A program made the translations under genes and the position numbers. Shown here piece by piece: positions 1 through 32,000 of a DNA stretch of 32,000 bases. The notes under the pieces were generated by a model. It was given only the letters and a program-made list of their open reading frames with translations. It had not been told where the DNA came from and ran no database searches. Location of the stretch: positions 24,981-56,980 of the forward strand of contig JAEOSH010000008.1 of the NCBI GenBank assembly GCA_016840465.1. The letters are read 5' to 3'. Within the stretch, counting starts at the first letter, position 1, and each line of letters starts with the position of its first letter. Origin of the DNA: Candidatus Baldrarchaeum yapensis (GTDB taxonomy: Archaea > Asgardarchaeota > Baldrarchaeia > Baldrarchaeales > Baldrarchaeaceae).

Positions 1-1
1 C

Positions 2-58
2 GCCGACATTGTAATAAGGTGTGAAGACATGAGAAGCCTATTGAATTACATCTCCTAG
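2..58 (+). CDS. 3' end of an upstream CDS (partial), possibly a HAD-family hydrolase C-terminus
   Basis: Open frame ADIVIRCEDMRSLLNYIS* ends in TAG at 56-58, abutting the next start. It resembles the 'AD.vi..dl..il' tail of HAD phosphatases, but only 18 aa are visible. Confidence 0.4.
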   Translation, partial: ADIVIRCEDMRSLLNYIS

Positions 59-916
59 GTGATGCTGGTGTCAGACAGCAACATAAGAAGGAGACAAGGG
101 ATTTTTGCACTAATTTCTGGAGTACTTATGATAGCCGTTGGAATAAGAGGGAGCGCGGCTGGATACGTTTCAACAATACTAAAAATTTCAAGCATACTTG
201 TAATTCCATTCTGGGCAATAAGGCCCATGTTAATGATGTTTTCTTTGCTTGCAATGCTCGGAGGGGTCTCTGTGATCATAGGCGGGCTGATACATCTTGA
301 GAAGGGGTCATCTGTGCTTGCTAATATTTTCATTGGCTGTGGAAGCGGAATTGGGGTATTTAATGTTGTCACATTCACGTTAGGTGCGACTCCCGCAATT
401 AAGGTGTATTTAGCAAAGAAGGTAATCACAGGTATCGTGATTTTTGGTATCGACTATGCATTAGCAATTCTAGCAATGATATTTGCACTATTTGCGATGA
501 TAAAGGACATTCTGGGATTCCTACTGGGGGCTCTCTCCGGAATCTTGGTATCGCTCTCCGCCTCGTTGACAGAACTCCTAATGGTACTTACATTTCTCGT
601 GAAAATAGGTATCGCGAAACCATCGTCTCTTGTAATACAGATGATAAACGTACTCTTCCTATCAGGGGTACTGTTTGTATTGGGAGGCATACTTTACGGT
701 TTTATGCATTATAAGTTGGGTGCAGGCGTCATTTTATTCGGATTAATATTTTTCTCCTTACCTATTGCTGTACTCATAACGTCCGTAGCCTTAGATGTCG
801 TAAGTATCATGAGAATAGTGTTTGGTCTTCTTGGCTTTATGATGGCTCTACTATCTCTCGTCTACGGCTTACAGAAGTCCCGTCCGACTCCGAAAAAACT
901 TAATCTTACCCCTTAA
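59..916 (+). CDS. Multi-pass membrane protein (about 8 TM) with apparent internal duplication
   Basis: 285 aa, almost entirely hydrophobic and Gly-rich helices. 'ALISGVLM...LGGVSVIIGG' is echoed by 'ALSGILV...SGVLFVLGG'. Confidence 0.8.
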   Translation: MMLVSDSNIRRRQGIFALISGVLMIAVGIRGSAAGYVSTILKISSILVIPFWAIRPMLMMFSLLAMLGGVSVIIGGLIHLEKGSSVLANIFIGCGSGIGVFNVVTFTLGATPAIKVYLAKKVITGIVIFGIDYALAILAMIFALFAMIKDILGFLLGALSGILVSLSASLTELLMVLTFLVKIGIAKPSSLVIQMINVLFLSGVLFVLGGILYGFMHYKLGAGVILFGLIFFSLPIAVLITSVALDVVSIMRIVFGLLGFMMALLSLVYGLQKSRPTPKKLNLTP

Positions 917-1000
917 TTTTCGGTATCATAACACTTGTAAGTCACCAATTCTAAAACTCGTAGAGTATCATTGCAAGAATACTCCTAAGGGGGTTGTGTT

Positions 1001-1816
1001 TTGAGCAGAAAAATCCCAACACCGGAGGAAGTTGCTAGGATAATCGACCACACGATTTTAAAGCCTTATGCGACTGCGAGAGACATAGATAGATACTGTG
1101 AGGAGGCAATAAAGTACGGATTTAACGCGGTTTTTGTTCATCCATGCTGGGTTAAATATTGTGTTGAGAGACTTAAGGGGACTGAAGTGAAGGTCGGGTC
1201 AGTAGTTGGCTTCCCACAGGGCGCAGAACTCCCCGAAGTTAAGGCATACTCTGCCGAGAAACTCGTATCGTTGGGAGTCCAAGAAATAGACATGGTCATG
1301 AACATAAGTGCGTTCAGAAATGGAGACTATGACCTGGTCAAAAAGGACATCGAGGGAGTGGTACGTGCAGCAGGAGACGTTCCCGTCAAAGTGATAATCG
1401 AGGTGGGATATCTTACCGATGAGGACATCATATATGCGTGCAAAATTGCCATGGAGGCTGGTGCGAGTTTTGTCAAGACAGCAACAGGGCTAGGACCTCT
1501 GGGAGCCTTTCCTCATCATGTGAGGATAATGAGGGAGACGGTCGGCAACAAGATGGGTGTAAAGGCGGCGGGTGGAATAAGGGACTTCAAAACTGCGGTA
1601 AGACTAATAATGGCCGGGGCGGATAGAATCGGCACAAGCACTGGTGTAGCAGTAATAGAAACAGCAAAGGACGCGAAATTCGATGAAGAAGAAGATCCAT
1701 GTTTGACATGCCCAAGTTACTATGCATCTAAAGACAAGATGCCGGAAGACGTCTATGAATATTACAAGTCGAAGTGCCTGAAATGCCCGCACGCTAAATA
1801 TGGAGGCAAGCACTAA
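1001..1816 (+). CDS. deoC: Deoxyribose-phosphate aldolase with a C-terminal Cys4 extension
   Basis: Motifs IDHTIL, VVGFPQG, EIDMV, VKVIIE, FVKTATG (Schiff-base Lys), VKAAGGIR, RIGTS. TTG start follows a G-rich RBS. Tail is CLTC-x21-CLKC. Confidence 0.93.
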   Translation: MSRKIPTPEEVARIIDHTILKPYATARDIDRYCEEAIKYGFNAVFVHPCWVKYCVERLKGTEVKVGSVVGFPQGAELPEVKAYSAEKLVSLGVQEIDMVMNISAFRNGDYDLVKKDIEGVVRAAGDVPVKVIIEVGYLTDEDIIYACKIAMEAGASFVKTATGLGPLGAFPHHVRIMRETVGNKMGVKAAGGIRDFKTAVRLIMAGADRIGTSTGVAVIETAKDAKFDEEEDPCLTCPSYYASKDKMPEDVYEYYKSKCLKCPHAKYGGKH

Positions 1817-4419
1817 ACATACGCCTCTTCGGCCGGTATTTCCTTTTCGTCTATTTTGCTTTTTACACCTCTTATTATTTTCTCGAGAACCTCGATGGCG
1901 CCATTCTTGAATAGCGGTTGATTATTATTACCACACTGATAAGAGTACGTGCAGTTAGGGCACCCGCTTATCGATTTACATTTACATTCCTTGAGAATCA
2001 TGAGAGACCTTCTAAATCCCTCTTCTAGTCTATCATATAGGAGTTTAGAGAGACCATTACCTCCAGGGCACGCGTCATGGACGAAGATAATTCCTGTGGT
2101 TCCAAGAGAGATGCCTCCGATTTCTCTACTTCCTCCACCTGTCAACATATTACTGCTTTCTATGAGAACGTGTTCAACAGCATGAAACGTACCTGCTATC
2201 AGATCCAGTTGTGATACCTCCGACGCTCCAAACCTTTCCACGGCATCTTCTATGGACTTCTCCGGGAACGGTGCCTGAAAGACAAAGCCCTTTGTCTCAT
2301 ATGTGTATTTAATTTCCTTATCCAGATCCTTTTGATCAACAGTCTCGCCCGTGAATATGTTTTTTACAACATAACCGTGGACCACATCAGTGACTCTTAA
2401 CTTACAGTAAATAACCGCAACTCCGAAAACGCTTTTTCTGTCATAAATGTCAAGAACCTCCGGTATTGAGTAATGTAATGCCTCCGTTTTCAAATTATTG
2501 AATTCAGGGAGCTTTCTGACGATAGCCCTCCCAACTCCTCCCCTGAATTCGAAAGAGATCGACTCGTACTGGTGTCCCCCGTGAAGATATATGGCACCGG
2601 GATGCAACTCTCGCGCGGCCATCGGCATTTCTCGTTCTCCCAGATATCTGCCACTCTCATCATATATCACAACAATATCACCCGTTCCCCTGATGTTATA
2701 CTCGGCCAATATCTTTTTCGCGATCCTCCAGTTTGGTACTAAGGTTCCATTTCTGGTCCTCACAAGTACTCCATCGTCTAACAACTTCATCTTCACATTC
2801 TCAAAGTTCGCAAACTCATCCTCACGCAGGGGCATATCCATTGCTGCTGCAAGTATTTGATAGTAGGCAACGACCTCGTTGTGCGGTTCCACGTATATCG
2901 GAGCTATATCGGTAAAGTAATCATCCGGATGTTGGCGATAGTAGGTACTTATCGGATCTCTATCTCTGAGTGCAAGAATGGCTATACTCTCTTGTCCTCT
3001 TCTTCCTGCTCGTCCGATTCTCTGTGTTAGTTTTGTAATGTCTGTGATCATGGATATCGTTGCGTCGACGAATCCTATATCTATTCCTAACTCGAGAGTC
3101 GGCGTCGCCACAAGTACATCGAGATCTCCTCTCTTGAATCCCCGTTCAACAGCCTCTCTAACTTCTTTTCTTAAACCCGCCCTGTGAACAGCGCTTTTTA
3201 TTCCCGCTCTCTTTGCCATAATGTTTATGACTTCTGCGTCCTTGTGCGTATTACCAAACACTAGAGTCTTCCTTTTTTCATCAACGAGAGCCCTTAATGC
3301 TCCGATTATCATCGCATAAACGGACCTATATGCAGGGTATAGCATCAAGAAGTGCATTCTTCCTCTTCGCGCTTTTTTACATACTATTTCACGCACGGGT
3401 ACTCCGAAAAGCGTCTCAGCAAATTCCTTTGCATTACTTATGGTTGCGGACGCGCCAATAAATTGAAGCCTTCCTCCACATAGTCTCTTTAGTCTCTGAA
3501 GAATAAAGTGAACGTTCGCGCCAAAAGCACCCGTATATACATGAAAATCATCTAACACAACAGTCTCGACCCTAGAAATGAGATGACGGAAGGACGGATC
3601 CTTTTTACGCATATGGTAATGAAGCATGTCAGGATTCGTAACTAAAATATCGGGAGGGGAGGAAAAAATTCTCCTCCTAACCTCAGGTGGGGTATCTCCA
3701 TCAAAAGCCTCAGCTCGAATGCCCACAGCCCCACATAATTCATGCAATCTATCCAATTGATCACGGGCGAGAGCCTTTGTCGGGTATATGAATATTGCTC
3801 TGACATGACGGCTAGGTGCCCTCTCCGGCGCCAATACACCCCATCTTGGAACATTTTTCGAAATTCTATCGATTATTGGAATAGCAAAAGCCTCAAACTT
3901 CCCCATGCCGGTCGGAGCAACTATCACAACGTTCTCTCCTTCTATTATCGCTTTTATCGCTTCCTCTTGATATTTATACAGTCTTTTAATACCTCTCTTC
4001 TTTAGCACATTCTTTAATTCGTCCGAGATGTTAAGATCATCGACGCTGCATCCAAATTCCGGCTCCTCCTCTCTAAATAATTTGTATCTAACCAGGTAAT
4101 CGCGTCCTTCTTTAATGATTTTTCTTACTGAAAGCGGGAGATCATCAAATGAAATTCCCTCTCTTTCTATCTCTTTCATTATGTCATCCAAGCTTCTCAC
4201 TAGTGAGCTATCCATCTTAGGCCTAATCTCCCCCCTCTCATAAGCCTCGATGAACGAGAAGTAAGCGTCTAACTCATCTTTAGTTCTAGGCGGGCAAACA
4301 TACCTTATTCTACATTCGTAACATCTAACTACGAAATGCGGCCCCTCACGTCTGACACGGAGTTTATCGCCACAGAAGGGGCAATGCACTCCATACACGG
4401 GATTCACCATGGCATTCAA
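1813..4419 (-). CDS. SF2 DEAD/DEAH helicase with DUF1998 (Hrq1/MrfA/SftH-like), N-terminal Zn ribbon and non-canonical Walker motifs
   Basis: Q motif LYKYQEEAI, APTGMGKF, YPTKALARDQ, TNPDML, VLDDFH, SAT, ATPTLELGIDIG, QRIGRAGR. C-terminal HAVEH..PGGNG..CKC..GCPNC. N-terminal CPFC..CYEC. Alternative ATG at 4410. Confidence 0.9.
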   Translation of the reverse strand: MNAMVNPVYGVHCPFCGDKLRVRREGPHFVVRCYECRIRYVCPPRTKDELDAYFSFIEAYERGEIRPKMDSSLVRSLDDIMKEIEREGISFDDLPLSVRKIIKEGRDYLVRYKLFREEEPEFGCSVDDLNISDELKNVLKKRGIKRLYKYQEEAIKAIIEGENVVIVAPTGMGKFEAFAIPIIDRISKNVPRWGVLAPERAPSRHVRAIFIYPTKALARDQLDRLHELCGAVGIRAEAFDGDTPPEVRRRIFSSPPDILVTNPDMLHYHMRKKDPSFRHLISRVETVVLDDFHVYTGAFGANVHFILQRLKRLCGGRLQFIGASATISNAKEFAETLFGVPVREIVCKKARRGRMHFLMLYPAYRSVYAMIIGALRALVDEKRKTLVFGNTHKDAEVINIMAKRAGIKSAVHRAGLRKEVREAVERGFKRGDLDVLVATPTLELGIDIGFVDATISMITDITKLTQRIGRAGRRGQESIAILALRDRDPISTYYRQHPDDYFTDIAPIYVEPHNEVVAYYQILAAAMDMPLREDEFANFENVKMKLLDDGVLVRTRNGTLVPNWRIAKKILAEYNIRGTGDIVVIYDESGRYLGEREMPMAARELHPGAIYLHGGHQYESISFEFRGGVGRAIVRKLPEFNNLKTEALHYSIPEVLDIYDRKSVFGVAVIYCKLRVTDVVHGYVVKNIFTGETVDQKDLDKEIKYTYETKGFVFQAPFPEKSIEDAVERFGASEVSQLDLIAGTFHAVEHVLIESSNMLTGGGSREIGGISLGTTGIIFVHDACPGGNGLSKLLYDRLEEGFRRSLMILKECKCKSISGCPNCTYSYQCGNNNQPLFKNGAIEVLEKIIRGVKSKIDEKEIPAEEAYV

Positions 4420-4492
4420 TTATCAATACTCTTAGGAACATCGTGCTTAAAAAAGAACTTTAATGGTATCACTGGATGAGGACACATAACTC

Positions 4493-5050
4493 CTACAACA
4501 TAGAACTCGGATTATGCTCTTCATGCTCATTAAATCTGTTAACCTTGTAAATTAACCTAAATGAGGAATATTGGAGAACGTTTTTTGGCTTAAAAACTTT
4601 GCAAACCTCATCCGGCTCGCAAAACCCCATTTTTCTCATATTATCGCATGTAAGTTTGTATGCCCCCATAACATCGTCTATGAGACATGCAGCAATGAGA
4701 TACGAGGCGACAACGGTAATTTTATTTTTGCGGAATGCAGCCCTTACACACGGTGGAGCACGTTCGAGATGCGCTCTTAAAGCGAGATTGCGGAGTTTGT
4801 CCATTAACAAACATTTTCCACGCTTTAACTTCCATATGCAATTCTTACAGATATTTTCTGGTAGAAGCTTGCATAGCTCACGTAATGCGGCGGTACTGAA
4901 ACCATCACCTCTTAACAAGTGATAATTTAGTTCCATAAAGTATATAGGATCAAAATGTCCCAGCTCATGCACTAAACTCTGAGCCTCTCGTACTATTGTA
5001 CTAATATCACATGCCCAGTACTTCATATATTGCTCATCGCCCGAGGACAT
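4493..5050 (-). CDS. Cys-rich protein resembling the primase large subunit (PriL) Fe-S C-terminal domain
   Basis: PPC-x33-C-x8-C-x5-C followed by KNVLQY, plus an upstream C-x7-C-x2-C-x8-C. Start moved to the ATG at 5050 to avoid a head-to-head overlap with the divergent gene. Confidence 0.65.
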   Translation of the reverse strand: MSSGDEQYMKYWACDISTIVREAQSLVHELGHFDPIYFMELNYHLLRGDGFSTAALRELCKLLPENICKNCIWKLKRGKCLLMDKLRNLALRAHLERAPPCVRAAFRKNKITVVASYLIAACLIDDVMGAYKLTCDNMRKMGFCEPDEVCKVFKPKNVLQYSSFRLIYKVNRFNEHEEHNPSSML

Positions 5051-5126
5051 GATGTCTCTTTCCCCACTAATTGGTTTCTCCCCTAAACATTTAAGGTCAG
5101 AGGTCATAGTGTACCGGGGGATATTC

Positions 5127-5897
5127 TTGGAATTCGGAATAAGTACGTGTTTCATGGGGAATATCTCGGAGAGTCTTCTCCACTACATTAAGGAACTAGG
5201 TATATCACACGTAGAGATTTGTTTCGTCAGGAGAACGGATGTATCGCGATCTGCCGCAATTAAAATCGCAAAAATGGCATATAAAATGGATTTTGGCGTC
5301 ACAATTCACGCGCCATTTATGTACGAGTTCATGGGTACACCGTCATTATACGTACATAGGGGCTCCAAACAGGATGTTAAGGTTCTCATGCGGTCATTAG
5401 AAATTGCCGCAATAGCGGGCGCGGAACTCTTAGTGGTTCATGATGAACCGTTTAGGCCTTATAGTCTGGAGTCAAGGATTTTCTTCTCAGCAATTTCAGA
5501 ACTGGCGCTCGAAGGAGAGAAAGAGGGTATAGTTGTGACGGTCGAAAATTGCTGGCAAAGGGTGGGATACCTAGTTAAAGAAATAGAATCTTGCGGAATT
5601 AAGAGTCTCGGATTATGTTTGGACTTGGGCCATGCAAACATTCACATGAACCCCGCTGAGGCCATAAGGGTGGCATCTCCCGTTTTATGCCATGTCCATA
5701 TCCACGATAACCGTGGAAAATCGGATGAGCACTTGCCTCCAAGAAGGGGAACAATAGATTGGTATGCGGTGATGTCCGAACTTTTAAAAATAGGATATAG
5801 CGGGATTTGCATCCTAGAAGTTAATGAACCCAATCACGTGTTGACTCTGAAAGGAATTCTCGAGGAAGTATCAGAAAATTGTAGTCTGACGCTTTAG
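5127..5897 (+). CDS. Sugar-phosphate isomerase/epimerase / AP endonuclease 2 TIM-barrel family protein
   Basis: FGIST first strand, then IHAP, VVHD, VEN, CLDLGHA, HIHDN, DEHLP, G.IDW, ILEV. TTG at 5127 follows GGGGG; GTG at 5109 is an alternative. Confidence 0.85.
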   Translation: MEFGISTCFMGNISESLLHYIKELGISHVEICFVRRTDVSRSAAIKIAKMAYKMDFGVTIHAPFMYEFMGTPSLYVHRGSKQDVKVLMRSLEIAAIAGAELLVVHDEPFRPYSLESRIFFSAISELALEGEKEGIVVTVENCWQRVGYLVKEIESCGIKSLGLCLDLGHANIHMNPAEAIRVASPVLCHVHIHDNRGKSDEHLPPRRGTIDWYAVMSELLKIGYSGICILEVNEPNHVLTLKGILEEVSENCSLTL

Positions 5898-6575
5898 TAG
5901 CTGAACGGCAAGTCTGGCGTTGTCCGTCGCTATTCCGTCAACGCCCATTCTTGCAAATTTGAGCATATTACGCTCATCATTGATCGTCCAAACAAGAACC
6001 TCCAAGCCGCACCTATGTGCAGATCTTATCACTTCTGATGTTGTAATCGTGTATTTGGAAACGACATATTTTGCACGAACCTCTTTACAAACCTCCACCA
6101 TATTACCTCGAAACCTCGCACCGAAAATTACTCCCGTTGTGATAGCGGGACATAATTCATGCACTCGCTGAATGCTATCCTTAATGAAGGATACTATAAT
6201 GACATCGCCAAGCATGCCGCAATTCTCAATGATATCTAATACTTTATCCTCTATTCCCGTCTCCTTTATCTCTACTATAAGTTTTCCTCGCATCGAGCGA
6301 ACAAGTTCAAGAACTTCACTAAGTAGAGGTATCCTTTCTCCTTTCCCAAAATCAAGTCTTCTCAAATCGTTCAGAGTCATGTCCCTAACGTATCCACTAC
6401 CACTAGAAGTTCTATCCACGGTCTCGTCATGTATTACAACTATGTAACCATCTTTAGAAGACCTAACATCCACCTCCACATAATCTGCACCAACCTCTAG
6501 AGCTCTCTTTACACTTCTCAGAGTATTCTCTGGTTCCTCTGCTGGTATTCCTCGGTGCCCTACTATAAATACCAC
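5871..6575 (-). CDS. Glycerophosphodiester phosphodiesterase (GDPD family)
   Basis: GHRG..EPENT, VEVDVR.SKDG.IVVIHD.TVDRT, VEIK, VWTIND, GIATD. The 3' end overlaps the convergent gene by 27 nt. Confidence 0.93.
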   Translation of the reverse strand: MVFIVGHRGIPAEEPENTLRSVKRALEVGADYVEVDVRSSKDGYIVVIHDETVDRTSSGSGYVRDMTLNDLRRLDFGKGERIPLLSEVLELVRSMRGKLIVEIKETGIEDKVLDIIENCGMLGDVIIVSFIKDSIQRVHELCPAITTGVIFGARFRGNMVEVCKEVRAKYVVSKYTITTSEVIRSAHRCGLEVLVWTINDERNMLKFARMGVDGIATDNARLAVQLLKRQTTIF

Positions 6576-6662
6576 TTTTATCGCCTACCGATATTCTAAA
6601 AATGATGATCACGGCTTAGAAAATTTTCTGCAGAGAATAAAATTAAAAAACGAAGTGAAAAA

Positions 6663-7859
6663 TCAGGACTCTCTTTCTATAAGGATGGCCTCTCCCTGCC
6701 CGCCTCCAACACAAAGAGTAGCAACTCCCCATCTTCCATCTTCCCAATGGAGAATACGGGCAAGCGTTCCAGTAATTCTAGCACCCGTCATTCCTAGTGG
6801 ATGTCCGATGGCTATTGCTCCTCCTTTGACATTAACCTTTTCTGGATCTATGTTTAATTCTCTAATGGCATAGAGAGTGACTACAGCAAATGCCTCATTG
6901 ATCTCCCAGAAGTCGATATCCTCAACCTTCATTCCGGCCTTCTGCAGGAGTTTCTTGCTTGCAGGTACCGGTCCCATTCCCATGACCTCAGGGTTAACTG
7001 CTGCCCATGCAACCTCTCTTATTACTGCTAATGGCTCCAACCCGTATTCTTTCGCCTTTTTCCTGCTCATTATGACAAGGGCCGCTGCACCCGCGTTTAA
7101 GGGCGAAGAGTTTCCAGCCGTTATGACCCCACCCGGCTTGAAGGCAGGCGGAAGACTTGCAATTTTTTCAAGGCTAGTATCTGGCCTGACGCTCTGGTCT
7201 CTATCTATTATTTTCTTCGTTCCATCAGGAAATGTCACCTCTATTGGAAGAATTTCGTCCTTAAAGTAGCCCTCTTGGTACGCTTTCACCGCATATTGAT
7301 GGCTTCTGAGAGACCACTTATCCATTTCTTCTTTAGGTATTTTCGATATTTCTGCCAACCTCTCGGCAGTCAGACCCATGTTTATTGCAATACGCCAGTC
7401 AAATCTCTTTTCTTTCTGAAAATACTTGATGTTTGGAGCAGCATTGTGTCCCATTGGAATATGTGTCATGTGTTCATACCCGCCAGCGATCACAACATCG
7501 GCATTCTCTGTCCATATCTCCATGGCCGCAATCCTTATTGCGGTCATTGCAGATGCACACTGCCTATCAACCGCAAGGGCTGGGGTCTCCAATGGGAGCA
7601 CTTCTGTCTGCCATACAATTGCCCTCCCGCCGTAACTCCACTGCTCTCCCGTCTGGTTGGAACATCCGAATATGCAGTCATCTACGTCTTTAGGATCGAT
7701 TCCAGTCCTTTTTATTAACTCTTTTACTACAATTGCCATCAACTCGTCCGCTCTAATCCAATTGAAGACATCTCTCTCAGGTTGCTTGGGTCTCGACCTC
7801 GAGATGGGAGACCTAAGATATCCAACGATCACCGCATCCCTATCGCCTAATTTTTTCAT
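6663..7859 (-). CDS. Thiolase (acetyl-CoA C-acyl/acetyltransferase)
   Basis: DRQCASAM (catalytic Cys), NEAFA, GHPLGMTGAR, CVGGGQG. GGAGG RBS upstream. Confidence 0.95.
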   Translation of the reverse strand: MKKLGDRDAVIVGYLRSPISRSRPKQPERDVFNWIRADELMAIVVKELIKRTGIDPKDVDDCIFGCSNQTGEQWSYGGRAIVWQTEVLPLETPALAVDRQCASAMTAIRIAAMEIWTENADVVIAGGYEHMTHIPMGHNAAPNIKYFQKEKRFDWRIAINMGLTAERLAEISKIPKEEMDKWSLRSHQYAVKAYQEGYFKDEILPIEVTFPDGTKKIIDRDQSVRPDTSLEKIASLPPAFKPGGVITAGNSSPLNAGAAALVIMSRKKAKEYGLEPLAVIREVAWAAVNPEVMGMGPVPASKKLLQKAGMKVEDIDFWEINEAFAVVTLYAIRELNIDPEKVNVKGGAIAIGHPLGMTGARITGTLARILHWEDGRWGVATLCVGGGQGEAILIERES

Positions 7860-7924
7860 ACAAGATTCCTCCTAGTAGAACTTATCTTTTCTTCCCGCGT
7901 AGTAGATTTATGTAATTCCGGGAG

Positions 7925-7941
7925 AGTTAATTAACTTTTCT
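7925..7941 (-). promoter_or_regulatory. Putative BRE-TATA promoter of the thiolase gene within a perfect 12-bp palindrome
   Basis: Minus strand reads AGAAAAG-TTAATTAA. AGTTAATTAACT (7925-7936) is self-complementary and lies about 66 nt upstream of the start codon. Confidence 0.45.
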
Positions 7942-7947
7942 GGATAC

Positions 7948-7961
7948 TAGTACTTCTGAAA
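7948..7961. repeat. Terminal inverted repeat (copy 1)
   Basis: TAGTACTTCTGAAA is the exact reverse complement of 8766-8779. Confidence 0.85.
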
Positions 7962-8208
7962 CTCTCTGAGAAATGGACATTTCTCGTCTATTTCCTCATC
8001 GAAACGGTCACCGACAGGCAACTGAAATACTGTACGACAGGCGTAATGACAAACAACTTTCACATAATTCCGGATATTAGCGGAGAACCGAGGCATCTCA
8101 TCACCCATCTACTTGGAAAAAGCAATACAGCGTATCGAAAAATACGTGTGACCCGCTGGGATACGTGTGAAATTAAGTAAACATACGAAAGAAAAATAAC
8201 CACGGGAA

Positions 8209-8745
8209 TTAGTAAACAAAAATCATCTGAATCAACGTTGCATGAGCACATCTATGCCCTCTCACTTTCATCATCCAGTTGTACGTCTCAACATTCTCAC
8301 CTCCGCCAGTACTATAAAGTCTCATCCCAATGATAAAAAACAACACCATAACCAGTATCTTCCACGCCGTAAACTATGAGATCATTATCCGCTCGTCCTC
8401 TCTCGTTGCCTGTCCTCACAACGTACAGGATCGCATACACCTGTCGCCCTTTTAGATCCAAGAACGGAATGCCCCTCTCACGATAACATCCACGACCTCC
8501 GCTAAGAAGAATCTATGATTCAGGCAAATCCCTCGACTTAGAGCCCTAGCCTCTCTATGTCGTGAAATCATCGCCTTGAGCACGTCGACATATCTGGCGA
8601 TGGCGTCCGTCACGACGTATCTGTATGCGCGGCATCTCTTGGTGGAGGAGTAATAGCCTCACTCGTTGTATATGCCAAAGTGGGGAATTTCTGTCGCGTC
8701 GAGGTCTCATATTAATAAGTGCTGGCGAGCAGCCGCTAAAATCCT
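8209..8745 (-). pseudogene. DDE transposase pseudogene
   Basis: LI*DLDATEIPHFG (first Asp near 8700), E*GYYSSTK..AYRYVVT, ICLNHRFFLAEVV (eroded DRGFY-type motif near 8520), RERGIPFL after a frameshift, and YWRRWNVETYNWMMK (Y..RW..E......K motif, 8311-8266, restored by removing one inserted A). Several stops and frameshifts. Confidence 0.72.
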
Positions 8746-8765
8746 TCACCTTCTTCGATAAAAAA

Positions 8766-8779
8766 TTTCAGAAGTACTA
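8766..8779. repeat. Terminal inverted repeat (copy 2)
   Basis: TTTCAGAAGTACTA is the exact reverse complement of 7948-7961. Confidence 0.85.
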
Positions 8780-9064
8780 CTAATATCGAATGATATTGCA
8801 GATTCATGCTCTATTGATATTACTCCGGAATACTGGCTTAAGCGTGCCAAAAAGGCACCGCTTATATCTGGACATCGCCCATATCTCCTTACATAACAGC
8901 AAATGGAAAAATTAAAGAATTGAAGCGCGCAATTTCTAGATCTAACCGCATCATTCGGGTGAAGACATTTACTCATAAGATCTCTAACTTGTTATACTCT
9001 GCAATCGAAAAGACTATTACGTGAGCCTTACTTCTTTTTAGCTAGTCCAATAGCACGGACGGGA

Positions 9065-10171
9065 GTGTTAACGATGGCCTTGGCATTTGAAAGCGGTGAG
9101 CGTCCAGAATCCCCAGAGATAGAGGAAAAACTTTGGAAGAAGGTGGAATTTGCTCTTAAAGAACTAAGGGAGTTCAGAGAGCCGACTGTTGATGACGTGT
9201 TTACCGTTAAACGATATTACTTGGGACCCGAGGATTTTAAAGTGACAAACTACATCAGATCTAGGCCCTTCTCCGCCTTTAACCCAGGTGTTCTCCTACG
9301 AGGAGATAGAATACTACTATTTCCTAGACTTGTCTTTGAATTTTACCTTTACTCCTCAAGTGTAGGATTATGCAAGATAAAAATGGAAGATGTGATTTCG
9401 GGCGAAATAAAAAAGCCTCTGGAAACGAAAATAATTCTATGGCCTAAATATCCTTGGGAGCAAATGGGATGCGAGGATCCACGGGTTTTCGAATCCGGCA
9501 ACAAAGTGTATATCTTGTACTGTGGCAAGGGCGTTTATAGAACCGCTGATGGAAAATCTGTCAATAACGACGCATTAGCCCTAGCCGTAATGGATGAGAA
9601 TTGGAATGTTGAGAGGCGAGGGTACTTCTACGTTAAAATGGGAGATCTTAAGCACGTTCCATCAAACAGAGATAGTGCAATAATAAAAATGCAGGGATAC
9701 AGCGCGAACATCGTAACTAGGCCTGTAATTAGGAAAGTAAAGGTGTGTTGGCGTGCAAAAATAAATGTAAATGATTTCTCCATGCCTGAAGACGAATTAA
9801 AGCCGGTATTCGCACCGGAACATTGGGAATCTCACGTGGGTTGGTCAACGAATTGTGTGAAACTTTCGAGAAACGAGTATCTCGTGGGGTGGCACGGAGT
9901 CTCAAGCACGGATCTTACATATAGAAATGGCCTCGCAATAGTTGATGAAAATGGAGATCTTCTGGCTATAAGTAATTACACCCTATCCCCTAAAGGACTT
10001 ATAGAGGAGTATGGAGACAGACCTTTTACAATGTTCGGAAACGGACTAATTGTGTATAAAGAATACTTAATATGGGTAGGAGGCATCGGTGACTGTTGTA
10101 TCGGGATATTTATAGCGGAACTCGAAAAAGCTTTAGAAAAGATGAAAGATGTTAAGAGACATTTGTCATGA
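9065..10171 (+). CDS. GH130-like glycosidase/phosphorylase (COG2152, five-bladed beta-propeller)
   Basis: AFNPGV, GCEDPRV, RDSAII, HVGWS, YLVGWHG, FGNG motifs. Confidence 0.8.
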   Translation: MLTMALAFESGERPESPEIEEKLWKKVEFALKELREFREPTVDDVFTVKRYYLGPEDFKVTNYIRSRPFSAFNPGVLLRGDRILLFPRLVFEFYLYSSSVGLCKIKMEDVISGEIKKPLETKIILWPKYPWEQMGCEDPRVFESGNKVYILYCGKGVYRTADGKSVNNDALALAVMDENWNVERRGYFYVKMGDLKHVPSNRDSAIIKMQGYSANIVTRPVIRKVKVCWRAKINVNDFSMPEDELKPVFAPEHWESHVGWSTNCVKLSRNEYLVGWHGVSSTDLTYRNGLAIVDENGDLLAISNYTLSPKGLIEEYGDRPFTMFGNGLIVYKEYLIWVGGIGDCCIGIFIAELEKALEKMKDVKRHLS

Positions 10172-10534
10172 TATTCTGAAAAAGAGCCATCTTCTTCCCT
10201 CTACTCTTCTTAATACATAGGTCCCACGAAGCCTTTCTCCATCCAGAAAGAACACTATGGTATTCTCTCCCCTTTTCTTTAGAACGTAAGTCCCACGATC
10301 CCATATCTCAACAGTTCCGGCACCGTAAAATCCATCCGGAATTTCTCCTTCAAAGTACAGATAGTCAATATCATGATCCTCAACCTCAATTGCTAACCTT
10401 TTCACACTGGTAACTGCTGGAGGCTCTTTACGTAAAACCCAACTCTTAAGTACGTCATCCATTTCTAAACGAAGATCCCAATGTAGGCCAGCCCGTTTTG
10501 CCAGATGCTTATGAATCACAAAGCGAAGCCTCAT
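10166..10534 (-). CDS. Stand-alone LigD-type DNA 3'-phosphoesterase (PE domain)
   Basis: FVIHKH.A...LHWDLRLE..VLKSW, KRLAIEVEDH, FEGEIP..YGAG.V.IWD.G.Y. Confidence 0.92.
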   Translation of the reverse strand: MRLRFVIHKHLAKRAGLHWDLRLEMDDVLKSWVLRKEPPAVTSVKRLAIEVEDHDIDYLYFEGEIPDGFYGAGTVEIWDRGTYVLKKRGENTIVFFLDGERLRGTYVLRRVEGRRWLFFRIS

Positions 10535-10582
10535 ACTACCTTAAACTCCAAAAAAATAATTGTGGAATTAAATACCGATGCA

Positions 10583-11596
10583 TCACTTTATTGTTTCCCC
10601 GCCATAAACATCGCTGATGTCCTTCCATATTGCAAGAGCCCAGTCTCTCAATTCGTCCATGGTCGTTGCGGGATGCAGGTGCATCCTTATGAGATAATAG
10701 TGATCATCTATTGGAGTGAGATCTTTTTCGAAGGGATTAACAAGAATGGATAATGTCGACAAGCCGTAACTTTCAAATCTTATCGGTTGTGTTGCTGTAA
10801 GCCTTCTGGTCCTTATCAATGTGCCTAAAATCGCCAGCACAAGTCCTGTAGCGAGTACCATGATAACCTTCTCCAACTCTTTAATTATCCCCAAAACGAA
10901 CATCACCGGGGAAAGTGCAACTAGAAGAAGGCCTAAAACTATAAGTGGGATAATTGCCAAGTCATAAGACTTTATAGAAGCAATCCCGCTTGCACCTGTT
11001 GAATGTAAGAAGTAAACGTTCCTTATACCGCGTCTCTCGACGTAATACAATGATGCCCATTGTCCAGCACGTACATTCATGTTAACTCCGCATATGTTCT
11101 TAAGAACACCTCGCTCTATCGGAAAGCAATCGTACTCTCCCTTATAATCCCTACCCGCTTTGACGAAGAAAATCCTCCTATTAGTCCTCGTAACAAAAAC
11201 GTTTTCAAGTACCGTAAGAGGTTCTGAGTCTCTAGGTGTTCCCGTATAAGGATCAACATTTCGGAAGATTTCGACTTTATTGACGAAAAGCGGTAGTCCT
11301 TCAAGTTCCTCCCCCGGAAATAGAAAATCGGCGATAACGTCTGATATCGTAAGTTTAGCCATCTTATCCAATTCACCAACTCTGTGTGCTTCTGCGAACA
11401 TGGTATCCAGCGCATAAAGAAGTTTTGTCAAATTCTTATCCGGGATGTTTACCTTTTTGGACAATATTACCCCTGAGAGGTTGGCTCGTTCCCTCACAAT
11501 GGCCTCCTGCAGTGTTATTATCTTCTCCGTCGGAACCTCCTTGATAATCTGTGGAGATCTGAGCGCCGCCATGAGGTCTACTTCCCCTGTGCTCAT
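10583..11596 (-). CDS. Hypothetical membrane protein with a PH/GRAM-like fold signature and a 2-TM hairpin
   Basis: VFVTRTNRRIFF motif, two adjacent hydrophobic helices, terminal strand plus amphipathic helix. GGGAGTG RBS. Confidence 0.7.
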   Translation of the reverse strand: MSTGEVDLMAALRSPQIIKEVPTEKIITLQEAIVRERANLSGVILSKKVNIPDKNLTKLLYALDTMFAEAHRVGELDKMAKLTISDVIADFLFPGEELEGLPLFVNKVEIFRNVDPYTGTPRDSEPLTVLENVFVTRTNRRIFFVKAGRDYKGEYDCFPIERGVLKNICGVNMNVRAGQWASLYYVERRGIRNVYFLHSTGASGIASIKSYDLAIIPLIVLGLLLVALSPVMFVLGIIKELEKVIMVLATGLVLAILGTLIRTRRLTATQPIRFESYGLSTLSILVNPFEKDLTPIDDHYYLIRMHLHPATTMDELRDWALAIWKDISDVYGGETIK

Positions 11597-11613
11597 GGGC
11601 GACGCACTCCCCA

Positions 11614-11639
11614 GTGACGCTTATAAGGAGAAAGGTCAC
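11614..11639. promoter_or_regulatory. TATA-like palindrome CTTATAAG flanked by the inverted repeat GTGAC-N16-GTCAC
   Basis: GTGAC 11614-11618, CTTATAAG 11620-11627, GTCAC 11635-11639. It sits about 24 nt upstream of the minus-strand ATG at 11596. Confidence 0.4.
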
Positions 11640-11745
11640 CGCACAAAATAAGTCTTTCCAAAATAGAAAAACAAGTAGAAGATGGTATATCGATTAAACA
11701 ATTAACTGTTGTCAGAGACTCAAAGAAGCTTAAGCCCTTTTTCCA

Positions 11746-12588
11746 TTATCTTCTTGCAAGAATCTTCGCAATGCGCGGAAATATATACTCTGCGACGTCT
11801 CTCCTGTGACCCCCACCCGTTAGAACGATGTATCTCCCGTTGCACACGCGTTCCGCGCACTCCTTCACAACTTCCGCTAGTTTTATGAAGAAGTCTTGGG
11901 ACAATCCCCTATCGCCGTAATCTCCTCTGCATGTATCATGCCCTAAAAAGTGAAAGATTACCTCAGGTCTAAACTTTTCCGCTCTCTTGATGAACTCCTC
12001 CTCAACCAAAGACAGATATTCCTCATCCGAAGTCCTCCACCCGACATCCACATCAATCTTTGTGTTATCGTCCTCAGCACTGGAATAGCTACAAAAGCAT
12101 ACATGAAGCACATCCTTATCTCCTAGAAACATATCTCTGTCTCCATCTCCGTGATGGCTATCGGTGTCGAGTATTGCAACTCTCCGAACTCCATATTTCT
12201 CTCTCAAAACAAGAACTGCTGGACCTAAACACGACAAGTAGGTACCGCCCCACGCATGACTTCTTCCGGCGTGATGGCCTGCGGCAACGGTAAAAACCAA
12301 TGCATTTTTCAAATCTCCGGAAAGAACCATTTCAGAAGCTTTAACACAACCCCCAACAGCATAACGAGCCCCCTCATAGTACCACATTTTCCTCGTCCGA
12401 TCCACAAGATCACGTGTATGAACTCTATAAAGCAACTCTTCATCTACTGGCTTTGGCTCTATAAGGATAACATTTGGAAGCTTTAACACATCCTCCATGA
12501 CTTCAGGGAAATTTCTGAACTTATCTCCGATTATCGGCCAATCTTTGCCGCAAAACTTTTTAGTAAAGAAAATCCCGGTCTTGGTCAT
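11746..12588 (-). CDS. Histone deacetylase family (arginase/deacetylase fold) protein
   Basis: AGHHAG dyad, ILDTDSHHGDG, FLGHD, and GGGH in place of GGGY. Confidence 0.88.
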   Translation of the reverse strand: MTKTGIFFTKKFCGKDWPIIGDKFRNFPEVMEDVLKLPNVILIEPKPVDEELLYRVHTRDLVDRTRKMWYYEGARYAVGGCVKASEMVLSGDLKNALVFTVAAGHHAGRSHAWGGTYLSCLGPAVLVLREKYGVRRVAILDTDSHHGDGDRDMFLGDKDVLHVCFCSYSSAEDDNTKIDVDVGWRTSDEEYLSLVEEEFIKRAEKFRPEVIFHFLGHDTCRGDYGDRGLSQDFFIKLAEVVKECAERVCNGRYIVLTGGGHRRDVAEYIFPRIAKILARR

Positions 12589-12632
12589 AAGCGTACCCCC
12601 GCCAATGTCTCGAGTAGTGATTAAAATTGCTG

Positions 12633-12640
12633 TTTATAAA
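12633..12640. promoter_or_regulatory. Palindromic TATA-like box TTTATAAA in the divergent intergenic region
   Basis: 45 nt upstream of the HDAC start; direction cannot be determined. Confidence 0.35.
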
Positions 12641-12917
12641 AGTGAGTGGCCGTGCAAATCGTGAAAGTCGGGCCTCGATATCAACAGCAATTAAGTGATC
12701 TATCGTTCAATACGTGGCAGTAAGACCCTCCTAAAGGAAGATCTCGTGAGATGTGGGATTCCTACGCCTGCCAGATACGAATAGTTTTTTGAGCAAAGAA
12801 GCCGAATATCGTGTAGTTTATATTTCCGTCTGCTGACACTTATGTGAGAAAGCATCATGCTCTCGATCATTAACCGATCACAATCTTCCCCCACCTCGGT
12901 ATAGAGGTGCAAATTCC

Positions 12918-13349
12918 TTGTCGGATAATAAGAAAAAAGAGGAAAAGCGAAACCAGCAGGAAACCGGCACCACCGACCTGTCCATAGACGAAATTATAGA
13001 CTCTGAGGATGCGGTAAGAAGTGTTCTAAGGTATGTTAACGCAGTAAGTGACGTGCTCATGGAACAATATAGCGATGTCAGGAAAATGTTCACCGATCTG
13101 AGGATAGAAATGCGAAACCTAATGCTGGAGTTTAGAAGCACAAGCAAGAGCATGATGTCTTCCTTCAGCAAAGTCCTGAATATAGTTCAAGACATGATAG
13201 GAAGGCAGAGGCTCTTATCCGAAATAATAAAGTTCATCCTGCAAAGAATGGAAGCTCTAGAACAGAGAATAAGGAAGATCGAAAACTTTCTAGAAAACCT
13301 CGCCTATCCACTACTAAAAATAAGAAAGGAAAATGCAGAAGCCATCTGA
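12918..13349 (+). CDS. Soluble coiled-coil protein
   Basis: TTG start with GAGGTG RBS; long heptad-patterned helix, no TM segment. Confidence 0.75.
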   Translation: MSDNKKKEEKRNQQETGTTDLSIDEIIDSEDAVRSVLRYVNAVSDVLMEQYSDVRKMFTDLRIEMRNLMLEFRSTSKSMMSSFSKVLNIVQDMIGRQRLLSEIIKFILQRMEALEQRIRKIENFLENLAYPLLKIRKENAEAI

Positions 13350-13367
13350 TAAGATCCGAGGTGATGA

Positions 13368-13829
13368 ATGATAATAAAGAAAGGGCCGCGTGAGCACCGC
13401 GGACCTCTTAACCCCAAGGATGTAAAGAGAGTGCTTAAGGGGAGGGGACTTGTCGAAGGATACGCCCAGGGGGTCGCGCTTGTTTCCTCGCAACCGATAT
13501 CGTTTCTCGGAGGGGTGGATCCGGAAACGGGGATGATTATAGAAAAGGGGCATGAGCTCGAAGGAGAGAAGGTCACAGGGCGCATACTCGTATTTCCACA
13601 CGGCAAAGGGAGTACGGTCGGTTCTTATATTCTTTATAGACTTGCCACAAGGGGATTGGCGCCGAAGGCAATAATAAACGTGAAAAGCGATCCGGTGGTC
13701 GTAGTTGGGTGCGTGATATCGAATATACCGCTTGTTGATTCCCTTAACGGGAACCCAATTACCGAGATAAAGAGTGGAGATAGGCTTTTCGTTGATGGCT
13801 ATAGGGGGGAAGTTTACATCCTCAAGTAA
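13368..13829 (+). CDS. DUF126 aconitase X swivel domain (phosphomevalonate dehydratase small subunit-like)
   Basis: GRGLV.G.A.G.ALVS..PISFLGGVDPETG.I.E.GH.L.GE.V.G.ILVFP.GKGSTVGSY. GAGGTG RBS. Confidence 0.9.
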   Translation: MIIKKGPREHRGPLNPKDVKRVLKGRGLVEGYAQGVALVSSQPISFLGGVDPETGMIIEKGHELEGEKVTGRILVFPHGKGSTVGSYILYRLATRGLAPKAIINVKSDPVVVVGCVISNIPLVDSLNGNPITEIKSGDRLFVDGYRGEVYILK

Positions 13830-13877
13830 AGAATGCGATGGAATATCTCGACCATCAGATGTCCGCTCAGCAACTCA

Positions 13878-13884
13878 CTTATAC
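13878..13884 (+). promoter_or_regulatory. Putative TATA box of the C/D sRNA
   Basis: CTTATAC lies about 25 nt upstream of the predicted sRNA 5' end. Confidence 0.4.
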
Positions 13885-13904
13885 CAGTACATGTATTATC
13901 CACA

Positions 13905-13966
13905 TGGCGATGAAGACGCATGGCTTAGCTGAGGGTTCCGATGATTGATTTCCCGCATCCGAGCCG
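13905..13966 (+). ncRNA. Box C/D 2'-O-methylation guide sRNA (double guide, 16S rRNA targets)
   Basis: C GCGATGA 13907-13913, guide ..CGCATGGCTTAG, D' CTGA 13929-13932, C' CGATGA 13939-13944, guide ..TTTCCCGCAT, D CCGA 13959-13962. Guides are complementary to recalled archaeal 16S motifs CUAAGCCAUGCG and AUGCGGGAAA. Confidence 0.85.
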
Positions 13967-14015
13967 CAAACGTTAGACGCGCATCATCTCTGTACCCCTT
14001 AAATAAAGAGAGGGG

Positions 14016-15854
14016 TTGCAATTGCCAGCCGAGCATGCGTTTATAGGGAAATTCTTAGAGCCGGATGGTAAAGTCAACGGAAAAGCGTATCTCGATCTAT
14101 CAAAGCCGAGAGTGGGGGTCATTGTTGGGAAGAGGGGGTCAGGGAAGAGTTACACCGCGGGCGTGATACTAGAGGAGTGCATCAAGCGATATCCCGAGTT
14201 CGCCTATGTGGTCATAGACATAATGGGAATTTATTGGTCTTTAAAATATCCAAACCTGTACGCGAAGGAATTGCAAAAACCCGGATTCGAGGGGGAGGTA
14301 TCACCGGAGGGTTTTGAAGATAAGATTCGAGTTCTCGTGGTGGAGGGGGATAAGGAGAAGTACACTGAGGGAACCTACGATGGAACTATTAGCTTAAAGC
14401 CTAGTGCTATTAGTTACAACGTGTGGCTAAACGTATTCAGGCTCCGCCCAGATGAACCTCAAGCCATTTTGCTGAAACTTGCGATGGATAAGGCGAGGGA
14501 GAAGAAGGAAGATTTCACATTAGAGGACATTATCTCTGCACTCGATGAACTCTCGGAAGGAAAACAATTCCAGAAACAAACATTTTCCGCGCTTAAAGCG
14601 AAACTGAAATACGCAGAAAGTTGGGGGATATTTTCGGGTAAGGGGCTCGATCTCAGAGATATTCTCAAACCGGGTGTAATAACGATAATAGATGTAAGTG
14701 AAAGCGACAAGGTTATCGCAAATCTGCTTGTCGGCTTTTTAGCAGAAAAAATATACGAAGAGCGGAAAAAGTTGATAAGAGCGGAAAGATGGGCGGAAGT
14801 GTCTAAAGAGAAGGCAGATATCAAGGGGATACCACCAACATGGTTAATCATAGAGGAGGCGCACAACTTCCTGCCTAGAGAAAGGAAAACAAAGGCGACC
14901 GGACCTTTGGTGACATATGTTAAGGAAGGCAGACATCCCGGCTGTGCATTACTTCTCATAACGCAGGAACCGTCATCGCTCGATGTTAAAGTGCTAAAAC
15001 AGATAGATTTCCTGATTATACATGGCCTATCGCACAAAAACGACTTTAAGGCAGTATCACAAATAACACCATGCCCTCTTCCCGAAAACTTCGAAGATGT
15101 GCTCTTAAAGTTGGATAGAGGGCAGGCGCTGGTCTGTGTGAGCGGGTGGGAGAATGCACAACTCGTAAGCATACGCCCACGTGCATCTCTGCATATTGCG
15201 AGAACGGAGATTTTGGAGAAAAAGGAAACGGAAAAGACGGAAATTCTAGGCATATGGAAGATGCTGGAAAAGGAACACCTGAAAGTTAAAACGCTCCAGG
15301 AAAGGGTACGCTTACTAGAAAGAGAAAAAGAAGAGCTCGAGCGTAGGGTAAGGTTACTAGAAACGGAAAGAGAAAAACTGATGAAGAAGCTGGAAGAACA
15401 ACACGCGGAAATATTAAGGCTGCAAGAGTTGCTTAAGGAGAGAGAGTCGAGAATGCGGGAGTTAGAAGAGACTATAAGTAGACTGATGTCACGTGAGGAG
15501 TATATGAGTGGGGATGCTCGAAGAGTCGCAGGTGCAGTTGTGAAGGCAGTTGTAAGCGCGGTCAGATCGTTAAGCCCCGAGGCAATTGAGGTACTAAAGG
15601 TAATTTCGAGAAAGGAAAGAGTGGCTACGGATGAATTGCGTAAAGATCTTCCCGTAAAGGTCAGAGTTTCAAACGCCTTAAAGGAGTTAGTTGAAAAGGG
15701 TCTTGTACGCGAAGAAGCCGTAAATAAAAAGGGAAAGAAGAAAATTTACGTCTATAATATGAAGGACGTCATTAAAAGCGTCAGTATAGTTCCTCTAACA
15801 GATCAAGATGTTGAGATACTGGTTAGAAAAATAGAGAGCATAATATTTACATAA
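14016..15854 (+). CDS. HerA/FtsK-superfamily (DUF87) ATPase with a C-terminal coiled coil and winged helix
   Basis: GKRGSGKS, VVID..G.Y, IIEEAHNF, KEGRH (Arg finger), ITQEP. Heptads at about aa 415-495. wHTH-like LSPEAIEVLK...VSNALKELVEKGLV...IYVY. Confidence 0.85.
   Translation: MQLPAEHAFIGKFLEPDGKVNGKAYLDLSKPRVGVIVGKRGSGKSYTAGVILEECIKRYPEFAYVVIDIMGIYWSLKYPNLYAKELQKPGFEGEVSPEGFEDKIRVLVVEGDKEKYTEGTYDGTISLKPSAISYNVWLNVFRLRPDEPQAILLKLAMDKAREKKEDFTLEDIISALDELSEGKQFQKQTFSALKAKLKYAESWGIFSGKGLDLRDILKPGVITIIDVSESDKVIANLLVGFLAEKIYEERKKLIRAERWAEVSKEKADIKGIPPTWLIIEEAHNFLPRERKTKATGPLVTYVKEGRHPGCALLLITQEPSSLDVKVLKQIDFLIIHGLSHKNDFKAVSQITPCPLPENFEDVLLKLDRGQALVCVSGWENAQLVSIRPRASLHIARTEILEKKETEKTEILGIWKMLEKEHLKVKTLQERVRLLEREKEELERRVRLLETEREKLMKKLEEQHAEILRLQELLKERESRMRELEETISRLMSREEYMSGDARRVAGAVVKAVVSAVRSLSPEAIEVLKVISRKERVATDELRKDLPVKVRVSNALKELVEKGLVREEAVNKKGKKKIYVYNMKDVIKSVSIVPLTDQDVEILVRKIESIIFT
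15303..15386 (+). repeat. Imperfect 42-nt tandem duplication (two heptads) in the coiled coil
   Basis: agggtacgcttactagaaa at 15303 versus agggtaaggttactagaaa at 15345; protein RVRLLEREKEELER / RVRLLETEREKLMK. Confidence 0.6.
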
Positions 15855-15873
15855 ACTGGATAAAGGTGATTCT

Positions 15874-17055
15874 TTGTTCCCAAAAGTCTACTATGTAACA
15901 CCAAGGGCGGGTCCGGGATTCAGCCTTATCGAAAAACTGTATCTGCTTCTGGAAAAGTTGAATCTCGAAAGGAAAATAGGATCCGGCGATACGGTAGGAA
16001 TAAAAACGCATTTCGGAACTATCGGAAACACGCGATATCTTCGTCCAATATTTATAAGAGCAATTGTCGATTTTGTGAGAAAGTTGGGGGCTCAACCTTT
16101 AGTTATCGAAACGTGTGGCCATGGCCTTGGTAATCCTTTCTCTACAAGAACAACCGCGACCGGGCACCTAGAAGTCGCAAAAGCCAACGGCTTCTGTCCA
16201 GAAACACTAAATGCTCCTATAGTTATTCTAGACGGGCAATATGGCCTTGACTTCGAGCGTGTATCCTTTAACGGGAATTACATAAGAGAGGTATTCATAC
16301 CACGAGGTCTCAAAGGAATAGATATCGTAATCGTGGCAACACACTTCAAGGGACATGGAATTACGGGTTTCGGCGGTGCAATAAAGAATGTCGGTGTTGG
16401 ACTTATAGCGAAGCCCGGAAAGGGATTCCTGCACTTTCAGCGAAAATTGGAAGTAAAGTGGCGGCCTGACATTTGCCCTACCTGCCTAAAATGTGTTAAA
16501 ATATGTCCAAGTAATGCGCTTAGATTCTTAAACGAGAAAATACAGTTCGTCGAAGAAAAATGCCTGCTTTGCGGAATGTGCTGGTCAGCCGAGGTCTGCG
16601 AACACAGGCTAATAAGGCCAGTGTTGAGGGATGCATATAAAGTAACGCGAATGGTTGTGGAAAATGCCAAAGCAGTCATAGAGTGGCTTGGAAAGGACAA
16701 CTGGGTCTTTATAAACTTTGTACTCGATGTGACACCTGAGTGTGATTGCGTGCCATGGGCAGATCAGATCATAGTTCCCGATCAGGGAATTTTCGCTTCT
16801 TATGACCCGGTAGCGGTCGATTCGGCATCTTACGACTTTGTATCGGCAGCATCTATTATCAAGGACTCCGTACTCGGAAAATATGACGGTAAGATCACAC
16901 CTAGAGATGACAAATTCTCACTAGTAACAGGAGTGGACACCGCCAGAGTCCAACTTGAGTACGCGGAACAAATAGGGTTAGGACGTAGAACTTACCTGCT
17001 AGAATGGGTCTTGCCGGACGCAGAGGCAGAAGCCATAAGAAGAGGCGAACTTTAA
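15874..17055 (+). CDS. DUF362 family Fe-S protein with inserted ferredoxin
   Basis: KTHFG, THFKGH..GFGGAIKN.G.G, CPTCLKCVKICP, CLLCGMC...VC, DVTPECDC, ASYDPVAVD. Confidence 0.88.
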   Translation: MFPKVYYVTPRAGPGFSLIEKLYLLLEKLNLERKIGSGDTVGIKTHFGTIGNTRYLRPIFIRAIVDFVRKLGAQPLVIETCGHGLGNPFSTRTTATGHLEVAKANGFCPETLNAPIVILDGQYGLDFERVSFNGNYIREVFIPRGLKGIDIVIVATHFKGHGITGFGGAIKNVGVGLIAKPGKGFLHFQRKLEVKWRPDICPTCLKCVKICPSNALRFLNEKIQFVEEKCLLCGMCWSAEVCEHRLIRPVLRDAYKVTRMVVENAKAVIEWLGKDNWVFINFVLDVTPECDCVPWADQIIVPDQGIFASYDPVAVDSASYDFVSAASIIKDSVLGKYDGKITPRDDKFSLVTGVDTARVQLEYAEQIGLGRRTYLLEWVLPDAEAEAIRRGEL

Positions 17056-17072
17056 CACCCTTCCGGAAGTAA

Positions 17073-17582
17073 TCATCTCCTAGAGTCTCTTACGATGTTG
17101 CGAGACTTCAGCAGATGTTTCGAGGACATTTCTCTTCGCGCTTCCATAGCATATTTATCCACTAGACGTGCAAGCGGATGATTCTCAGGTATGAAACAAT
17201 AACTCACCGGAGGACACCATTTGGGATCTTCTAGCGCCTCCCTTATCTTCTCGAGAAATATCGGCTCTTTATACATAATTGGATTTAAAACCTCCAGCGC
17301 AACGCCAGAATTACATCCTTTAAAGTATTGATCGAATTCGGTCTTTGTTATGCCTGCATGATCCTTCACCAGATCCCAGAGCAAATCCAAAGACATGGTA
17401 TATTTTCTTCCAGCCCTGAACTCCCCGATTATCGCCTTTACATAGCCTGACGCGTACACTATCACCCGCGTTCCGTAAGGCACAAATGTTAGGCGTCTCC
17501 TGAGTTCATATTTTTTGGTACCCTTCAATATTTGGTACGCGTATTTGGGTTTAATCGACATGAGCATCATAGCGCATCCCAT
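17073..17582 (-). CDS. ASCH (PUA-like) domain protein, COG4933-type
   Basis: LMSIKPKYA..IL.GTKKYELRR (GxKxxExR), VIVYAS..VKAIIGEF. Start may be 17570 or 17567. Confidence 0.88.
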   Translation of the reverse strand: MGCAMMLMSIKPKYAYQILKGTKKYELRRRLTFVPYGTRVIVYASGYVKAIIGEFRAGRKYTMSLDLLWDLVKDHAGITKTEFDQYFKGCNSGVALEVLNPIMYKEPIFLEKIREALEDPKWCPPVSYCFIPENHPLARLVDKYAMEARREMSSKHLLKSRNIVRDSRR

Positions 17583-17622
17583 CGCGTGTGCGTGGCAACT
17601 ATTCTCCGTTATTTTCTCAACC

Positions 17623-17640
17623 TAATAAAAACTTTATATT
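17623..17640. promoter_or_regulatory. Putative bidirectional BRE/TATA element between the ASCH and GNAT-ABC genes
   Basis: AATAAAAA-CTTTATAT on plus and ATATAAAG on minus share the same bases, and it is the only TATA-like element in the 91-nt gap. Confidence 0.45.
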
Positions 17641-17673
17641 CGTTTAGAGAGCGGTATCATCGGTGGGATGTAG

Positions 17674-19638
17674 ATGAAGTTTATAGGCACAGTCGTGGAG
17701 GCAGAAATACCACGTTTCAAGCACAGGTGGTTTGGAGTTCTTGAAGTACAGCACAAAAAGAAGATTTACAGGTTATACATGAGTGGATCGATTACACAAT
17801 GGTTCATCGAAGGGGAACAAGTAGAAGTGAACGTTTTAAAGAAGGGGAAGACAATAAAGGGTAAGAATATTGTAATACTTGATTTTGACGATTTTGAACT
17901 TTACAGGCTTTGGAAGGGTAACAGAATAAAGGTGTGGCCTGTCTTTTCACGAGAGGTAACTCACTCTCGCCCCGACCCGGTCACAGGAAAAATACTGTAC
18001 GAATACAAGATAAAAGCGCGTGAGGCGGTATTTGAGTCCGATTACGAAGCAATAGCATCTCTCGAACAGTACCACTATGCAAGCAAGGAGGAAATCGTCG
18101 CACTATGGAGATGCGAGAAATGCAACGAAATTCTGGAAGCGAACACTAAACCTGAATGCCCTAACTGTAAAACCTCCGAAATGGTGCATATTCTCGAGAT
18201 CAGGGGAAGCACCCCGGCGTCAAGATTCCTTGTGCTGGAGCTGCTGGAAAGAAAACCCTATGAGCCTAGAATAATAGCATACGTCAGGGTGGATCCTCCG
18301 GTTCCATCGATGCACAGAAGGGTAGAAGAGGACGGAAAAGTGATCATTGAAAGAAACATCCGCGAAAAAGTATTCGAAGAGGATTGGTTCCATCCCGTCT
18401 TCTGGCCGGAAAAGATAGCGAGAGAGAAGATAGCGAAACTAAGAAGGAAGTACGGTAGAAGAATAGCGATCCAGAAGATATGGGAAGAGGCCAAATGGGA
18501 AGCTTTGCGTCAATGTGAGACTCAAGTCAGCCGAATTGCAAGAGTTGTTGTGCACCCAGATTATAGAGCGGATGGGCTGGGTGCTCTGAGTGCAAAGCTT
18601 GCCGTTGAGTGGATCAAGGAGAGGGCAGTTCCCGAAATGAAGCTTCCCAAGCATATGGTGGAAACGATCGCACAAATGGCAAGAGCCCACCCGTTTTTCG
18701 AGAAAATAGGATTTAAATATGTTTGGGACACTGCCGGAGGAAGACCCGTACTTTATTACCCGATAACAGACAAAGCTCGTGAAAAACTAGAGTTCTTCCT
18801 GAAAAATGACAAATACGCGTCAAAACATGGAGGAGTTCTTTTCAAGCCAAGATATGGCACGGTTGAGAAAATATCATCACCAATAGAGTTCATAGACGTA
18901 ACTAAAAGGTATGAAAGCGAGTTAGATCTAACAAGATTGCCAGGAGCGCTGAGAGATTTGTTGAGAGCCTTCGGAGTGGAGTCTAGAGTAATAGAACAAG
19001 CAGTCTTCAGGGATGTTAATTTGAAAATTCATCCCGGAGAGGTTATAGTTGTTGTCGGAGCAAGTGGGGCCGGGAAGACCACATTTGCCAGACTGATAGT
19101 AGGCGCATCCAAGGAGTATGAGAAGGCGTTAAGAGAGAAATTGGGTGACGAGAAGTTCGACATATTGTATAAGCCGGATTCAGGAACGATAAAGCTACCT
19201 GATAATGCTAAAATTTCGGCAATTATACCCGGAGAAATAGAGCCCACCTTCGATGACCTGACGCTACTCGAAAAAATATACTCGATAACCGGAGATCAGT
19301 ACTTGGCGGTTGAAATATTGAATAAATGCGGACTGGCGGATGCAGTTCTTTATAGGGCAAGGTTCAGCGAACTTTCAACTGGGCAGAGAGAAAGGGCAAG
19401 ACTTGCTGTAGTTTTAGCAGAAAAGCCAAACATACTTGTAATAGACGAATTTGCAGCACATTTGGATACTCTGACCGCACAAAGAGTTGCTAGAAAGTTA
19501 AATGAGATATGTAGATCTGCTGGAATAACTTTAATAGCGATAACTCATAGACCCGAGGTTCTTGAGGCACTATCCCCAGACAGAATATTATATGTAGGGT
19601 ACGGTACCCTAATTGAGCGCAGATCCTCGATAAAATGA
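17674..19638 (+). CDS. ABC-type ATPase fused to a GNAT acetyltransferase (COG2401-like) with N-terminal OB-like and Zn-ribbon modules
   Basis: CEKC..CPNC, RIARVVVHPDYRADGLG, GASGAGKTT, LSTGQRER, VIDEF, AHLD, ITHRPE. No TM segments. Confidence 0.88.
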   Translation: MKFIGTVVEAEIPRFKHRWFGVLEVQHKKKIYRLYMSGSITQWFIEGEQVEVNVLKKGKTIKGKNIVILDFDDFELYRLWKGNRIKVWPVFSREVTHSRPDPVTGKILYEYKIKAREAVFESDYEAIASLEQYHYASKEEIVALWRCEKCNEILEANTKPECPNCKTSEMVHILEIRGSTPASRFLVLELLERKPYEPRIIAYVRVDPPVPSMHRRVEEDGKVIIERNIREKVFEEDWFHPVFWPEKIAREKIAKLRRKYGRRIAIQKIWEEAKWEALRQCETQVSRIARVVVHPDYRADGLGALSAKLAVEWIKERAVPEMKLPKHMVETIAQMARAHPFFEKIGFKYVWDTAGGRPVLYYPITDKAREKLEFFLKNDKYASKHGGVLFKPRYGTVEKISSPIEFIDVTKRYESELDLTRLPGALRDLLRAFGVESRVIEQAVFRDVNLKIHPGEVIVVVGASGAGKTTFARLIVGASKEYEKALREKLGDEKFDILYKPDSGTIKLPDNAKISAIIPGEIEPTFDDLTLLEKIYSITGDQYLAVEILNKCGLADAVLYRARFSELSTGQRERARLAVVLAEKPNILVIDEFAAHLDTLTAQRVARKLNEICRSAGITLIAITHRPEVLEALSPDRILYVGYGTLIERRSSIK

Positions 19639-19962
19639 CAAATAAATCACAAATACTAGATTATAATCATTTTTGTCTCAATAAACAACCGATCAAATGT
19701 TCTAATAGCGAATATTATTACGATCTATATTGGTCAGTATTGGAATGAAATGGCACTTATCATATACTCTCTCATTTACGAGCGATAATTGGGGACGGCT
19801 CGGTACGGACTTTTTTGTAGTGTCTACTCGCAAAATTTGAGACGCTCATCGGACATCGACCCCCGTTATAAGAGTGAATGGTTCCCCTCTGAGAACCTAG
19901 AAATCTTAAATACCGTTATGGGAAATGTTGATAATGGTATAACGACTTTTGCTGGTGGGTGA

Positions 19963-21765
19963 TTGCAAGAAGGGGTGGAACGCTTGGAAGGAAAGAAGGT
20001 TATTGTGGACTTCAGCGAAACCGAGGAAGTGGTTCTCGGCCCCGACTCCGAACTCGAAGAACTTAAGGTCACTGGTGCGGTCTCCGTGATCAATCCAAGT
20101 GAGAATTCGAGAATATGGAATGCAAAGTTGCATTTGTCCAATGTACAAAATCTTGATATTCCCTCGGGAGAGTATACCGTGGGAGAGGTGGAGCCCGGAG
20201 GCAGATGGTCACGAGAATATAAAGTCAACGTTTCTGAACCCGTTCTTCACGTTAAAGAGGTAATAGACACGTGGGCAAAGGAAGAAGGGGTAACGCATCA
20301 AGCTTTCTGCAGAGGAAAAGAAATGCCCGTATCAATCACGATAACCTTAAAGAATCAAACCGCAATGCCTGTTTTTAACGTCAGGCTCGAAAAGAAACTT
20401 CCTGACGGCTTTGAAGAGCCTGAAATAAAGGCAATGAAGGGTAATGTCACATATGAAGTGGATACTAGGAAGATCATCTGGGAAATTCCTCAGATGGATC
20501 CAGAAGCTGAACTCCTCATGCTGATTAATACTAAGACCCTTCGTGAAGATGGAAACCCCGTCGGAATGGGAGAAATAATTGTCACGTATGAGTTAAAGGG
20601 AAACTGTAGAGCAATAGCTGATGCGCATCTCGAGTCCATCGGCAGAAGTATGACCATGATCAACATAGAGGAGAGCGAAAAGGGACCCGGCTTTTGGGAA
20701 TGCGCGCTCCAGTTCCATAATAGAAGCGACATGATATACCTTGTAAGGAAGGCCGTCGTGACAATGCAAGACCAGAAGATTGTGGAGGTTGAGCCAAACG
20801 CAGAAGTAGCACCAAATGACAAGTGGATTCACAAGTTTACGGTTGAGGGATTAGAAAGTCCGAAACTCGATAAGGTTGTAGATTTCATAGTTGTTTATGA
20901 TATACATAGAAGCCTGAAGGGTACAATAAGGAAGAAGGAAAAAGTATTACCAGTAGTTGATGTGAAATGCGAGAAGAGATTTGAGCCTCCAAGTGTACCT
21001 GCATACCAAGTGACACCATTAACCGCGATACTAATACTGGAAAATATAGGAAGTGCAGTGATAGATTCCGCCGAGTTTAGTGACCTGATACCCAAGCACT
21101 TCGTCCCACCACAACCTGAGGACATAAAGGTCGAGGTTGATGGAAGGTCGGTCGAAGATGGCATAGAGGTTCTGCTGGAACCCTCCGAGGTAACCGCAGA
21201 AACTGAGCACAAGATGCTTGTAAAAGTAACCGACCTAATCGACAGAGTTGGAGGTCTTAAACCTGGAGGTAAACTCGTAGTATCATACCAGTTTAGGGCA
21301 ATGCGACCACTTCCGACGATGGAATATCCAGCTCCCTTGAAAGTTACAGGTTATGCAAAGCCCGCAGGACCTGGCGCGGATGCTGAGACGCCAGAGGGAG
21401 AGCCTAAGATAGGGATAACATACGTTAAGAGAAGATACACCTGCGGAAAGAGTTATGAACCCGGTGCAGCGGCCGGAGAGTTCATAATAACAATTTTGCT
21501 AAGCAATACGGGCGAAGTTCCGCTAGAGGATATAGAAGTTAAGGACGTCATACCAAGAGGATTCGAAGTTGTTGAGTGGACTCCTAAGACCGCTGAAGTC
21601 GAAACTAGAGAAGAGGAAGGAGTGCTTTACTTGGTGTGGAAGGTTCCACGCGTTCCTGCTGGGCAACAGGTAGAACTCGAATATAAGGTTAAGGGAACCG
21701 GTGAGTATGTCTCTAAGGAACCTATAGTGACGATACATGGTGAACGACGGGTGGAAGAGACTTGA
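19963..21765 (+). CDS. Soluble all-beta protein: adaptin mu-homology-like N-terminus plus DUF11/Ig-like modules
   Basis: TTG start after GGTGGGTGA; no signal peptide or TM. VIVDFSET..VTG.V and MKG.V.Y....I.W.I..M motifs; repeated N.G....v.D.iP.gf modules. Confidence 0.75.
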   Translation: MQEGVERLEGKKVIVDFSETEEVVLGPDSELEELKVTGAVSVINPSENSRIWNAKLHLSNVQNLDIPSGEYTVGEVEPGGRWSREYKVNVSEPVLHVKEVIDTWAKEEGVTHQAFCRGKEMPVSITITLKNQTAMPVFNVRLEKKLPDGFEEPEIKAMKGNVTYEVDTRKIIWEIPQMDPEAELLMLINTKTLREDGNPVGMGEIIVTYELKGNCRAIADAHLESIGRSMTMINIEESEKGPGFWECALQFHNRSDMIYLVRKAVVTMQDQKIVEVEPNAEVAPNDKWIHKFTVEGLESPKLDKVVDFIVVYDIHRSLKGTIRKKEKVLPVVDVKCEKRFEPPSVPAYQVTPLTAILILENIGSAVIDSAEFSDLIPKHFVPPQPEDIKVEVDGRSVEDGIEVLLEPSEVTAETEHKMLVKVTDLIDRVGGLKPGGKLVVSYQFRAMRPLPTMEYPAPLKVTGYAKPAGPGADAETPEGEPKIGITYVKRRYTCGKSYEPGAAAGEFIITILLSNTGEVPLEDIEVKDVIPRGFEVVEWTPKTAEVETREEEGVLYLVWKVPRVPAGQQVELEYKVKGTGEYVSKEPIVTIHGERRVEET

Positions 21766-22760
21766 TGGTGAATGTCAAGGAAATTATATACAAGGGACTA
21801 ATACCGGTAATTTCTCCTAAAACTGCACCCTCCCCCCGATCATTTATTTACGAATACCGAGGTTTTCTCAAAGGGCTTGCGCTCATCGCAAGGAACGAAG
21901 AAGGTTTCTCGTACTTTCCCAGTAAAGTTGCACCCTCGGATAAGGAGAATGAAAATTTCATTCCAGAAGCCTCAGAGATCACATCAACTTTAGAAATACC
22001 GACATATTTTGTACTATATACGCACTTTGATCCATTCATGTGGAAAAATTACAAAACTGTTCGCGCGAATAACGAAACTCCAGAAGGATTCATCTGTCCA
22101 ATAAATAAGGAATATTTCGGATATCTAATGAAACTAATAACCGAGTTGTGCGAATATAAACCCCATGGGGTAATACTCCATCTATTTGGCTTCATAAACG
22201 TAGAGTATTGTTTCTGTAGGGATTGCAGAGAGGCCCTCTCCAGGGATGAAAAAATACCCGCAGATATACCTTTCTCTGCGATTAAATCCGATAAAGAGAT
22301 GTACGAGCGCTGGTTAAGGTGGAGATCCAATAATATCATGTCGATATTAAGCGAATTATCAAAGAACGTACACGAAAAGAACGTAAAGTTATATTTAGCG
22401 GTGGAAATAGACCCGTTCTTCGATTGGATAGGAGGTCTCTTTGAAAACTTTGGATACAGGATGGAAGAATTTATAGATGTGCTGGACGGGCTGATCCTCC
22501 ATATTTCTCCGTGGGAGGGATTAATACCCGAGGAGGGAACTGACGAGTACAACCAGCTAGTGAAGGCCATGGAGGAATTAGAGAGACTAAAAGCACGCGG
22601 CTTGGATATATCAATAATGTTCTGGCGACCGGATATGAGCGAGTTCAGTACAATTGTATCCTTAAAGGACAAATTTGGCATCGAAAATGTTTTCTTATCC
22701 ACAGAATCTCCTACGCGCTACGGACACTGGCGTGAAACGAAAATAGCGTACCGCCTCTAA
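21762..22760 (+). CDS. Glycoside-hydrolase-like TIM barrel (GHL10/GH42-like), possibly inactive
   Basis: FICP.N..Y..YL, YCFCRDC, W.RWR...I motifs. Start overlaps the upstream stop (TTGATG). Confidence 0.6.
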   Translation: MMVNVKEIIYKGLIPVISPKTAPSPRSFIYEYRGFLKGLALIARNEEGFSYFPSKVAPSDKENENFIPEASEITSTLEIPTYFVLYTHFDPFMWKNYKTVRANNETPEGFICPINKEYFGYLMKLITELCEYKPHGVILHLFGFINVEYCFCRDCREALSRDEKIPADIPFSAIKSDKEMYERWLRWRSNNIMSILSELSKNVHEKNVKLYLAVEIDPFFDWIGGLFENFGYRMEEFIDVLDGLILHISPWEGLIPEEGTDEYNQLVKAMEELERLKARGLDISIMFWRPDMSEFSTIVSLKDKFGIENVFLSTESPTRYGHWRETKIAYRL

Positions 22761-22815
22761 TTGTTATCAGCAAACTTTAATTTTTTGATATTGCAAGAAA
22801 TAGTGGTGATTCCAC

Positions 22816-23673
22816 ATGAAGATAATAGATACTCATTCTCAGTTATGGATCAAGGAGGCCATTGAAAGAACGCCTCTCGAAATGTTCGGACCATACGCGG
22901 ATGTTTTCAAGGGCCTAAAGGATATAAAAACGGCCTTGGAGAAGTTCGCAAGCGCATTTACGGTCGAAACCATAATAAAAGACATGGATGCCGCGGGCGT
23001 CACGATGGCAGTGGTTGTCGGTATCGACGCAGAAACAACATACAATTACAAGATACCGAACGAGTTAGTTGCAGAAACGGTAAAGAAGTACCCCGATAGA
23101 CTAATAGGATTTGCAGGGGTCGATCCTCGTAAGGGGCAAATCGCAGTACGTGAATTGGAACACGCAATACAAGATTTGGAACTTAAAGGTGTAAAACTTC
23201 TCCCACACTTGATGGAACTCTTCCCAAATGACCCCATATGTTACCCAATTTACGAGAAAGCAGAAGAGCTAGGGGTTCCGGTACTGTTCCATACGGGCAA
23301 TCAATTTCACCGGGGAACCAGGCTAAAATATTGTAGGCCGTTATATCTCGACGACGTGGCGGTTGACTTCCCTAAACTGAAAATAATCATAGCGCACTTT
23401 GGATGGCCATGGACGGAGGAAACCCTAGCGCTAGCGTTAAGACACCCCAATGTATACTTTAATATCGCTGGTTGGGCCCCTAAGTATCTCCCGGAGGTTT
23501 TACTGAGGTACATGGATGGACCTTTGAAGAACAAGGCCCTGTTTGGAACGGATTATCCACTTCTCCCGCGAAAAAGAGTCGTGAGCGAATTTATGGCATT
23601 ACCACTAAAAGAGGAGACAAAGCGTAAAGTGCTGTACGAAAACCCAAGGAAGGTACTTGATCTCGACATCTAA
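22816..23673 (+). CDS. Amidohydrolase_2 family metal-dependent hydrolase
   Basis: IIDTHSQ, GFAGVDP, KGVKL.P, PVLFHTG, IIIAHFG.P, LFGTDYP. Confidence 0.9.
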   Translation: MKIIDTHSQLWIKEAIERTPLEMFGPYADVFKGLKDIKTALEKFASAFTVETIIKDMDAAGVTMAVVVGIDAETTYNYKIPNELVAETVKKYPDRLIGFAGVDPRKGQIAVRELEHAIQDLELKGVKLLPHLMELFPNDPICYPIYEKAEELGVPVLFHTGNQFHRGTRLKYCRPLYLDDVAVDFPKLKIIIAHFGWPWTEETLALALRHPNVYFNIAGWAPKYLPEVLLRYMDGPLKNKALFGTDYPLLPRKRVVSEFMALPLKEETKRKVLYENPRKVLDLDI

Positions 23674-24135
23674 CTATTCTTCTTCATCCAGTAACTCCTT
23701 CAATGTCACCCTCCTAGCCTCGAGTTCAACTTTCCTCTTTTCATATTCCTCATTCGTTATCTCGCCCGACTTGTGCCTCTCCTCTAGATCGCTTAATTCC
23801 CTCTCTATCATTTTAAGCTCCGCCACCAACTCGTTTGCAATTATCTCCTCCTCTCCTAATGTTGCCTCCTTTGAAGACTCTGCCATCGAAGATGTTTCTG
23901 CAAACCCGCCCTCTCCTGTCTCTTCAGGCCTCTCACCAACTCCCTCCTCAACGGTACTGCCCAAGTATGATGGGATTATCGAAGTTAACAGAGAGTATAT
24001 CCTGTTAACCCTATTTTCGAGATCCTCTATTCGCTTTAAAAGAGAACCGACATCGACTCCGCTTATTTTCTGGACTGCTTCTTTAATCTTCCTCTCTATT
24101 ATTGATTCGAGCACTCTCACCAATTCTTCTCCCAT
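23674..24135 (-). CDS. Coiled-coil protein with an acidic linker and SHOCT-like C-terminus
   Basis: LLKRIEDLENRVNRI, E-rich linker, LEERHKSGEITNEEYEKRKVEL. Confidence 0.72.
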   Translation of the reverse strand: MGEELVRVLESIIERKIKEAVQKISGVDVGSLLKRIEDLENRVNRIYSLLTSIIPSYLGSTVEEGVGERPEETGEGGFAETSSMAESSKEATLGEEEIIANELVAELKMIERELSDLEERHKSGEITNEEYEKRKVELEARRVTLKELLDEEE

Positions 24136-24317
24136 TTTATCCCACCAACTATCCCCAATGATACACTGTTAATAATGTGTAACTATGGCATCTCTATTGC
24201 CGGAGTATCTTATTAATATTCTCCAAACAATGTAATGTGACGTGATGTTATTACGAATAGCGGAGCGGTACTTGCGATTTGATGCAAATACAAAATTTCA
24301 CATGTTGAGGGAGCACC

Positions 24318-25505
24318 ATGCCCCCTCGGGACAGAAAAATTGCCCTCATAGGGAAGGACGTAATAACACCGTTCAAGAGAATAAGAAACGGAATGGTAAT
24401 CATCGACGGTGAGAGAATATCATATGTGGGTCCAGTAATCGACATTCCATCAACGGAAAAAATAGAGGTGATAGATGCCAGCAAATATCATATTGTTCCC
24501 GGTTTTATCGATATACACGCCCATGGAGCACTTGGATGTAACGTCATGGATGCGTCCATAGAATCTCTGAGAAAGATCTCGGAACACTTTGCAAGACATG
24601 GTGTAACGGCGTTTCTAGCAACCACGTTTACCGCACCTCATGAAAGACTCCTCTCCGTGGTAAAGAGTGTGCATATGTCGGTGAACAGCGTTACCTCGGG
24701 CGCTGAGATACTGGGGATACACCTCGAGGGGCCATGGCTGAATAAGGAAAAGGCGGGGTCGCAACCATCGCGCTGGCTAAGACTTCCCTCAAAGGAAGAA
24801 TTCCTAGAACTGTACAAAGCGAGTAACGGAATAATAAGGATGGTGACAATCGCTCCAGAGTTAAAGGGCGCCATTGAAGTGATAGAGATTGCGAGAAAAA
24901 TGGGAGTCGTGCCATCAGCAGGCCACACACTCGCTACGTTTGAATGCATGATTGCAGCCCAAAAGGCAGGATTATCCCATATCACGCACATGTTCAATGC
25001 AATGGGAGCATTTCATCACAGATCTCCCGGCCCTGTGGGCGCGGGACTCATCATTGATGATCTTACCGCTGATGTAATAGTGGATGGTGTACATGTACAT
25101 CCATCGGTAGTAAAATTACTAATTCGGGTAAAAGGGGTGGATAAAATATGTCTGATCACCGATTCGACATCATTCAGCGGTTTAAAGCCAGGAGAGTATA
25201 AGATATTTGGCGATACGAAGGTGATTGTAGAAAGGGGTGCATGTTGGCTACCAAACGGGAGACTATTCGGAAGTGTACTGACAATGGATGATGCGGTTAG
25301 AAATGTCATCAAGTTCGCGGGAATACCGCTAGAGGATGCAATTAGAATGGCATCTTACAATCCAGCACGGATCCTGAATATGAGTCAGGAAATGGGATCG
25401 CTGACCGTTGGAAAAGTCGCAAACATCACCATCATAGATAATAACATCTGTGTGAAGTTGACAATTGTCCGAGGCAACATCGTCTTTAGAAGCGACTCAA
25501 TATAA
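24318..25505 (+). CDS. nagA: N-acetylglucosamine-6-phosphate deacetylase
   Basis: PGFIDIHAHG, HLEGPW, GHT, THMFNAM, DGVHVHP, LITDS, GSVLTMD, NPA. Confidence 0.92.
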   Translation: MPPRDRKIALIGKDVITPFKRIRNGMVIIDGERISYVGPVIDIPSTEKIEVIDASKYHIVPGFIDIHAHGALGCNVMDASIESLRKISEHFARHGVTAFLATTFTAPHERLLSVVKSVHMSVNSVTSGAEILGIHLEGPWLNKEKAGSQPSRWLRLPSKEEFLELYKASNGIIRMVTIAPELKGAIEVIEIARKMGVVPSAGHTLATFECMIAAQKAGLSHITHMFNAMGAFHHRSPGPVGAGLIIDDLTADVIVDGVHVHPSVVKLLIRVKGVDKICLITDSTSFSGLKPGEYKIFGDTKVIVERGACWLPNGRLFGSVLTMDDAVRNVIKFAGIPLEDAIRMASYNPARILNMSQEMGSLTVGKVANITIIDNNICVKLTIVRGNIVFRSDSI

Positions 25506-25616
25506 CACCAGATGGAATATATGGAACATGTTTTCTCTCAGAAGCATCGTCTATCAACAATAATGTCGCACTTTGCATAGGTCTCCGATATTTTATCGCA
25601 TTAAAATTACTCGAAA

Positions 25617-27020
25617 ATGGCGGAAAGAGATAGCTTTATTTATAGAATCGAGGAGAGAGAGGTCACATATACAGAACCGAAGGTGCAATTGTTGAGTACG
25701 AAAAGTGATATCGAAAAAATCGGGATAGCGTTGCTATTTGCTATTTCTATAATAGTTCTCATCGCAGTAACACCGACATCAATGGCGGCATACCAATCAG
25801 TAAGTATCGGCGTATCCAAGGGCGATATATGGTCCGTTACTTGTAGAGAATTTTTCGAGGAAGGAAATTGGACCTATACGTACACATATTCGGTTCTTAA
25901 CGTGAACGCCACCTCCGTATGGCTTAACGTAAGCTACAAGTACGAACAAGAGGGCGAGGCAGGCTATTACGATAAGGTGTATAACTTCTCGGAGATCGGG
26001 TATCTGTTGGAATGGAGTCTACTAGAGGGGGAACCACTACCTCTCCTTCCAATCAACTGGTCTCTTGTGAATGAAACTTTAGAGAGCCTGATTGGTAATT
26101 TCGAGGAGCAGAACATAACCATTAACATGTACGAAACGAAAGAACTTCTGGGAGACAAGTACGTGACGGAAATATTGTTTGAAATGCACAAAAATGCAAC
26201 GAACGAAATTGTCCATGCGGTTATGAAGTACAGTAAACACACCGGGATTATCCTAAACTTTCAGAAAACCGCCAGTTATCTGCACGATGATACTTGGTAC
26301 AACTACACAATCATATGGTCATTAAACCCCGATCTGACAACGATCCATTTCTGGGACTTTAAGTATGTAGAAAGTGTTAAGACAAGTACGGCTGTCGCGA
26401 CCACCACTGGAAGCATAGCAGGTGCAGTAGCAGGGATAGCGTCGGTAGCCGTATCATCATTATCAAGCACAGTGGCTGCTACACCATCCGCGGTTGCTAC
26501 ACCATCGATTCCAGTCACTAGCAGTGAAACTGCAGGATATGGCGAGCGCAAACCATCGTTACGCTATCTGAAATACCTATCGAAGTTGCGGAAGCTAATA
26601 AGGAGAAAGAAGAAGACGGAAATAAAACCGCCGACAAATTCTATTCCATTTACGATTTTATGTGCCGCGATGGGGGCATTAGCTGGTGGGGCATCCATCT
26701 TGCTGGTTCCTAGCACAGTATTTGGCACCGTCCCCCTAATTTCAATAATAAGCGCATCAGCGGGATTTGCGCTGGCGGGCGCTGGTATAAGTTTGTTTGT
26801 CAGAAGATATGTTTTCTTCAAGCGAAAGTCATTGCTGTTATCGAAGAGAGAAAAGATAATGTTACTATCGATATTAATCGGAGGAATCTATGGCGCAACG
26901 GCGTGCCCGTTATCATTGTTATCAATATTACAAGCGGCGGTGCCCGTTATCATTCCAATAACGGCACCACTGGCACTGATAGTTCCCTACACGTACATAT
27001 CGCTACAGGAAATCCGCTAA
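25617..27020 (+). CDS. Membrane-anchored surface glycoprotein with a C-terminal multi-TM domain
   Basis: N-terminal TM/signal, extracellular domain with 9 N-x-S/T sequons, Thr/Ala/Ser-rich segment, basic patch, about 4 C-terminal TMs. Confidence 0.75.
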   Translation: MAERDSFIYRIEEREVTYTEPKVQLLSTKSDIEKIGIALLFAISIIVLIAVTPTSMAAYQSVSIGVSKGDIWSVTCREFFEEGNWTYTYTYSVLNVNATSVWLNVSYKYEQEGEAGYYDKVYNFSEIGYLLEWSLLEGEPLPLLPINWSLVNETLESLIGNFEEQNITINMYETKELLGDKYVTEILFEMHKNATNEIVHAVMKYSKHTGIILNFQKTASYLHDDTWYNYTIIWSLNPDLTTIHFWDFKYVESVKTSTAVATTTGSIAGAVAGIASVAVSSLSSTVAATPSAVATPSIPVTSSETAGYGERKPSLRYLKYLSKLRKLIRRKKKTEIKPPTNSIPFTILCAAMGALAGGASILLVPSTVFGTVPLISIISASAGFALAGAGISLFVRRYVFFKRKSLLLSKREKIMLLSILIGGIYGATACPLSLLSILQAAVPVIIPITAPLALIVPYTYISLQEIR

Positions 27021-27108
27021 CTAGAATCCGCACAACTTAATACTCCCTTCCTATTTTTTGTATATCAGAAGCATTATTGCCAAATATGAAGAGTTCTAAG
27101 GTGATCTG

Positions 27109-27864
27109 ATGAAAATAATCGTATGTGGAAAAGGTGGATCGGGCAAAAGCACGGTGGTTGCGCTCCTTGCAAAGGCGTTTGAAAGGTTAGGCAGGCGAGT
27201 TATCGTAATGGACTGCGATGAGTCAAATCCCGGGCTCTATAGATATCTTGGAGTAAAGCAACCCAAGGAGTTGATAGAGTTTCTCGGTGGGAGAAAAGCT
27301 GCACTGGAAAAATTAAATAAGGGATCCGGGCCCACCTTCTTGCACAAAGAATTCTTCACGGAAGAACTGCCACGAGAGTGTATCGAGAAAAAGGGGAACA
27401 TATTTTTGATAACAATCGGAAAAATCCACGACTTCGGTCAGGGATGCGCGTGTCCCATGGGCGCGGTCTCTAGGAAACTGATTAAGAACATTAAACTTAA
27501 AGATAATGAGATCCTGCTTGCTGATACCGATGCCGGAGTCGAGCATTTCGGTAGGGGAGTCGAAGAAGGGTGCGACATCATACTTTTCGTCATAGATCCG
27601 TCCATGGATTCACTCATTCTGGCGCAAAAGGTCGATGAAATATGCCGCCGTTTGGAAAAGAGGCTATTTTATGTTATCAACAGAGCGAATGAAAAAATAG
27701 CAAGGATAATTTTAGAGAAAATGAAAAATAAAAACGTACTCGCTATACTACCCGAGAAAGAAGAAATTCTGATAGCAGGTCTGCACGGAGAAGAACTCAA
27801 GTTGAAATATCTCGAAGAGATAATTGATATTGCAGACAAACTCCTGAAACTCATCCATCACTAA
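27109..27864 (+). CDS. cooC: CooC-like nickel-insertion ATPase (MinD/ParA class)
   Basis: GKGGSGKS, DCDESNPGL, GCACPMG (Ni-binding CxC), DTDAGVEHFGRG. Confidence 0.85.
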   Translation: MKIIVCGKGGSGKSTVVALLAKAFERLGRRVIVMDCDESNPGLYRYLGVKQPKELIEFLGGRKAALEKLNKGSGPTFLHKEFFTEELPRECIEKKGNIFLITIGKIHDFGQGCACPMGAVSRKLIKNIKLKDNEILLADTDAGVEHFGRGVEEGCDIILFVIDPSMDSLILAQKVDEICRRLEKRLFYVINRANEKIARIILEKMKNKNVLAILPEKEEILIAGLHGEELKLKYLEEIIDIADKLLKLIHH

Positions 27865-27954
27865 TGAGATTAGCGGATCGTAAAGTCTAAAAACGTTGTG
27901 CCTAATGCCCGATGGAATAAAACCTCACAGCCGTTAGACGGAGGTGGGGGTCTT

Positions 27955-28989
27955 ATGGGCTGTAAGATGGTAGAACAGGGATTTGAACGTGGGGCTTGTG
28001 AAACGTTAATGCCCGATGGATCCTTACTTCCCGCATGTAAAGCGACTCTGAAAAAAGAGGGAAACATGTGGTATAGGTTGGTAGAAGCGGCGCATCTGAG
28101 CAGGCCTGAGCATTATTTTAGTATCTACATGAGCGGATGCAATCATCATTGTCTCAAGTGCCATTCTGCCGAGTTTACAAAAAGATATAGCGGCACGTGG
28201 ATGTCCACTGAGGAAATAGCACTTCTCGTTGCTGAATACCAAGAGCAAGTCACGGTATACGAGCCGCGTGAAAGGGCAACTATGTGGCATGCGACCGATT
28301 TATGCCACTGCTGTGGAATGTGTGTCATCGAAGGGAGAAGAGGACCCCTATGTCCTGGAGTCCTGAGCCCCGATCAGGTGATTCTGAGTCCGCAGGGTTA
28401 TGGACCTGCAAGGAACATTTGCGCCTTCACTGGCGGTGATCTTGCATGTCAAGTGGAGTTTTACGCTCAATTGACCGAGATGATAAAAGATCACTGTAAA
28501 AACATGTGGGTATTATTTGAGACGAATGGATACGGTCTTACACCGCAAAATCTAGATGTGCTGAAAAGCGCTGGTGTCGATGCGTTTTGGCTTGATATCA
28601 AGGCATATAGCGAGGAAGTATACAGGAAACTATGTGGAACATCTAACAAAACAGTCTTACAATCACCCGCTGAGATACTGGATAGAGGATTCGTTCTCGA
28701 GGTTCTCAGCCTTTACATACCCGGCTGGGTCGAGATTGCGGAACTCGAAAAAATAGCACATCACCTAGCTGAGATCGATCCCAAGATTCCTTTCACATTG
28801 CTTGCATTCTTTCCTGCATATAAACTAAAAAACGTGAGGCCACCTACGCTCTACGAGATGTTAACTGCATACTTTACGGTAACTAGGTATTTAAAGAACG
28901 TCAAAATTGGGAATTGCCACGTCTTCGCTCGGACGGAGAAAGATTGGGAGATACTGATATCCGCAGTTGGAAAAAATGCAATAGGCTGA
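27955..28989 (+). CDS. Radical SAM protein (PflA/activase-like) with an extra Cys cluster
   Basis: GCNHHCLKCH (CxxxCxxC), CHCCGMC..C insert, FTGGD, ETNG, DIKA. ATG 27955 follows GGAGGTG. Confidence 0.88.
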   Translation: MGCKMVEQGFERGACETLMPDGSLLPACKATLKKEGNMWYRLVEAAHLSRPEHYFSIYMSGCNHHCLKCHSAEFTKRYSGTWMSTEEIALLVAEYQEQVTVYEPRERATMWHATDLCHCCGMCVIEGRRGPLCPGVLSPDQVILSPQGYGPARNICAFTGGDLACQVEFYAQLTEMIKDHCKNMWVLFETNGYGLTPQNLDVLKSAGVDAFWLDIKAYSEEVYRKLCGTSNKTVLQSPAEILDRGFVLEVLSLYIPGWVEIAELEKIAHHLAEIDPKIPFTLLAFFPAYKLKNVRPPTLYEMLTAYFTVTRYLKNVKIGNCHVFARTEKDWEILISAVGKNAIG

Positions 28990-28994
28990 CCACG

Positions 28995-29780
28995 TCACCC
29001 CATCGTCAGTTTTCTGAAGAAGAATATCGATATTTCAAGCAGCACAAGTGTTATTACTACTAATATGACGAAATACTGTAACGCCTGCATACCCGATAGA
29101 GAAGACACGGATGGAACCAAAAAGTACCTTGCAAGCTCTGCTCCATATGTTAAGGGATTCAACATCGCCGCGGTCCTCATCCAGAAGTCCATAGAGTCTA
29201 TTGGGTAAAATATGCTACTCAGGAACATCAGAGGCATTATTGAGAGCATCATGACCAGTTGGAACGTTTCTAAGTTACGAATATGCATCGCTATCAGGGT
29301 GCCAAGGGATGTAAAGCATAACGCTATTAAGAAAGCTACTGCCGTGACAAAGAGGATCCCTATGACGTTTATCGATGGAACAAAGAAGTATACTGCAACC
29401 AAAATTATAAAAGAATTCAAAAGAGCCAATGTCGCATCTCCTAAACATCGACCTATGAGTGATGCCGCGCGCGGCGCTGGCGCCACAAGAATCTCCTTAA
29501 AATAGCCGAACTCCTTATCCCATATTAGTGAGGCTCCCGCCTGAAACCCTACAACAAATGCAGCCATCATAACAACGCCTGGAGCCAAGAACGCAAGGTA
29601 ATCGAATCCCATTGGTGTTGCGAACCTTCTGAATCCCACACCGAATAATGCAAGCCACATTATCGGTTGTACGATGCTACTTACAACTCTGGCCTTCATG
29701 TTCAAAAATCTCTTGACCTGCCGATACCACATCGCATATATTACTCTAAAATGCCTAGAAACGTTTACCTGGCGCGCCAT
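28995..29780 (-). CDS. ABC-2 type transporter permease
   Basis: YLAFLAPG, EFGYFKEILVAP, FLSSIFYP, LNPLTY; 6 TM. Confidence 0.92.
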   Translation of the reverse strand: MARQVNVSRHFRVIYAMWYRQVKRFLNMKARVVSSIVQPIMWLALFGVGFRRFATPMGFDYLAFLAPGVVMMAAFVVGFQAGASLIWDKEFGYFKEILVAPAPRAASLIGRCLGDATLALLNSFIILVAVYFFVPSINVIGILFVTAVAFLIALCFTSLGTLIAMHIRNLETFQLVMMLSIMPLMFLSSIFYPIDSMDFWMRTAAMLNPLTYGAELARYFLVPSVSSLSGMQALQYFVILVVITLVLLEISIFFFRKLTMG

Positions 29781-30781
29781 CGTCGCATCATCTCCCTTAT
29801 GCGTTCAAAGGATCCAATCCTTTCATCTCGCAAACTTCTCCCAGTAAGGTGAATGAAAACGTCATCAAGTGTAGGAGTACTGTATCTAACCTCAGCGACT
29901 TTCACTCCTGCCCTCTGCGCAAGTTCCAGAATAACTGGCATTTCCGCGGATGCTCTTTTTACATTTACAAAGACAACTCCATCGCGATCTAACATCTTAG
30001 CCGAATATCCCTGCTTTTCCAGATGTTGCTTTAATAGCAGCGCGTCCATTGGTGTATTTGTTCTTACATAAATGATTTCACCGGAAATCATCGATTTAAG
30101 TTCTTGAGGAGACCCCATGGCGATTATTTTTCCGTGGTCTATTATCGCTATACGGTCACAAAGTCTATCCGCTTCGTCCATGTAATGGGTCGTCAGAAAT
30201 ATTGTCATCTTTTTCTTCCTCTTCAAATCAAGCAAGTACTCCCATATGTGAAGTCTAGCTTGGGGATCAAGCCCCAGTGTCGGTTCATCTAGGAAAAGAA
30301 CCTCAGGTTCATTCAAAAGTGCTCTCGCAATCTCGAGTCTTCGAGTCATTCCGCCACTATAATATTTCACCAACACATTTGCCCATTCTTCCAACTCCAC
30401 AAATTTCAACAACTCTCGTATTTTATTTTCAAGAGCGTCATTATTTATTCCGTAAACGAGGCCATGCACTTTAAGGTTGTCCCATCCACTCAAATAACCA
30501 TCTACAGTCCTGTCTTGAAAGACAACACCTATCCTTTCCCTAACCTTGTTAGGTTCCTTTAAGATATCATGCCCGCAGACGCTTGCAGTTCCCTCGTCTG
30601 GTCTTAAAAGCGTTATGAGCATGTTTATTGTAGTTGTCTTTCCGGCGCCATTTGGCCCTAAAAATCCGAAAATTTCCCCTTCATAAACCTCGAAAGAAAT
30701 GTGGTCCACCGCGGTTATTTTCCCAAATCTTTTTGTCAGATTATCACTAACCACAATCTCATTCATACACATCACCGTCAT
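29765..30781 (-). CDS. ABC transporter ATP-binding protein (DrrA-like)
   Basis: GPNGAGKTT, YSGGM, FLDEPT.GLD, TTHY, PTLDDVFI.LTG. Confidence 0.93.
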   Translation of the reverse strand: MTVMCMNEIVVSDNLTKRFGKITAVDHISFEVYEGEIFGFLGPNGAGKTTTINMLITLLRPDEGTASVCGHDILKEPNKVRERIGVVFQDRTVDGYLSGWDNLKVHGLVYGINNDALENKIRELLKFVELEEWANVLVKYYSGGMTRRLEIARALLNEPEVLFLDEPTLGLDPQARLHIWEYLLDLKRKKKMTIFLTTHYMDEADRLCDRIAIIDHGKIIAMGSPQELKSMISGEIIYVRTNTPMDALLLKQHLEKQGYSAKMLDRDGVVFVNVKRASAEMPVILELAQRAGVKVAEVRYSTPTLDDVFIHLTGRSLRDERIGSFERIREMMRRWRAR

Positions 30782-31977
30782 TCGTATCTTAATGCGACCA
30801 CTGGATCCAGTCTAGAAGCGCGCCACGAAGGATAAAATCCGGCGATGGCACTTAATACTACACATAACACCCATGTTCCTACGAAGGCTTTCAGCGTGAA
30901 TATTGGCTGTACACCCGATAAGAAATTAGAAGATACAAAAAGTGTTAGAACTTTAGTTAATCCGATCCCGAACACCAGACCAATACCTCCACCTACACTT
31001 CCAATAATTATGGCTTCGAATAGGAACAGAAGAAGGATATCTCTTTCACGGAATCCTATAGACTTCAGAATTCCTATTTCTCTAACTCGCTCTAACACGG
31101 AGGTCCATAGCGTCGTTATTATTCCCACGGACGCAACAAGTAACGATATTGCTGCAACCTCAAGTACAAAGAAGGATACCGCATTGCTGACATCGCGGAT
31201 GGTGTCTATTATCGATTTCGGGGATAATACTGCGACATTGTACCTTTCCTTAAGGACTTCCATGATTTTATCGTTGTAAGCAGGGTCTTCAGTTATCACG
31301 TAAATACCATCATACTTTCCGCCTCTCTCAAAGAAAGAATTTGCCGCAGACAACGAAATAAAGGCCATTTTGTCTATCGGGATAATTCCGCTACCAATAT
31401 AATCTAGTATTCCACGAACGCAGAAACTCTTCTTCTTTACAATTTGCTTCCCCTCATAGTATATCGAGTACTCGAGTCTCACCGTTTGTCCAACCTCGGC
31501 AAACACTTTGCCCCCGGGCAAATATGCAACTAGATTCCCGAGCAGGATTCCAATGTTGTCTGTTGGTTGTACAATGCTTCCCTCCTTTACTGATAACTTA
31601 GGGAGTATCAAATTCAACTTTGTTTGATCAATCCCAATAACCGGTATCGACTGTGACTCCCCACGCGACTCTATCGTAACAATCTGCTGGATATATGGTA
31701 TTGCGTCCTTGACACCCTCTATTTGCTTAACCTCCGATACTATTTTATCTGTTATCTCAAAATCTGCTGACTGCGGCGTTACCACTATCAGGTTCATTCC
31801 AAGTAATGAGAACTGTTCGTCTATATATGTCAGAGTCCCCGTACTTAATGCATCAACCGCAACTAACAATCCGCATCCTATCACCACCATAAGTATCGTC
31901 AGGGAGGCCCTTAACTTCCTTTCACGCAAGGCCTCAAGCGAAAGCGACATCAGCGAAAGAATTTTTCCTCCTATCAT
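30778..31977 (-). CDS. MacB/FtsX-family ABC permease
   Basis: LR..LTILMVVIG, large extracytoplasmic loop, VLERVREIGILKSIG, YPSWRASRLDPVVALRYE. ATGA overlap with the downstream ATPase. Confidence 0.92.
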   Translation of the reverse strand: MIGGKILSLMSLSLEALRERKLRASLTILMVVIGCGLLVAVDALSTGTLTYIDEQFSLLGMNLIVVTPQSADFEITDKIVSEVKQIEGVKDAIPYIQQIVTIESRGESQSIPVIGIDQTKLNLILPKLSVKEGSIVQPTDNIGILLGNLVAYLPGGKVFAEVGQTVRLEYSIYYEGKQIVKKKSFCVRGILDYIGSGIIPIDKMAFISLSAANSFFERGGKYDGIYVITEDPAYNDKIMEVLKERYNVAVLSPKSIIDTIRDVSNAVSFFVLEVAAISLLVASVGIITTLWTSVLERVREIGILKSIGFRERDILLLFLFEAIIIGSVGGGIGLVFGIGLTKVLTLFVSSNFLSGVQPIFTLKAFVGTWVLCVVLSAIAGFYPSWRASRLDPVVALRYE

Positions 31978-32000
31978 TATGCTCCGCCTCCCACCATCCT
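31977..32000 (-). CDS. Possible 3' end of an upstream translationally coupled CDS (partial)
   Basis: Frame RMVGGGA* ends in TAA overlapping the permease ATG (TAATG); it could also be only the RBS region. Confidence 0.3.
   Translation of the reverse strand, partial: RMVGGGA

Follow-up and report, generated by a model that had tools for sequence, protein, structure and literature searches.

The window analysed here, a stretch of 32,000 nucleotides, carries on its minus strand an open reading frame (ORF) from 5155 to 4493 with a coding capacity of 220 amino acids, which yields a product of 185 amino acids, P0002, when read from Met36 at position 5050. The public gene call matches the 185-aa product exactly, and the N-termini of the homologues, the nearest of which (P0004) has 176 amino acids, fit the same start; judged from these comparisons, Met36 is likely to be the start of P0002, with the frame remaining open upstream to 5155. 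By eye, a GGGG(A) stretch lies 10-14 nt 5' of the Met36 ATG, and TTAAATGTTTA, an A/T-rich box some 39 nt 5' of it, may represent the promoter. Six sequencing runs contain this DNA, each a hydrothermal-vent, sediment or seawater metagenome and each possibly the source sample, with no RNA run listed among them. The ORF represents a genuine gene encoding a conserved protein, and its features are as follows.

4493..5050, minus strand: coding sequence of P0002, 185 aa, stop codon at 4493-4495 included; from the public gene call and homologue N-termini.
4883..5029, minus strand: helical N-terminal module, residues 8-56, with conserved W12, G31, F33, P35, F38 and L45; from conservation and a model at pLDDT 83-94.
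4811..4873, minus strand: first Cys4 set, C60-x7-C68-x2-C71-x8-C80, forming a knuckle or hairpin that putatively binds a metal (Zn or Fe-S); from Cys conservation.
4547..4759, minus strand: trimmed domain resembling the C-terminal Fe-S domain of the primase subunit PriL (PriL-CTD), residues 98-168, with PPC101, C135, C144, C150 and N-x-L-x-Y161; the site putatively holds a [4Fe-4S] cluster and lies on a basic surface that is conserved (R97, R103, K108, R165, K169).
4420..4492, minus strand: 73-nt spacer between the P0002 gene and the downstream helicase gene, with a T6 run at 4449-4454; read directly.

The T6 run of the spacer may mark the end of the P0002-gene transcript or form part of an A/T box for the helicase gene. 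The motif strings on which the sequence-only reading of this DNA had based a PriL-like assignment (APPCVRAAF, VVASYLI, YKLTCDNMRKMGFCEPDEVCK and KNVLQY) are all found in P0002, and both Cys spacings are as it gave them, namely PPC101-x33-C135-x8-C144-x5-C150 and C60-x7-C68-x2-C71-x8-C80 in the 185-aa numbering.

The neighbouring gene at 1816-4419 (minus strand) encodes an 868-aa MrfA-type helicase with DEAD, Helicase_C and MZB domains and an extra N-terminal Cys4 ribbon (CPFC...CYEC); the orthologue of the sister family is without the first ~80 residues. Motif II reads LDDFHVY here versus LDELHVY in the sister-family orthologue, so that the glutamate of DExH is an aspartate in this genome. Next to it, at 1001-1816 (plus strand), lies an aldolase of the DeoC/LacD family (Pfam E 3e-16) whose C-terminal ~45 residues form a tail with a zinc-ribbon-like CLTC...CLKC pattern, and at 10169-10534 (minus strand) a 122-aa ORF starts with MRLRFVIHKH...GLHWDLRLE and by eye resembles a stand-alone LigD 3'-phosphoesterase domain.

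The P0002 gene and the helicase gene lie on the same strand with a gap of 73 nt, and the helicase has Cys4 modules of its own in its N-terminal ribbon and MZB domain. Both observations would suit a two-gene repair module of an Fe-S protein and a helicase, in which P0002 is the dedicated partner of the adjacent MrfA/MZB-type DEAD-box protein. However, this synteny is not conserved in nine other genomes with the P0002 gene or its N-terminal module, where the best helicase match is separated by about 1 Mb or more or belongs to a different contig, and in the sister family the helicase adjoins a leucyl-tRNA-synthetase-like ORF (by eye) with no P0002-type gene there. The T6 run and A/T boxes of the spacer would also be compatible with separate transcription. 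The link to the helicase that had been drawn from their tandem position is thus largely refuted; functional coupling of the two proteins was rejected on synteny and is very improbable. Across classes, the gene neighbourhoods of the family show no conserved neighbour and no link to a replication gene, priS and priL included. In Jordarchaeia, family members are accompanied by an upstream ORF of ~460 aa, FAD-dependent-oxidoreductase-like by eye, and by purine-biosynthesis-like genes, and in family f7 a repeat protein of ~337 aa and an actin-like ORF (identities by eye) are found nearby.

An exhaustive search of 1.84 billion cluster representatives gave nine matches, of which seven are true relatives of 88-184 aa; the remaining two (1771 and 1362 aa) were discarded as repetitive false positives. 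Six-frame searches of related genomes retrieved full-length homologues with 27-37% identity, and homologues were found in four Asgard families at 27-48% identity. Among 400 Asgard genomes, the family is present in 83 of 86 genomes of f7, all five of f8 and all six of f18, mainly as one copy each, with Jordarchaeia and Freyarchaeia among the carriers, and it was not found in sister family f2 (four genomes, 82-91% complete), in 135 genomes of f9 or in the other families sampled. As far as these searches reach, P0002 appears to found a small family, found only in Asgard archaea. One member in Jordarchaeia (G010:C1:799256-799743) is in two pieces, with in-frame stops (one TGA, one TAG and one TAA), which may reflect a pseudogene or an error of assembly.

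All eight Cys of P0002 are invariant in the eight sequences compared from the four Asgard families. In an alignment of 43 sequences, C60, C68, C71 and C80 are each 98% conserved and C101, C135, C144 and C150 are conserved at 100%; W12, G31, F33, P35, F38, L45, P99, P100, A105, Y161 and R165 likewise reach 98-100%, and conservation of at least 90% extends to the eight Cys and about 15 further positions. The additional Cys4 set pointed out by the sequence-only reading (C60 to C80) is therefore real and conserved in both alignments, and the reservation attached there to Cys conservation falls away with all eight residues at 98-100% in 43 sequences. The last spacer of this first set varies from three to eight residues depending on the lineage.

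None of 14 family members matched a Pfam model at E up to 10, and PHROGs returned no match for the family. A search of PDB sequences with the family profile gave chance-level matches to CcdA and Roquin only, the word-indexed protein search recovered P0002 itself and nothing more, and longer fused forms sought with the family alignment were not found, a weak negative.

The C-terminal half of the protein, module 2 (residues 98-168), was compared with PriL by several routes. The 14-sequence family alignment was matched by hhalign to the full PriL of 23 relatives with a probability of 93.7% (P 2e-7) and to the PriL-CTD only with 94.7% (P 6e-8). Beginning with PPC and including the N-x-L-x-Y helix, the alignment comprises 70 columns and spans PriL residues 251-356 only; the four Cys are in register, with C101, C135, C144 and C150 pairing one-to-one with PriL C254, C322, C331 and the fourth Cys, and a single gap of 34 residues is introduced. 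Against PriL the profile scored 56.1; shuffling the columns 150 times gave 14.1 +/- 2.5 (maximum 21.1), and reversing the query gave 16.0. With all Cys masked, the score was 23.5, still above every one of the 150 shuffles. When 18,950 NCBIfam models were scanned without bias, PriL was the sole family matched by more than one member (NF002589 by two members, NF002588 and NF003051; E 0.009-0.18), with scores under every curated threshold, so that no curated model claims the family.

The fold comparisons lean weakly in the same direction. The domain model of module 2 (pLDDT 80.5, pTM 0.67) retrieved three rows from the ESM Atlas that are clusters bearing PF04104: a cluster of 136-aa proteins, 17% of them with PF04104 (row 1; TM 0.48, 71 aligned, rmsd 3.5), a PriS/PriL fusion cluster (row 2; TM 0.35) and canonical PriL (row 6; TM 0.43). 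A fold search of PDB representatives with module 2 also points to PriL, and all Z and TM values are in the weak range. Foldseek against the PDB gave no match at E up to 0.001 with either the full or the domain model, ESM Atlas searches by features and with the Atlas's own model (pLDDT 0.40) were uninformative, and VIA and ESM Atlas searches with the whole model returned weak winged-helix-like matches to residues 1-76 together with unrelated folds. In reciprocal HMMER searches of the 13,031 ORFs of the genome, the P0002 ORF ranked fifth for the PriL-CTD profile and PriL third for the family profile, at non-significant E values of 0.3-0.4.

Since masking of the Cys lowers the profile score from 56 to 23.5, these data leave room for convergence of the Cys motif, that is, for a small Cys8 protein, unrelated to PriL and binding zinc (or Fe-S), that mimics the C-terminus of archaeal PriL by chance in Cys spacing and helical content. 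The loss of most of the profile score on masking would be expected from such a protein, as would the want of a significant HMMER, Pfam or Foldseek match and the weaker match with a deeper alignment, the 43-sequence, f7-dominated version of which brings hhalign down to 86% over 37 C-terminal columns only. However, the NCBIfam scan, the ESM Atlas, the PDB representatives and the directed hhalign comparison are independent, three of the four are unbiased, and they agree on PriL. The agreement also goes beyond the Cys to the PP before the first of them, the G-x-C and P-D context and the N-x-L-x-Y after the last, and the Cys-masked score of 23.5 exceeds all shuffles. Chance resemblance is accordingly improbable, and homology of module 2 to the PriL-CTD, together with the Fe-S-domain reading, is probable. 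The similarity to the C-terminal Fe-S domain of PriL that had been proposed for this half, with the four ligand Cys in register and the first spacer shortened, is thus borne out, as homology or as similarity of fold, by hhalign, the shuffle controls, PDB representatives, the ESM Atlas and NCBIfam, and some structural resemblance, on which that proposal depended, is seen, with values in the weak range.

P0002 is nevertheless not a PriL. The helical N-terminal domain of PriL, which docks on PriS, is missing, as had been claimed, and residues 1-95 match nothing in PriL; in its place stands an N-terminal module with no relation to PriL that adds another Cys4 set. About 34 PriL residues from the stretch separating the second helix from the second Cys are absent in P0002, and this missing 34-residue segment is the bearer of PDF and RYQVEHI in the PriL of these archaea, so that PriL D299, F300 and Y307 fall inside the part deleted in the family. 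PriL H270 and R273, which are invariant or near-invariant in the PriL of the relatives, align to the variable positions 113 and 116. Together with LSHxxRF, which follows PPC in PriL, the PDF and RYQVEHI motifs of the CTD are therefore not kept in the P0002 family. Conserved besides the Cys are basic residues (R97, R103, K108, K112, R139, K140, K151, R165 and K169) and aromatic residues at 106, 117, 141, 143, 149 and 161, and the basic patch at 108-112 is 35-74% K/R. In the PriL-CTD, the cluster is placed between a larger and a smaller helical subdomain (PMC5862659); the family appears to keep the core that holds the cluster and to drop part of the larger subdomain.

The genome has in addition a canonical PriL. 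On contig C79 (L001:274-3367, plus strand), a PCNA-like ORF (by eye), priL (365 aa, PF04104) and priS (414 aa, PF01896) follow each other in one direction, with priL flanked by the other two. The P0002 gene lies on contig C42 among unrelated neighbours, apart from the priL-priS pair. PriL was likewise found in all eight of the other genomes with a full-length P0002 homologue among the related genomes searched. The presence of canonical PriL in this genome and in those eight shows that the P0002 gene is extra and not a fragment, and the concern that the ORF might be a piece of the genome's only priL is removed.

Compared with described systems, module 2 resembles the CTD of PriL (PF04104, DNA_primase_lrg; human p58C, yeast Pri2 CTD and archaeal PriL) in being all-helical and in the PPC...C...C...C order. 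With archaeal PriL in particular, it shares three closely spaced last Cys (C-x8-C-x5/6-C) and the flanking G-x-C and N/H-P-L-x-Y; unlike PriL, P0002 has no adjacent priS. A second point of comparison is PriX (PDB 5OF3; PMC5700102), the third subunit of the primase in Sulfolobales and likewise a small, stand-alone relative of the PriL-CTD existing beside a full PriL. Like P0002, PriX has a separate N-terminal part, of which residues 10-27 bind the PriL-CTD (PMC5700102), and P0002 may dock in a comparable manner. Both have a basic patch at the start of the second helix (RKR in PriX and an R/K-rich stretch at 108-112 in P0002). However, PriX is without an Fe-S cluster or Cys4 sets, forms a bundle of six helices akin to the larger Fe-S_N subdomain, has an NTP site with invariant D70, R72 and R74, and is known from crenarchaea, whereas the P0002 family is known from Asgard archaea. 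No PriX chain appeared in the fold-match lists for the P0002 models, an absence there that is compatible with a relation to PriX.

The domains PriCT-1 and PriCT-2 and the helix-bundle domain of pRN1 (PMC5862659) are similarly helical and distant relatives of the PriL-CTD that assist AEP primases, and in the case of PriCT-2 two of the four Cys of PriL can be aligned. Unlike P0002, the PriCT domains are fused to AEP domains of mobile elements and are without a complete Cys4 site, and the PriCT Pfam models matched none of 14 family members. The nearest fold match to module 2 is the cluster of uncharacterised, stand-alone 136-aa proteins from archaea and tailed viruses (ESM Atlas row 1), compared by fold alone; they are shorter than P0002 and presumably without module 1.

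A further resemblance is to TFE-beta/RPC34, a winged-helix transcription factor with a 4Fe-4S cluster, which is likewise a small archaeal protein with a helical or winged-helix-like N-terminal part and a C-terminal Cys4 domain, and TFIIE-beta and RPC34 are among the weak winged-helix fold matches of P0002. However, the Cys pattern of P0002 differs, and the TFIIE and RPC34 (RNA_pol_Rpc34) models matched none of 14 family members. On contig C64 of the same genome (L116:1483-1854, plus strand), a separate 123-aa winged-helix protein carries a C-terminal CPCFTC...C...C set (RNA_pol_Rpc34 E 4.5e-4, below cut-off) and is likely a TFE-beta-type factor. Given this separate winged-helix and Cys4 protein, the missing model matches and the different Cys pattern, a TFE-beta identity of P0002 was ruled out.

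The N-terminal module (module 1, residues 8-80) is a helical unit that ends in the conserved Cys4 knuckle; at 71-80 the model has short strands, and its confidence is lower there (pLDDT 64-69). In family f13, ORFs of 105-114 aa consist of module 1 and the Cys knuckle without the PriL-like half (L083:1500-1814, minus strand, and L084:1146-1487, plus strand, in genomes G025 and G035), so the two modules also exist apart. In one f7 genome (G321, contig C27), the first ~50 residues of a 606-aa SF3 helicase with D5_N, DUF5906 and Pox_D5 domains (L124:11758-13578, plus strand, equal to L085:1758-3578) correspond to module 1, with hhalign probabilities of 96-97% against the f13 ORFs and this helicase (96.8% for the helicase). 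No primase domain was detected in the 606-aa protein. Its gene is part of an integrated element that also has a tyrosine integrase (L124:15812-16732), overlapping or abutting a tRNA-Ser (16587-16674), as well as a DUF488 protein and a fragment of a C5 methylase. Only one such fusion was seen in 400 genomes, and a search with the N-terminal 90 residues of the helicase gave no further fused forms, which is again a weak negative. This fusion is a hint, the only independent one, that ties the P0002 family to replication.

Taken together, the best explanation for P0002 is a two-module metalloprotein in which module 2 is a diverged and minimised homologue of the PriL-CTD and which may act as an accessory in priming or replication, a reading to which we assign a probability of about 0.55. 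According to this proposal, module 2 would bind a [4Fe-4S] cluster at its helix interface as the PriL-CTD does, and the knuckle of module 1 would hold Zn or Fe-S. The basic face (R97, R103, K108, K112, R139, R165 and K169) may bind nucleic acid or a nucleotide 5'-triphosphate, module 1 may be the docking or DNA-binding part, and the whole protein would be a detached accessory in the manner of PriX or the PriCT domains. The role in priming or replication, taken by itself, is tentative, at somewhat below even odds; the loss of the PriL hallmark residues (His and Arg after PPC, PDF and RYQVEHI) speaks against it, and the gene neighbourhoods lend it no help. PriX, PriCT-1 and PriCT-2, as relatives of the PriL-CTD, are known almost only together with AEP primases (PMC5862659; PMC5700102). 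A complex prediction for PriS, PriL and P0002 gave scores of 0.22, 0.52 and 0.00, which are under the mark and count neither way.

The same evidence allows P0002 to be derived from the PriL-CTD and yet to have left priming, as a small protein that binds nucleic acid and carries Fe-S (and Zn), for example a repair factor or a DNA-binding regulator that senses redox state or iron, with the cluster as its sensor and module 1 as a winged-helix-like reader of DNA. The loss of the PriL initiation motifs, the strongly basic character of the domain and the primase genes without genomic link to the P0002 gene are all in keeping with this possibility. However, the winged-helix matches do not rise above what the tool itself gives as noise and no DNA-binding Pfam family was matched, module 1 has been found fused once, to a replicative SF3 helicase and not to a regulator, and the near-universal single copy in f7 suits a core function better than a niche regulator. 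A departure from priming is therefore rather unlikely.

The accessory reading can be extended to a three-part primase in the Thor-type (f7), Jord- and Freyarchaeia and in the present lineage. Here, P0002 would dock via module 1 on PriSL or the replisome and either modulate how the initiating nucleotide or primer 5' end is handled or take over this task, as a functional analogue of PriX that bears an Fe-S cluster, and the D5-type helicase of the integrated element would have captured the docking module to recruit the host primase. This extended form is speculative and, in our estimate, unlikely.

Surveys of Asgard replication (PMC12680538, PMC12770985) describe PriL as single-copy, or list only PriS, PriL and a crenarchaeal or Sulfolobus-specific PriX, and a stand-alone PriL-CTD paralogue is not mentioned in them. 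A full-text literature search for PriL-like or PriX-like proteins retrieved primases of plasmids and mobile elements only. The P0002 family thus matches no family described in the libraries and literature searched. What is new here is a stand-alone, Cys-complete and internally trimmed domain of the PriL-CTD/PriX/PriCT superfamily, placed behind a new N-terminal module.

Primer synthesis has been shown without the [4Fe-4S] cluster of primase (PMC5700102), and the role of the cluster is unsettled. A natural domain cut down to the core that holds the cluster, without the nucleotide and template motifs, would make this role separable for study. If the three-part primase were true, module 2, with ~75 residues, would be the smallest natural PriL-type Fe-S domain and a clean system for the disputed purpose of the cluster. 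If P0002 has instead left priming, it would represent a reuse of the PriL-CTD fold outside primases, which has hardly been seen (PMC5862659). For the Asgard archaea themselves, an extra, near-universal PriL-type Fe-S protein in three or four lineages would mean an added component of replication or genome maintenance in the archaea closest to eukaryotes.

Follow-up and report, generated by a model that had tools for sequence, protein, structure and literature searches.

The 186-nt gap between two plus-strand genes (aconitase X swivel, HerA-like) in a 32,000-nt stretch of the Candidatus Baldrarchaeum yapensis genome (the window) raises the question of whether positions 13905-13966 encode a functional RNA and, if so, what it acts on. 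The first-pass annotation had placed here an unannotated double-guide box C/D sRNA for 16S rRNA, and boxes, guides and stem were all found in this position. Judged from its sequence, the element is very probably a real box C/D guide RNA of archaeal type, so far unannotated and belonging to a well-known class, and it is the sole strict four-box match within the window. The host is an archaeal metagenome-assembled genome (MAG) of 2.27 Mb, and DNA matching it comes from vent and sediment metagenomes. Its rRNA is 60-70% G+C, which suggests a thermophile. The machinery for archaeal box C/D sRNAs is encoded, with Nop5 and fibrillarin genes adjacent on contig C64 and an L7Ae gene on C67.

The locus comprises the following features, of which the TATA-like element, boxes D' and D and the box C' region were assigned by sequence.

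13368-13829, plus strand: aconitase X swivel-domain gene, upstream neighbor (Pfam PF01989; context only)
13879-13883, plus strand: TATA-like element TTATA, 31 nt upstream of box C
13905-13908, plus strand: 5' strand of the terminal stem, UGGC, pairing with 13963-13966
13909, plus strand: first bulge base, G13909, directly 3' of stem strand UGGC
13910-13916, plus strand: box C, AUGAAGA (RUGANGA type), placed by the register test; its 5' end is the same as in the Rfam sR39 consensus
13917-13928, plus strand: D' guide, 12 nt, pairing with 16S nt 44-55 (12/12 Watson-Crick), C13924 opposite G48
13929-13932, plus strand: box D', CUGA
13938-13948, plus strand: box C' region with two candidate frames, AUGAUUG(A) at 13941-13948 or CCGAUGA at 13938-13944
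13949-13958, plus strand: D guide, 10 nt, pairing with 16S nt 382-391, C13954 opposite G386
13959-13962, plus strand: box D, CCGA, used in 3 of 18 host C/D loci
13963-13966, plus strand: 3' strand of the terminal stem, GCCG, pairing with 13905-13908
14016-15854, plus strand: HerA/DUF87 ATPase gene with coiled coil, downstream neighbor (Pfam PF01935; context only)

The TATA-like box expected upstream was located at TTATA, which is likely to act as the sRNA's own promoter. A similar motif lies 29-38 nt upstream of box C at 10 of 18 host C/D loci, versus 7% of random, mostly coding, positions; a sigma-70 promoter scan of the region is not applicable to archaea. In the downstream HerA/DUF87 protein, a long coiled coil follows the ATPase part; close full-length homologs are found mainly in Asgard archaea, the best named ones in Asgardarchaeia. 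Elsewhere in the window, a 600-aa protein (19963-21765) combines DUF11 with an adaptor-complex medium subunit domain, a eukaryote-like trafficking domain.

Placing box C three bases 3' of its earlier frame yields AUGAAGA, with a stem of 4 bp, a 3-nt bulge (GAU) and a spacer of exactly 12 nt, all of it guide. Across 12 host loci picked without a stem term in the score, the mean stem is 3.67 bp in the AUGAAGA frame versus 0.67-1.08 bp in five other frames. The CG that recurs before box C is the last stem base plus the first bulge base. By this stem test box C is AUGAAGA, and not the CGAUGA previously assigned to both C boxes; for C' two frames are possible, and C'-type strings AUGAUCG and AUGAUUG are present in published sRNAs. 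Likewise, the spacing of 45 nt between C and D holds in the earlier frame only, and is 42 nt in the supported one. The terminal AUGAAGA/CCGA pair, with its bulge and stem, thus has the make-up of a K-turn, while D' CUGA and C' (frame ambiguous) supply the internal boxes. Thermodynamic folding of the sRNA is uninformative (z 0.49), as expected for K-turn RNAs.

By established C/D rules, the locus would be transcribed as a stand-alone sRNA of ~60 nt. L7Ae would bind the C/D K-turn and the C'/D' K-loop, and Nop5 and fibrillarin would then join. Each guide is predicted to pair with unfolded pre-16S rRNA, where fibrillarin would 2'-O-methylate the nucleotide opposite the fifth base upstream of each D box, giving Gm48 and Gm386. 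The boxes, stem, complementarity and machinery genes are observed; transcription, RNP assembly and both methylations are predicted from those rules.

The host 16S gene is split across two contigs, with the 5' piece on contig C78. When the guides were aligned to it, as the first-pass annotation had proposed, the D' guide found a perfect 12-nt complement (nt 44-55), of which the host genome holds no other copy apart from the gene itself. The N+5 rule selects G48, the G of CUAAG as had been called, which a published alignment equates with E. coli C52, the first pair of helix 5. A guide was required to pair over at least 10 nt with host rRNA and to have a Watson-Crick pair at N+5, and the D' guide has both. 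The D guide selects G386 (E. coli G378, helix 15), agreeing with the earlier call of the first G of GGG. The host 16S piece ends inside this target after AUGCGG, leaving 6/10 nt visible, G386 among them. Six related metagenome 16S genes, which have a 102-nt exact stretch in common with the host and are 93-97% identical where alignable, read GAAACC after AUGCGG, completing the D target to 10/10. Reads of four DNA runs at the end of the host 16S gave branches of other organisms only, and the host continuation was not seen.

When a composite 16S, the 23S and the tRNAs were searched, a single site stood out for each guide (D', 12/12 with the next best scoring 9.5; D, 10 versus 8.5). For the D guide, alternative sites closer by or on tRNAs were rejected on their lower score of 8.5. 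Estimated from random genomic sequence, matches to this rRNA set arise by chance at 2.3e-4 (12-mer) and 3.6e-3 (10-mer), or ~8e-7 jointly, to be set against ~30 strict four-box candidates in the host genome. Yeast and human 18S rRNAs are not known to carry a 2'-O-methyl at positions matching G48 and G386. An archaeal seven-species prediction table lacks 16S alignment positions G48 and G389 and includes the neighbors U52 and G387. In related rRNA operons (L036, L039, L037), both 16S and 23S are interrupted by insertions of ~560-670 nt that are likely introns.

The host carries further RNAs of this type. A four-box scan against real rRNA returned 12 loci scoring at least 16, versus 1 and 0 with sense and reversed control targets, and a looser scan returned ~18 loci (about 18-20 unannotated), of RUGANGA type and mostly with CUGA; the sRNA at 13905-13966 is in the top-scoring group of both. 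A second long-range candidate (contig C68:13982, plus strand) directs a 12-nt guide to 16S A1012 and a 10-nt guide, with one G-U, to G1169; helix 34 probably supplies both target strands. A four-box RNA at C35:15079 (plus strand) shares its box C and C' strings with 13905-13966; its guides are mutually complementary and have no target in assembled host rRNA or tRNA. In the C9 and C38 RNAs, a D' of AGGA lies opposite a C' of AUGACUG, so that the K-loop stem regains its Watson-Crick pairs. On contig C59 (~4320-4500), the 23S gene is directly followed by a sequence that resembles RNase P RNA and holds CCACAUGGCAGAUGA, close to the bases just 5' of the sRNA's box C, probably by chance.

Same-species copies are identical across the sRNA, and so carry no covariation evidence. 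No two-guide homolog was found in ~800 genomes, MAGs being incomplete samples; the G48 guide was sought in 400 Asgard genomes, the helix-15 guide in 161, and each guide in 401 genomes of the phylum of a Nitrososphaerota MAG, the set including no other species of the host's family. A scan of genomes from all species identified one credible half-homolog, an unannotated four-box RNA in that Nitrososphaerota MAG (CAZCCB010000010.1). Its stem, box C, G48 guide and box D' are identical to those of the host sRNA except for one extra base; however, its D guide fits the 5' end of 16S (U8). In the host, a U8 guide is carried by a separate RNA (C89:55556, minus strand), with a 12-nt guide and a long 14-nt internal loop. 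No assembled 16S is present in the Nitrososphaerota MAG or in same-order genomes. This half-shared RNA would fit guide-module exchange or convergence, the single case being compatible with both; module exchange and fast turnover of C/D sRNA genes are documented (PMC6009581). Other matches to the G48-guide pattern, in two Asgard, one Thermoproteota and three bacterial genomes, are missing the other half needed for a four-box RNA, as are all eight matches to the helix-15 guide pattern, whose number is about the control level.

G48 is the first nucleotide of helix 5 in the Rfam 16S structure, and its partner, C367, lies 19 nt from G386; the D target begins 15 nt past the helix 5 partner strand. 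The two targets, 338 nt apart in sequence, are therefore neighbors at the helix 4/5/15 junction, a relationship overlooked by the first-pass annotation. With targets >100 nt apart yet near in secondary structure, the sRNA belongs with the published long-range double guides, which were catalogued by Dennis et al. (2015), who proposed a chaperone role (PMC4644070), and are rarely conserved outside one genus (Lui et al., 2018, PMC6009581). Nanoarchaeum sR15 and sR17 and Pyrobaculum sR2, sR53 and sR56 have the same target geometry, but act on helices 28, 30, 3/18 or 23S sites, and the helix 5/helix 15 pair is absent from Table 3 of PMC4644070. Sulfolobus sR1 and Pyrobaculum sR18, guides for 16S U52, pair with the same helix-5 strand, but their target lies 4 nt downstream and the partner guide differs. 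In size, four boxes, K-turn stem, 10-12 nt guides, the N+5 rule and box variants, the sRNA resembles archaeal double-guide C/D sRNAs generally (PMC4644070, PMC6009581).

It is tempting to speculate that the sRNA doubles as a 16S folding chaperone, an added role that, by analogy with the published class, we regard as possible though doubtful. One guide would hold the 5' strand of helix 5 during transcription of ~310 nt while the other gripped helix 15 just beyond the helix 5 partner strand, and release of the guides would let the helix 5/15 shoulder close. The closeness of the G48-C367 pair to G386 favors this: a second site placed at random would have a ~1% chance of lying no more than 25 nt from C367 (an estimate, 50/4669 nt), becoming roughly 5-10% given several distant-target RNAs per genome. 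The published long-range class (PMC4644070, Table 3) and the A1012/G1169 candidate in the same host point the same way. However, the guide pair occurs in no other genome searched, and the Nitrososphaerota RNA couples the G48 guide to a different, nearby target, U8. The second target also lies beside the partner strand and not on it, and even for published cases the role is a proposal (PMC4644070).

Alternatively, the D' guide alone may work, with G48 the only methylated site and the C'/D half degenerate or its match incidental. C' and D are both non-consensus boxes, which counts against two working guides; the D guide is the shorter at 10 nt, its host target is incomplete, and this helix-15 target sits in a stable hairpin (-14 kcal/mol). 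Nevertheless, the D guide matches the related 16S genes 10/10 with a Watson-Crick pair at N+5, at the low chance given above, and CCGA boxes are common among abundant sequenced sRNAs, making a one-guide RNA improbable. Two working guides are the preferred reading.

That the locus is a chance arrangement or a silent relic appears very improbable. Rfam gives no match for the region at the gathering score, and relatives hold no syntenic copy: BLAST against 60 of them returned short chance matches only, and the closest homologs of both flanking genes have no such RNA alongside. Against a chance or relic origin count the low joint chance of the two guide matches and the documented fast turnover of such genes (PMC6009581). 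The best Rfam matches below the cut-off are themselves C/D RNAs, sR39 (RF01122) among them with E 1.8e-4. Its consensus matches the first 12 nt of the host sRNA and its box layout, but the score is 25.2 bits versus a cut-off of 50 and both guides differ, so the host sRNA is not a member. That the RNA escaped notice is presumably due to the guide-specific nature of the Rfam C/D models, rather than to any new box code.

The boxes are best read as common thermophile variants, with no new code. In the 18-locus set, for which the score included stems and the scan admitted only CUGA and CCGA as D boxes, box C is AUGAUGA in nine loci, AUGAAGA in five and AUGACGA in two, while 15 loci end in a CUGA D box and three in CCGA. 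The genome rescan that had been proposed thus found mostly CUGA, and stems favoring RUGANGA, in place of genome-wide CGAUGA/CCGA. Raw string counts in a published table, which covers 489 sequenced archaeal sRNAs, give 144 for CGATGA and 134 for CCGAG, and the table has CGATGAAGA 22 times. In Methanopyrus sR4, box C is identical to that of the host sRNA, C' is of AUGAUCG type and the D box is CCGA; RUGANGA/CUGA-CCGA variants are abundant in published Methanopyrus sets and in Rfam sR39. A lineage-specific CGAUGA/CCGA dialect requiring altered L7Ae or Nop5, suggested by CG before box C in 9/18 loci and by CCGA in this sRNA, is scarcely credible when that CG is stem and bulge, 15/18 D boxes are CUGA, and the same strings recur in sR4 and sR39.

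No C/D RNA catalogue for Asgard archaea was found in a literature search. The gain from this two-guide sRNA is modest: for Asgard archaea, it adds two sites of predicted methylation and a new long-range combination of guides to a well-studied class. Since EF-G domain II contacts helices 5 and 15 (PMC5207388), the predicted marks would lie on a functional surface. The half-shared Nitrososphaerota RNA cleanly illustrates either convergence or the exchange of guide modules. More tentatively, and with some doubt, the sRNA may be a working 16S shoulder clamp in which recently shuffled guides tether helix 5 to helix 15. The helix 5/15 surface so tethered is one that translation GTPases touch, and the long-range pairing is not among the published archaeal guides listed.

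Follow-up and report, generated by a model that had tools for sequence, protein, structure and literature searches.

A divergent gene pair in the archaeon Candidatus Baldrarchaeum yapensis, encoding an ASCH protein and a large protein in which a GNAT acetyltransferase domain is joined to an ABC ATPase (hereafter, the enzyme), probably constitutes an undescribed reversible system for marking nucleic acids. Since enzyme and ASCH genes recur together or fused in distant microbes, they probably belong to one such system, and its target is very likely to be a nucleic-acid base. The reading that we tentatively prefer is an ATP-driven DNA-base acyltransferase (writer) accompanied by an ASCH deacylase (eraser), with DNA slightly favoured over RNA as the substrate. 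The pair lies within a stretch of 32,000 nucleotides, referred to here as the window; its features are listed in Table 1.

Table 1. Features of the gene pair, with positions in the window
Feature	Position	Strand	Basis
ASCH protein, ZmASCH/PDC-M11B subfamily, about 165 aa; predicted N-acyl-base deacylase	17073..17570	-	Profile and structure-sequence matches, alignment
ASCH octapeptide G21-T-K23-K-Y-E26-L-R28; Lys/Glu dyad catalytic in GKER-type ASCH	17499..17522	-	Alignment and preprint comparison
TATA-like candidate element TTTATATT	17633-17640		Invariant in six aligned loci
GNAT + ABC-ATPase protein, 654 aa	17674..19638	+	Pfam, homologue alignment, structure model
N-terminal basic all-beta domain, OB-like, residues 1-90, pI 9.8	17674..17943	+	Structure model
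GNAT domain with insertions, residues 105-395	17986..18858	+	Pfam, model, structure comparison
H134-Y135 motif	18073..18078	+	Invariant; position as HY of TmcA/Nat10 and Mom
Zn ribbon C147, C150, C162, C165, inserted in GNAT just after HY motif	18112..18168	+	Alignment
GNAT strand 4 with R287/R290 and acyl-CoA motif A (R298, G301, G303)	18532..18582	+	Alignment
Single soluble ABC ATPase domain, phage ParB-linked clade	18871..19635	+	Pfam, tree
Walker A	19057-19080	+	Alignment

The divergent gene pair and its products

The two open reading frames, 17073-17582 (-, 169 aa) and 17674-19638 (+, 654 aa), lie head to head, and both are real and placed as the initial annotation of this DNA had described them. 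The TATA-like element that it had noticed between them is likewise present, and the spacing of TTTATATT relative to the plus-strand gene is promoter-like. Although the ASCH frame itself reaches 17582, the true start is probably Met5 at 17570, an ATG conserved in relatives. GC content across the window is flat (0.41-0.47) and the neighbours are metabolic genes, and a mobile island was rejected on these grounds. According to a listing of sequencing runs, the window DNA is found in hydrothermal and sediment metagenomes, and none of the runs listed as containing it is an RNA sequencing run. Elsewhere in the window, positions 19963-22760 (+) hold a gene for a 600-aa DUF11/adaptin-like beta-sandwich protein and a 332-aa gene, each with a paralogue on contig C54, and positions 14016-15854 (+) encode an unusual fusion of a HerA/DUF87 ATPase, a coiled coil and a C-terminal Lrs14/Sta1-like HTH.

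The ASCH protein has no Pfam match of its own; its orthologues exceed the Pfam ASCH cut-off. It matches the ZmASCH structures 5GUQ/5GUS (E 4e-8) and the PADLOC profile PDC-M11B (E 5e-31), and it carries the GxKxxExR motif, so the family assignment made from the sequence at the outset stands. K23, E26 and R28 are invariant among 36 homologues. The protein has Glu26 in place of the Thr that marks the octapeptide of YqfB-type (GKTR) proteins, and its motif and its likeness to solved ASCH proteins place it with the GKER type. The source genome contains seven ASCH-like genes. Another ZmASCH-type paralogue, sharing 40% identity with the window ASCH, lies at G000 C7:25947-26507 (+), with no adjoining acetyltransferase and with an actin-like gene about 2 kb away (C7:22524-23762). 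At G000 C33:2346-3322, an EVE-like gene and an ASCH/EVE-like gene stand back to back, near an ATPase gene and small toxin-antitoxin-like genes, in what looks like a defence island.

In the large protein, Pfam detects GNAT at residues 276-347 and ABC_tran at residues 446-593, and members of its family are named 'ABC-type ATPase with predicted acetyltransferase domain' by JGI. The prediction of a GNAT with an intact acetyl-CoA motif and a soluble ABC ATPase is confirmed by these domains, by the motif R298-x-x-G301-x-G303 and by the lack of a membrane segment (maximum 19-residue hydropathy 1.37). Across 67 homologues, Walker A, the LSTGQ signature and Walker B (D591/E592) are invariant; the H-loop His625 is kept here, while 35 of the 67 have Asn despite the invariant Walker B Asp-Glu. 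An ABC transporter is contradicted by the absence of any hydrophobic segment, by the absence of a recurrent permease neighbour across the family loci and by a position outside the transporter clade in the ABC tree.

The structure model of the large protein (pLDDT 90.9) gives a confident all-beta domain at the N-terminus. Its membership of the OB fold, as first proposed, is only suggested by weak Foldseek matches, obtained with this domain as part of a longer model, to OB-containing superantigen-like proteins, and a search against the Atlas returned no match. This domain was detected in cellular family members and not in viral ones. The CxxC..CxxC module that had been set apart as a separate unit is indeed a Zn ribbon, but one that lies inside the GNAT domain, and its fourth ligand varies across homologues (C/H/D).

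The HY motif is invariant in the alignment: all 94 family members and all 15 distant relatives have it. It closes the first GNAT helix, and an HY occupies the matching place in TmcA of this order (Baldrarchaeales), in Mom and in phage GNATs. Judged by sequence position and secondary structure and not by 3D superposition, H134-Y135 would be the counterpart of the HY found in TmcA/Nat10 and in Mom; TkNat10 cannot do without the His of this motif, and in Mom H48/Y49 are important. Foldseek searches with the whole protein were dominated by ABC matches. For the N-terminal half (residues 1-399), the best matches were Kre33/NAT10 (E 2.7e-5 to 1.3e-4) and TmcA. With VIA-align, Mom ranked second (Z 10.3, rmsd 3.2, 169 aligned), tied with ordinary GNATs (YhbS, Z 10.9). 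A profile comparison with a single Mom sequence gave no match, and a sequence search of the PDB found weak generic GNATs only.

Linkage of the enzyme to ASCH proteins

The frequency of the pairing was assessed in 107 loci gathered by the large protein alone, with lineages defined at 75% identity. An ASCH gene adjoins the enzyme gene in 22 of these loci and in 11 of 36 lineages; in seven of the 22, all from this order, it is of the window type, and in the other 15 it belongs to a second subfamily, the commonest partner, whose match to TthASCH has an E-value of 1e-30. In the source genome, just 1.5% of long ORFs have an ASCH gene within 1.5 kb, a background that the enzyme-ASCH adjacency exceeds about 20-fold. 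If the 35 lineages held as few as five independent events, p would still be about 1.5e-4, a rough value given that kin are not independent. Counts that contain fused sequences from a targeted search do not enter these frequencies.

Five layouts were observed: divergent, convergent, tandem upstream, tandem downstream and fused. The fusion occurs in 25 protein clusters, two of which are named Caldiserica and Chloroflexi, and the fused sequences form one clade. In a FastTree phylogeny of 94 full-length sequences, the window-type ASCH recurs in two unrelated branches, and the two ASCH subfamilies substitute for each other beside the same enzyme gene; ASCH neighbours were found again in look-ups of deep relatives. 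A first tblastn search had suggested that the pairing was confined to this order, which was overturned when profile searches and neighbour clustering brought the second ASCH subfamily to light. Within the order, enzyme and ASCH stay paired while their flanks vary, and one relative with a 91%-complete genome has neither gene.

The functional link is therefore real but optional, since Pyrococcus, most Thermoproteota loci and likewise most family members lack an adjoining ASCH. No strong TthASCH-type match was found in the 11 Thermoproteota genomes that have the enzyme. The complex prediction for enzyme and ASCH scored 0.00 and gave no verdict, being evidence neither way. The link that the initial annotation had posited is thus upheld by recurrent adjacency, partner replacement and fusion, and the synteny on which it was to be judged does recur without being obligate.

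A parallel writer-eraser layout is seen in four genomes of this order, where the gene immediately after TmcA encodes an ASCH protein. In G000, the two are a TmcA/Nat10 gene at C56:23303-25807 (-) and an ASCH gene at C56:22744-23337 (-), with related loci at L158, L160-L162, L119 and L122; the TmcA-adjoining ASCH paralogue in G000 differs from that in G002-G004.

For the window ASCH, an eraser is favoured over a reader because the usual partner family is that of TthASCH, an ac4C deacetylase with the same GxKxxExR. As described in a 2026 preprint (bioRxiv 10.64898/2026.02.27.708502), TthASCH (TTHA0113) needs Lys23 and Glu26 for this activity and binds tRNA and ssDNA, 19 of 19 ASCH proteins tested, GKER types included, remove tRNA ac4C in vitro, and ZmASCH does so in vitro only and does not hydrolyse free ac4C. 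The Glu of the motif, which had been taken to make a reader as likely as an eraser, is thus no argument for a reader, as GKER-type proteins deacetylate tRNA ac4C through the same Lys/Glu dyad that is kept here. We regard it as improbable that the enzyme acylates bases while its ZmASCH-type partner does no more than bind the mark or cut ssRNA that bears it. Such a reader or regulator would suit the ssRNA nuclease activity of ZmASCH and its inactivity on free ac4C, the interpretation that in PIN-GNAT-EVE operons the same ASCH subfamily binds modified DNA (PMC7641849), the PDC-M11B match and the pI of 9.7. It fits poorly with the invariance of Lys23/Glu26, with the removal of ac4C from tRNA by ZmASCH in vitro, and with a usual partner, TthASCH, that is an active amidohydrolase from a subfamily interchanging with the window type at the same gene.

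Distribution and viral relatives of the enzyme

Full-length homologues of the large protein number in the hundreds, and identity to it is 52-81% among the best 120. Their hosts are vent archaea and thermophilic bacteria, including Thermococcales, Desulfurococcales, Korarchaeota, Njordarchaeia and others, and the spread is patchy, with strong matches in 5 of 41 Asgard and 11 of 201 Thermoproteota genomes. In three of these 11 Thermoproteota genomes, the gene carries an internal stop or is split (L149, L150, L151), which could be decay or sequencing error. Intact members occur in P. furiosus (AAL81362.1), P. horikoshii (BAA30615.1) and Thermococcus species, and the Pyrococcus loci show stable synteny; given that Pyrococcus and Thermococcus are culturable, the long-standing GNAT+ABC prediction is open to test.

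Cellular members often lie among translation or RNA-modification genes, and the neighbours seen include THUMP, radical SAM, CysRS, Rio kinase, eIF1A, NMD3, SpoU, TsaE, PheT and pseudouridine synthase; no nuclease was found near them. In Pyrodictiaceae-like loci (L006, L013, L016), the enzyme gene is part of a conserved block with radical SAM, THUMP, HerA-like and CysRS genes. Our literature searches found no paper on this GNAT+ABC-ATPase family, COG2401 giving false matches only, and the accessible parts of papers on BREX and on ParB-CTPases do not describe it.

In an ABC tree with 12 transporter ABCs as the outgroup, a single clade (100/99) unites the family with its defence-island relatives and two phage ParB-linked ABCs. 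The top matches in phages include ABC genes that stand ahead of terminase in ParB-ParB-ABC-GNAT blocks, and the GNAT of the phage block aligns with that of the family (hhalign 86%, E 5e-6), HY and other motifs being common to both. Two full-length viral-like members were identified, one in an archaeal virus-like module of PolB-SSB-Cas4-ASCH-ParB-enzyme and the other, also archaeal virus-like, in the order N6/N4 DNA methylase-ParB-enzyme-terminase. The ParB profile of the module matched nothing in the source genome or the cellular loci, and ParB with a packaging context was seen in viral members only. A midpoint tree had made the viral members basal, a placement rejected with the outgroup-rooted ABC tree; as they are nested there inside the family on long branches, only relatedness, and no direction of transfer, is claimed. 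Scanning IMG/VR with the N-terminal half found nothing.

Related archaeal virus-like contigs with ParB and the enzyme are L171 and L173, the latter with AdoMet decarboxylase and N6/N4 methylase genes before terminase, a gene set that suggests DNA hypermodification. Distant relatives adjoin DrmE_C/helicase or MZB/Cas1 genes; a clade of 550-890 aa GNAT-ABC proteins (L172:2369-4321, L175:8001-10445, L137:487-3048), beside MZB/Cas1, DrmE_C/helicase and resolvase genes, includes one with a weak DruA match.

Candidate substrates and comparison with known systems

The domains, the motifs, the family relationships, the gene linkage and the fusion are direct observations. Under the preferred reading, for which we infer every chemical step, the base and the choice between DNA and RNA, the large protein would be a nucleobase N-acyltransferase driven by ATP, probably dimerizing through its single ABC domain and using ATP to grip the nucleic acid or move along the strand. 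The basic beta domain and the Zn ribbon would hold the strand, while the HY-motif GNAT would acylate an exocyclic amine, either cytosine N4 or adenine N6, the acyl group most likely being acetyl donated by acetyl-CoA. The divergent ASCH may be the matching deacylase, erasing the mark or recycling acylated nucleosides. The module is a relative of the ParB-ABC-GNAT DNA-modification cassettes of viruses and would have become established, free of ParB, on the chromosomes of thermophiles.

Nucleic-acid base acylation, as put forward in the initial annotation, is supported by the HY motif, by the Foldseek matches to Kre33/NAT10/TmcA and by the ParB, methylase and terminase contexts of relatives. The viral and defence-island relatives point to DNA, whereas the housekeeping neighbourhoods rich in RNA genes fit RNA better and, with the orphan ac6A, leave room for it. 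An RNA writer and eraser, that is, a TmcA-independent tRNA/rRNA acyltransferase helping at heat, such as the ac6A writer or one serving a few ac4C sites, is unlikely, though still a serious contender. The thermophilic hosts, the stable synteny in Pyrococcus, the RNA and translation genes nearby, the RNA acetyltransferases as best Foldseek matches and the tRNA deacetylation by ASCH partners all agree with it. In addition, the tRNA of M. kandleri is reported to contain N6-acetyladenosine (ac6A), to which no site or role has been assigned (PMC7694415). However, TmcA is present in 5 of 5 genomes of this order, and Nat10 H506A or deletion wholly abolishes RNA ac4C in T. kodakarensis, which makes the enzyme unlikely as the bulk RNA ac4C writer; the family gene is confirmed in other Thermococcus and in Pyrococcus. 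Moreover, a Thermococcus nucleoside survey does not mention ac6A, this nucleoside was tentatively seen in the mesophile M. maripaludis too, and the viral relatives lie in DNA-modification blocks.

It is also improbable that the GNAT acetylates a protein, an aminoacyl-tRNA or a small molecule under ATPase control, with the ASCH adjacency incidental. The weak generic GNATs of the PDB search, a VIA-align ranking that singles out no nucleic-acid enzyme, the seven ASCH-like genes of the genome and the many family members without a partner would suit such an enzyme, but an adjacency about 20-fold over background that takes five layouts, involves two ASCH subfamilies and extends to fusion would not, nor would a two-gene unit kept while its flanks vary and missing as a whole from the 91%-complete relative, or the invariant HY motif. 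Against the DNA-base writer and eraser that we prefer stand the lack of ParB or a nuclease beside cellular members, the tie of Mom with ordinary GNATs in VIA-align, the ZmASCH type of the window ASCH, the lack of an adjoining ASCH in most members and the H-loop Asn in 35 of 67 homologues.

The pair could, with some doubt, be part of a second, TmcA-independent reversible base-acetylation system, virus-derived and present in hyperthermophilic archaea and thermophilic bacteria, which would act on their own chromosomal DNA or supply the missing RNA ac6A writer, with a dedicated ASCH eraser. We know of no prokaryotic chromosomal DNA acetylation system. In the literature searched, we found no description of the ASCH coupling, of the partner exchange or of the chromosomal branch in thermophiles. 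ASCH deacetylases have only just been described, without known writer partners in the text accessible to us, and the family links the questions of chromosomal DNA acetylation, ac6A and the ASCH deacetylases.

Among known systems, the (PIN)-GNAT-EVE + ASCH operons, PDC-M11 in PADLOC, resemble the pair in that their ASCH, found alongside a GNAT, belongs to the subfamily of the window ASCH (PMC7641849). The window differs in having no PIN, EVE or AAA_17 and in a GNAT that is of another kind and fused to ABC. The large protein matched none of the PDC-M11 profiles of PADLOC, only PDC-M11B being found, on the ASCH, and Pfam detected no PIN or EVE partner gene among the window neighbours, and a PDC-M11 system was rejected on this basis. 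With respect to the TthASCH, ZmASCH and YqfB deacetylases, the window ASCH is ZmASCH-like with the Lys/Glu dyad, and the usual and fused partner of the family is TthASCH-like; the studies, as far as the accessible text goes, give no writer partner or genomic link (bioRxiv 10.64898/2026.02.27.708502).

TmcA, Nat10 and Kre33 likewise join an HY-motif GNAT to an ATPase, but theirs is helicase-like, whereas the large protein has an ABC ATPase and the reversed domain order. Pfam finds ABC_tran in it and no RecD-like ATPase, TmcA_N, GNAT_acetyltr_2 or tRNA_bind_2, and the true TmcA is a separate gene of the source genome, where PF13718 matches elsewhere. The analogy to TmcA drawn at first, sound as regards a GNAT joined to an ATPase, is therefore loose, given the ABC motor, the separate TmcA and a closer precedent in the ParB-ABC-GNAT module. 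Phage Mu Mom, which acylates DNA adenine N6 using Gly-tRNA (PMC13219725), is a GNAT whose HY sits at the matching site and whose strand 4 carries an Arg; it has no ATPase, in contrast to the large protein with its ABC ATPase and intact CoA motif.

Acylation of a DNA base by a GNAT coupled to an ABC ATPase has already been published as a prediction, by Iyer et al. (2013), as restated in PMC7824862. The predicted ParB-ABC-GNAT DNA-acylation module shares its ABC clade and its GNAT motifs with the present family. The module is itself a prediction, and the papers found demonstrate an acylated DNA base for none of its members. Compared with this module, the family described here is a single chain with the GNAT before the ABC domain and with an added beta domain and Zn ribbon, and its cellular branch is chromosomal, restricted to thermophiles in the matches seen, free of ParB and recurrently partnered by an ASCH protein.
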